Assembly: GCA_038143065.1 (NCBI GenBank)
Contig: JAYQLI010000035.1
Location: forward strand, 1,312,894-1,376,893
DNA length: 64,000 nucleotides
Source: Rhodospirillales bacterium
GTDB lineage: Bacteria > Pseudomonadota > Alphaproteobacteria > Bin95
Reading direction: 5' to 3'
Shown here: one piece after another, positions 1-64,000 of the stretch
Numbering within the stretch: position 1 is the stretch's first letter
Layout: each line of letters begins with the position of its first letter
Made by a program: the position numbers and the translations under genes
Notes under the pieces: generated by a model
What the model was told of the DNA's origin: nothing
Database searches by the model: none
Seen by the model: only the letters and a program-made list of their open reading frames with translations

Positions 1-167
1 GCAGGCTCACCGCCTCTCAAAATTACTTCAAGTTTTTCCCCAACCAACATTTTATCTAGAGCAAGTCTCGTCCTAACAAATGTCATTGGGCATCGATCTT
101 CAGTTATATCTATCCGATGTTTTACTTCGGAATTAGAATTTTTTTGTTCTTTATCTGAAGAAGACAT
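1..167 (-). CDS. TusA/SirA-family sulfur carrier protein (5' part; runs off the window start)
   Basis: Not in the ORF track. Manual translation from the ATG at 167 gives MSSSDKEQKNSNSEVKHRIDITEDRCPMTFVRTRLALDKMLVGEKLEVILRGGEP, with the TusA-type D-I-T-x-x-x-C-P-M motif. Confidence 0.8.
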   Translation of the reverse strand, partial: MSSSDKEQKNSNSEVKHRIDITEDRCPMTFVRTRLALDKMLVGEKLEVILRGGEP

Positions 168-252
168 CTTATTTAACCTTGAATAAGTATTATCTCATAT
201 ATATATGCCTTTTATATTTACAAAATTTTTAAATTTTTGGAGCTTTACTTAA
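168..252. promoter_or_regulatory. AT-rich divergent promoter region between the tusA-like gene and mucR
   Basis: Very AT-rich; TTGAAT(179-184)-N17-TATATG(202-207) on + upstream of mucR; MucR/Ros proteins bind AT-rich DNA. Confidence 0.4.
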
Positions 253-669
253 ATGTCAGAAGAGCAAAATGAGATGACTAGAGAATTACTAGAACATACT
301 ACTGAAATTGTTGCCGCGCATGTTGCTAACAATCCTGTGGCAGTCAATGATCTTCCAGAATTAATTCGCCAAGTTTACACGACGTTATCTCAAGTTGACG
401 CTCACTCGGCACCCCAGGCTGAAAAGCCTCAGCCAGCTGTTTCTATAAAGAAATCTATTACCCCTGATTATTTAATCTGCTTAGAAGATGGAAAACAGCT
501 GAAAATGCTGAAGCGTCATCTAAAAACTGCCTATGATATGTCGCCAGAAAGTTATCGCGAAAAATGGGGTCTTCCTCATGACTACCCAATGGTTGCCCCT
601 AACTATGCTGCTCAACGCAGCTCACTTGCCAAGAAAATTGGACTTGGGACACGCGCTCGTCGTCGCTAA
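253..669 (+). CDS. mucR: MucR/Ros family transcriptional regulator
   Basis: TTEIVAAHV N-terminus, CLEDGKQLKMLKRHL zinc finger, YREKWGLP.DYPMVAPNY. Confidence 0.95.
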   Translation: MSEEQNEMTRELLEHTTEIVAAHVANNPVAVNDLPELIRQVYTTLSQVDAHSAPQAEKPQPAVSIKKSITPDYLICLEDGKQLKMLKRHLKTAYDMSPESYREKWGLPHDYPMVAPNYAAQRSSLAKKIGLGTRARRR

Positions 670-720
670 TTCGTTTTTCATTGAATAGCGGGCAGCATTG
701 CGTAAATTTTTTGTTTTCAT

Positions 721-755
721 AAAACGCTCACTTTCCATAGGAAGTGGGCGTTTTT
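721..755 (+). terminator. Intrinsic terminator after mucR
   Basis: AAAACGCTCACTTTCC-ATA-GGAAGTGGGCGTTTTT hairpin with T tail. Confidence 0.75.
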
Positions 756-889
756 AATACCATAAAATATCAACCTCTCTAGCGATTTGCTCTTGCAAGA
801 TAGGCTTTACAGTTCCACTTTGACTTAGTGATACGAACAGGTCATTCAGAAGTTCCGGCTTAATATTGCTAAACTCAACAGGAAAAGAG

Positions 890-1854
890 ATGGAACGGCT
901 TATGCCGATCGCAATAAAGCGACCACTAGCAAAGCACCGACTTTGGGGACGCGTAAGGCCGCCTCGTGGTCGCTATTTTGGCGGTAAAAAACCATTCTTA
1001 TTTGTTCGAGCCTTGCGGCGAGGAAAACAGCCAACGCGACTTGGGGAACTAAGGATGGCAGCTGGCCGTTTGGAGGTAAGACTAGCTAAAAATGATGCTG
1101 AGATAGCGGCAGCACAGCGACTGCGCTACGAAGTTTTTATGAAGAACTATCGGCTAAAGCTTCACCTGAAGTCGCAGCAGAGCGCCGTGATTTTGATCGT
1201 TTTGATCCATTCTGTGACCACCTGATAGTTCTTGATCATGCAGAGGCGCCTGCACGTGTCGTAGGGGTTTACAGACTACTTCGACGTGACATGGCAGCCC
1301 GAGTTGGGCAATTTTATACCCAAGACGAATTTAATATCCGCAAACTGCTTCGTGGAGGCCGACAAGTATTAGAACTGGGACGATCCTGCGTACACCCTGA
1401 TTTTCGCAGCGCTGGAGTGATGAATCTTATGTGGCGTGCGTTAGCGCACTACATAGTGATGCATGATGTGAAAATTCTTTTTGGATGTGCAAGTTTTCCT
1501 GGTGCCGATCCTGAAAAGCACGAGTTAGCACTAAGTTATCTTTACCAAAAACATTTAGCACCCAGTCAAATTCGACCTCGCGCCATTAGAAAACGCTTCG
1601 TCAATATGAACCGTTTAAGTGAAGAGTCAGTTGATGAGAAAGATGCTCAGTTGGCAATCCCACCCCTTTTGCGTGGTTACCTTAGACTTGGTGGTGTTAT
1701 TGGTGATGGGGCGGTTGTGGACGAACAGTTTGATACGTTAGATGTTTGTATTGTTGTCCGTACAGACCAGCTTGCTGAAGATTATGCGAGGCGGTACCAG
1801 CGAATGCGTGATAAGACTGGAGTGGATGCGGCAGGAGCCCCTCTGGGGGCCTAA
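890..1854 (+). CDS. olsB: L-ornithine N-acyltransferase OlsB (GNAT fold); one frameshift near 1135; start uncertain (890, 902 or 1055)
   Basis: LEVRLA..AQRLRYEVF[Y]EE..RDFDRFDPFCDHL, LELGRSCV, PPLLRGYLRLG; adding one T to the T5 run joins the two ORFs; lies upstream of a PlsC-like gene. Confidence 0.85.
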
Positions 1855-1862
1855 ACAGTCAG

Positions 1863-2639
1863 ATGATTCCAGCGATCAGGATTACTGCCCTTGTATTGTG
1901 GAGTGCAGTTTGTGTCCTAGCATTTGGGTTGCTTAAAATTTTATTCTCAAGAAAAGTTAATTCCTTTCCAAAGCTTTATCATTCGGGGGTGCTGAGGGTT
2001 TTTGGAATAAAAATAACATCAGTTGGAACAATGCAGTCCAGCCATCCCACTTTGTTTATCTGCAACCATATTTCGTATCTCGATATTTTTGTACTTGGAG
2101 CTTTCATTAACGGGTCGTTCGTCGCGAAAGCCGAAGTGGCCAAATGGCCTGTAGCTGGTTACATGGCAAAATTGCAACGAACCGTATTTATCGAAAGGCA
2201 GCGTCGCAGCAGCACGGGTGAACAGCGAAATTTGCTTCAGAGCCGCTTGGAGGATGGCGACAATATTATCCTCTTTCCCGAAGGAACAAGTTTTGACGGC
2301 GCTCGAGTTCTTCCTTTTAAAAGCGCCTTATTTGCAGCCGCTGAGCAAAAAATTGGTGACAGTTCGATAAAAGTTCAGCCAGTATCTATTGCTTACACTA
2401 CTATGGATGGACTTCCTCTAACACGGGCACAACGGCCATCTGTCGCCTGGTATGGCGACATGTCATTACTTCCTCATATATTGAATTTTTTAAAAGCGAG
2501 TAAAACAGAGGTAACATTGAAATTTCACACCCCCGTTAGTATGGACGAATTCAAAAATCGTCGCCAACTCTCTACCCACTGTTATAATATTATAGCTAAA
2601 GGGGTGGAGGATGTTATCTATAATCGAAGCAAACAATAA
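1863..2639 (+). CDS. olsA: Lyso-ornithine lipid / 1-acylglycerol-3-phosphate acyltransferase (OlsA/PlsC family)
   Basis: NHISYLD and FPEGT acyltransferase motifs; directly follows olsB. Confidence 0.8.
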   Translation: MIPAIRITALVLWSAVCVLAFGLLKILFSRKVNSFPKLYHSGVLRVFGIKITSVGTMQSSHPTLFICNHISYLDIFVLGAFINGSFVAKAEVAKWPVAGYMAKLQRTVFIERQRRSSTGEQRNLLQSRLEDGDNIILFPEGTSFDGARVLPFKSALFAAAEQKIGDSSIKVQPVSIAYTTMDGLPLTRAQRPSVAWYGDMSLLPHILNFLKASKTEVTLKFHTPVSMDEFKNRRQLSTHCYNIIAKGVEDVIYNRSKQ

Positions 2640-2713
2640 AAATGCCAACCAATTGAAAAAGTTTATCCAAGAAAAACTTGACTTGAGACACTTCATACGT
2701 ACCTTGCGCCGCC

Positions 2714-4114
2714 ATGCAAACGCATATTGAAAAGAGTAACGGCAAAAAGCCGATGAAGCTCTTCATAAAAACTTATGGCTGTCAGATGAATGTCTATGAC
2801 TCCGCTCGTATGGCGGACGTCTTAGCAACCATTGGCTTTGGTTCGACTGCGACACCAGAAGACGCCGACCTCGTAGTGCTGAACACATGCCATATACGCG
2901 AAAAAGCTGCCGAAAAAGTTTATTCTGAACTTGGACGCCTTAAAGTCTTGCGAGATCAGCGAAAAGCTGCAGGTGGAAACGACATGCTTATTGCCGTGGC
3001 TGGGTGCGTAGCCCAAGCCGAAGGGCAAGAAATTCAAAGGCGAGCACCGGCAGTCGATATTGTTGTGGGGCCCCAAGCCTATCACCGACTCAGTGGAATG
3101 GTGAACCGTCTCCTTCAAAGCAGAGGCCATCGTGAGACCGATACGGATTTTCCTCCCGAAAGCAAATTCGATGCTCTGCCAGAAGAGTCCGCACCCCAAG
3201 GCCCAGCTGCATTTCTTACAATTCAGGAAGGGTGTGATAAATTCTGCACCTTCTGTGTAGTTCCTTATACCCGTGGAGCTGAATTCTCGCGACCAGCGCA
3301 TGACGTAATTGCCGAGGCTAAGCGCCTCTCTGCTCAAGGAACTCGAGAAATAACTTTGCTCGGTCAAAACGTGAATGCCTATCATGGCCGGAGCCCCGAT
3401 GGTGGCACGTGGAGCCTCGCCAACCTCATTCAGGAACTATCTGAAATCGATGGCATAGATAGAATTCGATTCACCACTTCGCATCCCCGGGATATGACCG
3501 AGGATTTAATCACAGCATTTGCAGATGTGCCTGCTCTGATGCCCTACCTACACCTTCCTGTACAATCAGGTGCAGATCGCATCCTTAAAAAGATGAACCG
3601 TGGACATAACCGGCAGTTTTATTTCGATATAGTGCAACAACTGCGAAGTGCCCGCGCAGATTTAGCTCTTTCATCTGATTTCATAGTTGGCTTCCCAGGC
3701 GAGAACGATGAAGATTTCGAAGCTACAATGGACCTGGTAAGGACAGTTGGGTTCGCGCAGGCTTACTCGTTTAAGTATAGCCCACGCCCAGGTACCCCTG
3801 CAGCCACCCAAGACGATCAAGTCCATGAAACTGTTAAGTCAGAACGGCTTGCGCATCTTCAAGATGTACTAAATCAACAGCAACTAGCATTCAACGCTGA
3901 GATGTCAGGCTCTCAAATCGACGTGCTTTTTGATCGAGAAGGTCGGAAACCCGGGCAAATTGTTGGCCGCTCTCCGTGGCTACAGGCAACCCACGTCAAC
4001 GTAGAAAACGCCAAAGTAAAGAGCCTTTTAGGGGAAATCCGCCGAGTTCGCATAAGCCGAGGCGCACCCAATGGTCTTATTGGTTCACTGATTTTGGATG
4101 GGGAGGTCGCTTGA
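2714..4114 (+). CDS. miaB: tRNA-2-methylthio-N6-dimethylallyladenosine synthase MiaB
   Basis: TYGCQMNVYDS, NTCHIREKA, radical SAM CDKFCTFC, C-terminal TRAM region. Confidence 0.97.
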   Translation: MQTHIEKSNGKKPMKLFIKTYGCQMNVYDSARMADVLATIGFGSTATPEDADLVVLNTCHIREKAAEKVYSELGRLKVLRDQRKAAGGNDMLIAVAGCVAQAEGQEIQRRAPAVDIVVGPQAYHRLSGMVNRLLQSRGHRETDTDFPPESKFDALPEESAPQGPAAFLTIQEGCDKFCTFCVVPYTRGAEFSRPAHDVIAEAKRLSAQGTREITLLGQNVNAYHGRSPDGGTWSLANLIQELSEIDGIDRIRFTTSHPRDMTEDLITAFADVPALMPYLHLPVQSGADRILKKMNRGHNRQFYFDIVQQLRSARADLALSSDFIVGFPGENDEDFEATMDLVRTVGFAQAYSFKYSPRPGTPAATQDDQVHETVKSERLAHLQDVLNQQQLAFNAEMSGSQIDVLFDREGRKPGQIVGRSPWLQATHVNVENAKVKSLLGEIRRVRISRGAPNGLIGSLILDGEVA

Positions 4115-5089
4115 CGACTAACGATCATAATTCTCCCGCTCGCGCAGAGTTAACTTTCGAGGATGAAACACACCTACCAAACCTTTTTGGCGCTTATGAC
4201 AGACATCTTGCCAGGTTAGAGAGAGAATTCGGTGTGAGCGTTGCATCTCGAGGAGGAAACATCGCTATCACCGGATCAGCTAATTCCGTAGCTAGTGCAG
4301 AAACAGCTCTTCGTTGGCTTTACGATAGTGCTCAGTCAGGCCAAGTGATAAATGAAGGTAAAGTTAGCGACGCGGTTCGTACAGCGCGATTTGGAAAGCT
4401 AGACACTTCCGCGGCAATAGATGTTTATAAAAACCCGATACAGCCGCGCTCTGGCGCACAATCACACTATGTAGAAACTATTCGTCGATCAAAGCTGACA
4501 TTTGCAGCGGGCCCCGCAGGTACTGGCAAGACGTTCCTAGCAGTTGCCGTAGCAGTTGAAATGATGAAGCGTCGGATGGTGGACCGTATAATTTTATCTA
4601 GACCTGCCGTTGAGGCCGGTGAAAAACTGGGTTTTCTTCCCGGCGATCTACGAGAGAAAGTTGATCCATATCTGCGACCATTAAAAGATGCTTTGATGCA
4701 GATGATGCCCGCGGATATGGTCGACAGACGGCTTGCAAACGAAGAAATAGAAGCAGCCCCCTTGCGTTCATGCGCGGGCGGACACTCGCTCACGCGTTTA
4801 TCATTCTTGATGAAGCTCAAAATACCACTCCCATGCAAATGAAAATGGCCCTTACTCGAATAGGGAAGGAAGTAGGATGGTTGTTACTGGAGACCCCAGC
4901 CAGACAGACCTTCCACCCGGTCAACGCTCCGGATTATCTGACGCTCTTGAAATTTTACCTGGTCTAAAAGACGTCTCCGTTTCGAATTTCAGTGCAAAAG
5001 ACGTAGTGCGGGAAGATTTAGTTGCAGCAATAGTGTCAGCTTACGACTCTAGACAAAGGCGGCTTTCGGAATCACCGGATAATGCCTAA
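4111..5089 (+). CDS. phoH: PhoH-family ATPase (YbeZ); frameshifts near 4757 and 4863
   Basis: [23 protein letters not shown], [AF][19 protein letters not shown] across three frames; C-run and G-run single deletions. Confidence 0.9.
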
Positions 5090-5596
5090 GAACCCTGTAG
5101 AAACAGATAATTCGCGAGAAGTAATCATAGATACAGATGACTGGAAAGGGACACCATTCGAGGACGGAGAGGCCCACGAAATCGTTGTCACAGCAATTGA
5201 AGCCGCAGCAGGCGAACTTAAGCTAGGCTCAAATATTGGCTTGACGGTATTATTAACAAATGACTTCGAAATTCAAAAACTTAACAAGCAATTCCGCGGC
5301 AAAGATTATCCTACTAATGTTTTATCCTTCCTGCATTTTCTCCAGGAGCAATCCCCTCTGAAGGTCATATAGGTGATATAGCCGTTGCCTTTGAGACATT
5401 ATTAGCCGAGTCTTCATCTGAGAATAAAAATCCTGGTCATCATCTGGCACATATGATTGTTCACGGACTAGCGCACTTAGCTGGCCACGATCATAATACT
5501 GACGCCGAAGCTGATATAATGGAGGCAATTGAAGTGCGATCACTCGCGCAACTTGGCGTTACAAATCCTTATTTAGAAGAGGCCTGCGAAACGTGA
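5082..5596 (+). CDS. ybeY: rRNA maturation endoribonuclease YbeY; frameshift near 5330
   Basis: LNKQFRGKDYPTNVLSF[P], then GDIAVAFE and HMIVHGLAHLAGHDH in the shifted frame. Confidence 0.9.
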
Positions 5597-6501
5597 CCGG
5601 GGAAAATGGACACAATGGTGCTTTTGGTGGACTTATACGCCGTCTAACAAGGCGTAACGGCGAGCAAGATCTCCGCACAACCCTAGCTGAATTGGTTGAT
5701 CAGGAGAGTGGTGAAACCCCTTCTATTTCCCCGGCTGAACGCCAGATAATTGAAAACTCTCTATCTCTCAGCGAGCTTTCTGTTGCTGATGTGATGGCAC
5801 CTCGCGCAGATATTGACGGAGTAGATATCTCCCTTGGCATTTCCAATGCTGTGCAAAAGGCGCGTGAAACTTACCACTCCAGGTTACCTGTCTATAGAGG
5901 CGATTTAGACGAGGTCATAGGCATGGTTCATGTCAAAGATCTTTTGGTAGCCGTTACGAGCGACAATACTTCGGATGATTTAGCTCCCTTGCTTCGCGAT
6001 GTTTTATTTGTTGTACCATCAATGCGCGTTATCGAGCTGCTTCTACAAATGCAGGTCAGCCGAACTCATATGGCATTAGTCGTTGATGAATACGGAGGTA
6101 TCGACGGTCTTGTTACGGTCGAAGATGTTGTCGAAGAAATTATTGGTGAAATGCGCGACGAGCATGATAACGCAGTGTCACCAGAAATCATTGATCAGAA
6201 CGACGGCAGCATCATTGCGAGTGCCCGTACTCTGCTTGAGGATTTCGAAGAGAAGGTAGGATTCATTTTAACTGAAGACGAACGCGAGGAAATTGATACA
6301 ATTGGAGGACTAGTGGTCAGCCTCCTTGGTCGAGTGCCTACGCGTGGTGAGATTATAGCTCATGAGTCAGGAGTGGAGTTTGAGGTGCTCGCCGGTGATC
6401 CGCGCCGCGTGCATCGCCTAAGAGTAAAAAATATCCAGAATTCACTTAATTCCTCAGCCTCAGAGAAGGATGAAGCTGAAAAACAAGACGGTTCAGTCTA
6501 A
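5593..6501 (+). CDS. corC: CBS-domain Mg/Co transport protein CorC (HlyC/CorC family)
   Basis: HSRLPVY, VVDEYGGIDGLVTVEDVVEEIIGE, C-terminal CorC domain; conserved position. Confidence 0.88.
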   Translation: MTGENGHNGAFGGLIRRLTRRNGEQDLRTTLAELVDQESGETPSISPAERQIIENSLSLSELSVADVMAPRADIDGVDISLGISNAVQKARETYHSRLPVYRGDLDEVIGMVHVKDLLVAVTSDNTSDDLAPLLRDVLFVVPSMRVIELLLQMQVSRTHMALVVDEYGGIDGLVTVEDVVEEIIGEMRDEHDNAVSPEIIDQNDGSIIASARTLLEDFEEKVGFILTEDEREEIDTIGGLVVSLLGRVPTRGEIIAHESGVEFEVLAGDPRRVHRLRVKNIQNSLNSSASEKDEAEKQDGSV

Positions 6502-6506
6502 CCCTG

Positions 6507-8045
6507 TTGATGAAGCACACTGATTTTTTAAAGCTTTTATTACTAGTAATTTTTGGGATTACTGGAGCATTTGGATTTCCACCCTGGGGGCTTACTCCTC
6601 TCACATTGATTGCGGTGGCGGGTTTAGGACTAATCATTGCTTCTGCACCACCTTTCCGTGCAGCCTTCCACTCTTGGGTTATGTTTAGTGCTCAAAATTT
6701 TGTTGCGCTGAGCTGGATTTCAGAGGCTTTTCTAGTTGTATACCCCGAAATGGGGCTTATTGCTTTTGCTCCAGTGTTTTGCCTGTCAGCAGGACTTGCA
6801 ATAATTCCATCTTTATTAATTTACGCTTGGGGACGGCTTTGGCCCAAAAATAGAACTACCCTCACAGCCTCAATGCTAGGATTAGCCTTATTTTTGAGTT
6901 GTGCTGAGTGGCTTACAGGGCATGTGCTAACCGGCTTTCCTTGGGCTATCACTGCGCTGGCCGCTTCCGAAATTAAATTATCCCAGTCTGCGGCAACATT
7001 TGGAGCGTACGGTGTTGGTCTATTGTTACTTGCACCCTCTTTGACTTTTGCAGGTTCATTTTGGGACTTTTTAAAAAACAAAAGGCTGCCTTTTGGAGAT
7101 GTGGCCCTTGTTGGCTTAACAGTAATCCTCATATCGGGAAGTTGGATTTCACATTCTCACCCAGCTCCTCAGCTTGATACTAATAACACTTGGCCAGTTA
7201 TCAGATTAGTACAAGCTAATACGCCTCAAAGAGAGAAATGGAAGCCTGAAAATAGGGGGTTATTTTTGCTCGTCACCTTGCATTAAGTGAGGCTCCTGCA
7301 ACTGATCGGTTAGCAGCCATAATTTGGCCAGAAACAGCAACGCCCTTCCGAGTTACAGAAGAAGCCAAGTTATTGGCACGAATTGCAGAGGTAGCAAAGG
7401 CACATCAGGGATATGTATTACTCGGCACCCCTACACGCGCAAGTAATACGTCAGGACTGCGCGGCTATAATAATAGCCTTATTGCTGTGAATTCAGGCGG
7501 AGACATCTCTTTAAGATATAACAAAGCACATCTTGTTCCGGGCGGGGAATATGTGCCGTTCCAAAATTATTTACCACTTGAAAAACTAGTAGAAAACCGT
7601 GGCTCGTTTATTCCCGGCCCTGGGCTACAAACAATCCATCTCTAATCTTCCACCATTCAGCCCATTAATTTGCTATGAGATAATTTTTCCAGGCGAAGTC
7701 GTACTTGAGAAGGACAGGCCTGATTGGATTATTAATATTACTAACGATGCTTGGTACGGGAATTCGGCAGGCCCTTATCAGCACCTCGCTATTTCTCGAC
7801 TTCGTGCAATCGAGGAAGGCTTGCCCTTAGTGCGAGTAGCCAATACTGGAATTTCGGCGGCTTTCGATGGGAAAGGAAGAGAACTTGGCCGGATTCCACT
7901 GGAAACGACTGGTTTTATTGACGTTGCTCTTCCACCACCAGAGAAGCCAACTTTGTATAGTAAATTTGGGGATCTTACTTATCTAATACTGCTGCTTGGT
8001 CTTGCAATTCCCAGCCTGGCTTCAGGAATGTTTAGGCGTTCCTAA
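6507..8045 (+). CDS. lnt: Apolipoprotein N-acyltransferase; two frameshifts (about 7260 and 7640)
   Basis: TM N-terminus with LTGFPW, VQAN, WPETA, YNKAHLVPGGEY, PLICYEIIFP, NITNDAWYG, RVANTGIS. Confidence 0.92.
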
Positions 8046-10560
8046 GAATTGACCCCGGCGCTACAGATAATGCTCGCCAAATTCCAGCCCCCCCAGCACT
8101 CATAGCCAAAGTCAACGCCAAGGCAGCAGGAATGAACGCTGACAAAAATGAAAAATGCCAAATTATTTGTAAAAGGTAGGTCACAATCGCCCAAGCACCA
8201 ATGGTTCCCACCATAACTGACAACAAAGCCGTTATCGCTCCTACCAAGCCAAACTCTATAATGTAGGCTGATATAATTTGACTTCGGGTTGCACCGGCAG
8301 TTTTCAGTAGAACTGCATCATTAACTCTTCGATTATGACTTGCTGCAACCGCACCAGCCAGAGTTAATGCGCCAGCAATCACGGCAACGGCAGCAACTAT
8401 AACGAGTGCATTACTAATTTTACTCACAATTCCTTTTGCTAGAGCAACTACATCCTTAACGCGGACAACTGTGACGTTTGGGAATTTCTCTGAAATTTCC
8501 TGAAGGATAGTTACCTCTTCACCTACAGGTGCAGTTGCGGTCGCGAGGATGGTATGGGGCACCTGATCAAGAGTAATTGGATCAAAAATTGTAGAAAAAT
8601 TCATCGTAAAATCGGCATAGTTAACATGACGCAAGTTTTTTATGGTCGCGGTAATCTCACGACCTAGCACATTGAAACTAAGTGTATCACCAACACCCAC
8701 GCCAAACCCATCTGCGATGCGAGCATCAAATGAAATTAACGGATCGCCCTTATAATTATCAGGCCACCAATCACCTTCAGAAATCCTAATATTTTTCGGT
8801 GGATAAGCAGCAAAAGTCAGACCACGTTCGTTTTGGGTCGCCCATTGTACGGATTTCTTAATCTTTGCTTTCTCCACCAAAACTCCATTTATGCGAGTTA
8901 TACGAGCCCGAAGCATTGGCGCCTCACTGTCCAATGTGACGTCAGGTTTATTTTTTAAAAGCTTTGCAAAACTCGACCGCTGATAGGGCTGAATATCAAC
9001 GAAGAAAAAGTTGGGGCTTGGCCAGCTATCCGTTCATCAAGTTGGTGCCTGAACGCCGCTTCGGTGAGTGTCATACATGTTAACGCGGTTAAACCTAGAC
9101 CCAGAGAAAGAATAATAACTATTGTAGGCGCGCCCGGGCGCGATATACCAGACAACGCTAACCTAAATATCGGACTTCTAAATCTCGGAGCCAAGCGGAT
9201 AAAACGTATGAGAAGAAATGACAATAATAGAAAGCAGAAAGCTGCAAAAACAGCTCCTGTTATAAATACAATCGCGATAAATTTACTGCTGGCCATATAA
9301 ACGGCCATGAAAATCAATCCAATCGCTGCAAGAACAATTAAAGCCAGCCGTTTTGCACTTGGGCGTATTCCTGTAATTCCTAATTCTGAACCTCTAACTA
9401 AGTCTGCAGGATGCAATCTCTCTGCCGCAGCCAGGGGCCAAAGAGTATATACAAACGCAGTTAGCACACCATATGCCAGCGCCAGAAAAAATGTTTCAAC
9501 GTCTAAATACCAATTGATATTCAATCCTAAAACATTCGAGAAAATTGGAGCAAAAACTAGTGGGATTATAGAGCCTATAGATGCTCCAATAATGCTTGCA
9601 GTGAAAGCCATCATCCCAACTTGAATTAAGTAAGACTTGAATATTACATCAGCTGAGGCACCCAAACATTTAAGAATGGCAACGGTTCGAGAGCGTTGGT
9701 CCATGTATGCTTTAACTGAATTTGCTGCACCAACCCCACCTACCAATAGAGCAGCCAAACCAGCAAGAGTGAGAAATAAACCCAAGCGATCTATGGTACG
9801 TTTAATGTCCGGGGCAGCTTCGTTATATGTCCGAAGCCTCCATCCTGGGTCTCCAAATAGGTCTTTGATTTTACTAACAACTACTTTTGCATCTTCTCCA
9901 GCTTGCAACGCAATGCGGTGGTACCAGGTTACCAGAGATCCCGGCAAAACTAGTCCTGCGGATTTCAAAGCAACATGATTTATCATGACCCTGGGGCCAT
10001 ATGATATTAATCCTACGCCACGGTCGGGCTCCGATAAAATTATGCTTCGGATCTCAAATTCTGCCTTATTTAGGCGAAAACTATCACCGAGTTTCAGTCC
10101 TGAGGACTCAAGGAATAACTTTTCAACTGCCGCTCCATATCTACCTTTACGCAAGGAAAATAATTCAGAGCCCAACGGCCCAGGAGAAATACTAAAATCA
10201 CCGTACAGAGGGTAATTAGAGTCCACAGCTTTCAATGCAACAAGCAGAGACTTCCCATTTGTTCGTGCCATAGTCCTCAGCTCAGCTATCCTGGTGGCAC
10301 GACCCAAACTTTCAAAAAATCTATCTGTACTGGGAGGGCTTCGCGATAAAGAAGTCGCACTTCAACATCACCTCCCGTTAGACTTTTGCATCGCGAGATA
10401 TAGCATTCTTGACAGCGACTTGAGCTGCCCCCACCGCAGAAATAGCCGCTACGCCAATAGCTAAACACAAAATCATAATTCGAAAGCCGCGAAGTCCGCT
10501 TATAAAAACATCCCGCAACTCTCTAAAGGCAATAACCCAGGCAAGATACCAATTCATCAT
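8032..10560 (-). CDS. ABC transporter permease, YbbP/FtsX-like with two permease domains; several frameshifts
   Basis: AFRELR..LAIGVAAI N-terminus, LKAVD..YPLYG, AILKCLGA and LLKTAGATR repeats. Confidence 0.85.
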
Positions 10561-11229
10561 ATGCCTAGGACCTGGCCATCCAACATTTGATAATTTTTAG
10601 CGCAACGCCCTGCGAGAGAGATCATGCGTTACTAGAAGAAGTGCCGCTGAACGCTCCTCAGCACGCGAAAACATAAGATTTATGACTGCCTCGCCTGTAT
10701 CTCGATCAAGATTACCTGTTGGTTCATCTGCCAACAAAATGTCAGCATTGCCAACGAAGGCACGAGCAATTGCAACCCGCTGTTGTTCTCCCCCGAAAGT
10801 TCACTCGGCAGATGATTAGATCGAGCTGACAGACCTACAGCCTCTAACTCTTTAGCGGCCAAATCACGGGCATCCCGCTGACCAGATAACTCTAAAGGGT
10901 ATTGCAACATTTTCGAGAGCGGTCATCGAAGGAATTAGATTAAACGCTTGAAATACAAACCCTATACGTTGCCGACGAAAACGAGCACGATCATCTTCAT
11001 TTAAAGTAGATAAATTGACCCCTCCAACGCTTACCAAACCCGAGGTAACTGTCTCTAAACCAGCCGCGACCAAAAGAAGAGAAGATTTTCCTGACCCCGA
11101 TGGACCAATCAATGAGGCGGTTTCACCAACACCAATTTCGAGATTTACTCCACGCAAAACATTGACGGAGTTCGTCTCTCTACCCAGTGTGAGAGAAACA
11201 TCTTTTAAGTTTATAGCGGCATTGGACAT
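10557..11229 (-). CDS. ABC transporter ATP-binding protein (YbbA/LolD-like); frameshifted
   Basis: GPSGSGKS, FVFQAFNL, LSG[G]EQQRVAIARA, LADEPTGNLD. Confidence 0.88.
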
Positions 11230-11257
11230 GAATATTCCTGGTTGGGAAATTTTAAAA

Positions 11258-11908
11258 ATGATCTGCCCTCGATATGGCATTTTGGCTATGTTTTTCAACG
11301 CAATAGCCGGACTTATCCTGTTGCTGCCATCTTCCAGCGACGCAGCGGAAAAGCGGGTGCTGTTATTCGGAGACTCACTGATAGCAGGGTATGGCCTGCC
11401 CGTTAAGGATGGCTTAACGGCTAATTTAGATCGTGCATTAAATTCCATTGATGTCCAAGCAACACTAATCAACGCTGGAGTTTCTGGCGACACAACGGCT
11501 GGTGGACGAGCTCGTTTATCCTGGGCACTCGCAGATCAACCTACGCATGCGATTGTTCTCCTTGGCGCCAATGACGCCCTTCGTGGCCTTGATCCGGCAC
11601 AAACCAAAGCTAATTTACTTGCTATCCTTGAATCTCTGCGAGAAGAAGGTATACCCACGTTACTCGTCGGCATGCGCTCACCACGAAATTGGGGTGAGAA
11701 ATATGCTAACTCTTTTGATAAAATTTTTATTGACCTTGCCCGACAGACTAACTCACTTTTTTACCCATTTTATCTAGATGGTGTGGCATTGAATCCCGAC
11801 TACAACCAACCTGATGGAATTCATCCAAATGCAGCCGGCGTGGAACTGATAACCAGTCGCATGCTCCCAACAGTCAAAAAGCTGCTCGAACTTGAGACTT
11901 CTCGATGA
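11258..11908 (+). CDS. tesA: Arylesterase / acyl-CoA thioesterase I (SGNH, TesA-like); start approximate
   Basis: FGDSL, NAGVSGDTTAGG, GAND, DGIHPN; divergent from the ybbA/ybbP-like pair as in the known arrangement. Confidence 0.88.
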   Translation: MICPRYGILAMFFNAIAGLILLLPSSSDAAEKRVLLFGDSLIAGYGLPVKDGLTANLDRALNSIDVQATLINAGVSGDTTAGGRARLSWALADQPTHAIVLLGANDALRGLDPAQTKANLLAILESLREEGIPTLLVGMRSPRNWGEKYANSFDKIFIDLARQTNSLFYPFYLDGVALNPDYNQPDGIHPNAAGVELITSRMLPTVKKLLELETSR

Positions 11909-13058
11909 CTAAAAAAATTTCCTTTCGCTAAATCGACGTTAACTGATCCACTAGAAGCTTCCTTTGAAGTAGGAGAAGCTCTCTCTAATTTTCCGATTAA
12001 AGGTGGATTTGGGATTGTCTACGTGACGTCATTCTTTGCGGAAAATCTCAATGTCATTTTAGAAACTCTGAAAGAAAAAACCGGTATAAGTGCATGGAGT
12101 GGTGGAGTTGGACTTGGAATAATTGCCAACCAGCTCGAAGTTTTCGATCAGCCAGCCATCGCTGCTATGATTATTGATATTCCGGAAAATTCGTTTCAAA
12201 TTTTAGGCTCGATTAGTACCAAAGAGGAATTTGAAACTTCCAAAGCGCAAGCTTGTTCTTTCGCATCTCCGCAAGGAGCAGCTTTATGCATTACACACAT
12301 CGACCCTCTTCAGGTGATCCTTCAGGGCATGGTCTCGCAAGCTTTCCAGCAGAGCTCTCGAGTGCTGCAGACTTATTTCTTGTTGGCGGTTTAACTTCCG
12401 GCCAGAACGCTATGCCAGCCATTGATAGTGGCGGAGCTGCAGCTGGCGCTGCTACCGGAGTCCTCGTGGCTCTGGATCAGAATATTTCGACCGGCGTAAG
12501 TCAAGGATGTACTCCTATCGGACCAGTACGATCAGCAAAAACTGCAGGAGTTGGTGTTCTCTCTCATCTTGGAGAAGAGAGTGCAGTTCGAGCACTCATT
12601 AAAGATTTAGAATTATCTGAACAAGCAGGCCCCAACGAACTGCGTGCTGCTCTAAACGGACTTCACATAGCTTTTCCGATTAAGGGTGCTGATCGTCAGG
12701 ATTACTTGGTTCGAAATATAACAGGAATAGACCTTGCAAAAGGCTTAATTGGCGTCGCTGAAGCAGCGGAAGATGGAGCAGCTGTATTCTTCTGCAGGCG
12801 CGATAAAAAAACAGCATCTAACGACCTAAAGGAAATGGCTGACAATGCTGCAAAAAGGCTCAAGACAGCAGCCCGTGGGGCTATCTACATTTCCTGCTTA
12901 GCTAGAGGTCCAAATCTTTTGGTCCTAACAATGAAGAAATAGCAATAGTTAAAGATGCTATCGGGGATGATGTGCCCGTCCTGGGGTTCTTTGCAAATGG
13001 TGAGATCGCTCACAATCGTCTTTATGGATATACGGGCGTGCTCGTTATATTTGGCTAA
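11905..13058 (+). CDS. FIST/NosP-type sensory domain protein; about three frameshifts
   Basis: [60 protein letters not shown]. Confidence 0.8.
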
Positions 13059-13549
13059 TAGTCCCCTCGGCGCAGAGCACGCGCTTGGGAACGCTTCCAT
13101 TCACGATCTTTTAAGTCCTGTCTTTTATCTAATTGCCTTTTTCCCTTAGCGAGGCCAACTTCGAGCTTCGCACGACCTCTATCATTAAAATACAAACGCA
13201 AAGGTACTAACGTTGCCCCTTCCCGGCGAACTGCTCCGATCAGCCTTTCTATTTGCCTTCGGTGCAAAAGCAGCTTTCGGTCCCGCCGAGGTGCATGTCC
13301 AAAATTCTTAGCTCCCTCATATTCAGGGATATGAGAATTCATAAGCCAAACTTCGCCACCCCGCTCACCAGCATATGCCTCATTAATGCTACCGCGACCA
13401 AGACGCATCGACTTGACCTCACTACCAGTGAGGACAAGTCCGACTTCCATTGAGTCTTCGATTGTATAGTCGTGACGGGCGCGACGATTTTGGGCAACCA
13501 AACCCGTAGCTATCATTCCGCCACTTTTATTATTTTTTTTAGCGGCCAT
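13055..13549 (-). CDS. smpB: SsrA-binding protein
   Basis: [33 protein letters not shown]. Confidence 0.97.
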
Positions 13550-13591
13550 CTTACCCAAAATTTCCTTTGGCCTGACTGAGACAGGCCAAGG

Positions 13592-14464
13592 TTAAATTAA
13601 ATCAAGAGCCTTCATAGCATCTTTCATTCTAGTACGTGCGATCTCACTAGCTTCAGCCAATGGCAGCCGAACTTGGTCAGACGCTTTTCCAAGAAGGCTA
13701 GCACCATACTTAGCCGGCGCAGGGCTTGGTTCACAGAAAATAGCATCATGTAGTGGCATTTAACTTTCATTAAGATCCCTTACACGATCCATATCCCCCT
13801 GCTGCCATGCTTCATGCATCATAGCGCAGAGCTTTGGAGCCACATTTGCAGTCACCGAAATACACCCCGAGCCACCCTGAGCCAAGTATGCAATTGCAGT
13901 TCCATCCTCACCGGATAGCATGCACCAATCTCTGCCGATAAGATTTGTCTCTCTTAAGGGTCGAGCAAGATCGTTTGTTGCATCTTTAACCCCAACCACA
14001 TTTGGCAACCCGGCTATTCGCGCCATCGTATTAGGTTGGATATCCACAACCGAGCGAGGTGGAATATTATAGACAATTATCGGAATATCTACGGCATTAT
14101 TAATAGCCTCAAAGTGCCTAAAAAGGCCTTCTTGACTTGGTTTGTTGTAGTATGGGGACACCACTAGAACTGCATCGGCACCAGCAGATTTTGCGTGTTT
14201 TGCCAAGTCGATTGCTTCGAGGGTCGAATTTGAGCCAGCTCCAGCAATCACTGGAACTCGTCCAGCTGCAGCTTCAATACATAACTCAACCACTAATTTG
14301 TGCTCTTCGTGAGATAAGGTAGGGCTCTCACCCGTGGTGCCGCACGGAACCAAACCATGACTACCTTCAGAAATCTGCCATTCCACAAACTCTTGAAATG
14401 CCTTCGTATCAACTTCACCATTCTTGAATGGAGTAATAAGAGCAGGCAAAGACCCTTTAAACAT
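13592..14464 (-). CDS. dapA: 4-hydroxy-tetrahydrodipicolinate synthase; frameshift near 13765
   Basis: [22 protein letters not shown]; C-terminus [23 protein letters not shown] in the shifted frame. Confidence 0.95.
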
Positions 14465-14608
14465 ATCTTTCCTCCGCGACATTCGCGCTAAAACTTTTTA
14501 AGACGATACGCCTCTAGGCCAGCTCTCGCAAGGAAGACCATTGTCGAAAAACATACTTACTTGGAGTATAGTGTCGAAAGTTTGGATTAGATGAAGGGAG
14601 GGAGGGCA

Positions 14609-15289
14609 ATGAGCACCCTAGTTGGAGTTAAGGCCTATATATTTGATGCTTACGGCACCTTATTTGATCTTAAAAATCCTGTTGCCGCCCGAGCAGCAAG
14701 AGTAGGAGATAAAGCTTTTCAGTTGAGTGAACTATGGCGTCAAAAACAGCTGGAATATTCTTGGATCAGAAGCTTAATGGGCAGTCATGCCGACTTTTGG
14801 ACAGTCACTGGCGACGCACTAGATTTCACTCTGGATACACTGAATATCGACGACCCAGCGCTTCGCTCTGAGCTGATGGAACTGTATCTCTCCCTTCCAA
14901 CTTTTGAAGAAGTTCCTGATGTCCTCAGAACACTAAGATCCAAAGGATTGAAAACTGGCATCCTCTCGAATGGGTCACCTACCATGCTAACTTCAGCGGT
15001 GAACCACTCTAACCTTGCACCAAGTTTGGATTTTGTTCTTTCAGTTGAGGAAATAGGCATCTTTAAACCAGCTACCAAAGTATATCACCTGGCGGCTGAA
15101 CGATTAAACATCACTCCTGAAAAAATTGCATTCTTTTCATCGAATGCCTGGGATATCGCTGGCGCATCATCTTTTGGATTTCAGGCCGTATGGTGCAACA
15201 GAGGCAACGCCCCAAATGAAAGGTTGCCAGGGCAACCAATAGCTGAGATCACAAATCTAAAGAATGTTCTAGACCTGTTGGAGGGCTGA
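14609..15289 (+). CDS. Haloacid dehalogenase, type II
   Basis: FDAYGTLFD, WRQKQLEYSW, ILSNG, FKP, SSNAWD. Confidence 0.92.
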   Translation: MSTLVGVKAYIFDAYGTLFDLKNPVAARAARVGDKAFQLSELWRQKQLEYSWIRSLMGSHADFWTVTGDALDFTLDTLNIDDPALRSELMELYLSLPTFEEVPDVLRTLRSKGLKTGILSNGSPTMLTSAVNHSNLAPSLDFVLSVEEIGIFKPATKVYHLAAERLNITPEKIAFFSSNAWDIAGASSFGFQAVWCNRGNAPNERLPGQPIAEITNLKNVLDLLEG

Positions 15290-15292
15290 TAA

Positions 15293-17668
15293 ATGGTAGC
15301 CCGAAAAATTTCGGCAACTGAAGCAGGACTTCCTTACTTCGAAGTATTAGAACTAGAAAAATCTGCAAATACCTTCTCCCTGGAAAGCCATACACGCGCC
15401 AAGGAAGCCCTGGAACGTGGCCTAGAAATGTCTGAACCAGGCTTCAACATTTTCGTTGTTGGCGAAGATCGAAGCGGTCGGATGACGGCAACGCTGGCTT
15501 TCCTTGAAGAAGAAATGGCGAAGCGCCCTCCCCCTCCTGACTGGCTATATTTGAACAACTTTCTGCAAGAAAATCAGCCGCACGCATTCCCTCTACCATC
15601 AGGCTTAGGGAAAGTATTTAAAACGCGTTTGAATTCTCTTATCTCACAGATCCGAGAGGGACTCGTCTACGCATTTGACCAAGAGAAAATGCAAGGAATT
15701 ATTAAGTCTCAAACAGAGCAGTTGAATGCAGACATTTTAGAGAAACTAAATAATTTAAGGTCAGAGGCTCACGATGCCGGTCTAGAAATTAATCAAACTC
15801 AGCAAGGACTATTCATCGTTAACTCGGAGAAGAAGGCAAAGGCAACGTCAGAATCTAAAAACTCATCAGAAGAAGACGGCGAAGACGTAAATATTAGGGT
15901 TCAAGAGCTAGAGTATAAAATTTCTCAATTCACAGAGTGGGTAACTGGAGAACAAATTAAGATTCAACAGAGTTCGCAAAATTTGGGCAGGAAAATTGCT
16001 GATGCCACTATTTCAATGCTTGTCAAAGATTTAAAAGAAGAATTTTCCGAAATTCAAAGTATTTGCGACTGGCTAGATGAACTTCAAATGGATGCCACAG
16101 AGAATTTCCATTTGTTCTTACCTCCCCAAAGCAACCAGGCGAACCATCCTGGCTATGAGCTTCCAGAGCGGCGCTATGCTGTAAATCTTTTTGTTGACCA
16201 TAATTCTAGCAAGCACCCAAAAGTGGTCTTAGAGGCTAATCCAACCTATCAAAACCTTTTTGGACGCTTAGAATATCGCCAAGAGGGAGGTGGAGCTGAA
16301 ACTGACTTCACCATGATTTGCCCAGGAGCTCTACACATGGCCAATGGGGGAGTACTAGTCCTCCGTGCCGATGCGCTAGCAGGATCTGACATTTCTTGGA
16401 AATTCCTAAAAGGCGCAATTAGAGATGAGACTATACAAATAGAGGAATTACATAGATTTAATGGCATTCCGATTGCTGGCGCACCAAAGCCACAGACAAT
16501 TCCTCTCAATCTGAAGGTCGTAATCGTAGGCACTCCTCACTGGTATTACACATTCTTTTCGTCTGACCCTGAATTTAGATCATATTTTAAAATAAAAGCC
16601 GAAATAGACGCTGATATGCCGGCAAGCTCGAACAACTTAAGTCGGCTTGGCGGCATTATTCAGAAAATGGCACATGACCGAGGCGGCTATACTTGTTCCA
16701 ATTCTGCCGTTTCTGAATTGTTTAGTTATGCCAGTAGATGGGCTGACAATCGAACAAGAGTTTCATCTAAATTTGAACAAATAGATGACTTAATTGCAGA
16801 AGCGGTCATCATCGCAAAACAATCAGGCAATCTTAAGCAGCTTGAAAAAGCTGATATCCAATCAGCAAGGACAGCACGATTACGAAGGAATAGTAGGGTT
16901 GAAGACCGTAACCAGGAGATGATCCAAAACGGAAGCGTTAAGATCGACTTAAACGGAAGTGTCATAGGGCAAGTAAATGGCCTAACCGTCCGCGACGTTA
17001 GCGATCATACATTTGGAAGTCCATCAAGGGTCACTGCTAGAACGTCTATAGGGCGAAAGGGCGTCATAAATATTGAGCGTGATGTAGCATTAGGCGGGCC
17101 GATACAGCAGAAAGCCGCGATGATATTGAATGGATATTTTTTGGGTACTTTTGCAAGACGAACCCCTCTTTCGTTTACAGCCTCTATGACTTTCGAACAG
17201 AACTATGGTGGGGTAGAGGGTGACAGCGCTTCATTAGCTGAAGCTGTTGCAATCATTTCAGATCTAGCAAAAATGCCAGTAAATCAATCTTTAGCCATTA
17301 CCGGGTCAATGAACCAGCTAGGTGTAGCTCAGTCTGTCGGTGGTGTACGACATAAGATTGAGGGCTTTTTTAGAACCTGCGAAAAATCCATAGCTGGCCT
17401 TACGGGGAAACAAGGAGTAATCGTTCCAGCCAGCAATAAGGAGCAAATTTTACTTGACCAATCGGTTCAAGATGCGATTTCTGATGGGAATTTCCATATC
17501 TGGACAGTTGAAAACCTTGCGGATGCGTTAGAGCTGATGCTAGGGGCTCCTGCTGGTGAAGAAGAACAAGATGGAAATTTCCCTTCGGAAACTATTTTTG
17601 GGCGCGTTCAAGCAACGCTGAGTATGTTTAACCATCAGCTTATCCTTTCCGAGCGGCAAGGCAGCTGA
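15293..17668 (+). CDS. Lon-like S16 protease (LonC/YcbZ type) with AAA-like domain
   Basis: GFNIFVVG, DWLYLNNF, GALHMANGG, GQVNGL, FEQNYGGVEGDSAS (catalytic Ser), HKIEGFF (Lys). Confidence 0.88.
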   Translation: MVARKISATEAGLPYFEVLELEKSANTFSLESHTRAKEALERGLEMSEPGFNIFVVGEDRSGRMTATLAFLEEEMAKRPPPPDWLYLNNFLQENQPHAFPLPSGLGKVFKTRLNSLISQIREGLVYAFDQEKMQGIIKSQTEQLNADILEKLNNLRSEAHDAGLEINQTQQGLFIVNSEKKAKATSESKNSSEEDGEDVNIRVQELEYKISQFTEWVTGEQIKIQQSSQNLGRKIADATISMLVKDLKEEFSEIQSICDWLDELQMDATENFHLFLPPQSNQANHPGYELPERRYAVNLFVDHNSSKHPKVVLEANPTYQNLFGRLEYRQEGGGAETDFTMICPGALHMANGGVLVLRADALAGSDISWKFLKGAIRDETIQIEELHRFNGIPIAGAPKPQTIPLNLKVVIVGTPHWYYTFFSSDPEFRSYFKIKAEIDADMPASSNNLSRLGGIIQKMAHDRGGYTCSNSAVSELFSYASRWADNRTRVSSKFEQIDDLIAEAVIIAKQSGNLKQLEKADIQSARTARLRRNSRVEDRNQEMIQNGSVKIDLNGSVIGQVNGLTVRDVSDHTFGSPSRVTARTSIGRKGVINIERDVALGGPIQQKAAMILNGYFLGTFARRTPLSFTASMTFEQNYGGVEGDSASLAEAVAIISDLAKMPVNQSLAITGSMNQLGVAQSVGGVRHKIEGFFRTCEKSIAGLTGKQGVIVPASNKEQILLDQSVQDAISDGNFHIWTVENLADALELMLGAPAGEEEQDGNFPSETIFGRVQATLSMFNHQLILSERQGS

Positions 17669-17687
17669 AATTTAGGAACACGTAAAT

Positions 17688-18812
17688 ATGAGTAGTACCA
17701 GCCTTCGAGCAACCGGTTACGGCGAACCAGAATTTCTCACTTTACAAGAGCTCCCCGAGCGCGCTCGCATAAATTTACCCGACACATCTTGGGATTACCT
17801 TGCAGGGGGAGCTGAAACTGAAACAACTTATCTCCGTAATCGTCTCAGTTTAGACAGCCTGGCGTTCCGGCCTCGCGTTTGCAATGACGTGTCAACCATT
17901 GATGTTTCAGGGAATTTTATGGGCCTTAAAAGGCGTCTTCCAGTTTTCCTCGCACCAATAGGAAGCCTAGAAAGCTTTGCAGCCGGTGGTGGTGTAGCAG
18001 CAGCTAGAGGAGCAGAAACATTCGGCGTTGATCATATGGTCTCGTCTGTCACCCAGCCCGATATGGAAACAATTGCGGGGAATGTAAATCAAGCAACTCT
18101 ATTCCAGCTTTATGTCAGAGGAGACGACAGCTTAGTTGACGACCATGTGAAACGAGCTGAGGACTGTGGATTTCGTGCCTTCGCAGTAACGGTTGATACC
18201 GCCCATTATTCTCGGCGTGAAAGGGATATTATTAAACGTTTCTTGCCTGCAGGACGAGCACGTGGAGCAAATAAAACAGGTCACAATTTCCAAATGGCTT
18301 GGAACTGGGACAAGGTAAAACGCTTTAAGGACAAGCATACAATCCCACTCATACTCAAAGGTATAGCGACAGCGGAGGATGCGGCTTTAGCAGTCGAATA
18401 CGGCGTGGACTGTGTTTATGTCTCCAATCATGGTGGACGCCAACTCGACTATGGCCGAGGAGCAATTGACGTACTGCCAGAGGTAGTAGAGGCGGTTGGA
18501 GGTAAAGCAGAAGTCGCAGTTGACGGCGGTTTTTGCCGAGGTACTGATATCGTAAAAGCCATAATACTGGGCGCAAATGCAGACGGTCTTGGAAGAATGC
18601 AAGGTTACGCCCTTGCAGCAGGTGGAGAACCGGGGCTTGTAAGAATGCTAGAAATTCTTGAGAGAGAGTGTGAAGTTGCTCTAGGCCTACTGGGTGTTAC
18701 ATCATTCTCTGAATTGGATAAAAGCTACATCACGACAGCTCCTCCGGTTTTAACTCCAGGGCCTTTTGCTGCCTTTCCTCACCTTAAGTGGCCTAGACAT
18801 AACGAATATTAA
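17688..18812 (+). CDS. FMN-dependent alpha-hydroxy acid oxidase/dehydrogenase
   Basis: YLAGGA, FQLY, VTVD, LKGI, SNHGGRQLD, DGGF.RGTD. Confidence 0.93.
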   Translation: MSSTSLRATGYGEPEFLTLQELPERARINLPDTSWDYLAGGAETETTYLRNRLSLDSLAFRPRVCNDVSTIDVSGNFMGLKRRLPVFLAPIGSLESFAAGGGVAAARGAETFGVDHMVSSVTQPDMETIAGNVNQATLFQLYVRGDDSLVDDHVKRAEDCGFRAFAVTVDTAHYSRRERDIIKRFLPAGRARGANKTGHNFQMAWNWDKVKRFKDKHTIPLILKGIATAEDAALAVEYGVDCVYVSNHGGRQLDYGRGAIDVLPEVVEAVGGKAEVAVDGGFCRGTDIVKAIILGANADGLGRMQGYALAAGGEPGLVRMLEILERECEVALGLLGVTSFSELDKSYITTAPPVLTPGPFAAFPHLKWPRHNEY

Positions 18813-18886
18813 TTTCTAGTACCCTTGCATCTGACTGAGCGATCTAGCAGTGTCGTGCTCCAAGAGCACGGGTTAGACTATACCGC

Positions 18887-19407
18887 TTGAGGAGGTTTTT
18901 TTTGCTTAGCACTCGTATTTGTACAATGTTTATCGCTTTAACGGTTTTGACTTTCCCTGCTGTTGCTCAACAACAACAGCAATTGACAAACATTCAAACT
19001 AGTCAAAACGGCGACTGGACCATGAAGTGCGGAGATTTGCCAAATAGCGGGCGTCTTTGTGAAATGACCCAGGTAATAAATAATCCGCGTGATGGAAAAC
19101 CTGTAATGCAAGCTGCCGTAGTTAAACCCCTGGGGAACAAGGCGCTTTATTGCGTTTCATAGCACCCCTTGGAATCTGGCTACGCCCGGGCCTCTCATTA
19201 AGTATTGATGGAGCAGAAGGGCAGAATATGGATTTTGCATTCTGCCTGAGGCAGGGCTGCATCGCTCAAATACGTTTGTCAGAAGGTCTAGTCAATTCAT
19301 TGAAACGCGGTTCTGCGGGGACAATAACTCTGCAAAATATTCGTCGTCAAAAACTGGACTTTAAACTCTCATTGAGCGGGTTCACGGCTAGTTTTGACCT
19401 CCTATAG
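18887..19407 (+). CDS. Invasion-associated locus B (IalB) family protein; frameshift near 19133
   Basis: Signal peptide, GDWTMKC..C.MTQ, PLGIWL..G, FCLRQGC, LSLSGFTA. Confidence 0.8.
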
Positions 19408-19772
19408 GCGGACCAATACATAGTTCGTTAAGGCCACTTTTGATCATCAAAACGCAACGACCATGCCAATACAGGAGCTTTACGCCCCAATGTAGGCATG
19501 ATGTTTTGACTTTAGTTCAGCTATTGCACCCGCATCACATTTAAAAAGGGCGGACAGCGTCTGTAACCTGACAGACCTGCTCATTACTCACGTCCAGCTT
19601 CTTCGTGCCAAGCATACAGCCTCTAGGTTAGACAATTCATTCCAGGAATTGGAGCTTTCTATGGGATCAGGCAGCGCTTCTAGCGGTTAACCGAATTGGC
19701 CCTATAAAATGCCTCGTTTTTAAAGAAATTTTTTCAAGGTGCATTTAAAGCTATTTAAATGCTCAGCTTAAG

Positions 19773-19807
19773 AAAAAGGCCCTGGAACAGATAAGTTCCA
19801 AGGCCTT
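19773..19807 (-). terminator. Intrinsic terminator of hppA
   Basis: Minus strand AAGGCCTTGGAAC-TTATCT-GTTCCAGGGCCTT-TTT. Confidence 0.8.
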
Positions 19808-19832
19808 AATTCTCAAGAAGGAAACTGGGTTC

Positions 19833-21942
19833 CTAGTGCGCTAAGATTGCAAGCAACAGAAGCGCTACGATATTGGTAATCTTAATCATAGGATTGACGG
19901 CTGGACCAGCCGTGTCCTTGTAGGGATCACCAACGGTATCACCGGTGACTGCTGCCTTGTGGGCCTCAGAACCTTTACCGCCATGATTACCATCTTCTAT
20001 GTATTTCTTAGCATTATCCCATGCACCACCACCGGCTGTCATTGAGATAGCAACATAGAGACCTGTGACAATCACGCCCAAAAGCATCGCGCCCAGAGCG
20101 GAGAACGCAGCTGACTTACCAGCTATCATCCAAATCACAAAGTAAAGTACTATTGGTGCAAGTACTGGCAACAAGGACGGTACAATCATTTCTTTGATTG
20201 CAGCCTTTGTTAGCAGGTCAACACACGTATCATAGCGCGGGCGACCAGTGCCCTCCATGATACCTGGGATATCACGGAACTGACGTCGAACCTCTTCCAC
20301 AACAGAGCCTGCTGCACGACCTACTGCTGTCATTGACATCGCACCAAATAAGAACGGTAGAAGCCCACCGAAGAAGAGCCCAACGACCACATACGGATTG
20401 TTGAGACTAAAATTCGGGGTTACACCTTCAAAGAAGGTATAGGTTCCTGCGTTTGCAGCGAAATATTCTAGATCAGCGGTGTACGCTCCAAAAAGAATAA
20501 GTGCACCGAGTCCAGCAGACCCAATGGCATAACCTTTGGTAACAGCCTTTGTGGTGTTACCGACCGCGTCTAGAGCGTCAGTGGTATTGCGGACATCGCT
20601 TTCTAGCTCTGCCATTTCTGCAATTCCACCAGCATTATCTGTCACAGGGCCATATGCATCCAATGCCACAACCATACCTGCCAGGGACAACATAGCGGTC
20701 ACGGCAATCGCGATGCCGAAAATACCAGCAATAAGGTATGTGATGATAATTGCAGCACATATAACCAACGCCGGTAGAGCTGTTGCTTCCATTGACACAG
20801 CCAGCCCTTGGATCACATTTGTTCCATGACCGGTGGTTGACGCCTGCGCTACGCTCTTTACAGGGCGATACTCTGTCCCGGTGTAATATTCCGTAATCCA
20901 GATAATCAGACCTGTAACTGCAACGCCCACCAGGGCACAGATGAACAATCCAGTGCCACTGAAGGATCCAGACGGCCCCTCAAGAACCGTGCCCATACCA
21001 ATTACAAGTGAAGTAGCTGCAAGGATAAGCACAAGCGAGATCACGGCGGAAACAATGAACCCTTTGTACAATGCACCCATTATATTCTGTGACGCACCGA
21101 GCTTCACAAAGAAGGCTCCCGATAATTGAACCTATGATGGAGACCCCGCCAATAATCAGAGGGTAGACCAAGACTTGATCAATAATCGGCTGTCCACCAA
21201 AGAAAATAAGACCTAGGACCATAGTAGCTACAACAGTCACTGCGTAGGTTTCAAAAAGGTCAGCAGCCATACCTGCGCAATCACCAACATTATCGCCTAC
21301 GTTATCGGCGATAACTGCTGGATTGCGGGGATCATCTTCAGGAATTCCGGCTTCAACCTTGCCTACAAGATCGGCTCCAACATCGGCACCTTTGGTGAAG
21401 ATACCTCCACCCAAACGAGCGAAAATCGAAATCAAAGAAGCTCCAAAACCCAAAGCAACAAGGGGGTCTATCAGGTCGCGACCTTCGGCACCTACACCCT
21501 TTAGCACCCCGTAGTAGACCGCAACACCAAGTAGTGCGAGACCAGCTACAAGCATTCCGGTGACGGCTCCCGACTTGAACGCAATATCAAGTCCCCGAGC
21601 CAATCCAGCGCGGGCTGCCTCTGCAGTTCTTACGTTAGCGCGAACTGACACAAGCATACCAACATAACCCGCTAAGCCTGAGAGAGTAGCGCCTATCGCA
21701 AAGCCAAGCGCAGAAAGAAAACCGAGCAGAAGCCAGCTTAAGATGAATATTACTACACCAACCATTCCAATAGTAGTGTATTGGCGCTTTAAATAAGCGC
21801 TCGCGCCTTCACGGATTGCTCCTGCAATTTCCTGCATACGGGCGTTGCCAGCGTCAGCCGCCAGCACTGAGCGACCAATAATGATGCCATAGAGCACCGC
21901 CGCAAGGCCGCAAAGCAGCGTTATGTAATAGGCCATGTCCAT
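19833..21942 (-). CDS. hppA: Membrane H+-translocating pyrophosphatase, predicted K+-independent; frameshift near 21119
   Basis: [47 protein letters not shown]. Confidence 0.95.
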
Positions 21943-22086
21943 CTGAAGAGGCCTCCCCCAATTTGCTGTTAAGTAATGTTAATAGATAGGTACGACCCGG
22001 TGAACACCGGGTGCACAAAACCACGGCGGTCTATGCCAGATGACCATGTAACGTGCAAGTTGCACTACTGCGACAAAGCCGCCGGT

Positions 22087-23266
22087 TTAAACTGCAGATA
22101 TTCGTCTCGCTTTCAGTGAAATAACACAAAGCACGGCTAGAAAAATCAATGGTGTTACACCGTAGTTAACGGTCTCCCAATCAAAGGCGTTAAGTAACTG
22201 TCCAGATGAAAGAGCAGCAATTGCTACAGTTGCAAAAATCAAGAAGTCATTAAAACCTTGCACTTTGGCTCGCTCTTCAGGTTGATATGTCTCGGTCAAC
22301 AGCGTCGTAGCACCAATAAACATAAAGTTCCAACCAACGCCAATAACCAATAATCCAATCACAAAATTTTCAAAACCGGCACCTAAAAGATGTGCAATCA
22401 CGGCTGAAATGTTCAGTGCCGCGCCCATCAAAATAACATTCAGTACACCAAGCTTTCTTATGATGTCTCCCGTAACAAAAGATGGTGCAAACATCCCAAT
22501 TATATGGGCTTGAATTACCCATTTTGAGTCAACAAATTCAAACCCACAATTTGCCATAGCAAGGGGTGTTGAAGCCATTAGAAGTGCCATTACCCCATAT
22601 GCCACAAAGCCTGTGACAACTGCCACCGCGCACTTTGGCTGCAAGAGAATTTCAAGTAACGGACGCCCAGACGTCCTCCGTTGCTCTTCTGTGAGCTTAG
22701 GTATTTGGACTCCAGACAAAAGGACGAACGAAATTAAATATACTCCGATCAGAGCAAAATAACTTCCTGCAAATTGAATTGGGAAAGTGCATCTTTTGTT
22801 AAATTAGCAAGCTCCGGACCTAAAAGGCCGCAAATAGGCCACCTGTCATAACCCATGATATTGCCTTGGGTCGAAATTCCTCTGAAGCTATATCTGCCGC
22901 TGCAAAACGATAAAAAATGGCAAAGCCATTGAACCATCCCACCACTGTGACCCCAACGCAAAGAAGCCAAAAAGACCCCTGAAGCATCGCTATGCCTGCC
23001 AGAATAGCACCGAAAACACCGAACCAAGTAGCAATCATAAAGCCAGCCCTTCGGCCTATCCGACGCATGAGCTGAGAAGCTGGAATGGTTGCTAACATGA
23101 CGCCAGCATGATGCGTTGCCAAAGGCAAAGTTTCCCAGCCCGGCGTCGGCGACAGTATCTTTCCGGCTAAAGGGCCAGTGGTAAGCATTAACGCTGTGCC
23201 TGTCATGTACAATGCCTGACACACAGCAAGGATAAACACATTACGTTTGGAAGGGTCGGAAAACAT
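22087..23266 (-). CDS. MFS transporter; frameshift near 22822
   Basis: Multi-TM; MRRIGRRAGF, YRFAAAD, HIIGMFAPS, GWNFMFIGAT, ERAKVQGFND. Confidence 0.88.
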
Positions 23267-23402
23267 AAGAGTTGTTTACTTCCGAAATGACTGACCGACC
23301 CCATAAGCTTGATGGTCGATCAGCAACCAGCTACTCGTCCTGAAGATATCCCACTCCGCCCTAAGAAAAAAGGCTCCCGAAAGATCGTTCTATTGGAAGA
23401 AA

Positions 23403-24470
23403 TTATTCCTTACCGGCTATAAATGGCCAAAGGTTGTCTGCACCTTCAGCGGCGACCAAGCGGCCAAGTTCCATGGCCCAATAGCTTTCATTTCCAAATT
23501 CATCTCGCCAGGCCCAAATCCGACGAGTAGCATGGTGCAATGAATGCTCGTATGTAAAACCCATTGCGCCATGAGTCTGATGAGCAATCGCTGTACCCAC
23601 CGTAGCCGCTTCTCCAATACGGGTCTTCGCTGCCGCTACTTCTGCCCGAGCTTCCACACCTAATCCACCAGATGCCGCAATTGCCTCTGCAACAGCGTCA
23701 GCAGCAGCTCCTGCCGCCGCTGCTTCACCGGCAAGCTGTGCCAAGCCATGCTGAATTGCTTGGAATTTCGCTATTGGTCGACCAAACTGTGATCTCTCCA
23801 CAGAGTATTGGACTGACTGATCCAAAATTTTCTGCAGTCCTCCAGCTATCTGAACAGCCCGCGTTGCTGCTCCCATCGCAAATAATGCTTGGTCATCAAG
23901 CCCGTAAGGTGCGGGCTCAATATTAACTGGCTTTACTCCATCAAAGGACACCTCGTCCGAAGGCTCCCCAGCAATAGATTGTTTTTGACGAAGAACGCAA
24001 TCTGAGGTCTTAACAAGCGCAACAACCTTACCTGCCTCGCTATCCGCTAAAACTGCAATGTGTTCAGTCACGCGAGCAAAAGGAATATCGCGAACTGTCC
24101 CGGATAGAATGCCGTCTGGTCCCAAAATGATATTTGAATTTATCTTAGTTGGAGCAACAGTCATTGGTCCCGCGGGGTATTGAACTCCAGCATGACCGAG
24201 TAGCCACGATGCCAGCATGGTTTCAGCCAACGGCACAGGCACCGAATGACGACCTGCCTCCCTAAGCAGAGAAAAACCATCAACTACTTCTATTCCAGCA
24301 CCACCTAAGGTTTCATTTCCCCATGCTAATGTAAGTCCGCTTTCTTCAAGCATGGCCCAAAGTTCCGATGGCCAAATTCCAGCTTCAGCCTCGTTTATCA
24401 GACTGGGGGAAACTAAATCACCAAAGATACGCGCAGCAGCGTCTACAATTAAATTCTCATCACTACTCAT
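23403..24470 (-). CDS. Acyl-CoA dehydrogenase, likely beta-type subunit of a heteromeric pair
   Basis: R.QFGRPIAKFQAIQH, HQTHGAMGFT.E; lacks the SEPxxGSD motif. Confidence 0.85.
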   Translation of the reverse strand: MSSDENLIVDAAARIFGDLVSPSLINEAEAGIWPSELWAMLEESGLTLAWGNETLGGAGIEVVDGFSLLREAGRHSVPVPLAETMLASWLLGHAGVQYPAGPMTVAPTKINSNIILGPDGILSGTVRDIPFARVTEHIAVLADSEAGKVVALVKTSDCVLRQKQSIAGEPSDEVSFDGVKPVNIEPAPYGLDDQALFAMGAATRAVQIAGGLQKILDQSVQYSVERSQFGRPIAKFQAIQHGLAQLAGEAAAAGAAADAVAEAIAASGGLGVEARAEVAAAKTRIGEAATVGTAIAHQTHGAMGFTYEHSLHHATRRIWAWRDEFGNESYWAMELGRLVAAEGADNLWPFIAGKE

Positions 24471-24481
24471 GATAAAAATCT

Positions 24482-25644
24482 CTAACGAAGGCCAAGCTGT
24501 CGGGCAACGATACCTCTAAGGACCTCATTGGTTCCTCCCCGAATGGTGGAAGACGGCACCCGCAACAATCCTTCAGAGAGAGTACGTGCGTAGTCATCTG
24601 TCGATTGGCCGATTGCTTCGGTAGGCATCAACTGTCGAACGTCATTAAGCAGCGTTGATTCAAATTTAGTACCTAAATCCTTAACCAATGCCGCTTCTAC
24701 CACAGGAGACTCTCCCCCTTGCAATAGCGCGGATACACCAAGAGACATTCGCCGCATGGCCTTTAAACGAGCAACATTCTTACCGATAGTCTCAGCCTCA
24801 CGAGAGTCCGGAGTGTTTCCGATCCGGCGCATCGCTTCACTTAAAGTAATGGCGGACGACAAGAACCTTTCAGGCCCCGAACGCTCTAAACCAAGCTCGC
24901 TAGTAACCTGATGCCAACCTTCACCTTCCTTGCCTAACAAGCAGTCATCTGACACGAAAGCATCATCAAAGATAGTCTCGTTAAAATGCTCATCACCCGC
25001 CATATTTTTTATGCCACGGATCTGTATTCCAGCACCTTTAAGGTCAATCAAAAACTGCGAAAGACCTTCATGCCTATTTTTCTCATCTCGGGTTCCGCCA
25101 GTTCGGACTGTGGCAATCATATAGTGACAAAAGTGAGCACCCGAAGACCAAATTTTTCTGCCATTAATCTTCCAACCGCCATCAACCTTCGTGGCGGTGG
25201 TGCGTAAACTGGCAAGGTCTGATCCAGAATCTGGCTCACTCATACCAATCGCAAAAAGCACTCTCCAGCAGCAATACGAGGCAAAATTTCTTGCTTTTGC
25301 TGCTCCGTACCATTCTTAAGCAGCATTGGACCAGACTGACGGTCAGCAACCCAATGAGCCGATACTGGAGCGCCCGCAGCTAGGAGTTCCTCTGTTACCA
25401 CATAACGTTCCATACTCGAGCGTTCGTGACCTCCATACTTTTTCGGCCACGTCATACCTAACCATCCTCGTTGCCCAAGCTTACGACTAAACTCGAGATC
25501 AACACCAAATGCCCAGCCATCTGCAACTGGCGTGTAGCCACCAGACGCTCGTTCTGATGCAAGGAAGTCTCTAACCTCTTGCTGAAGAGCTTTCAATTCA
25601 GGAGAAAAATCGATGCGAGGAAAACGAAAACCACCTGCCGCCAT
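24482..25644 (-). CDS. Acyl-CoA dehydrogenase, likely alpha subunit; frameshift near 25256
   Basis: GMTWPKKYGG, IGMSEPDSGSDL, NGRKIWSS, LERSG, TIRGGTNEV. Confidence 0.9.
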
Positions 25645-25713
25645 CAGTAGGTCCTTCTATATAAATTTGGTCTTAGAATATACTTTAGTGCCATGAGGAT
25701 CAGAGGCAAGGAA

Positions 25714-26765
25714 TCAATCCTCAGGACGAAAACCCATAATTCTTTCAAAACGCCTCTGATAAGCAGGCCAAACCTCTGGATTAACTAGTCTTGGAGGCTT
25801 CTTACCTCTTAAAATACCTATCCACTGTTCTGCTGCTCCAACAGACATATTTCTATTAGCTTCAGTGGTAATACCAGCGTGGTGTGGCGTAACCAACACG
25901 TTGTCGAGAGCCATTAGAGGGTGTGAGGGGTCTGTCGGTTCCTTCCAGAAAACATCAACACCCGCACCCAAAATTTCACCATTACTCAATGCTTCAGCAA
26001 GCGCTTCTTCATCTGTAATACCACCACGTGCAGTAGTTACAAAAACTGCATTTGATTTCATTTTTTTAAATTGTTCTGCACCGAACATGTTTAAAGTTTC
26101 TTCTGTTCGTGGACAGTGCACTGAGATGAAGTCACTGGTTAGGAGCAGTTCTTCAAAATCAACCTTGCGCGCACCGCGACTAGAAATCTCGGCCTCGGAC
26201 AAGTAAGGATCGAAGGCTATGACATCCATCCGCAAAGCAAGGCGACAAAGTTCCGCGGTTCGTGTTCCAATTTGTCCAAGCCCAACAATGCCAACCGTTT
26301 TTCTAAAAGTTCTGCGCCGGTGAGCTCCATCCGATCGACATTACTCTCACGTCTCAAACGACGGTCCGCTTGAATCATTTTTTTTGAAACAGCAAGCATC
26401 ATTCCAAGCGCATGCTCAGCCACACTCTCCTTATTCGTTCCTCCCTGATTTACGACTGCAACACCTGCTGCTGTCATTGCGGAAACATCGATATAATCGT
26501 AGCCCGCACCAGTGGAGGACACCGCAACAATATTGGGCGCCCTTGTTAAAAATTCAGAATTTGGGAACCAGGGCTCTTGAAGCTCCGTGCGGGATTGCAC
26601 TTGATAACCATGGGCACGAGCCATTGCCGCATCTAATTCGCCCTTTGGATCAGCGTAATGGAGATGCGAAACTTGCACGTCATCTACCTCATCAAACTTC
26701 GCCAAAGCAGCATCAGTATCCATCCATTCCTCAAAGAAAACGAGCCGGCGAGCATTATCAGCCAT
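25714..26765 (-). CDS. D-isomer-specific 2-hydroxyacid dehydrogenase (SerA-like); frameshift near 26302
   Basis: GAGYD, SVAEHA, GIVGLGQIG, HCP, TARGG, DVF..EP, TPHHAG. Confidence 0.9.
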
Positions 26766-26918
26766 AATAGCTTTGATCCTATCTAATGAGTTTAACGAAC
26801 AGCATATGAGGACTGTTTCATGCGAAGTTAGCGCTAACAAATTTAAGGCTGAAGACCTAAACCTCTAAAAGGCGCTTACAAATATGAGTCTAGCTAATTG
26901 AATTCATTATCGCAGACA

Positions 26919-27364
26919 TCAGCCACCTGCTTTGGGGTTCGCGATCTTTTTAGCCAGCATTTGTTGCTCTTCACAGTTACCACAGATGCGCGTTAAGTCG
27001 GCTAAATGCTGCTTAGCTTTTTCAAGATTCCCTAACTTGATATGGAGCTCTCCAACATATTCGTGAGCTCCCACATGATTAGGGTCAATAGAGAGAGCTT
27101 TATCATAGGCTTTTTTGGCTTCAGCGTATTTTCCAAGCTGACGTAAAGAGTATCCAATGTAGTTGTAAGCATCGGCAGAACGCGAGTTAGATTCCAAATA
27201 TGTTTTTGCCTTGGCAATTGCCCGATCATACTTCCCCCGATCGACATATCTTTTAACATCACCAATCGAGACGCTAGTATCGCTACCCCCCCAGCTGCAG
27301 TGGCGGTATTACCGCAGAATGGAATCAACAAAGCGAAGACCAGTGCTATCACTTTTCTTTGCAT
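26919..27364 (-). CDS. Secreted tetratricopeptide-repeat protein; frameshift near 27288
   Basis: Signal peptide; ADAYNYIGY, ALSIDPNHVGAHEYVGE, C-x-x-C-EE. Confidence 0.8.
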
Positions 27365-27492
27365 CTTAGTTCTCCCTTAGCCTCTGATAGCGATGTGCTG
27401 CTAATGACAAAATTTAACAAGAATGTAAGTTTATGGCACGAAAATTTGTGAAAAAGCCACCATTGATAAGTAAGATTTGACGGCCAAGTAGG

Positions 27493-28653
27493 CTAGATAT
27501 CCTTCAACATTGCGCGAGCAATGTTAGCTTGCTGCACTTGGCTTGTACCTTCAAAAATTCGAAAAAGTCTCACATCACGGTATAAACGTGGAATAGATGA
27601 CATATCTTCCATGTATCCCATTCCTCCCAAAATCTGCACCGCTCGATCTGCGATACGGGAGACCGTTTCACTTGCAAACAGCTTTGCAGAAGCAATGTCA
27701 ACGTGAGGAATTGGCCCTCCCAAATCAAAGGCCTTAGCACAATCAATACATAAAGCCCGGGCGGCTGCCATCTCCGCCTGACTGTCTGCTAATAGTGCCT
27801 GAATTTGACCAAAATCGCCCACTGGACGATCAAATTGTATCCGACGCGCCGCATAATTCGTCATTTCTTCTATCAATCGAATTGCTTGTCCAACACAAGT
27901 AGCTGCCACGTGCAGTCGTGCATGGTTAATTCCACGAAGCGCTGCCTTTAAGCCCGCGCCTTCCTTCCCACCCACTAGCGCGCCTTCGGATACTCGCACA
28001 TTTTCAAACCATACGTAGCAGACATGACTTCCTTCATTTCCAAGCATACGTGGTGGCTCACCAACTGATACCCCGGGTAATGAAGCATCCACAAGGAACG
28101 CCGAGATGCCGTTTGCCGACTTATCATTAGGATTAGTCCGAGCCATCGTTAGAAATACATCTGCTTGAGGAGCATTCGTGATGTAACGTTTCTCCCCATT
28201 GATTACCCAAATATCACCATCACGCTCTGCTTGAGTTTTCAGAGAAGCTGCATCTGAACCTGCTTCTGGCTCAGTCAAAGCAAACGAGCCCGTGCACTCA
28301 CCTGTCGCCATCTTTGGGAGATAGAAGTCCTTTTGAGAGGATGTTCCAAAATCTAAAATAGCTTGGGAGGTTAACCCAATTGTTGTTGAAAAACGTGAGC
28401 GGTAAACGCAGGATGCTTGGCAAAACTCAAACGTGAGGCGGATTTGCTCCTCCATGGAGCACCCCAAGCCTCCATATTCCTCTGGAATTGAGATTCCAAA
28501 AAGACCAATCTCTTTAAGCGCTTCCGTCAAATCCTCGGGTATCCCACCCTCCCGCGTAAGACGGTGCTCATTTGGCCGAAGCACATCCTGAGATAACTCG
28601 CGAACAGCAGTAAGATAGTCCTCAAAATTTCTAAACTGCACCGAAGCGCGCAT
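27493..28653 (-). CDS. Acyl-CoA dehydrogenase
   Basis: FALTEPEAGSD, NGEKRYITN, QILGGMGY, RIFEGTSQ. Confidence 0.93.
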   Translation of the reverse strand: MRASVQFRNFEDYLTAVRELSQDVLRPNEHRLTREGGIPEDLTEALKEIGLFGISIPEEYGGLGCSMEEQIRLTFEFCQASCVYRSRFSTTIGLTSQAILDFGTSSQKDFYLPKMATGECTGSFALTEPEAGSDAASLKTQAERDGDIWVINGEKRYITNAPQADVFLTMARTNPNDKSANGISAFLVDASLPGVSVGEPPRMLGNEGSHVCYVWFENVRVSEGALVGGKEGAGLKAALRGINHARLHVAATCVGQAIRLIEEMTNYAARRIQFDRPVGDFGQIQALLADSQAEMAAARALCIDCAKAFDLGGPIPHVDIASAKLFASETVSRIADRAVQILGGMGYMEDMSSIPRLYRDVRLFRIFEGTSQVQQANIARAMLKDI

Positions 28654-29469
28654 TCAACTTTCCTCAAACTTCACATGGGTAATAGATGCTCTGCAGCGCG
28701 GTTTATCATCATCGCCTATGAGGGCCATTGATCTCGGACCTGCTGCATCTTTTGGAGAGGCTACAAAACGAAGTCGTTCATCCCAAAACATGGGGCGGTG
28801 AAAAGAAATTTCTCCCTGCAGCTCCACGATCCCACCCTGACCCGCCTCATCGACCAAACCTCCAAGCATAATGTGCGATGCCATTAAACCACCTGCGATG
28901 GGTGCTTTAAAACCAAACCTTTTTGCAGTGTCAGGATCAGAATGAATTAAGTTTTCAGCCTCATCAGAGAAGGCAGCTACTTTCTCAGGCTCTAGAATCG
29001 TCTCATTGACCAAATACATAGAGCTAATATTTAGTGACGGGGTGGATACCCTCGGAGCATCTAAATGAGGCTCGCCAGGATTGAGGCTCGATCGACTTGC
29101 TCTCAGGGGGACCGTGCCGTTTTCTAACGAGAATTTAAAATCCGCCCAAACTCTTTGACCTCGAGGATGTGGGTCAATTTTTGTAACTTCCCCAGCCATG
29201 TTGATTGGAAGCCCCTGAGGTATAGCCGAACTCAAAAAATAAGCCTGAGACATATGAACATTGCCGTTTATTGATCTACCAGTCCAGCGCTGCGCCATTA
29301 TAGTATAGAAAGCAAAAAAACTGGGGTCAGTGCACTTACCCCAGATCGCTGGATCAACTCCACAACATTCCAACTTCCTAGCTTGGTACCCGCTTTCAAC
29401 CACAACCTCCCTACTTGGGAAGCGAAATCCGACAGGAGGTGGTTTCGACGTAGAGTCGCCCTGGGCCAT
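28654..29469 (-). CDS. Double hot-dog (MaoC-like) dehydratase family protein
   Basis: NLIHSD...AKRFGFKAPIAGG hydratase-2-like motif, F.RPMFW; N-terminal half with GNVH. Confidence 0.65.
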   Translation of the reverse strand: MAQGDSTSKPPPVGFRFPSREVVVESGYQARKLECCGVDPAIWGKCTDPSFFAFYTIMAQRWTGRSINGNVHMSQAYFLSSAIPQGLPINMAGEVTKIDPHPRGQRVWADFKFSLENGTVPLRASRSSLNPGEPHLDAPRVSTPSLNISSMYLVNETILEPEKVAAFSDEAENLIHSDPDTAKRFGFKAPIAGGLMASHIMLGGLVDEAGQGGIVELQGEISFHRPMFWDERLRFVASPKDAAGPRSMALIGDDDKPRCRASITHVKFEES

Positions 29470-29472
29470 GAG

Positions 29473-30294
29473 CTAAGAGCTGCTAACGCTATCAAGAAAG
29501 TCTTTTAACGCTTGGTTAAAGCCAGCCGGATCCTCTATGTTCGAGAGGTGTCGTGCAATGGGCAAAACCACCAATTTTGCGCCTGGAATTCCTTTTGCCA
29601 TTATCTCCGACATTTCAACGGGTGTCCCAGGGTCATCTTCACCAACTATAACTAATGTTGGAGCTGAAATTTCCCCAAGCCGAGGGGTTATGTTCAGTCG
29701 TGAAATAGCAGACCCACAGCCACAATATCCCTCAACAGGGGTTGAGACGATCATCTGGCTTATTCTATCGATAATCTCGGGCTCTGCTTTCACAAAACCT
29801 GGAGAGAACCAACGTTCAATGGTCCCACTTAAGCCGGCGGACATCCCATTTTTTCTAGCAGCACTAATGCGCTCCTCCCAACCTGCAACGGCCTCGGCTG
29901 GATAACCTGAGGAGGTATCCGCTAGAGTCAGAGACTTCAATCGCTCTGGTGCTTTTAGGGCCACTGTCTGACCAATCATGCCACCCATTGAGAGACCAAC
30001 CCAATGAACGCTCATCAGCTTCAGAACATCCATTAAACCAATCGCATCATCTGCCAACATTTCAAGTGTGTAGGGACCTACCGGCGCACTGGAGCCACCA
30101 TGACCACGAGTATCAAACCGGATTATCCTATAATCATCTTTAAGGGCGTCTATTTGTGGGTCCCACATGCCTAACTCTGCACTCAAAGAATGGCTCATCA
30201 TTACAACAGGAGCGTTGTTCGGACCTTCATCGGAAAATCTTATATCAATTCCATTGACTTTAACGGTTTTAGTTGTGGTCATTTTACTTCTCAT
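29473..30294 (-). CDS. pcaD: 3-oxoadipate enol-lactonase-like alpha/beta hydrolase
   Basis: SHSL..MWDPQ, DTRGHG.S, GLSMGG, RWFS, HLSNIE. Confidence 0.8.
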   Translation of the reverse strand: MRSKMTTTKTVKVNGIDIRFSDEGPNNAPVVMMSHSLSAELGMWDPQIDALKDDYRIIRFDTRGHGGSSAPVGPYTLEMLADDAIGLMDVLKLMSVHWVGLSMGGMIGQTVALKAPERLKSLTLADTSSGYPAEAVAGWEERISAARKNGMSAGLSGTIERWFSPGFVKAEPEIIDRISQMIVSTPVEGYCGCGSAISRLNITPRLGEISAPTLVIVGEDDPGTPVEMSEIMAKGIPGAKLVVLPIARHLSNIEDPAGFNQALKDFLDSVSSS

Positions 30295-30319
30295 AAGAAA
30301 GTTCAGATGTGACTATACT

Positions 30320-30739
30320 CTAATGCAGAACTTGATCTGATGCACTGGATGAGGTGGACCTAGGGCGCAACGGAGTCGGACCAGCATGATGATGAACGAT
30401 GCGCCACCCTCCATCCTCCCTGGTGAATATATTTGTTGCAAGCAGAATAGAACCTGAGCTTCCCCCTAGTTGCTCATAACAGGTCACGTATGCAGTTTGG
30501 TCCAGCAAATGCGGCTGTGGCTCAATACATATTATTTGAGGGCGTTCTTTGGCACTTAAAATGCTTTCCCAACTTTCAAGCACAACATCCCGGCCAACCA
30601 AAAGTGGGGCGCCAGGATGGGCGCAAGCAACTGGAGCATTTCGTGCCCAAATACTCTCCATCTTTTGTAGATCACCTGTCGAGAAAGCATCATAGAAAGC
30701 CTGATTTATAGCAAGAACATCTGTTCGATCAGCGCTCAT
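30320..30739 (-). CDS. SnoaL/NTF2-like protein
   Basis: N.AFY.AF, C.HPG, ATNIF....GWRIVHHH. Confidence 0.85.
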   Translation of the reverse strand: MSADRTDVLAINQAFYDAFSTGDLQKMESIWARNAPVACAHPGAPLLVGRDVVLESWESILSAKERPQIICIEPQPHLLDQTAYVTCYEQLGGSSGSILLATNIFTREDGGWRIVHHHAGPTPLRPRSTSSSASDQVLH

Positions 30740-31919
30740 TTCCTCTCTCCTTATTTATTTTTACCTTTGCTCTTTTCAGCAATTCTTCCCGACTTAACGA
30801 AAAATCACTATCGATCCAGGCCCCTTCCAAGTCACTAAGCAGAGAGTTAACAGAAGGACCGGGCGATAGACCGAGATCAATCAGATCACGGCCTCGAAGA
30901 GAAAAAACTGGTGACTTCCAGTTAGCTGCAAGTTCCAACATTGAGTTTAATTTCGCTTCGTCATTATGAAGATTTTGCAAATAAGCGCGCTTTATAAAAA
31001 TGTCGTGACCTTGTCGATATATGGACTTTCGCCAATCAGCTACAGTCATTCCTGAGCCCATCCAAGGAGGGTTCAACGCCGATAAAATAATCCTTTCCCT
31101 TTTTGATAATCGAAGTTTATCGCCGATATTGGTATCACCAGAAACTAGAGCAGCCAGTCTCAAGATTGGATCAGCAGGTAAAAAATGTATCTCAACAATA
31201 TTATCTGGTGTGCGTCCAAACAGGATTTCGAAAACACAAACACTCTTCATGGCGCCTAAAGTTTCACTAACCTGAGAAGCCATGAGCAAACGGAACAGTT
31301 CAGCTCGGACCCGCTCTACTGAGACATTGGAGAGCCCCTCAATTCCAACTGCTATCGCCTCGATGGTACTAGGCTCTGGTCTACCTTTTCCATACCAGGC
31401 GTGAAACCTAAAAAACCGAAGAATGCGGAGATAATCCTCTCGTATACGTTCTCTCGCCTCTCCAACAAAACGAACAATCCCTGCACTTAGATCTTCTTTC
31501 CCGCCAAAATAATCATACATATTTCCGGAAAAATCAGAGAACATAGCATTTATAGTAAAGTCGCGTCTGGCAGCATCCTCACGCCAGTCATCAGTAAAAG
31601 CCACCTTCGCATGCCGACCATCAGTCTCAACATCACGCCTTAGGGTAGTAACCTCATAAGGCTTACCATCCACAATAACCGTAACCGTGCCATGTTCGAT
31701 ACCAGTCGGCTTTGAGGTTAGCCCTGCACTCTTAGCAAGACGAATAATTTCCTCTGGATACAGAGTTGTAGCTAGATCAATGTCTGAACAAGGAAGACCT
31801 AATATCGAGTCGCGGACAACTCCACCCACAAATCGTGTCTCGCCATCACCAGCCGACAACGCTTGAATAAGACGCTGGGTCTTCGCATCATTCAGGGCGG
31901 ACTGGCTACCAAGTTTCAC
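30729..31919 (-). CDS. cca: CCA-adding tRNA nucleotidyltransferase
   Basis: VGGVVRD, DIDLAT, RRDVETDGRHA, DAARRDFTINA, EDYLRILRFFRF. Confidence 0.93.
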   Translation of the reverse strand: MKLGSQSALNDAKTQRLIQALSAGDGETRFVGGVVRDSILGLPCSDIDLATTLYPEEIIRLAKSAGLTSKPTGIEHGTVTVIVDGKPYEVTTLRRDVETDGRHAKVAFTDDWREDAARRDFTINAMFSDFSGNMYDYFGGKEDLSAGIVRFVGEARERIREDYLRILRFFRFHAWYGKGRPEPSTIEAIAVGIEGLSNVSVERVRAELFRLLMASQVSETLGAMKSVCVFEILFGRTPDNIVEIHFLPADPILRLAALVSGDTNIGDKLRLSKRERIILSALNPPWMGSGMTVADWRKSIYRQGHDIFIKRAYLQNLHNDEAKLNSMLELAANWKSPVFSLRGRDLIDLGLSPGPSVNSLLSDLEGAWIDSDFSLSREELLKRAKVKINKERGNER

Positions 31920-32191
31920 TTTTTTTCGTCTTTTTCAATGAACTTTCCAGAGGTAATCCTACCATCTTTAAACTGGGAAGGTACGTATTTTGCAGTTGGC
32001 GTTCCGCCCGAAGTTAGGCCCCAAACAATCAAACCAACTGCCGCCAGGCCAATACCAACACCTACTAACCATACCCACGGAGCATCCTTAGCAGCAATAC
32101 GAACTGGGGATCCTGACCTGGTCTTGAAGTATAGATAGAGCAGCGAGGGAGCGAGCAAAGGAATAAGAATTGAAAGTACCTGTCGCATCAA
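31916..32191 (-). CDS. Small membrane protein (DUF6111-like)
   Basis: Two hydrophobic segments and YVP...DG.I..G; lies between the CoA pyrophosphatase and cca genes. Confidence 0.65.
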   Translation of the reverse strand: MMRQVLSILIPLLAPSLLYLYFKTRSGSPVRIAAKDAPWVWLVGVGIGLAAVGLIVWGLTSGGTPTAKYVPSQFKDGRITSGKFIEKDEKK

Positions 32192-32832
32192 TTCTCACCT
32201 TGACCTTCGAGCATATCTACAAAGTTTATCAACATCCCCGCGGTAGCTCCCCAAATACGGCGGTTTTGATAAGGAATTACGTAGAACCATCTTTGAATGC
32301 CTTCTCTTACTGCCGTTTCCTTAATATGATTTGTACGATCCAAAATAAAAGAGAGGGGTGCTTCGAAGACGTCCTCTACTTCAAACTTGTCTAAATCTAA
32401 GTTGAATGGAGGTTCAATCCAGCCCACGACGGGCGTCACGCCATATGCTGTTGATGTCTCATACATTGACAGACGGCCAAGCAATTTAACGCGCTCTGGA
32501 TCTAAGCCAATCTCCTCCTGTGTTTCACGGAGCGCTGTCGCCACGCGATGTGGGTCATTAGGCTCCACACCGCCACCAGGGAAGCTTATCTGACCTGCAT
32601 GTTTTTTCAGATGTGCTGTACGCTGGGTCAGCAAAATTGTTGGACCTTCCGGTCGATTAATGATTGGCACAAGGACCGCAGCAGGTTTTAAAGACCTATC
32701 TGTTGTTCCCCTGAGCCGGGTACCATCCGGCCGAAGGTCAAAGTCGCTCCGCAATGGCTCTTCAGCAAGGCCGCCCATCTGCAAAGCATCATCCAGTGGC
32801 TTAATCCTAGACTGAATTATTTCAGGCGTCAT
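32188..32832 (-). CDS. nudL: CoA pyrophosphatase (Nudix, NudL-like)
   Basis: AAVLVP, LLTQR..HL..HAGQISFPGG, TALRETQEEIGL, IWGATA. Confidence 0.9.
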   Translation of the reverse strand: MTPEIIQSRIKPLDDALQMGGLAEEPLRSDFDLRPDGTRLRGTTDRSLKPAAVLVPIINRPEGPTILLTQRTAHLKKHAGQISFPGGGVEPNDPHRVATALRETQEEIGLDPERVKLLGRLSMYETSTAYGVTPVVGWIEPPFNLDLDKFEVEDVFEAPLSFILDRTNHIKETAVREGIQRWFYVIPYQNRRIWGATAGMLINFVDMLEGQGEN

Positions 32833-33378
32833 TCGTCTTCCTCGACCTGGCCAACTCTGTGAAAATGGCCATTACTCCAAACGCCCAATGCCCCAGCATC
32901 AGAATCTTCGATGGATAAATCCACGAGCTCGTAAAAAACGGACCTTAGCAAACGCGCCTCCAGGCCGTCACGAACATGAATGTATGGCCGCGGCTCACCC
33001 GTTTCGGAATCAACAGAAATTCGAAGGGAGTGGGTTAAATCAAGAGACACCCAATCATCTATATTGGTTCGGAAAAGAACACTTTGGTTTTTTCCTTCCC
33101 CCTGAGTTTGCATTTCCACCGCAACAAACGGTGAGTCATCAACATCAATTCGACCTCGCTCGGCCGGAGTTTCTAGCCAGAATGTTCCGTCGATATTTCG
33201 CTTTAGAACTGTACTAAACAGCTTAACGAGCTCTATGCGAGTAAACCTCGTCCCTGCGTGATACCAAGTTCCGTCGGAATCAATTTTTTATTCCATAATG
33301 CCCCATTTCCACCGGCGTACGGACTTTCGAGGATTTTATTGAAGCCTCAAGTGCATCTAATTTTTTATCATCGCTCAT
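32829..33378 (-). CDS. DUF1285 family protein; one extra A near 33286
   Basis: Removing one A gives IKIDSDGTWYH...LVKLFSTVL...LETPAE..I.VDDSPF..FRTN.DD..PY..VR.GLEA. Confidence 0.8.
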
Positions 33379-33740
33379 ATTAATCACAGACTGCCATAAT
33401 GACTAAACGATCCCCAAGCCACAGGATGCTTAGGTGTTGAACTCATATCAGCCCAACATGACCTCTATATTCTTAATTATATGTACCTTTTCTCAAGAAA
33501 CGAACTGATCACTTTCCTGAAAATGAAAAGTGATTTCGGGCAATCAACAAGACTTGTTTAGAAAAATAAAAATAAGCTTACCCTACAATGCTATTTACTG
33601 AAATTTTATCTAATTTTTCTACATGGGTGGATCTATTCCAGTTCACGAAATCATATTCGTGTTAGACCTCCCAAAGATTTTCAGCATAATATTTTGTCAC
33701 TACACGATTTTATCTTTTCGCTGGTTAAGTTCCCAATCTC

Positions 33741-34619
33741 ATGAGCTTTTTAGATCATATTCGTAGTTGTAACTCTTATGACCTCAGGAGTTTCTTGCCA
33801 TTTTACATAGAAGGACAACGTGTCGGATATGTGAGACCAGAAGTATTAGAGGTTTTATTAAGGTCAACCGGTTTCATAAGAACTGCTGATGGCATTATCA
33901 TCGACACGAAATACAAGACATTCGAAGATCGCTCCTTTCTATTTGATGAGGCCGCTGAAGGACTTGTAAAAGCTGGTTTAGCGAATATGGCTGGAGATGA
34001 GCTTTACGCTCTAAAAAACTCCTGGGAGCAACCAACTTTGGCAGCATTTAACCGAGGAATAGCTGGGGCTCTAGGAGTGCGCTCTTATGGTGTACATGTT
34101 AACGGGTACAAAAAGCAGATTAACGGAGATTTGGCACTCTGGACGGGCGTAAGAGCAATTGAAAAAGCAGTTGCGCCGGGCAAACTCGACAACATGGTGG
34201 CAGGCGGACAACCCATAGGACTAAGTCTTATGGAAAATCTAATTAAAGAAGCATTTGAAGAAGCTAATGTGCACAAATCACTAGCACGCTCCGCCAAACC
34301 AGTTAGCTGCATCTCCTATATTATGGAGGATGTTAGCGGCCTGAAACCGGACGTAATGTTTTGCTACGACCTCGAATTACCAGACGACTTCGTTCCTTCG
34401 AACACGGACGGCGAAGTTTCTGAATTTATCTTATTGTCTGCAGATGAAGCGGTGAGAATAGTAGACGAAACTGACGATTACAAATTTAATGTTAATCTAG
34501 TGGTAACAGACTTTGCGGTTCGGCATGGACTTCTAGACCCTGACAACACGCCAGATTATGAGGCCATTGTTGTAGGATTGCGGGGAAGTTCAAATGAGAA
34601 ATCTTCAGTTCTTGTTTAA
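33741..34619 (+). CDS. DUF4743/Nudix hydrolase (thiamine pyrophosphokinase-related)
   Basis: G.RSYGVHVNGY, PGKLDNMVAGG, KEAFEEA, YDLELP.DF.P.N.DGEV, KFNV.LV..DF. Confidence 0.85.
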   Translation: MSFLDHIRSCNSYDLRSFLPFYIEGQRVGYVRPEVLEVLLRSTGFIRTADGIIIDTKYKTFEDRSFLFDEAAEGLVKAGLANMAGDELYALKNSWEQPTLAAFNRGIAGALGVRSYGVHVNGYKKQINGDLALWTGVRAIEKAVAPGKLDNMVAGGQPIGLSLMENLIKEAFEEANVHKSLARSAKPVSCISYIMEDVSGLKPDVMFCYDLELPDDFVPSNTDGEVSEFILLSADEAVRIVDETDDYKFNVNLVVTDFAVRHGLLDPDNTPDYEAIVVGLRGSSNEKSSVLV

Positions 34620-34625
34620 GCTTCC

Positions 34626-35446
34626 TCAGATGTAAGGAGGCTTTGTATACCCCGCCGGTGAAAGGGTGAATATCTCACAGCCATTCTCTGTTACACCCAA
34701 AGAATGCTCGAACTGAGCCGACGGTGATCTATCGCGGGTTACCGCCGTCCATCCGTCTGCAAGGATTTTAGTGTCAGCGCGTCCTGCATTAACCATCGGC
34801 TCAATAGTAAAAAACATGCCTGGTTCTAAAACTGCGCCCTCTCCTGGCCTTCCATAATGCAGTACACTTGGTGGAGAATGAAAAACGAGGCCTAAACCGT
34901 GGCCACAAAAGTCGCGAACAACGGAAAATCTCTCTCCCTCAACGTATCTTTGGATAACGTTTCCTATATCTCCAAGAGTGGCTCCAGGTTTTACGGCAGC
35001 AATACCCCGCAGAAGCGCTTCATAAGTAACGTCTATTAACCGTTGAGCTTTCACACTTACATTGCCAACTGGATACATCCGACTTGCATCGCCATGCCAT
35101 CCATCCAAAATAACCGTGACGTCGATATTCAGAATATCACCTTCTGAAAGTCGCTTTGGGCCTGGAATTCCATGGCAAACAACATGATTTATGGATGTGC
35201 ATATTGATTTTGGGAATCCTCTATAATTAAGAGGTGCGGGTATGGCTCCTCTCGCGGTTATGAATTCATGTGCGAGATTATCCAACGCTTCTGTAGTCAC
35301 CCCGGTTGCACATGGTTAGTGATAAAATCCAAGGTTTCCGCGCATAAGCGGCCAGCGCGACGCATACCTTCAAAATCAGCGGCAGTGTGTAATGTAATTC
35401 GGTCCTTATTGACCCGTCGGGCAGTATTCGAATCAGATTTATTCAT
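34626..35446 (-). CDS. map: Type I methionine aminopeptidase; frameshift near 35302
   Basis: MRRAGRL, KSICTSINHVVCHGIP, NIDVT, GDASR, CGHGLG, FTIEPM, SAQFEH. Confidence 0.95.
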
Positions 35447-35472
35447 GTCTCTAAGTCTTATCTCCAAGGAGG

Positions 35473-36177
35473 TTACAGAATCGACAAGGGCAAACTTTTG
35501 CGCAGCACAATGCCCTCCAATGAGATATCACAATCATAACAAAAAGTTTCAACTCCTCGAGCTCGAGCATCACGAAATGCCAAACCGTAAGCAGGATCAA
35601 TATCATCAGCCAAGGAAAAAACCTCACAATCCATGCGCTGTACAATGTAAAGCATAACCGCTCGACTTCCAGCTTCCGAAACTTTCGCTAGCTCACCAAG
35701 GTGTTTTACGCCTCGCACTGTCTTGCTATCTGGGAATTCGGCACGCCCGTTACGCTTTAAATGGACATTCTTAACTTCCACATAACAGTCCTGACGATTT
35801 GCACTGGTCAACAGAAGGTCTATTCGTGAATTTTCACCATACTTGACCTCACGTCGACAATTTTCATAGCCGCTAAGTTCGGGGATTAGGCCACCCTGAA
35901 TTGCCTCCTCTGCAATGCGGTTGGGTCTACCTGTATCGATACCTACCAAACCTGTCTTAAGCTCTGTTAATTCCCAAGCATAAGGAAGTTTAGATTTTGG
36001 GTTTTTTGCAGGACGAAGCCAAATTTTATCCCCTTCATTTGCTAAACCCAGCATTGCTCCTGGATTAGGACAATGCGCTGTAAGCTGTAAGCCGGATGCA
36101 TCCAGAGATACGTCTGCAAGAAAACGCTTATAACGTCGAATTAAGGTGGCTGCTTCAAGCGGTTTTTCAAATTGCAA
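35473..36177 (-). CDS. sfsA: DNA/RNA nuclease SfsA
   Basis: RRYKRFLADV, AHCPNPG.M, SRIDLLL, YVEVKNV, FPD..T.RG.KHL. Confidence 0.95.
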   Translation of the reverse strand: MQFEKPLEAATLIRRYKRFLADVSLDASGLQLTAHCPNPGAMLGLANEGDKIWLRPAKNPKSKLPYAWELTELKTGLVGIDTGRPNRIAEEAIQGGLIPELSGYENCRREVKYGENSRIDLLLTSANRQDCYVEVKNVHLKRNGRAEFPDSKTVRGVKHLGELAKVSEAGSRAVMLYIVQRMDCEVFSLADDIDPAYGLAFRDARARGVETFCYDCDISLEGIVLRKSLPLSIL

Positions 36178-36265
36178 ATTAAAAATCCGGGTTAGAGTAA
36201 AGGGCTAGCGCTCTTAACATTCACGCACTAACCTTCCGAGAGATTGCATTAGGATTAACTCAAGC

Positions 36266-37036
36266 ATGACCGAACCTGCAACCACGGTAACCGCCGGCAT
36301 GGTCGTTATCGGCAACGAAATTCTATCTGGCAGGACGCAGGATCTAAATGTTGCGTTCGTTGGAACCGAGTTAAATGAACTTGGCATTCAACTTCTTGAG
36401 GTTCGAATTGTCCCCGACATCAAAGAAGAGATTGTAGCCGCAGTAAACTCGCTCAGAACTAAATTTGATTACGTCTTCACAACTGGTGGCATTGGTCCAA
36501 CCCATGATGATATTACCGCCGAATCAATAGCCGCAGCATTCGGAAAAGAGGCGGTTTACCACCCCACCTCATACGCCATCCTTGAAGCAACCATGAAACG
36601 CCGAAATATTGAATTTACAGAGGCAAGAAAACGTATGGCACTCGTTCCAGAAGGTGGCGAGGTGATCGAGAACGATCTTGGAGTTGCTCCGGGGTTTGTG
36701 ATGGAAAATGTTTATGTGATGGCAGGCGTACCTCAGGTTGCTAAATCCATGTTTAAAGCAGCCGCCCCTCACCTTCGGCGAGGACAAACCAAGCGGACTC
36801 GTTCTATTGCAACACCCCTCCCAGAAGGGACGATCGCTGCCCGCCTAGAAGCCATTCAAAAAAATTACCCCGATGCGGATATAGGAAGCTATCCCTTTTA
36901 CAACACCCCTGGTGGGCACGGAACCACATTGGTTGTTCGTAGCTTTCATGAAGAAGATCTGGTCGGCGCAGGTGATGGGATTCTAAAAATGATAGCTGAC
37001 CTTAATGGCGAGGCACTATCAGATGAGAGAAGCTAA
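36266..37036 (+). CDS. CinA-like molybdopterin-binding domain protein
   Basis: IGNEILSG, TTGGIGPTHDDIT, MAGVP, IGSYP. Confidence 0.88.
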   Translation: MTEPATTVTAGMVVIGNEILSGRTQDLNVAFVGTELNELGIQLLEVRIVPDIKEEIVAAVNSLRTKFDYVFTTGGIGPTHDDITAESIAAAFGKEAVYHPTSYAILEATMKRRNIEFTEARKRMALVPEGGEVIENDLGVAPGFVMENVYVMAGVPQVAKSMFKAAAPHLRRGQTKRTRSIATPLPEGTIAARLEAIQKNYPDADIGSYPFYNTPGGHGTTLVVRSFHEEDLVGAGDGILKMIADLNGEALSDERS

Positions 37037-37053
37037 GTAACCGAGGAAGACAT

Positions 37054-37995
37054 ATGCCAGTTCATCCACAGATAGCAAAAGCCTTAGAAGCACTAGCTAA
37101 AGCTAATCTTCCTGCAATTGAGGACCTTTCTGCAGAAGCCGCTCGATCGCAGATGGACCAAATGTCCAAAGCACGCGGAGGTGAGCCAACTCCCTTACCT
37201 AAAATAGAGGACAGAACAATTCCTGGCCCCGCCGGCAATATTCCTATACGGATCTACTGGCCAGAGGGTGACCAGCCTCAACCAATAGTGATTTATTTTC
37301 ATGGCGGCGGTCACGTTATTGGCAGCCTTGATACCCATGATAAAGTTGCAAGAAATTTAGCATTTCAATCGGGTGCAATTTTTATTTCAGTTGATTACAG
37401 AATGGGACCAGAGCACAAGTTTCCAGCTGCGGTCGAAGACAGTTGGGCAGCCTTAATGTGGGCTTATAAGCATGCAGCAGAAATTGGTGGTGACCCTAAA
37501 AAGATAGCTGTTTCTGGAGATAGTGCTGGCGGCAATTTAGCTGGAGTAATGGCTCTCATGGCCCGCGATGCTGGCGAGCCAAAATTAAGTTTACAGTCGC
37601 TGGTTTATCCAGTTGGAGACTACACACTTTCGTCCGAAAGTTACCAAACCTATGGAAAAGGTTTTGGGATTTTAACAGATGACGCAATGAAATGGTTTCA
37701 GAAACACTATCTAAATTCATCAGAAGATGCTGAGGATTGGCGAGCCTCTCCATTAAAAGCAAAAAGTTTTGCTGGCACAGCACCAGCAATAATCATCGCT
37801 GCAGAATGCGATGTTCTCGTTGACGATGGAAAGGCATACGCCGATCGCCTCAAGGCTGATGGCGTGAAAGTCGATTACAGACTCTACGAAGGCATGATTC
37901 ATGCATTTTTTGGAATGGCTCCAGACATAGATGGCGCTGTTCAAGCACAAATTGATGTTTCGGAGGCTCTCAAAGAAGCATTCCGGGGAGACTGA
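37054..37995 (+). CDS. HSL-family (alpha/beta hydrolase) esterase
   Basis: HGGG, GDSAGG, ECD.L.D, GMIHAF. Confidence 0.92.
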   Translation: MPVHPQIAKALEALAKANLPAIEDLSAEAARSQMDQMSKARGGEPTPLPKIEDRTIPGPAGNIPIRIYWPEGDQPQPIVIYFHGGGHVIGSLDTHDKVARNLAFQSGAIFISVDYRMGPEHKFPAAVEDSWAALMWAYKHAAEIGGDPKKIAVSGDSAGGNLAGVMALMARDAGEPKLSLQSLVYPVGDYTLSSESYQTYGKGFGILTDDAMKWFQKHYLNSSEDAEDWRASPLKAKSFAGTAPAIIIAAECDVLVDDGKAYADRLKADGVKVDYRLYEGMIHAFFGMAPDIDGAVQAQIDVSEALKEAFRGD

Positions 37996-37996
37996 T

Positions 37997-39151
37997 ATGG
38001 GAAATACTCTCAATGGTAAGACAGCGGTATCTGGCATAGGCGAGACAGTCTACTCCCGCGGAACCGACAAAAGCTCGATAGGTCTAATGCTAGAGGCGTC
38101 TCTGAAAGCAATAGCAGACGCAGGCCTTCAACCAAGAGACGTTGATGGCGTGATACCATATGCTTTAGGCCCGGTAGCTGAAGAAATAATGACCGGACTT
38201 GGTCTGGATGATGTCAAATTTTCAGCTCAAACCCCGATGGGTGGGGCGAGTGCCGTCGCAGCATTACAGGCAGCCACTATGGCTATTTCAGCAGGCGTTT
38301 GTCGTCATGTATTGCTTGTTTTAGGGAGGCGCGGCTATTCAGACAGCCGGGTAGCAACGCGACTGGCAGCAATGCCGCAATTCAGACTTGTGGGCGAATT
38401 TGAAAACCCAGTTGGAGCTATAGCCCCGGCGCAACTTTACGCTCCAATGGCTCGCCGTCATATGGAAATGTTTGGAACAACAACAGATCAATTTGCGGAA
38501 ATTGCTTTAGCAATGCGAGAGCATGCAATGCTCAATGACAATGCGATTATGCAAAAGCCCCTTACGCTAGATGATTATTATACTGCTCGTATGATCTCCG
38601 ATCCATTCCGCTTGTTTGATTGTAGTTTGGAGAGTGACGGCGCATGTGCGGTTATTGTAAGTGATGCCAATATTGCCAAAGATACCCGTGCTCCAGTAAC
38701 AATTCTTGGTGTCGCAGAAGGGCACCCAACCTCTCCCTCAACCATCACTCAACGCAAAGATATGACCACACTGGGTCTCGCAAGTGCCGCTCCGAGGGCA
38801 TTTGAAATGGCGGGCGTAAAACATCAAGATATCGACGTGGCGCAGATTTACGATTGCTTTACTTACACGGTAATTTGTGAACTTGAAGATTTAGGTTTTT
38901 GTAAGAAGGGCGAGGGCGGTCAATTCGTGGAAGGTGGACGTATTCGCCTTGGGGGCGAACTACCAGTAAACACCCATGGAGGTCTTTTATCACAAGCACA
39001 TATTGCTGGAATGAACCATGTTTATGAGTTGGTTCGTCAATTAAGGGGAGAAGGTGGCCGAGCCCAGGTGAAGGATGCCAAAATAGGATTGGTCACTGGA
39101 TATGGTGACCTTGGTGATGGATCGATTGCAATTATGCAAGGGGTTGCTTGA
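37997..39151 (+). CDS. Thiolase-superfamily protein, SCP-x/Ltp2-like
   Basis: GIGET, DCSLESDGA, QIYDCFT, NTHGGLLS; PMGGAS at the usual nucleophile-Cys position. Confidence 0.85.
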   Translation: MGNTLNGKTAVSGIGETVYSRGTDKSSIGLMLEASLKAIADAGLQPRDVDGVIPYALGPVAEEIMTGLGLDDVKFSAQTPMGGASAVAALQAATMAISAGVCRHVLLVLGRRGYSDSRVATRLAAMPQFRLVGEFENPVGAIAPAQLYAPMARRHMEMFGTTTDQFAEIALAMREHAMLNDNAIMQKPLTLDDYYTARMISDPFRLFDCSLESDGACAVIVSDANIAKDTRAPVTILGVAEGHPTSPSTITQRKDMTTLGLASAAPRAFEMAGVKHQDIDVAQIYDCFTYTVICELEDLGFCKKGEGGQFVEGGRIRLGGELPVNTHGGLLSQAHIAGMNHVYELVRQLRGEGGRAQVKDAKIGLVTGYGDLGDGSIAIMQGVA

Positions 39152-39561
39152 TGTCAGAAAATTATACAAAGCCAATCCCAGAACCCAGCATCGACTCTCA
39201 ACCTTTTTGGGATGCTCTAAACGAAGGCCACTTAGTATTTCAAGCCTGCGGTGATTGCGGAAAACTTCGACATTACCCAAGGCCGATATGCGACGAATGC
39301 TATTCCGATCATGTGGAATGGAAGACATCTAACGGTAAAGGCGTAATCTACAGTTGGACAGAAACCCACCATCCGTTTCACATTGGGTTTAGGGGTGAAA
39401 CACCATACATCCTAGTCACAGCCGAATTTGATGGCGGAGTGAGAATGCAAACTCAATTACTTGGTGCCAAGGTCGAAGATCTGAAGATTGGAATGCATGT
39501 TGAAGTCGTGCTGACTAAAGCTACCGAAGAGCTGACCCTGCCACTGCTCCGACTAGCATGA
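39148..39561 (+). CDS. DUF35 Zn-ribbon/OB-fold protein
   Basis: PFW, C-GD-C..YPR..C-DE-C, G.IYSWT; overlaps the thiolase-like gene's stop. Confidence 0.9.
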   Translation: MMSENYTKPIPEPSIDSQPFWDALNEGHLVFQACGDCGKLRHYPRPICDECYSDHVEWKTSNGKGVIYSWTETHHPFHIGFRGETPYILVTAEFDGGVRMQTQLLGAKVEDLKIGMHVEVVLTKATEELTLPLLRLA

Positions 39562-39600
39562 CGCAGTGGCGCTTGGAGCAGCAAATTACTCAACCGATCG

Positions 39601-40173
39601 CTAGCCAAAAATGCGGCCTGCCCGCTTCAAGTTTTTGTCCAACACACTCATAGTCACTGATAAATCTTCGCTTTCATCTCGAATGAATTCTTTGACTGTA
39701 ACTATGTAAACAGCAAGCAATGCTTTCGCACGCAAAACCCCAATCGGACCATCGGCCGGGATCCCCGACACGCGCAACATCCACTTGGCTGAGGATAACA
39801 TTTTGATCCCAGTCAGGATCGTTGTATCAATTTCAGTAGCCATGCCCATTGTCATCGACCTCAGAGCAGGCCTATGAGGTTTCATCGCCTCTAATCGACG
39901 CATAACAGCATCAAACAAACGATCTCGTCGAGATTCTTCAGCCAGCGAAGGATCGTCTCCACTAAGTACGGCCCTGTCAAAACGCTCTATAATCTATGAC
40001 ACTAACTCAGCACGGCAAGGAGCCACGGAATAGGCTTCTAAAAGAGATAAGTCTGCGGCTTTTGCAATCTCTTCCATATTAACGCGGGGCCAAGGCTTAC
40101 TGGCCGCGAGCTCAAGCGCCGCATCAACCAACTTGTCTTCTGGCGATTTTTTAATTGTAGTTTTGCGCGCCAT
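39601..40173 (-). CDS. TetR/AcrR-like regulator interrupted by an in-frame TAG at 39994-39996
   Basis: GAGGAGG RBS; MARK...LVDAALELAA...EIAKAA HTH, stop at codon 60, frame continues RDRLFDAVMRR to 39601. Confidence 0.75.
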
Positions 40174-40254
40174 CTAAACCTCCTCAAACTTCTACACAGA
40201 AGATTTTTGCATTACTTAGAAGATATAGTCTTTCCTAATAGAGAAGCCACTATC

Positions 40255-40647
40255 GTGAAAACTAATTCGCCTATTTTCAATATTTTGAATATCGACCATG
40301 TCGTAGTCCTGTCGCATAACGTGAAGAAATCACTGCAATTTTATTGTGATGTGCTAGGGATGGCAGAAGTTAGAAGAGTAGAGACTGTTGGCTTAATCCA
40401 ACTGCGCGCTGGTGTCTCTATGATCGACATTTTACCTGCACAACCTAATGATAATGGGCGGAACATTGATCACTTTGCCCTTCGGATAGATCCCTGGGAA
40501 CCAGAGAAAATAATAAGCCACCTGAAATCTGCAGGGTATACTCCTGGTCCTCCGGCTCTTCGCGTAGGGGCAGAGGGAAATGGATGGTCAATCTACGTCC
40601 AAGACCCGGATGGAATTACCGTCGAACTCAAAGGACCGCCTATTTAG
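40255..40647 (+). CDS. VOC/glyoxalase family protein (start approximate)
   Basis: IDHVV, FYCDVLGM, DHFAL, GAEG...SIY..DPDG..VELK. Confidence 0.88.
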   Translation: MKTNSPIFNILNIDHVVVLSHNVKKSLQFYCDVLGMAEVRRVETVGLIQLRAGVSMIDILPAQPNDNGRNIDHFALRIDPWEPEKIISHLKSAGYTPGPPALRVGAEGNGWSIYVQDPDGITVELKGPPI

Positions 40648-40714
40648 AAGCCAGCCGTTGACCAGGATCAACACCAGCGGCAAAGTTTCTGAAAACTTAA
40701 AGGAAAAAGTTCTT

Positions 40715-41113
40715 ATGCCTAAGCTAAGACATATTGCGATCACCGCCCCCAATTTAGAGGAGACAGCAGTCTTCTACGAAAAGACGTTCCATATGACCCG
40801 TGCAATGGAATCAGATATTGCAATACTTTTGACCGATGGCGTGATGAGCCTCGCAATATTGAAGTTTAAAACTGATCAACAGGCAGGCGATGAACGGGGC
40901 AAAGACTTCCATGGCCTTCATCACATTGGTTTTGTCGATGATGATCTTGAAGGGATGACAAAGACAATCGAAACTAACGGTGGCAGTTACCACATGCGGC
41001 TACCAGACTCTCCTGAAGGAGCAACCGAGGTTAAATTCCGCGATCCAAATGGCGTTGTTTTCGACATAGTCGATACTGGCTATGCAAGTAGAGCATGGGG
41101 TTTAAAGACGTAA
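40715..41113 (+). CDS. VOC/glyoxalase family protein
   Basis: LRHIAI, FYE..F, GLHHIGF, E.KFRDPNG..FDI. Confidence 0.88.
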   Translation: MPKLRHIAITAPNLEETAVFYEKTFHMTRAMESDIAILLTDGVMSLAILKFKTDQQAGDERGKDFHGLHHIGFVDDDLEGMTKTIETNGGSYHMRLPDSPEGATEVKFRDPNGVVFDIVDTGYASRAWGLKT

Positions 41114-41167
41114 AAAAATCACCCACATAAACAACATCTCAATAATGTTTTAGGCAAATACAGTTCT

Positions 41168-42641
41168 ATGAATGACACGCCAATTACTGGCCTAAGGTTT
41201 GGGTTTGATAACTCCTATGCTGCTAGCCTGGACGGTTTCTATACTCCCTGGCAAGCCGACAGGGCTCCAAACCCAACACTCATTCATTTCAATAAAAAGT
41301 TGGCATTAGACCTTGGTCTTGATCCAAATATATTAGCAGCGGAACGTGGGGCTGCAATATTTTCTGGCAATTTAATACCAACCGATGCCTCGCCAATAGC
41401 GCAGGTGTATGCCGGTCACCAATTTGGCGCTTTTTCTCCGCAACTAGGTGATGGCCGAGCTTTGCTGTTAGGCGAGCTGGTGGATAGTGAAGGAACACGA
41501 CGAGACATTCAGCTGAAAGGCTCTGGAAGAACCCCTTACTCTCGTGGAGGGGATGGCAAAGGCAGCCATGGGGCCAGTTTTACGAGAGTATCTTATTGCT
41601 GAAGCAATGCATTCACTCGGAGTACCTACGACCCGAGCATTAGCCGCAGTCACTACAGGGGAGTTGATATATCGGGAAAAACCTCTTCCTGGTGCAATAC
41701 TCACCCGTGTCGCAAAAAGTCACATTCGAGTTGGTACATTTCAATTTTTTGCAGCAAGGGGTGAACATGAACGTGTTCGCCAACTAGCAGACTATGTAAT
41801 TCAGCGCCATTATCCAGATATAACTACAAAACCTGAGCCATACCTGGAACTTTTTCGTGCCATCGCCAATCGCCAAGCAAAACTAATAGCTAAGTGGATG
41901 GGCATAGGTTTTATTCATGGAGTTATGAATACCGATAATATGGCGATATCCGGAGAAACTATTGATTACGGCCCCTGCGCCTTTATGGATACTTTTGCCC
42001 CCAACACGTTCTTCAGCTCAATTGATTCTCAAGGTCGTTATGCTTACGGAGCGCAACCATCGATTGCACAGTGGAATCTGACTCGATTTGCTGAGACCTT
42101 GATTTCAATCATTGATAGCGATCAAGACAAGGCTATTGGAAAATTGACGGAAGAAGTCAAAAATTTTCGAACAACTTATTTGGATTATTGGTTGCAGGAA
42201 ATGCGTGGCAAGCTTGGACTTCAAACAGAACAGTCCGGCGACTTGGATCTTATAACAGATCTATTTCAACTTATGGCTGATCAAAAGGCCGACTTTACTT
42301 TGACGTTTAGAAGTTTGGCGAACCTTGCTACAGACAATACCGGAGATGAAAATACAGTTTTAACCCCGTGGCTGCCACGCTGGCTGCAGCGCTTATCAGT
42401 GGAAGGAAGAAATCCTTCAGAAATCACACAACATCTTCTTGGGATTAATCCAGCTTACATTCCAAGAAACCACAAGGTCGAAGAGGCGCTAGAGAAAGCG
42501 ACTAACGAAAACGACCTAGTCCCATTCTTTAATCTTCTTGATGTTGTTACCGAACCTTACAATGAGAAACCCGACCTCAAAGCGTACTTGGAACCCGCCC
42601 CACCGGAATCAGCTCCCTACAGAACCTTTTGCGGCACTTAA
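41168..42641 (+). CDS. selO: Protein adenylyltransferase SelO (YdiU); frameshift near 41559
   Basis: YAGHQFG, LGDGRA, QLKGSG.TPYSR.GDG, HGVMNTDN, IDYGPC, C-terminal TFCGT. Confidence 0.93.
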
Positions 42642-42645
42642 ATAA

Positions 42646-43616
42646 TTACCAGCGAACTAGTGATGCACCCCAGGTAAAACCACCGCCCATTGCCTCTAAA
42701 AGAAGCAGGTCTCCTCGTTTGATGCGACCATCTTTTAGGGCCTCATCCAGTGCTAATGGCACAGATGCCGCCGATGTATTCGCGTGCCTATCAACCGTTA
42801 CAATCACCTTTTCTTCAGGCATCTTTAATTTTTTACCTGCCCCGTTGATGATACGCAGGTTGGCCTGATGTGGAACCAGCCAATCAATTGCATCCGCAGA
42901 AAGACCATTTGCATCAAGCGCTTCTAACACCACACTGGATAAATTTGCGACAGCATGTTTAAAAACTTCACGGCCCTGCATTCGCAAATAACCAACTGTT
43001 TGAGTGGACGAAGGCCCACCATCAACATACAGCATATCTTTATAACGACCGTCAGAATGCAAATGCGTTGATAGGATGCCGCGGTCTTCAGCCCCTCCCC
43101 TTCACCTGCTTGCAAAACTAAGGCGCCGGCACCATCTCCAAAAAGAACGCATGTTGTCCGGTCTTCCCAATCGAGAATACGCGAGAAAGTTTCAGCGCCA
43201 ATTACTAGCGCATTCTTAGCCTGACCTGCACGAATGAAATTATCTGCAGTAGCCAGCGCGTATATGAACCCAGAACACACTGCCTGCACATCAAATGCAG
43301 CCCCCTGCTCCATTCCGATTGCCGCTTGAACAGTGGTTGCCGTGGATGGAAATGTATTATCTGGTGTTGCTGTTGCTAACACGATTAAGTCAACTTCTTT
43401 CCCTTCAATTCCAGCATCAGCGAGCGCAAGATTTGCTGCAGCGATCGCAAGATCAGAGGTTTTTTCTCCATCTGCAGCCATATATCGCTGTTTAATCCCT
43501 GTGCGAGCTTGAATCCACTCATCAGACGTATCTACCAACGCAGCTAGATCTGCGTTAGTGACCACCTTCTCTGGAAGATAAGCGCCTGAGCCAATTGCTA
43601 TTGATCGTGGTGCCAT
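42646..43616 (-). CDS. fabH: 3-oxoacyl-ACP synthase III; frameshift near 43092
   Basis: [43 protein letters not shown]. Confidence 0.95.
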
Positions 43617-43632
43617 AAAACCCGCCAAATTT

Positions 43633-44687
43633 TCACAAAGATTCCGATCCGCTTCGGAGGTCGCCGGTCTGCAACCGCTCGAACTCGGCTCGCACGCTCC
43701 CAAGAAAGCCATATCTCGACATGTCTACCGCGACCCCAACAGCATTTGCGAACCCAAATGCGTCTGAGCCACCGTGACTCTTTACCGCCACACCATTCAA
43801 ACCCAGGAACACTGCGCCGTTATATTTTCTTGGATCCAGATGGTTGCGCAGCCTTTTAGCGCGGGCCTAGCGAACAGATAGCCAATTGCTGCCATAGGAG
43901 ATGATCTAAAGGTTCGTCGCATGAAATACCCAAATAAACGGGCTGTTCCTTCAGCAGTTTTTAAAGCTACGTTTCCGGAAAATCCATCGGTTACCACAAC
44001 GTCGACCTTACCACTTATTATATCATCACCCTCGATAAACCCCTCAAATTTGAGAGGAAGCTGTCCCTCTAAATCGCGGAGCATTGCAGCAGCTGCCTTT
44101 ATTTGGTCCGATCCTTTAAGTTCCTCGGCACCAACATTTAAAAGCCCGACTGTAGGAGTTTCGATAGCCAATGATGCTCGGGCAAATAACGCTCCTAAAA
44201 TTGCAAACTGGAAGAGGTTATCTGCGTCACACTCAAGGTTTGCTCCTAGGTCAAGCATCACCGTCTCACCTTTAGAAGTCGGCAATATACTTGCCATCGC
44301 TGGTCTATCGATACCTGTCGGCGTTCGAAGCAAGAACTTTGAAATAGCCATTAAGGCGCCAGTATTTCCTGCAGATACAGCAGCTTGGGCCTCTCCTTGC
44401 TTTACAGCTTCCAAAGCGCTCCACATGCTACTACCCTTGCCATTGCGAAGCGCCTGCGATGGCTTAGCGTCTGCTGAAATTACGGACGAAGCCTCTCGCA
44501 GCTCTACTGCTTTAGACAAAACCTTATCCTTGGCAACAAGCTTTGTTAGTGTCTCACCCGCGCCAAAAACTAAAAAACGAACATCAGGAAACCGCTCAAG
44601 CGCAATGGCAGCCCCGCGAATAACAATTTCCGGAGCTTTATCACCACCCATTGCATCTAGGGCTATCGTTGGCCCATTAGCTACCAT
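43633..44687 (-). CDS. plsX: Phosphate acyltransferase PlsX; frameshift near 43856
   Basis: [27 protein letters not shown]; shifted frame gives [19 protein letters not shown]. Confidence 0.95.
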
Positions 44688-44797
44688 CAGTTTTTCCAAA
44701 AAGTTTCCGAGAAAGAAATTCTAAACATCAAATGAATCGCTACAAGCTTCAATGTAGCGGGAACAGCGTCTCAACGCACATAAATTAATCAATTAAC

Positions 44798-45325
44798 TTA
44801 TTTCGCCTTTTTTTGAGCAAGCAAAGCATCAAGGCCTGCAAAAGGCCTTTGTGTTTTGGCGGTAGTCTCATCACCAGCAGCTAATGGAGCATCTGGAGCA
44901 CGGGGGTAAGGGTTAAGAGCCAAGACAAGATGCTGCAATGCTAACTCACCTATATCGAAGCTATCTTGTTCTAAGAGGGTAACCTCATACTCATCCGGAT
45001 CGATAAGTAGATGTTCACTTTGGTCGGTGGCTTGCTCTGGGGACGTGGTAAAATATTCGTCAAAAACGCCCTCTGTAGTTTCAATGAAATTTTCAAGCGT
45101 AACAATGCAAGAGCGCTCTGCGATCAGTTTAATGTTTCCCGAAACCTGATAGATATCTCCGATGATCGTTCTCTGAAGTTGTGCATCCAGCGCCAGAGAA
45201 AAAATTTTACTAATGCCCAAACGGGTTTTAATTTCTGATAGCTCTTGCCCCGAGGCTTCATGCCTGATCTGCACTGGCTCTGCCGCAGCAAGTCCTAGTG
45301 ATACTAGCAAAGGCAATTCATTCAT
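44798..45325 (-). CDS. YceD/DUF177 family protein
   Basis: CIVTLE, DIGE...L.L.LNPYPR, RPFAGL..L; upstream of plsX. Confidence 0.85.
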   Translation of the reverse strand: MNELPLLVSLGLAAAEPVQIRHEASGQELSEIKTRLGISKIFSLALDAQLQRTIIGDIYQVSGNIKLIAERSCIVTLENFIETTEGVFDEYFTTSPEQATDQSEHLLIDPDEYEVTLLEQDSFDIGELALQHLVLALNPYPRAPDAPLAAGDETTAKTQRPFAGLDALLAQKKAK

Positions 45326-45861
45326 GTTCTAGCCTTTCCAGACAACAAGCCCTGATCATCAACCGCCTCCCATGCCGATCCTATTTGGCGCACTTCGTGG
45401 GCTGCAGAGTCAACAATTCCAACACTCTCTGGCAAACCTTCCTTATAAAGATTTCGTTCGAGGACCTCCTTGATAGCGTCGTTTGAGATATCCGACGAGA
45501 AAATTACGCGGTAGGCAGCAATTCTGCCATACAAACGTTCGGTTAAAGCCTGCACTCTTCTTCCGACTCCAAGATCTCCCGCACCCAAGTCTCGCAGACT
45601 GGCATCCATATCGGCAACAAAAGCCTCAGCAACTCGCCGACGAAGCGCCTGTACATCTTCACAGCCTTGTTCTAACCGCAACCACAGAGCTGCTAGTTCA
45701 AGAGCTAAAGCTTCAAATCGTGCTTCTGATGTTTCTGGCAGACCTAGTAGACGTAGCTGATCAGCTGATGTTGCTTTCAGAGCAGTATCCCGATAGAGCT
45801 GCCAAGCAATATCACTCTTACGCGTAACTCGTGCTTCCCACCAAGCTTTAATGCTTTTCAT
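45322..45861 (-). CDS. Ubiquinol-cytochrome c chaperone (Cbp3 family)
   Basis: RFE.L.L, DMD.SLR..G.GD..V, YGR..AY, L.RNLY; conserved position next to bamE. Confidence 0.85.
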   Translation of the reverse strand: MKSIKAWWEARVTRKSDIAWQLYRDTALKATSADQLRLLGLPETSEARFEALALELAALWLRLEQGCEDVQALRRRVAEAFVADMDASLRDLGAGDLGVGRRVQALTERLYGRIAAYRVIFSSDISNDAIKEVLERNLYKEGLPESVGIVDSAAHEVRQIGSAWEAVDDQGLLSGKART

Positions 45862-45891
45862 TGCTCGATACTCACTCCTCGAGTATGGAAT

Positions 45892-46332
45892 ATGTCCATG
45901 AACAAACTTTTTTCCAGCTTAATCATCATAGCCACTCTTTCTGTGTCTGCTTGTACAGATGTGGTGTCAACTCACGGCCATGTTCTTCAAAGGGCTACTC
46001 TTGACGATGTACGCCCCGGTGTAGCCACAAAACAAGACATTCAAAACAAACTAGGACATCCCACCTCGACCGGCGCCTTTGATGCGAGCGTTTGGTATTA
46101 CATCAGTCAGGTCAGGATACGCCGTTCCTTTTTTAACCCAGTAACAGCCCAACAGCGGGTTCTAGTGATGCGTTTTGATGCTAACGACATCCTTGAAAAG
46201 ATCAGTATGTTGGATGAAGAAGAAAGCCAAGAGGTTACCCTAGTTTCTCGGCAAACACCCACAGCAGGCCATAAATTATCTATCCTTGAACAACTTCTCG
46301 GAAATGTTGGTCGATTTGTGAAGAAAGAATAA
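45892..46332 (+). CDS. bamE: Outer membrane protein assembly factor BamE (lipoprotein)
   Basis: VSAC lipobox, HG, LG.P, WYYIS, TPT.G....EQLLGN.G. Confidence 0.9.
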   Translation: MSMNKLFSSLIIIATLSVSACTDVVSTHGHVLQRATLDDVRPGVATKQDIQNKLGHPTSTGAFDASVWYYISQVRIRRSFFNPVTAQQRVLVMRFDANDILEKISMLDEEESQEVTLVSRQTPTAGHKLSILEQLLGNVGRFVKKE

Positions 46333-46349
46333 AGTCGACAGTCATTTAC

Positions 46350-46378
46350 AAAATAAACGGGACTCAGTGAGCCCCGTT
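46350..46378 (-). terminator. Intrinsic terminator on the minus strand, downstream of the NCS2 permease (possibly bidirectional)
   Basis: AACGGGGCTC-ACT-GAGTCCCGTT-TATTTT. Confidence 0.7.
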
Positions 46379-46489
46379 CATAAGATCCATAACTACCTCC
46401 GAGAGCTAATACTCAAATGTTAGTTGCGCAATTAAACTCTCGGAGCTCTGTTATTTTCCATAGGCAGTCACAACCCACCTATTGGATGT

Positions 46490-47801
46490 TTAAGGTAGAA
46501 AGATAAACTTCAGAATAAATAGTCCTGCTAGTACCAACACAGCAGGGCTCGCCTCGCTGTATTTTCCACTGGCAATCTTAATTATTCCATAAAGTGTAAA
46601 TCCAATTGCAATCCCATGTGCAATTGAAAAGGTCAGAGGCATTGCTATGGCCGTCACCACAGCGGGAGCTGCTTCGGTAACGTCCTCCCACTCCACATCA
46701 GCAATGCTGCCAGCCATCAAACAGGCAACATATAATAAAGCAGGAGCCGTTGCGTAACCTGGAATAGATTGAGCAAGTGGCGCAAAGAAAAGTGCCAGCA
46801 AGAAGAGAACTGCTACTGTCACAGCCGTAAGTCCAGTTCGACCTCCAGCATCAATACCAGCTACACTTTCGATGTAGGAAGTTGTGGTTGAAGTGCCTAA
46901 GCCAGCACCTACGACGGTTGCGGTGGAATCAGCAGTAAGAGCACGACCAAGACGCGGAAGTTTTCCCTCTGAGTCTAGTAGTTTTGCCCGATGGGCTGAA
47001 CCCCCCAGCGTTCCTGCAGTGTCAAAAAGATCAACAAAAAGAAAGGCAAAAACAATGCCTATCATACCGCCCGTAAGAGCGGCTGAAATATCCATCTGCA
47101 TGAATGTTGGGGCGATAGCAGGGGAGCAGAGACAATACCCTTGAATTCACTGACCCCAAGAACAACACCAATGATGGTCACTACTAAGATCCCAATAATC
47201 ACAGCACCAGGAATTTTTCGAGCAGCTAGCGCAACAATAAGAACAAATCCAATTGCGGCCAGAAGCGCCTCAGTTTTTCCCAAGTCGCCTAGTGTGACGA
47301 GCGTAGCAGGATGATCGACAACAACCCCTGCATTTTTAAGAGCAATGATCGCGAGAAAAAGACCAATCCCTGCCGCAATCGCCATTTTCATACTGCGAGG
47401 GATTGCATTGATAATCCATTCACGTACTGGCAACACAGAAAGAAGGAGGAATATGACACCAGAAACAAAGACAGCGCCTAAAGCTGCTTGCCAAGTGTGG
47501 CCCATCCCAAGCACCACTCCGTACGCAAAAAGGCGTTTAGCCCCATACCTGGTGCAAGAGCTATCGGATAATTCGCTGCAAAACCCATAATTGCACAACC
47601 GATTGCGGCGGCTAAACAGGTTGCGACAAACACAGCGCCGAAGTCCATTCCTGCATCAGACAAAATTGCAGGATTAACAAACGTTATATAGGCCATGGTA
47701 AGAAACGTGGTCAGACCCGCTATTACCTCTGAGCGGAGAGTGACCCCATGCTGCCGAAGGGCGAAAAGCTTCTCTATCAAGTTTCCATTCCTTTCAGTCA
47801 T
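46490..47801 (-). CDS. NCS2/AzgA-type purine permease; two frameshifts (about 47528 and 47122)
   Basis: E..AGLTTFLTMAYI..VNP, APGMGLNAF, DLFDTAGT, TSTTTSYIES..G...GGRTGLT, MPLTFSI. Confidence 0.93.
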
Positions 47802-48024
47802 AGATGTCGAAACACAACATTGTGTTAGATCGTATAGCAAAAAGTCAATATTTAGTAAAATTTCACTATTTTCAGCACAAATAAAATAAATCTTTTTTTA
47901 TTTTTCTCAGTAAAAACAACCTCTAATACTTCAATATTTCGATACGCTAACACTAACATTTAGCCATAATTTAATGCTAATTTTTTGCATGTGTGACCTA
48001 TCCTTGGAAAAGGAATTTCAACTA

Positions 48025-48780
48025 ATGCGGTTTGATGATCGGACATTGATAATTACGGGTGCCTCCTCAGGCATAGGTGCAGCAACAGCAAGGCAGGCGC
48101 TCAATGAGGGTGCTGCGGTAGTTGCTGTCGATGCAAACTCCAATGGGCTAGTTGAACTAAAAGAGCACGCTCCAGATCGTGTCCAGATCCTCGTTGGAGA
48201 CGTTTCTGAAGCTGCAGTTGCAAAAAATGGTGTTGAACTTGCACAAAATTTTGAAAAACCACTCAAAGGTCTGGTTACAGCAGCAGGTATAAGTGCGAGC
48301 GGTACATCTATCAGCGAATTCTCTGATCAAAAATGGGACGAAATTTTTCGAGTCAATGTCCGAGGGTCATGGGTATGGCTCAAAGCCGCCTTACCTGCAT
48401 TTGAGAAAACTGGAGGTGGCAGTGTGGTTTTCCTTGCTTCCCAACTAGCTTTTGGAGGAGGCAAGTTGAACGCAGCTTACATTGCTTCAAAAGGCGCAAT
48501 TGTTTCACTTACTAAAACAGCAGCGTTTGAACTTGCAGAGCAAGGAGTGCGCGTCAACGCAGTTGCTCCCGGAGCAATTGACACTCCGTTGCTTCATAGG
48601 GGAATGCAAAACCAAATAAACCCTGACGCCGCAATTTCATATTCTCAAAACCGCCACGCAATGAAACGCTTTGGAGAAGTCAACGAGATTGCAAGCCCCA
48701 TCCTCTATCTTCTTGGGGATGAGGCCAGTTTTATCACCGGCCACACCCTTTTAGCTGATGGCGGTTGGACAGCCAGCTAA
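48025..48780 (+). CDS. SDR-family NAD(P)-dependent oxidoreductase
   Basis: TGASSGIG, Y.ASKG, VRVNAVAPG.IDT, FITG..L.ADGG. Confidence 0.93.
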   Translation: MRFDDRTLIITGASSGIGAATARQALNEGAAVVAVDANSNGLVELKEHAPDRVQILVGDVSEAAVAKNGVELAQNFEKPLKGLVTAAGISASGTSISEFSDQKWDEIFRVNVRGSWVWLKAALPAFEKTGGGSVVFLASQLAFGGGKLNAAYIASKGAIVSLTKTAAFELAEQGVRVNAVAPGAIDTPLLHRGMQNQINPDAAISYSQNRHAMKRFGEVNEIASPILYLLGDEASFITGHTLLADGGWTAS

Positions 48781-48843
48781 GCCGGAATACTTTAAATCTA
48801 AAGCAGGTCTGACCTAGCCAGAAATAGACATTTTTTGATATTT

Positions 48844-50142
48844 TTAACTATGTCCAAACACCCGTTTGAAGATTAAATCCACATGTGCAAGTTGGCGCTC
48901 AGGATCAAAGGCTGCTTCGAGATCCTCGTCTGACACCTTTCCTGAAACTTCTGGGTCTGATTTTAAACGATCCAGGAAGTTGCCCCCATTTTTCCAAACC
49001 TCCATCGCGTTAGACTGCACCAAACGATAAGCATCTTCTCGACTTACGCCGGCTTGCGTTAACGCCAACAAAACATGTTGTGAGAACGCTAGACCGCCCA
49101 TACGATCCATATTTTCTTGCATTCTATCTGGATAGACGACCAACTTTTCAATCATTCCGGCTAAACGCATTAGAGCAAAGTCGAGAGTCACAGTAGCATC
49201 AGGTGCAAACATACGCTCAACAGAGGAGTGGGAAATGTCTCTCTCATGCCAAAGTGCGACGTTTTCCATCGCGGGAATGACCGCGGCACGAACAACACGT
49301 GCTAGACCGGTTAAATTTTCTGATAGGACCGGATTCCGCTTGTGCGGCATAGCAGAAGAGCCTTTTTGACCAGCGTGGAAAAATTCTTCCGCCTCCAAAA
49401 CCTCTGTCCGTTGTAAATGTCTAACCTCGGTCGCAATTCTTTCCACACTACTTGCAATTACTCCAAGAGTAGCGAAAAACATGGCATGTCGGTCGCGGGG
49501 AATAACTTGCGTGGATACAGTTTCAGGTACGAGTCCCATTTTTGAGGCAACATGAGCCTCAACTCGCGGATCAATAGAGGCAAATGTCCCCACCGGGCCC
49601 GATATAGCGCAAGTCGCAATTTCAGCGCGGCTTGCCAGCAGCCGCTCTCTATTTCGCTTAAACTCGGCATAGTGCCCAGCAAGCTTTAACCCAAACGTAG
49701 TAGGCTCCGCATGAATACCATGACTTCGGCCGATGGTTATCGTTCGCTTATGCTGAAAAGCCTGCTTTTCTAGCGCTAACAGGACTTTATCCAAGTCATC
49801 TAACAAAATATCTGTTGCACGCATTAGCTGTACAGAAAGACACGTGTCTAAAACGTCTGAGGACGTCATGCCTTGGTGCACAAAACGCGCTTCTGGCCCA
49901 ACGTATTCCGCAAGATTAGTTAAAAAGGCGATAACATCGTGACGCGTTTCAGCCTCAATTGCGTCAATGCGGGCAACATCGAACTGGCCGCGCTCCCAAA
50001 CAGCTTTTGCAGCATCCTTTGGCACCACACCAAGCTCTGCTTGGGCATCCATGGCGTGGGCTTCAATCTCAAACCAGATTTGAAATTTAGTTTCTGGCTC
50101 CCAGATAGAAGCCATTTCAGAACGAGTATATCTAGGGATCAT
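48844..50142 (-). CDS. purB: Adenylosuccinate lyase
   Basis: MIPRY, HDVIAF, GRSHGIHAEPTTFG, GSSAMPHKRNP, WHERDISHSS. Confidence 0.97.
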   Translation of the reverse strand: MIPRYTRSEMASIWEPETKFQIWFEIEAHAMDAQAELGVVPKDAAKAVWERGQFDVARIDAIEAETRHDVIAFLTNLAEYVGPEARFVHQGMTSSDVLDTCLSVQLMRATDILLDDLDKVLLALEKQAFQHKRTITIGRSHGIHAEPTTFGLKLAGHYAEFKRNRERLLASRAEIATCAISGPVGTFASIDPRVEAHVASKMGLVPETVSTQVIPRDRHAMFFATLGVIASSVERIATEVRHLQRTEVLEAEEFFHAGQKGSSAMPHKRNPVLSENLTGLARVVRAAVIPAMENVALWHERDISHSSVERMFAPDATVTLDFALMRLAGMIEKLVVYPDRMQENMDRMGGLAFSQHVLLALTQAGVSREDAYRLVQSNAMEVWKNGGNFLDRLKSDPEVSGKVSDEDLEAAFDPERQLAHVDLIFKRVFGHS

Positions 50143-50285
50143 CCGACGCGACTCCAAAAAAGCTGAAGAGAGGTTATCGCGGCCTGACAACTTATGGTCA
50201 ACGCGACCGCTTATCCTAGCTATTACATTGACAATAACGGTAACTCGCCCCCACCTATAGAGTTAGTCATTTAAGCGGAGTAGTT

Positions 50286-51211
50286 ATGCGTCTTTTATCC
50301 TCTATCGCCCTGATAATTTTATTGTCTACCTCTGGTGCCTCAGCTGATTATGAATCTGACCAAAGTGAGGTATGTGGCTACCTACCATATCGTCCTGCGG
50401 GCGAAGGTCGTTTTGGGCCATCGAGAGAGGAAACTCTGCCTGCAAAAATCGGGGGCAAGCGACATACGCATTAGCTCTTGACCTTTTGCGGCCGACTTTT
50501 CTTGCCGCAGAAGTCGCAGAAGATCTACTTGCTGGCCGTAGTATAGATGAAATTAAAGAATCGGCGGGCAGCGCTTTAAGTCTCGGGGAATACATGCTGC
50601 ATTCCGCTAAACATTTTGGTGAATCACCAAAACAGACCGAAAACGCAGATTTTCGTCGCCAATTAGCAGAATCCCGATCGAAAAATTTTCATTCAGTCTA
50701 CATGCTGTCAAAGACTAATTACGATGCAATTGTTCAGGAAATTATGAGCAAAAATAGTCCAAATATCGAAAAACTAATGGAAATATCAAAGGCTTGGCGG
50801 CCCGCTTATGCATTATTGGCTAAAGCTCAAGCAGATGACAAACGCATAGAATTACTTGCCTCTGATTTGGATATTGATGGCGTTCTCGAAAAAGAAGCAG
50901 AAGTATGTTTGGCACACGGTATCTACCTACTAGCTCTGGATGCCCCCGAAGCCGTTGGTAAGGCACAACGCTCAATAAAACGGTGGGATGCACGCCCACT
51001 GGTTAATGCGCGAACGTTACCGAAAGCTGCTCGAGCTCCATTTTTTGATAGAGAAGACGTCGGAGATGAACTAGCGACTAAAGTTTTAAAAATGAATTCT
51101 CAGAGCATCTCCATCGAGGAGTTTAGAGAGCTTTCCAAACTTTACGCTGAGTTTGTCGACACATCCAAAGTGCTGCATAACGCCATGCTAGAGAAAGAAA
51201 AACCCAAGTAG
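50286..51211 (+). CDS. Hypothetical secreted protein (about 308 aa); probable frameshift at the G run 50451-50455
   Basis: GGAG RBS, signal peptide MRLLSSIALIILLSTSGASA; one added G joins it to the long 50372-51211 frame; no family recognised. Confidence 0.6.
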
Positions 51212-51214
51212 AAA

Positions 51215-52191
51215 TTATCGGTGTTGAAAGCCTGCTTTTCCAGAAAAACAGGCTTGCCATCGGCGTTAAGCACTTCAACGCCTACCTCCCCAGCAATAGC
51301 CTCACCGATAATTGTTACAGAAATAGAATTGGCGTCCGCAACCTTCTTGATTGCTTCTCGTTGTGCCGGCGGTGCTGCAAAAACTATTTGATAGTCGTCT
51401 CCAGCTGAAACGGCCTGATCTAGGCTCCAGAAGCCCTGGCTGATTGCCTGTTTTGATGCATTGGACAGAGGTATCGAAGCCATATTTATTCTAAAACGAA
51501 CCCTGGAAGCATTTGAAATATGTCCGGCATCTGCAATCAAACCATCCGAAATATCCGCAGCGGCATTCACAAGACTAGATGCACCAATTGCAGCGCCAAA
51601 GCTCGCCGGTGGATCAGGCAGGCGAAAACGATTGGAAAGCCAAATCTTATCTTTCTCTGCAAGTTGCGGGACTTCGCCTTGAGCCACCAACAATCCAAGT
51701 CCCGCATCACCAATATTACCTGTTACCCAAAGGTCATCACCAACGCATGCACCATGCCGGGTTACCATACCTGAGCTAAGAACAGTCCCAAGAGCAGTGA
51801 TCGACGCTATTATTGGACCAGAGGTCGAAACAGTGTCCCCACCAAGAAGCAAAATACCATATTTATCTTGGTCTAACCGCAACCCATCAGCAAATTCAGA
51901 TACCCAGTCTTCGTTCCGTGCATCAGGCAAAGCTAATGTCAAAAGATACCCGGATGGACGTGCTCCTTTTGCAGCAAGGTCTGAGATGTTCGTGCGAAGA
52001 AGCCGCTGGGCAATCACTCCTGCCCGTTCATTAGGTAGAAAATGTACTCCCTCAACAATCGCATCAGTTGTTAGAATTAACTGTTTTCCAGGAGGCAAGT
52101 TATAAATCGCAGCATCGTCCTTAAGCTCAAGGCCTCCTGCTCCTGCCAAAGGAGCAAAATATCTAGAGATTAGATCGAACTCACCGGTCAT
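51215..52191 (-). CDS. thiL: Thiamine-monophosphate kinase; frameshift near 51238
   Basis: EFDLI, DDAA, EGVHF, N.SDLAAKGA, GGDT, DISDGL, GDDY; corrected end GFQHR*. Confidence 0.95.
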
Positions 52192-52229
52192 TTGGAATTC
52201 TTTTTAGCTTTAAGTTACCTACCTATAGC

Positions 52230-52706
52230 TTAAAATTCATCTGGCCGAACCAAGTGAGCAATGCGATCAAGTGCTGCGTTCACAAGCGATGCCTCGGGTT
52301 GACCAAAAAAATCGTCTGCAATGTCAACATACTCACTTATAGTTACCTTTGGTGGAGCTTCGCCAATTGCTAAAAGTTCTGCTGCACCGGCCACTAAGAT
52401 TGCTTGGAGGATTAACTCCATTCTTTCTAGACGGCGGTTCTCAAGAGCATTCTGCAACAATTGGATCAGCCGTTCCCCGTTGTCTTCTATGGCCTGAATG
52501 ATGGAGCCATAGAAATTTTTATCGGCAACTAAAGACATTCCATCTACATTTTGCCCCAAATAATGTTTGCGCATCTCCTTGGCAGCACCGGCCAGTGGCT
52601 TATGGACGATTTCGGCCTGATATAGAGTTTGGACTGCGGCGACACGAGCAATCCTTCGGTGGCTGGCTGAGCGGACGACTGATTGATCTTGATCCGCAGC
52701 ACTCAC
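52230..52706 (-). CDS. nusB: Transcription antitermination factor NusB (start approximate)
   Basis: RR.ARVAAVQ.LYQ, V.ISEYVDIA..F, VNA.LD; between ribH and thiL. Confidence 0.92.
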   Translation of the reverse strand: MSAADQDQSVVRSASHRRIARVAAVQTLYQAEIVHKPLAGAAKEMRKHYLGQNVDGMSLVADKNFYGSIIQAIEDNGERLIQLLQNALENRRLERMELILQAILVAGAAELLAIGEAPPKVTISEYVDIADDFFGQPEASLVNAALDRIAHLVRPDEF

Positions 52707-52707
52707 G

Positions 52708-53211
52708 TCAGAGACCGCCACGAAAACGACGTTTCATCGCTATCATGCCAAGACACGCAAGCGCAGCCTCTCGGCCTTTATTCTTCTGATCAACATTAGC
52801 ACGGACAAGGGCCTGTTGCTCATTCTCACAGGTAAGCAAACCAAAGCCAACTGCCAATCCACGGTTCACAGTTAAGTCCATCAACCCTCGCGCCGTTTCC
52901 TGACAGATCAAGTCATAATGACTCGTCTCACCACGAAGAACACAACCAAGTGTTATAAATCCATCAAAGAGCTTCCCACCATCTCTTCGTGAAGCAGCCA
53001 ACATAACGGCAGCGGGCATTTCAAAAGCACCGCCGACACTTACTGCCTCAGAAGTAGCACCAAATTCAGCCAGAGTAGAGGTCGCTCCCTTTTCCAACTC
53101 ATCCACTATATGACGGTAGTACGGAGCAGTGATGATTAGAATGTGGGATCCATTTGCTGGGTCTAAATCTAAATAGTCAGAAGCGTCAGCCACGGGTAAA
53201 AAATCTCCCAA
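52708..53211 (-). CDS. ribH: 6,7-dimethyl-8-ribityllumazine synthase
   Basis: GAFEMP, LGCVLRGETSHY, GLLT, NKG.EAA. Confidence 0.93.
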   Translation of the reverse strand: MGDFLPVADASDYLDLDPANGSHILIITAPYYRHIVDELEKGATSTLAEFGATSEAVSVGGAFEMPAAVMLAASRRDGGKLFDGFITLGCVLRGETSHYDLICQETARGLMDLTVNRGLAVGFGLLTCENEQQALVRANVDQKNKGREAALACLGMIAMKRRFRGGL

Positions 53212-53234
53212 AAAAAAGTAAAATTAAATTAAGA

Positions 53235-54431
53235 TTAGCAGTCAGTGTTGCGCTCAAGCTCCCGAGTTTCAACAATATTAAGTCCGTAACCTTCAATGCC
53301 TACCACACGCCTTGGTGTGTTGGTTAGCAAAATGAGGTTCTTTACGCCTAACTCTATGAGAATTTGCGCACCCACGCCATAATCACGCAATTGCGCGCCA
53401 TCACCCCCATCGGCTTTTGCTCCTAACTCTGCCGTAATCCGCTCGGAAAGGTTAGTTGCTCTAGTTTCACGTATTAATACAACTACCCCTCTTTCAGCTG
53501 TGCCGATCATTTCCATTGCCTGCTGCAGCCCTCCGCCCCTTTGACGGTGGTGGTCGCCCAATAAATCTTCCAAAATATTGACAGCGTGCATTCGCACCAT
53601 CACAGGCGCATCGCCTTTGACATTTCCTTTGACTAAGGCAACGTGTTCGGTGCCTTCAAGAGTAGACCCAAAAACAACCATCCTAAAATCGCCACCAAAA
53701 CGGCTATGAAGTTCAGTTTCTACTACTCTCTCAATCGTTCGATCAAATCGACGACGATATGCGATAAGGTCAGCAATCGCTCCAATTTTCATCCCATGGT
53801 ATTGAGCAAACTTAATTAGCTCCGGGAGGCGTGCCATCGTGCCGTCCTCGTTCATAATTTCACATATGACACCTGATGGATTAAGCCCCGCGAGGCGAGA
53901 AATATCTACTGCTGCTTCAGTATGCCCTGCACGCACCAGAACCCCCCCATCTCTTGCTTGAAGGGGGAACACATGCCCTGGTGTAACTATATCTCCCGTT
54001 TTAGCTGATGGATCTATTGCGACAGAAATGGTCCGAGCGCGATCGGGAGCAGATATACCCGTTGTCACACCCTCGCGCGCCTCAATGGATACTGTGAAAG
54101 CCGTGGACTGCCGCTGACGGTTATCTTGAGGCATCAGAGGAAGGCTAAGTTCCTCAACTCGTTGAGAAGTCAATGAGAGGCAAATAAGTCCACGACCATT
54201 TTTTGCCATAAAATTAATAACTTCTGGAGTAGCCATCTGAGCGGGAATTACTAAATCGCCCTCGTTTTCACGGTCTTCATCGTCAACAAGAACGAACATC
54301 CGACCATTGCGAGCTTCATCAATAATCTCTTCGATTGGCGACAGAAACGCCATATCCTCTGAGGTACGCTTCATATCCTCGGCTAAATCCGCCGGGCTAA
54401 TACGCTGCATATCATTATGTTCGGCGGTCAA
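53235..54431 (-). CDS. ribB: DHBP synthase fused to a degenerate GTP cyclohydrolase II domain (RibBX type)
   Basis: DDEDRENEGD, TTGISA.DR, RAGHTEA, ICEI; C-domain VRMH lacks the Zn-binding Cys residues. Confidence 0.93.
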   Translation of the reverse strand: MTAEHNDMQRISPADLAEDMKRTSEDMAFLSPIEEIIDEARNGRMFVLVDDEDRENEGDLVIPAQMATPEVINFMAKNGRGLICLSLTSQRVEELSLPLMPQDNRQRQSTAFTVSIEAREGVTTGISAPDRARTISVAIDPSAKTGDIVTPGHVFPLQARDGGVLVRAGHTEAAVDISRLAGLNPSGVICEIMNEDGTMARLPELIKFAQYHGMKIGAIADLIAYRRRFDRTIERVVETELHSRFGGDFRMVVFGSTLEGTEHVALVKGNVKGDAPVMVRMHAVNILEDLLGDHHRQRGGGLQQAMEMIGTAERGVVVLIRETRATNLSERITAELGAKADGGDGAQLRDYGVGAQILIELGVKNLILLTNTPRRVVGIEGYGLNIVETRELERNTDC

Positions 54432-55027
54432 GTGAGATCCTCCGTCTCGAGAAGGCGTTTAACGTACCTTGCCAGCATATCAATTTCTAGATTGACACGA
54501 GACCCAACTTTGAAATCACCAAAAGCAGTATGCTCCATGGTGTGCGGAATAATGGCGACATGAAAACTATCATTATCAGCGCCGTTTACGGTGAGTGACA
54601 CTCCGTCGACGGCAATCGAACCTTTCTCTGCGATAAATCTTAACAGAGGTTTTGGAGCTAAGAAGAAAATCCGCCATGCGTCGCCATCTTGCCTGATGTC
54701 TTGAACTTCTCCAACACCGTCTACGTGACCCGAAACAATATGGCCCCCAAGCTCTTGGCCTAAGGTCAATGATCTTTCTAAATTGATCCGGGTTCCCTCA
54801 GTCCAACTACCCAGAGTTGTACGCGCAAGAGTTTCGTTTGAACTGAAGAAGGCAAGCTTGTTAGGATCTATTTCCGTAACAGTATGGCATGCACCAGAAA
54901 GAGCAATTGAGGCGCCAAGCTCAACTGTGCTGGTATCGTAAACGGTCGCAACAAAGATACGAGCGCCCGCTTCGTCGCGCGTTATTTTTTCGACGCGGCC
55001 AACGTCGGAGACTAGCCCCGTAAACAT
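54428..55027 (-). CDS. ribE: Riboflavin synthase
   Basis: MFTG, G.SIA..G.C.T, NLER, GGH.VSGHVD, KGSIAVDGVSLT, IIPHT, VNLEID. Confidence 0.95.
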   Translation of the reverse strand: MFTGLVSDVGRVEKITRDEAGARIFVATVYDTSTVELGASIALSGACHTVTEIDPNKLAFFSSNETLARTTLGSWTEGTRINLERSLTLGQELGGHIVSGHVDGVGEVQDIRQDGDAWRIFFLAPKPLLRFIAEKGSIAVDGVSLTVNGADNDSFHVAIIPHTMEHTAFGDFKVGSRVNLEIDMLARYVKRLLETEDLT

Positions 55028-55036
55028 CAAAACTTC

Positions 55037-56161
55037 CTATTCTGTAGCCACATAGAGATCTACGCAGTCATCTTCTATAATTTGGGTATCATACCTGACA
55101 AATCTAGGGCCATCTGCTACACGAGCTAGCCCCAGAGGACCTATCGCCGCAAGTCCATCAGCTCCAATAATTTGAGGTGCTCGAAAAGCATAAACTCGGT
55201 CTACCAGACTATTTGAAAGAAAAGATGTCGCAACAGATGCGCCCCCTTCTATCAGCAACCGTGTTATTCCTTGCTCAGCCAATACGGCTGAAACAGCTTT
55301 TACATCTACATGGCCAGAATTAGTTGAAGGTATTTCAAATACCTGCACACCCAAAGCCTCTAACTTCGATGTTCGGTTTTTATCTTTTGAGACTGTGAAG
55401 ACCCAAGTTTTCTGATTTTTTGCTCGAGCAATAACATCGAGTTCAGTGTAATTTGCTAACTTGAGCTGTGAGTCCAAAATAACACGGACAGGGGAAGCCT
55501 TACCAAAACCAGAAATGCGACAATCAAGGCGCGGATTATCAGCAATTGCTGTCCCAACTCCAATCAATATTGCGTCATGACTGGCGCGGAGGAGATGACC
55601 ATGTCGTCTAGATTCCGGTCCAGTAATCCACTTACTATCCCCTGTCACTGCAGCCACTCTTCCATCGAGGCTCATTGCTGTTTTCATTGCTATCATCGGA
55701 CGGCCACGCAAAACTCGGGAAAGAAACCCTGCTTGGTCAAAACGTGCGGCATGCTCAGACAATCCCTGCTCGACCTTCACGCCTGCTTTTTCCAGAGTTT
55801 GGAAGCCTTGCCCTGCTACTCGCTCATCTGGATCTAAAAGAGCAGCAACAACTCGGCTTACGCCAGCTGAAATTAAGGATACGGCACAAGGGGGCGTTTT
55901 TCCAAAATGACTACAGGGTTCAAGCGTCACGTAAACGGTGCCACCTCTCGCCCGCTTTCCGGCACGCAGCAATGCCTCAGTTTCTGCATGCGGACGACCT
56001 CCAGCCTGTGTCCAGCCGCGACCGGCTATTGCACCATGACTGTCGACAATTACACACCCAACTGCAGGGTTTGGCCAAACAAGGCCAAGGCCACGACGCC
56101 CTAATGCAAGAGCGGTCGCCATGTGGCCCTTATCGGCCGAGCTAAACTTGTTATTCGACAT
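55037..56161 (-). CDS. ribD: Riboflavin biosynthesis deaminase/reductase RibD
   Basis: [36 protein letters not shown]. Confidence 0.96.
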
Positions 56162-56609
56162 CCTCGTCGAGGCCGCCAATAAAGTCCTCAAAGTCTTTTG
56201 CTTCACGGAAATTCCGATAAACAGAAGCAAATCTTACATACGCAACAGAGTCTAGTGATCTAAGAGCTTCCATAACCACCTCACCCACCGTTGCGGCAGG
56301 GATTTCTGTTTCCCCCATAGTTTCTAGTCTGCGCACCATCGAAGTAACAACACGGGCAACACGCTCTTCCTCAACAGGACGCTTGCGAAGCGCTATGCGT
56401 ATGGATCGCTCAATCTTATCACGATCAAAAGTCTCGCGCCGTCCAGAAGATTTAATAATAGTTAATTCGCGAAGATGAACACGCTCGAATGTAGTGAAAC
56501 GAGCCCCGCATTCAGTACAAGAACGACGCCTGCGAATAGCCGAATTATCTTCTGTGGGGCGGGAATCCTTAACTTGGGTATCAGGATGACTGCAGAAGGG
56601 ACAACGCAT
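56151..56609 (-). CDS. nrdR: Transcriptional repressor NrdR
   Basis: MRCPFC..DSR..RRRR.C..C..RFTTFE, ATP cone, [10 protein letters not shown]. Confidence 0.97.
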
Positions 56610-56617
56610 ATTAAGTT

Positions 56618-57922
56618 TTAAAACCCTTGATAAATTGGGAAGTTACGGCACAAACCCTTAACTTTGTCCCTGGCAACTGCCTCAGCAGCTTCATTATTGT
56701 CCTTCGACTTCGATAGCTCTGCAAGTACGTCACCAATAATTTGACCTACCATGGTAAATTCATCTACCCCAAATCCGCGTGTCGTGCCTGCTGGCGTACC
56801 GAGACGCAGTCCCGACGTTATTGCTGGCTTTTCGGGATCGAACGGGATGGCGTTTTTATTGCAAGTAAGCCCTGCTCGCTCAAGGCTCGCCTCTGCATCT
56901 TTCCCTGTTAGGTTTAGTGGCCGGAGGTCAACCAGCATCAAGTGCGTATCCGTCCCTCCGGACACGATATCTAAACCTCTGCTTTTTAACGTGGTTGCAA
57001 GCGCATTGGCGTTGGCAACAATATTTTCAGCATAAGTAACAAACTCCGGACGCAAAGCTTCTCCGAAAGCCACAGCCTTTGCAGCTATTACATGCATCAA
57101 AGGTCCGCCTTGAAGTCCTGGGAATACTGCGGAATTTACTTTTTTTCCGAGAACCTCATCGTTCGACAGCACCATTCCACCGCGCGGACCACGCAAAGTC
57201 TTATGCGTGGTAGTAGTTACTATATCAGCAAATGGAAGGGGACTTGGATGAACACCAGCGGCTACCAGACCTGCAAAGTGAGCCATATCAACCATTAACT
57301 TAGCACCAACACTATCAGCGATAGCGCGAAAGCGCTCAAAATCTATAATACGCGGGTAAGCTGATCCACCTGCGATAATCAGTTTTGGTTTGTTTTCTTC
57401 AGCTAATACTTGGACCTCATCGTAATCTATAAGGCCATCTTCTTTTCTCACGCCGTATTGTACGGCATTGAACCATTTACCCGACTGATTTGGTGCTGCA
57501 CCATGGGTAAGATGACCGCCAGCAGCTAGCGACATTCCCATAATAGTATCACCTGGCTCAAGCATAGCCAAAAACGCAGCTTGGTTAGCTTGAGCTCCAG
57601 AATGAGGTTGTACATTCACAAAAGTGCAGCCGAAAAGTCGTTTTGCTCGCTCAATGGCAAGTTCTTCCGCCACATCTACGAATTCACATCCGCCATAATA
57701 TCTTCGGCCAGCATAACCTTCTGCATATTTATTTGTGAGGACGCTCCCTTGAGCTTCCAGTACCGCTCGAGAGACAATATTTTCGCTTGCAATGAGTTCA
57801 ATCTGATCCTGCTGGCGACCAAGTTCTTTTCGAATGGCCACACTCAATTCAGGATCTGCCGCCGAAAGTCCAGTTTCGAAAAAGCCATCTGGGAAAGGTT
57901 GAACAGATGCTGTAGCTCTCAT
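56618..57922 (-). CDS. glyA: Serine hydroxymethyltransferase
   Basis: [42 protein letters not shown]. Confidence 0.98.
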
Positions 57923-58133
57923 TATCTGACTCGACTCCTCGCTTCACATGAATCGTACACCTTGGGTGTGTCACAAACTTGGGGCGCTTGCAACTTGAGT
58001 ATGATCCAAAGACGCATTTCACTGTGTAATAATAAGAGTTAGGGCTTAAAGTGATATACATCCAGCGGGATTCCAGCAAAGCCCTGCTTCCGCTATACAA
58101 ATAAATTTAGATTGAAGCTCATTAGGTAGCATA

Positions 58134-59138
58134 GTGGTAAATTTCATCCGCCAATGGCTGGAAAACCAGTCCCCATATGAATTTATGATGTTTGCGGCAT
58201 TTGCTGTTATGTGTTTCTGGCTGCTAAAACGATTTTCTGCATCACGCATTCAAAATAATCACCTGGACAGAAAACTAACTGAGCTTGAAGAGGCTTTAGA
58301 GGTCCGCCTCAACACTATTGCCTATCAACTTGACATGACTTTCGACAAAAATCGATCGGCTACAGAGGTTGCAGTCGCCGGACTTGCAGAGCGGATAGGC
58401 CGGATTGATGCCGCACAAGCAAATTTAGCCGCCTTGTCTGGGCAAATTACTGGTCTCGAACGCACTCTTAGTGACAAACAGGCGCGCGGTGCTTTTGGCG
58501 AGGCTAGGTTAGGGGACCTCCTTCGCGATGCGCTGCCCGCTAGTGCATTCAAAGAGCAAGCGACACTCTCAAATGGACGAAGAGCAGACGCTTTATTGAT
58601 TTTACCCCATCCACCAGGCTCAATCGCTGTTGATAGTAAATTTCCTCTCGAGAGCTACCGGGCTATTTTAGCTGCAGACAATCCCTCAGCTAAAAATTCT
58701 GCAAGAAAGTCATTTGAACGTGATGTGGCAAAACACATAACTGACATTGCGGACCGATATATTGTCCCAAATGAAACCTCCGATTGCGCATTAATGTTTG
58801 TGCCAAGTGAAGCAGTTTTTGCTGAACTCCACGCGCACTCGTCCTCCGCTGTTGAAGAGGGTTACAGAAAAAGAGTTTTTATCGTCTCGCCAACCACGAT
58901 TTGGGCTCTCTTGAATACAATTCGGGCCATCATGAAAGATGTTCGGATGAAAGAAGAGTCAGTTAAACTTCAGGCCGAAGCGCAGGCATTAGTCACTGAT
59001 GTGGCTGCGATTGCCAGAGCCGCTAAAACAGTGCGGAGACGAATTCAATTGGCTGAAACAGACCTAACGTCTCTCGTTGACTCGGCAAAAACAGCTGAGC
59101 GTCGCGGTGCACGTATCCGCGACATAGACCTAGAATAA
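58134..59138 (+). CDS. rmuC: DNA recombination protein RmuC
   Basis: N-terminal TM, RGAFGE..L, DSKFPLE.Y, MFVPSEAVF, VSPTT. Confidence 0.9.
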   Translation: MVNFIRQWLENQSPYEFMMFAAFAVMCFWLLKRFSASRIQNNHLDRKLTELEEALEVRLNTIAYQLDMTFDKNRSATEVAVAGLAERIGRIDAAQANLAALSGQITGLERTLSDKQARGAFGEARLGDLLRDALPASAFKEQATLSNGRRADALLILPHPPGSIAVDSKFPLESYRAILAADNPSAKNSARKSFERDVAKHITDIADRYIVPNETSDCALMFVPSEAVFAELHAHSSSAVEEGYRKRVFIVSPTTIWALLNTIRAIMKDVRMKEESVKLQAEAQALVTDVAAIARAAKTVRRRIQLAETDLTSLVDSAKTAERRGARIRDIDLE

Positions 59139-59150
59139 AAATGTTTCGCG

Positions 59151-59405
59151 TTAACCATTTACGGCTTTAAAGAACTTCAATCCCATCTTTGACAGAGGAG
59201 GCGCAGGAACAATCTGGCCGCCTATTTCGTCCTCTATATGCCTGACCAACATCTTCCCATACCCCTTACGCCTAAAGGCAGGGTTTACAAAAATGTATTC
59301 TAACACCTTCTGCTCACGGCAAAAACGCGCATAACCAACGGTCGTATTTTTATTTTTAACTGTGATCGCGTCATCAATGATCGACAAAGATATGTCTGGT
59401 TCCAT
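59151..59405 (-). CDS. Minimal GNAT-family N-acetyltransferase (84 aa)
   Basis: VGY, LEYIFVNPAFRRKGYG acetyl-CoA motif A, G.KFF. Confidence 0.8.
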   Translation of the reverse strand: MEPDISLSIIDDAITVKNKNTTVGYARFCREQKVLEYIFVNPAFRRKGYGKMLVRHIEDEIGGQIVPAPPLSKMGLKFFKAVNG

Positions 59406-59411
59406 TGCCCG

Positions 59412-59801
59412 TCACCCGATAGGGTTTTGCACGCCGGCATAATACACTAGCCGACCAACATCATCGTAAATTGGCCTAATGCGCAGTCTATTGAGAAATC
59501 TTACACCGTCTTTTCTATAGTTCACGATATCGATTTCTATACGTGCTTGCGCGGCGATTGCATGACGGATAGCAGCAATCGCATTCTGGTCCGTTTCCGG
59601 GCCTTGCAAAAACTTGCAATTCCTCCCGACAGCATCTTCAGACGAATAGCCTGTTTGTTCTTCAAACTCAGGTGTCACAAAGATGATTGGATTATCTGGA
59701 AGCGATGGATCACTAAACACAACACTTTGACCAGATTCATCATCAGCCAAAAGATCGGCAAGACTGCGCGACAATTCTGTGGCACTAAAATCGGACATCA
59801 T
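59412..59801 (-). CDS. Short stand-alone LOV-domain blue-light photoreceptor
   Basis: SVVFSDPSLPDNPIIFV..F...TGY, GRNCKFLQGPETD (photoactive Cys), NYRKDG, FLNRL, GVQ; AGGAAGG RBS before ATGATG; no effector domain. Confidence 0.93.
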   Translation of the reverse strand: MMSDFSATELSRSLADLLADDESGQSVVFSDPSLPDNPIIFVTPEFEEQTGYSSEDAVGRNCKFLQGPETDQNAIAAIRHAIAAQARIEIDIVNYRKDGVRFLNRLRIRPIYDDVGRLVYYAGVQNPIG

Positions 59802-59826
59802 AACCTTCCTAACCAACACATAATTC

Positions 59827-59852
59827 TACGCGCGCCAAGGGAATTTGGATCA
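59827..59852 (-). promoter_or_regulatory. RpoE (ECF11, sigmaE-ChrR type) promoter
   Basis: Minus strand TGATCC-aaattcccttggcgc(15 nt)-GCGTA, 25 nt upstream of the LOV ATG. Confidence 0.8.
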
Positions 59853-59889
59853 AAATGTCATTGCCAGTTAAAAGAAACCGCAAGCACAT

Positions 59890-61384
59890 TTAGTTCAGAG
59901 AAATTATTTTTACCTTTTTTCCGATTACTAGATCGGAATCTTGGCCAACACCATTCAAGAGCTTAAAGCGATCAACCGCAAATTTACTAACAGCCATTGC
60001 CCGAGAAATACTATCAATTGTATCCCCCTTTTTGACTTTATGAAGGCGAATACGAAGGGGTTTGAGGTTTTCAAGCTCGGCGGGTGACATATGACGGAAC
60101 GAGTATGTAGTTCGCCTATAGCTTTCATTTAGGGCCTTCGTTTCTGCAGGCTCACTGAAAAATGTTAATCGAAATGTGTGCCCTTTCTCACCACGAATTG
60201 CCACAAGCTGGATGTCCATTGAACGGCCATTTACCCTTCCCTTAGTAGACGCTGCTGCGCCTCAAGGCCATTTACTTTTATTGCCTCAAGGCCTTCCAGC
60301 CGAGCATTTCTTGCCCAGGTTTGGCGAATGTAGTCTCGCATAGAGCCACCATAGTTTTGAGGACCCATATCAAAACTAATGGATGCATTTTCCGGGCCAT
60401 AGGCGATGACCCGCTGAGGAGAATTAAAAAGTGTAAAATTATCAGGAACACTGAATAAAAAGTTAAGATTTTTGTGCGCAAAAGTACCATCGCGCGCATA
60501 ACCTTGTTCCGGAGAGTCCCCCATATCATTCCGTCTATCTTGGAAAGATATATATCCCTTCCATCAAGAGGCTTCTCAACTGGGGTTTTCTGAGCAAGCT
60601 TGCGCGCACGCACCACACGATCTGGAGTAGGTGGGTGGGTATCAAGGTAGGAAGAACCTCTCGGAGCCTGACCGCGTAATTTAGCAATTAAACCTTTCTC
60701 AGAATCCAATTTTTCCAAAAACTCGGACATGCCAAATGGGGTAAATCCAATCCGGCCATTATACCTAATGCCAAGCTCGTCCGCCTGATATTCCTGATCC
60801 CGGCTGTATGAAGCCAGGTACCCCTGAGCCCCAACATTTGCCAGCTGTCCTATAGCTCTACCCGCGTCGGGTCCAACAAAGATGGAACCAAGTATCGAAG
60901 CACCCATTGCACCAATGCCGGCAAGAGTTCCTTGTGCTTGTCGCTGCGCCCCATGACGGGCTGTTACGTGACCTATTTCATGCCCAATAACTGCGGCCAG
61001 TTGCCCCTCCGTCTCTGCAAGTGAGAGCAAACCTCGAGTTACATACACATATCCGCCAGGCAGAGCGAAGGCATTGGTAACGTCACTATCAAGAAGCGTG
61101 AATGTCCACTTAATATCAGGCAGCTCAGAGCTTGCAGCAAGAACCTGTCCTAAAGATTTCACATAGCTCTTCAAATCAGGATCATCATATTCGCCGCCAA
61201 ATTGCTTGAGAATCATTGGATGATTTTCGTCACCAATTCGCTTTTCATCATCTTTAGACATGAAAGCAATATCTTTGCCGCCAGTAGCGGGATTACTTGA
61301 ACACCCCGTTAGGCTAAGGCCAATTGCAACCATTCCGAAGGCTATTAAAAAATAGCGGTTCACGCTTGATATCCTTATCCGCAC
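59890..61384 (-). CDS. M48-family metalloprotease lipoprotein with C-terminal LysM; two frameshifts (about 60522 and 60258)
   Basis: LTGC lipobox, NAFALPGG, HEIGH, YSRDQE..AD, THP, VKKGDT..SI...LNG. Confidence 0.9.
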
Positions 61385-61724
61385 CCATTTCTCCCAAAAT
61401 CAAAAAGTGATGAGATACAACATGATACCGCTTAAATAGTTTGTAACTTTTTTCAGATTACGGCCGATTTAACAAGGAGGTCAAAATCGAAGGGATAAAT
61501 TTGGTCGGTGCAGTTAAAATATAAGCTGGGTTTGGGTTTTCCATTTCTGATCAAGGATGGAACGAATAGCTCAAACCAAACAAAAAATTTTGCTTCCCAA
61601 AAAACGTCGATCTTCAGATGAAAAGATATATGTTTTTTAACAACAGTATTTCCAACCCTCTCAGTCTAGTATTAAGACAAATTCTAGCCTTGAACATTAC
61701 ACGTTCCAGTGATCAGGAAATTCA

Positions 61725-62687
61725 ATGAGAAAGCCACTTCATTCTCGCAAAAATTTGTTTCCGCCGCTGAACACAAATCACGCAGGTTACCTAGATGTAG
61801 GTGAAGGCCACCGACTATGGTGGGAAGAAAGTGGGGCTCCGCATGGAACTCCTGTCGTCTTTCTGCATGGCGGCCCCGGAGCTGGCTGTTCACCCTCTTA
61901 CAGACGATTTTTTGATCCAACTCATTATCGCATAATTTTATTTGACCAACGTGGCGCAGGTCGCTCAAAGCCATATGCTGAAATAAATGCAAATGACACC
62001 GATAAGCTAATAGAGGATATTGAATCTCTTAGATCACATCTAAAAGTAGACAAATGGCTTGTTTTTGGTGGGTCTTGGGGTTCAACGTTGGCTCTAGCCT
62101 ATGGCCAAGCACACCCAGATCATTGCCTTGGATTCATTTTGAGAGGCATATTTCTCGGTAGCGGGGATGAAGTAGATTGGTTCTTGCACGGAATGGGGCG
62201 CATCTTCCCAGAGGCATATCAAACTTTCTTAAACCACATTCCTGCTGGAGAGAGATTTGATATTCTTGCCGCTTATGCACGAAGGTTATTCAGTAATAAT
62301 CCTTCCGAAGCCTTAGCTGCAGCAAAAAGTTGGGCGAACTACGAATCCTCCTGCTCTACTCTTCTTCCAAACGAATTGCCCAATGTAATGGACAATGGGG
62401 AAGGATTGCTCGCTATAGCTAAAATTGAAGCTCACTACTTTCTCAACCGTCTTTTCCTTAAAGATGGTCAGTTATTAGACAATCTTAACCGAATTACCCA
62501 TCTCCCCGCAGTCATTGTTCAAGGCCGATACGATATGATTTGTCCAATTAACAGCGCAGTTATCCTCGCAAGGGCCTGGGATAAAGCCGGATTAGTGGTT
62601 GTAGATGACGCCGGTCATTCCGCTATGGAGCCCGGAATCAGGGCTGCTCTTGTACAAGCGACAGAAAACTTCAAAGGCACGGTTTAA
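61725..62687 (+). CDS. pip: Proline iminopeptidase
   Basis: LHGGPG, FDQRG.GRS.P, FGGSWGS, LRGIF, QGRYD, AGHS. Confidence 0.95.
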   Translation: MRKPLHSRKNLFPPLNTNHAGYLDVGEGHRLWWEESGAPHGTPVVFLHGGPGAGCSPSYRRFFDPTHYRIILFDQRGAGRSKPYAEINANDTDKLIEDIESLRSHLKVDKWLVFGGSWGSTLALAYGQAHPDHCLGFILRGIFLGSGDEVDWFLHGMGRIFPEAYQTFLNHIPAGERFDILAAYARRLFSNNPSEALAAAKSWANYESSCSTLLPNELPNVMDNGEGLLAIAKIEAHYFLNRLFLKDGQLLDNLNRITHLPAVIVQGRYDMICPINSAVILARAWDKAGLVVVDDAGHSAMEPGIRAALVQATENFKGTV

Positions 62688-62796
62688 TTCGAAGTTAAAG
62701 CAGCCTCGTTATTCACCCTGTCGAACGACATGGTCGACAGCTAGAACTGATAAGCAACTACTTTAATGCGCAGTAATAGCTAGAGTTTGGCCATCC

Positions 62797-64000
62797 CTAA
62801 CGCACCTGCTCAGCCAACTCTCTGACCCTTTGCCATGCCGTGTCTACATGTTTCTGCTCGCTCAACGTTTGGCCAATTTGGAACCTTATAGAATAGCTGC
62901 CGTTGATGATGTTTTGCGTCAGATATGTGACTCCATCGTCATTGATGGCGTTCAAGAGACGGGCGTTCAAAGAGTCGAGATCATCAGACCCTGCAGGAGC
63001 ATAGCGGAAATTTAACAACGACAATTGGCGAGGAGCCATCAACTCAAAATCAGGCTCGCTGGCAATTTGCCTCTCAAGATGCTCTGCCATTTTGATGTGA
63101 TTGCGGATGATGAGTTTCAGGCCGTCGACCCCATAGGACCTAATTACAAACCAAAGTTTAAGAGCTCTAAATCGTCTGCCTAGCGGAATAGACCAGTCTC
63201 GATAATCGATAACTTCATTACCTTCGCGACTCAACAAGTATGCTGGATTAATGGAAAGTGTTCTTACCAAAGCCTCTGGATCTCTGACAAAATGGGCAGA
63301 GCAGTCAAAATTCGTCATCAACCATTTGTGTGGATTAAATACGAAGCTATCAAAACCTTCGATACCTTTGAGCAAATGACGATGTTCCTCAAGAATCAAA
63401 GCCGAACCCGCCCAGGCCGCATCAACATGAGAAAACAGTCCGTGACGCGTTGCAATTTCCCCAACCGCTTCCAGGTTATCCATTGCTCCAACACCGGTCG
63501 AACCTAGGTTGGCTATTACACAGGCTGGGAGCTTTCCAGCGGACCTGTCTTCAATAATTGCATTCTCAAGCTCATTGGGCCTTATGGCAAAGGTGATTGG
63601 ATCTGAAGGAATAACTCTAACATTATTGCGCCCCAATCCTGCTATCTTTGCTCCCTTTTCAGTCGCTGAATGTGTTTGATCAGACGTATAGATTACGATG
63701 GGAGGACAGCCAGCAATTCCGTCTTCATTGGCACGCCAGCTAGTAATCCTTTCTCTAGCGGTAAGGATGGCACAGAGAATTGCACTGGAAGCAGAGTCTT
63801 GGATGACGCCATGGAAACTTTCTGGAAGGCCAATCATTTGGCGCAACCAATCAGTAATACGAGTCTCCATTTCAGTTGCGGCTGGCGATGTCTGCCAAAG
63901 CATACACTGCGCTCCGATGGTTGCAGTAAGCATTTCGGCAAGAACTGATGGGGGACTAGAATTGGCTGGGAAATAGGCAAAAAATCGGGGATGCTGCCAG
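62797..64000 (-). CDS. PLP-dependent aromatic L-amino acid decarboxylase (group II); 5' end outside the window
   Basis: WQHPRFFAYFP, WQTSPAATE, HVDAAWAG, FNPHKWL.TNFDCS, DW.IPLGRRFRALKLW. Confidence 0.9.
   Translation of the reverse strand, partial: WQHPRFFAYFPANSSPPSVLAEMLTATIGAQCMLWQTSPAATEMETRITDWLRQMIGLPESFHGVIQDSASSAILCAILTARERITSWRANEDGIAGCPPIVIYTSDQTHSATEKGAKIAGLGRNNVRVIPSDPITFAIRPNELENAIIEDRSAGKLPACVIANLGSTGVGAMDNLEAVGEIATRHGLFSHVDAAWAGSALILEEHRHLLKGIEGFDSFVFNPHKWLMTNFDCSAHFVRDPEALVRTLSINPAYLLSREGNEVIDYRDWSIPLGRRFRALKLWFVIRSYGVDGLKLIIRNHIKMAEHLERQIASEPDFELMAPRQLSLLNFRYAPAGSDDLDSLNARLLNAINDDGVTYLTQNIINGSYSIRFQIGQTLSEQKHVDTAWQRVRELAEQVR

Follow-up and report, generated by a model that had tools for sequence, protein, structure and literature searches.

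A DsLOV-like short LOV gene and a core-only GNAT gene behind a sigmaE/ChrR-type promoter: a candidate photo-oxidative stress bicistron

Introduction

Bacteria meet singlet oxygen mainly through their sigmaE-ChrR regulons, many members of which have yet to be assigned a role. The sigmaE/ChrR (ECF11) system is a sigma/anti-sigma pair that answers both singlet oxygen and organic peroxides. Short LOV proteins occur widely, and for most of them no partner is known. The complete fold of GNAT acetyltransferases runs beta1-alpha1-alpha2-beta2-4-alpha3-beta5-alpha4-beta6/7, and the general-acid tyrosine of many GNATs sits in the last helix.

The RpoE/ChrR consensus is given as TGATCC(N15)GCGTA in the excerpted text of PMC5036791 and as TGATCC-N16-CGTA in Table 3 of PMC5507510. 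According to the same excerpt of PMC5507510, the motif lies at the photoreceptor genes bphO-bphP in Pseudomonas syringae, and cryB is described in an excerpt of PMC3401432 as read by RpoHII, an RpoE-dependent sigma factor; photoreceptor genes thus have precedent in such regulons. Among LOV proteins, DsLOV (Dshi_2006, Dinoroseobacter shibae) governs photopigment synthesis in a phototroph (PMC4335406, in part), and LdaP (Dshi_1135), an antirepressor of PpsR, passes its signal on by binding to another protein (PMC10890935, in part) and bears a histidine-kinase-like domain (PMC4335406, in part). A title and abstract search of open PMC papers and bioRxiv returned nothing relevant on a LOV-acetyltransferase pairing, and a term search of the ECF11 review PMC6852236 found neither ‘acetyltransferase' nor ‘LOV'.

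Here we describe a locus at which a sigmaE-type promoter, a short LOV gene and a very small GNAT gene follow one another. It lies in a 64-kb window (the whole stretch of DNA that was analysed) of a genome referred to as G000; two sister species, G005 and G008, carry the orthologous locus. A first-pass annotation, made from the window sequence, had proposed that the GNAT is either the output of the LOV protein or a co-induced photo-oxidative stress enzyme.

Results

The three same-strand elements described in the first-pass annotation were all recovered in place on the minus strand. The promoter, listed there as TGATCC-N15-GCGTA, is an exact match to the RpoE/ChrR (ECF11)-type motif TGATCC-N16-CGTA at 59827..59852 (TGATCC 59852-59847, GCGTA 59831-59827). 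It is followed by a Shine-Dalgarno-like AGGAAGG (59804..59810, minus strand, read from the sequence), which stands 2 and 5 nt 5' of the two ATGs of the LOV gene (59412..59801, minus strand, 128-129 aa). A 6-nt spacer (59406..59411, minus strand) separates the LOV stop codon (59412-59414), which is overlapped by a Shine-Dalgarno-like GGTGA, from the GNAT ATG at 59405; in G005 the corresponding spacer is 2-5 nt. The mini-GNAT gene (59151..59405, minus strand) encodes 84 aa. It ends 12 nt from rmuC (58134..59138, plus strand; PF02646, 1.9e-52), which lies outside the module and marks its 3' boundary by convergent orientation, as had been noted before; the same synteny is kept in G008 and G005. 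A search of 58500-60700 with Rfam detected no RNA family at E values up to 0.1.

The LOV product matches PAS_9 (4.1e-15) in Pfam and YtvA_fam (1.2e-37, residues 27-134) in NCBIfam. Its best solved relative is DsLOV (4kuk/6gay; E ~1e-43, residues 13-127). The adduct-cysteine motif is present as GRNCKFLQ, and C61, N93, N103 and Q124 are invariant in 9/9 short LOVs (alignment A3), N93 and N103 aligning with DsLOV N104 and N114. The protein has an N-cap and lacks the J-alpha helix; its frame ends three residues past ...QNP, and Pfam returns PAS models only, in agreement with the earlier description of the gene as effector-less. Although the longest open frame begins at GTG 59819, translation likely starts at one of the two ATGs that follow AGGAAGG (59801 or 59798), and the orthologues in the sister genomes likewise begin with ATG(ATG), then S-D/K-F. 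Judged by these sequence features, the window LOV is a predicted DsLOV-like short LOV photoreceptor.

The exact promoter motif occurs only once in the window, where ~0.12 occurrences per 64 kb are expected (scaled from the genome-wide expectation). Exact motifs with spacers N15-17 number 24 in the whole of G000 versus 26 expected, that is, chance level, so that the motif alone proves nothing and its weight comes from conservation at orthologous promoters. In G005 the orthologous promoter keeps the exact motif and in G008 it reads TGATCT-N16-CGTA (one mismatch), the spacer having diverged in both; the distance from the end of CGTA to the LOV ATG is 25-28 nt. In G000 this motif also stands 5' of chrR, at a distance of 63 nt, and it is found 5' of chrR in G008 and G005 as well as 5' of the rpoE-chrR locus in 9/11 loci from other relatives. 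It also precedes a DCC1-like gene in G000, and the genome-wide scan placed none of the G000 motifs 5' of textbook sigmaE targets (photolyase, cyclopropane/furan fatty-acid genes).

The ChrR of G000 has the zinc motif H-x3-C-x2-C and a Cupin_7 domain. The nearest ECF sigma factor of this genome is 45-53% identical to the ChrR-linked sigma factors of relatives; its gene does not lie next to chrR, and in this assembly its codon 39 is an in-frame TAA, where G008 has TAT. A further relative, G001, carries an orthologue of this sigmaE-like gene plus a separate ChrR-linked paralogue, and the G000 sigma factor may therefore not be the partner of ChrR. From the motif we infer a window promoter of sigmaE/ChrR (ECF11) type, for which a particular sigma factor can be named only provisionally.

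Contigs from RNA libraries (metatranscriptomes) span 59405-59412 in 4/4 runs from four studies, although contigs of such mixed communities prove neither strand nor a single transcript and may stem from DNA; they also bridge the GNAT gene and rmuC. Stretches that lack contig cover in some of the runs count as evidence in neither direction. The LOV gene contains neither a sigma70-like site nor an RpoE-type motif at up to one mismatch. A promoter and terminator scan of 58900-60100 gave one weak sigma70 promoter-like site, in the upstream gene region, and no terminator, neither result exceeding shuffled sequences. We infer that LOV and GNAT are co-transcribed. As a separate observation, summed word depth in these contigs was in 4/4 runs greater across 59370-59700 than 5' of 59840, but contig depth cannot rank genes.

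The mini-GNAT scores above the cut-offs of three Pfam acetyltransferase models, Acetyltransf_1 (35.2 bits, cut-off 20.7), Acetyltransf_7 (34.2, cut-off 27) and Acetyltransf_10 (30.2, cut-off 23.6), and below the gathering score of Acetyltransf_CG (PF14542; 22.2 bits versus 30), the YjdJ family, which we take to be COG2388. The protein has the motif A reported earlier, RRKGYG, whose R45 and G48 vary little or not at all in alignments A1 and A2. Further family motifs are NTT, EYIFVNP and PPLS-x-x-G; we know of no description of the invariant NTT and PPLS-x-x-G. In the AlphaFold2 model (pLDDT 93) the 84 aa form four strands followed by a helix, a further short strand and a second helix, and Foldseek matches the model to GNAT/MYST cores, RibT and YjdJ. 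Only beta2-beta4, alpha3, beta5 and alpha4 are present, about half of the canonical fold being absent, and in alignments the protein covers positions 37-87 of the 116 in the Pfam model and residues 42-118 of RibT. This partial fold and partial profile coverage identify a core-only GNAT, reduced to the part that would bind acetyl-CoA.

An exhaustive protein search, superseding an earlier word-indexed one that had yielded seven relatives, found 123 cluster representatives matching the mini-GNAT at E values up to 1e-3. The ESM Atlas contributed nothing more specific than ‘GNAT family' clusters of 84-93 aa, one of them viral. Tandem two- and three-copy forms exist among the members. These sequence comparisons show the mini-GNAT to be a genuine family of wide distribution and not a fragment. 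Its occurrence is rare and patchy (5/61 relatives; 5/401 genomes of the class).

LOV-GNAT fusions, for which the first-pass annotation had suggested a survey, did not turn up: by Pfam, a PAS/LOV domain is absent from all 19 longer representatives (~136 aa or more) out of the 123. One member, P0077, is fused to a DCC1-like thiol-disulfide oxidoreductase. P0052 and P0119 have unrelated C-terminal domains and are possibly chimeric gene calls, and P0082 proved to be a MOZ/SAS protein outside the family. We also rejected a toxin of the TacT/AtaT toxin-antitoxin type, towards which no profile pointed; such GNAT toxins are about twice as long and are partnered by small DNA-binding antitoxins.

The pairing of LOV and GNAT is confined to a narrow set of loci. 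The three sister genomes (G000, G005 and G008) have them in operon order, and the metagenome contigs L080 and L082 have them in divergent order, with LOVs that are 57% and GNATs that are 50-56% identical to those of the window; since the genes adjoin in two different orders, a functional link within this clade is possible. A partial LOV gene lies near the GNAT in two other loci, L008 and L081, and in L008 it is cut to a C-terminal stub next to an intact GNAT frame. Outside this set the pairing was not seen: the GNAT is absent near the short LOV orthologue in 5/8 short-LOV genomes of the relatives sample (G004, G022, G024, G037 and G044), and it lies within ~1.5 kb of 0/9 other short-LOV loci in the class sample. 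Conversely, the GNAT occurs without a LOV in 2/5 GNAT-bearing relatives and in most of 95 surveyed loci. The GNAT also evolves much faster: LOV identity between G000 and G005 is 92% versus 55% for GNAT, and dN/dS between G000 and G008 is 0.025 versus 0.35. Complex prediction from the LOV (A3) and GNAT (A2) alignments scored 0.00 in both runs, which is no answer and weighs neither way.

The surroundings of the GNAT were surveyed in the same 95 loci, whose metagenome part includes the best 80 of at least 549 relatives; 29 loci have a GC content ≥0.35 and 66 are low-GC (SAR11-like). A sense RpoE-type motif with up to one mismatch lies within 1.5 kb 5' of the GNAT in 11/29 loci of the higher-GC group, against a chance expectation of ~0.9 by our own arithmetic; 8 of these 11 have it within ~200 nt of the GNAT match start, and 3 are exact. 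Exact motifs were counted in 84 loci (L075-L158; 282,869 bases), comprising 4 from genomes and 80 from metagenomes (the best 80 of at least 549): 13 occur, in 10 loci, where ~0.24 are expected from base composition, as computed on the 83 loci with a GNAT match. The enrichment is thus ~50-fold for exact motifs and >10-fold for sense motifs with up to one mismatch. No sense motif was found 5' of the GNAT in the 66 SAR11-like loci, whose neighbours are housekeeping genes of varied metabolism (for example ABC transporter, epimerase, isocitrate dehydrogenase and AFG1), or in 6 Burkholderiales loci.

An exact motif precedes the GNAT in three operon designs: motif-LOV-GNAT (G000, G005/L079), motif-membrane protein-NAD(P)H-binding-GNAT (L081) and motif-small ORF-GNAT (L118). 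Elsewhere the GNAT lies near rpoE-chrR and a cryptochrome-related DPRP gene (L085), near photolyase and DUF3429 (L082) or near a ChrR-type cupin and SodC (L010). An NAD_binding_10 (NAD(P)H-binding) gene is a recurrent neighbour, and a small membrane protein bearing its own motif is another; these ‘stress island' hallmarks were picked after inspection of the data. In a quick, poorly resolved GNAT tree, motif-bearing loci fall on several different branches outside the SAR11 part; from this tree we make no claim on one versus several origins of the LOV-GNAT linkage, and the loci are not all independent (L086/88/89, L084/85 and L097/109 are close kin). The suggestion that the GNAT is a co-induced photo-oxidative stress enzyme gains support from the RpoE-type motifs that the family itself carries in a number of further lineages, and from its place beside rpoE-chrR, photolyase and other motif-bearing genes.

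Discussion

Our results favour, with a probability of about 0.6, a bicistron of the sigmaE regulon in which LOV and mini-GNAT are expressed together and the GNAT is a co-induced stress enzyme. The sequence data suggest that this small enzyme belongs to the stress response rather than being the dedicated output of the LOV. Stress would free a sigmaE-like factor from ChrR, and a transcript beginning at ~59820 would be translated from ATG 59798 or 59801 to give the LOV, with the GNAT following by translational coupling 6 nt beyond the LOV stop. The mini-GNAT would be a regulon member in its own right that has kept the core but not the N- and C-terminal segments with which GNATs usually bind substrate. 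Its working form is probably a homo-oligomer or a complex with a second protein. Its presumed enzymatic activity would be acetylation and, as a guess at the substrate, its target would be some protein or small molecule that arises or is damaged during photo-oxidative stress. In one clade the LOV gene would have joined this stress-induced unit, as a blue-light sensor whose level rises under photo-oxidative stress and whose signalling partner need not be the GNAT.

The other proposal of the first-pass annotation, that the mini-GNAT is the output of the short LOV, found no direct support, the GNAT occurring far more often without a LOV than with one. Here the light-state LOV would bind the core-only GNAT, complete or block its substrate site and so gate acetylation. 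The tight operon with its 6-nt gap in three sister genomes, the second, divergent arrangement on L080 and L082, and the partial LOVs near the GNAT in L008 and L081 all speak for such a role; the modelled lack of the usual substrate-binding elements makes a partner plausible, and the partner of DsLOV itself is stated as unknown in the excerpted text of PMC4335406. We nevertheless consider it unlikely, since the GNAT lives without LOV in two of five relatives and most surveyed loci, five short-LOV relatives and all nine class-sample loci have no GNAT nearby, L008 keeps an intact GNAT beside a LOV stub, none of the 19 longer family members has a PAS/LOV domain, and the GNAT diverges much faster than the LOV. 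Quite unlikely, in our estimate, is the bolder form in which the LOV of this clade supplies the missing face of the GNAT, giving a two-protein, blue-light-gated acetyltransferase made only under photo-oxidative stress; the core-only GNAT alone would then be unable to bind substrate, and the two gene orders would reflect selection for partnership.

Adjacency might also be incidental, the GNAT being a housekeeping small acyltransferase 3' of a stress-induced LOV and its regulon link coming down to a few related islands. The 66/95 loci with varied metabolic neighbours and no motif, the rarity and patchiness of the family, and the close kinship of several motif-bearing loci fit this account, which the ~50-fold and >10-fold enrichments, the scatter of motifs across several non-SAR11 branches and three operon designs, and an independent link, namely a DCC1-like fusion partner together with a DCC1-like motif target, render improbable. 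Very unlikely, finally, is a mini-GNAT that is no enzyme at all, but an acetyl-CoA/CoA-binding sensor or regulatory subunit whose catalysis was lost along with the substrate-binding arms. The reduced set of modelled elements, a last helix in which no conserved Tyr was seen in the A2 consensus and a moderately relaxed dN/dS of 0.35 point that way; against them stand the strict conservation of motif A and of EYIFV in beta4, the tandem copies, which suggest that oligomers could build a full site, and the structural similarity of minimal GNATs of ~90 aa such as YjdJ (5i0c).

The mini-GNAT belongs to a compact family of GNAT cores of ~85 aa that, among marine and freshwater Proteobacteria, recurs downstream of sigmaE-type promoters; it is a candidate new photo-oxidative stress effector and, by prediction, a minimal scaffold for acetyl-CoA binding. 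That a bacterium which is apparently no phototroph keeps a DsLOV-like photoreceptor gene behind a stress promoter suggests that light damage turns up light sensing. Should the GNAT prove to be the partner of the LOV, the pair would be a natural light-switchable enzyme of interest, and the two-protein acetyltransferase, if true, would for the first time give a DsLOV-type short LOV an enzyme as its partner.

Compared with described systems, the window promoter shares its consensus with the sigmaE-ChrR (ECF11) regulons of Rhodobacter sphaeroides, Caulobacter and Pseudomonas syringae, and the motif of chrR itself in G000 fits autoregulation. G000 differs from these systems in that rpoE and chrR are unlinked and core furan fatty-acid genes are not seen behind the motifs. 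For the mini-GNAT, the top match of a profile search against the PDB is Bacillus subtilis RibT (5xxr; 1.2e-4, profile positions 16-93), and query-normalised TM-scores of RibT and YjdJ to the model are 0.55-0.57 (Foldseek) at 11-24% sequence identity; YjdJ of E. coli (89 aa) is similar in size, with a moderate structural likeness (TM-score 0.57, 11% identity).

The partner of LdaP is a repressor of photosynthesis genes, and G000 appears to lack such genes; no reaction-centre genes were found in this 97.6%-complete genome, whereas DsLOV serves a phototroph. DsLOV and the window LOV share the N-cap, the absence of a C-terminal J-alpha helix or effector, and the same flavin-site residues (the Cys, N93/N103 corresponding to DsLOV N104/N114, and Q124). 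The window LOV, for which alone we state this setting, has an RpoE-type promoter ahead of it and a GNAT gene downstream.

Organization of the locus

The first-pass annotation had described a promoter, a short LOV gene, a mini-GNAT gene 6 nt after its stop and a convergent rmuC, and this layout was found as claimed on the minus strand at 59151-59852. As read from the sequence, an RpoE-type promoter (TGATCC 59852-59847, 15-nt spacer, GCGTA 59831-59827) is followed by a Shine-Dalgarno-like AGGAAGG (59810-59804), the LOV gene ending at 59412, the 6-nt spacer and the mini-GNAT gene (ATG 59405 to 59151, 84 codons). The convergent rmuC (58134-59138; PF02646, 1.9e-52) ends 12 nt beyond the mini-GNAT end. 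The longest LOV frame opens at GTG 59819, a codon that would coincide with or precede the predicted start of transcription; because orthologues begin at ATG(ATG), the start was taken as the ATG at 59801 or 59798.

Upstream (59890-61384, minus strand), a gene for an M48 metalloprotease with a C-terminal LysM is broken into three frames (60278-61384, 60231-60524 and 59890-60219); in the sister genome G005 it is a single 498-aa frame (L007:1024-2520). Contigs from three of four RNA-library runs carry an additional C after 60259, so that the break in the window is due either to an indel of the assembly or to a genuine frameshift.

Part of the stretch is covered by 20 public runs, six of them RNA libraries, from 14 studies of estuary and marine samples. 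Contigs were examined from four metatranscriptome runs of four studies. The LOV-GNAT junction was bridged, with >31 letters on each side, by at least one contig in all four (X15 record 4; X16 records 10-12; X17 record 18; X18 records 27-28), which is compatible with the co-transcription proposed earlier. These contigs are no proof of a single transcript, since they are without strand, may contain DNA and bridge GNAT and rmuC as well.

Promoter motif and sigma factor

TGATCC(N15)GCGTA is given as a perfectly conserved RpoE promoter in PMC5036791, and Table 3 of PMC5507510 has TGATCC-N16-CGTA for the Pseudomonas syringae homologue. The copy at 59827-59852 is the sole exact TGATCC-N16-CGTA in the window. 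Genome-wide, the source genome holds 24 motifs (spacings 15-17) versus 26 expected, so that occurrence alone proves nothing; the motif gains weight from its presence at orthologous LOV promoters, before chrR and, suitably oriented, before other genes of this genome. The orthologous LOV promoters have diverged spacers, with exact boxes in G005 and TGATCT-N16-CGTA in the other sister genome, G008. A motif including GCGTA lies 63 nt upstream of the source genome's chrR, the gene of the RpoE anti-sigma factor, whose product has an H-x3-C-x2-C zinc motif and a Cupin_7 domain. In both sister genomes chrR is likewise preceded by the motif, and so is rpoE-chrR in 9 of 11 loci retrieved from other relatives. 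Further oriented motifs in the source genome precede a DUF4864 gene and a DCC1-like thiol-disulfide oxidoreductase gene followed by ferrochelatase; the copy at the DCC1-like gene is exact (C35:912378-912403; L071:2879-2904) and lies 24 nt ahead of its frame.

The sigma factor is the weak point of this assignment. No sigma gene was found beside chrR in the source or either sister genome, and the nearest candidate (C35, ~559 kb) is 45-53% identical to relatives' ChrR-linked sigmas. In the assembly its frame is interrupted by a TAA at codon 39, where the G008 orthologue has TAT in an open 190-aa frame; the relative G001 has an orthologue of the candidate and a separate ChrR-linked paralogue. This candidate ECF sigma gene (C35 ~558.9-559.5 kb; L043:1105-1677), outside the window, is flanked by small membrane-protein and CMD/AhpD-like genes.

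The LOV and mini-GNAT proteins

The LOV protein matched PAS_9 (4e-15) and NCBIfam YtvA_fam (1.2e-37), and its best solved relative is DsLOV from Dinoroseobacter shibae (4kuk/6gay, E ~1e-43). The cysteine motif is GRNCKFLQ. All nine short LOVs that were aligned share this Cys together with N93, N103 and Q124, of which N93 and N103 align with the N104 and N114 of DsLOV named in PMC4335406. Between the source genome and G008, LOV dS is 0.74 (59412-59696 versus L002:1-282), four to six times the value in the adjoining mini-GNAT (0.18) and rmuC (0.13). The G008 gene is divided between contigs C87 and C100; together with the high dS, this suggests that the LOV gene has recombined or that strains are mixed here.

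The 84-aa mini-GNAT scores above the gathering thresholds of three Pfam models for GNATs and carries RRKGYG. An exhaustive search returned 123 cluster representatives at E <=1e-3 (36 at <=1e-10), most of 85-120 aa. N20-T21-T22, G24, Y37-x-F39-V40, P42, R45, G48, P70, S72 and G75 are invariant or nearly so in a 66-sequence alignment, and dN/dS against the closest relative, G008, is 0.35; together these rule out a gene fragment. The ESM Atlas also lists similar GNATs of 87 aa in a viral cluster. The confident AlphaFold2 model (mean pLDDT 93) comprises four strands, then a helix, a short strand and another helix. Foldseek matched it to acetyltransferase cores of the GNAT and MYST types, to RibT and to YjdJ of 89 aa (E ~1e-3, query-normalised TM-score 0.55-0.66), and a PDB profile search placed RibT first (1.2e-4, over RibT residues 42-118). 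The protein is thus predicted to be the acetyl-CoA-binding core of the GNAT fold. Because tandem forms with two or three copies occur naturally, the unit may act as an oligomer. In P0077, a family representative, the mini-GNAT and a DCC1-like thiol-disulfide oxidoreductase form one fusion protein; the DCC1-like family is motif-bearing in the source genome.

Distribution of the gene pair

Among 61 relatives' genomes (own, genus, family and class), the mini-GNAT is present in five. It follows LOV in the source and sister genomes, in the common context M48 peptidase/LOV/GNAT/rmuC/glyA, and occurs without LOV in G003 and G026. DsLOV-like short LOVs occur in eight of the 61; five of these genomes (G004, G022, G024, G037 and G044) had no mini-GNAT near the LOV or genome-wide with the window GNAT as query. 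In an even set of 401 class genomes the family was found in five, and nine further short-LOV loci (open frames up to 195 aa) from eight class genomes had neither a GNAT nor an exact motif in their 1.5-kb flanks. Public genome contigs held 14 GNAT loci, three being relatives already counted. Among the best 80 of at least 549 metagenome relatives, L079 repeats the G005 arrangement, in L080 and L082 the LOV (57% identity to the window LOV) is divergent from GNAT, and L081 has a partial LOV ~1 kb from GNAT. The gene pair is thus genuine, though narrowly distributed, and comes in two gene orders. One of the 14 public loci, L008 from an uncultured Rhodospirillaceae MAG, retains no more than the C-terminal third of a LOV domain (L008:2662-2889) directly upstream of an intact mini-GNAT, which looks like LOV decay with GNAT retained.

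Motif and neighbours at mini-GNAT loci

Loci L075-L158 (84 loci, 282,869 bases) contained 13 exact motifs, spread over 10 loci, against ~0.24 expected from the base composition of the 83 with a GNAT match; several motif-bearing loci are close kin, so that counts are not independent. When 95 GNAT loci were divided by GC, 11 of the 29 at >=0.35 had a sense motif (<=1 mismatch) within 1.5 kb upstream of GNAT, 3 of them exact and 8 within ~200 nt of the GNAT match start; by our own arithmetic ~0.9 would be expected by chance in 30,758 bases. Four additional loci had an exact motif in opposite orientation. The 66 low-GC, SAR11-like loci had none.

Exact-motif operons are of three designs: motif-LOV-GNAT, motif-small membrane protein-NAD(P)H-binding protein-GNAT (L081) and motif-small ORF-GNAT (L118). 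L086, L088 and L089 have TCATCC-N16-CGTA (one mismatch) upstream of GNAT, in L089 ending ~30 nt before the start codon, and an exact motif ahead of a divergent small membrane protein. Among other neighbours, L085 has a motif-bearing rpoE-chrR and a DPRP gene related to cryptochromes, L082 has photolyase and DUF3429, and L010 has a double cupin of the ChrR type together with Cu/Zn superoxide dismutase; pseudoazurin and fasciclin genes also occur. This 'stress' list was picked after data inspection.

The small membrane protein family is without a Pfam match, has a conserved N-P-L-R/K...L-S-V-M-W-T/S-T-I-F-C and recurs beside mini-GNATs or short LOVs (L081:65-484, L086:1-279, L089:2504-2866, L092:649-924, L027:2634-3278, L028:708-1025), including short LOVs in two relatives, G024 and G004, the membrane-protein gene of G004 having an exact motif upstream. 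Exact TGATCC-N16-CGTA precedes it in L081, L086, L088, L089, L092 and L027.

SAR11-like mini-GNATs form a well-supported clade (60 rows, support 96; including L011, L017, L091, L136 and ~60 other low-GC metagenome loci), many with a recurrent ABC transporter, GNAT, NAD-dependent epimerase, isocitrate dehydrogenase and AFG1 ATPase, and these loci had no motif. Neither had six Burkholderiales loci with a MerR regulator, a glyoxalase-like gene and GNAT. In the Burkholderiales MAGs L012, L013, L014, L016 and L018 the glyoxalase-like gene precedes the mini-GNAT, itself preceded in L012 and L013 by a MerR-family regulator (341-345 aa). Table 3 of PMC5507510 also lists a glyoxalase with the motif among the targets of the sigmaE homologue of P. 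syringae.

Discussion

The best-supported account, to which we assign a probability of about 0.6, is a stress-induced bicistron in which a sigmaE-type promoter would drive LOV and mini-GNAT together. The mini-GNAT would belong to the photo-oxidative stress gene set independently of LOV, and the LOV gene would have been recruited to this unit in one clade. Of the two roles first suggested for the GNAT, motif enrichment and stress-type neighbours at GNAT loci thus favour a putative co-induced photo-oxidative stress enzyme; the motif-free SAR11-like and Burkholderiales loci, the kinship among motif-bearing loci and the post hoc choice of the 'stress' neighbours weigh against it. The other role, output of the LOV photoreceptor through direct partnership, is attractive because the modelled mini-GNAT appears to have no acceptor site of its own, yet we consider it unlikely. 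GNAT often occurs without LOV and short LOVs are mostly without GNAT; no PAS/LOV domain, and hence no fusion, was found in the 19 longer family members scanned of 123; and the two genes evolve unequally, with 92% (LOV) versus 55% (GNAT) identity between the source genome and G005 and dN/dS of 0.025 versus 0.35 against G008.

Photoreceptor genes in a sigmaE-type regulon have precedent, since bphO-bphP of P. syringae carries the motif (PMC5507510, Table 3) and cryB of Rhodobacter sphaeroides is transcribed with RpoHII, a sigma factor that depends on RpoE (PMC3401432). Open full-text literature gave nothing relevant on a LOV-acetyltransferase pair by title or abstract, and 'acetyltransferase' and 'LOV' are both absent from the ECF11 review PMC6852236. 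What we regard as new is a small GNAT subfamily with a link to an established regulon, and a regulatory setting that is new for a DsLOV-type gene. In usual GNATs, N-terminal helices and C-terminal strands shape the acceptor site, whereas the mini-GNAT has neither. The LOV protein resembles DsLOV in its N-terminal cap, its end directly after the last strand and its lack of a fused output, but it is unlikely to have the photopigment function demonstrated for DsLOV, because the photosynthetic reaction-centre family had no match in the source genome (97.6% complete).
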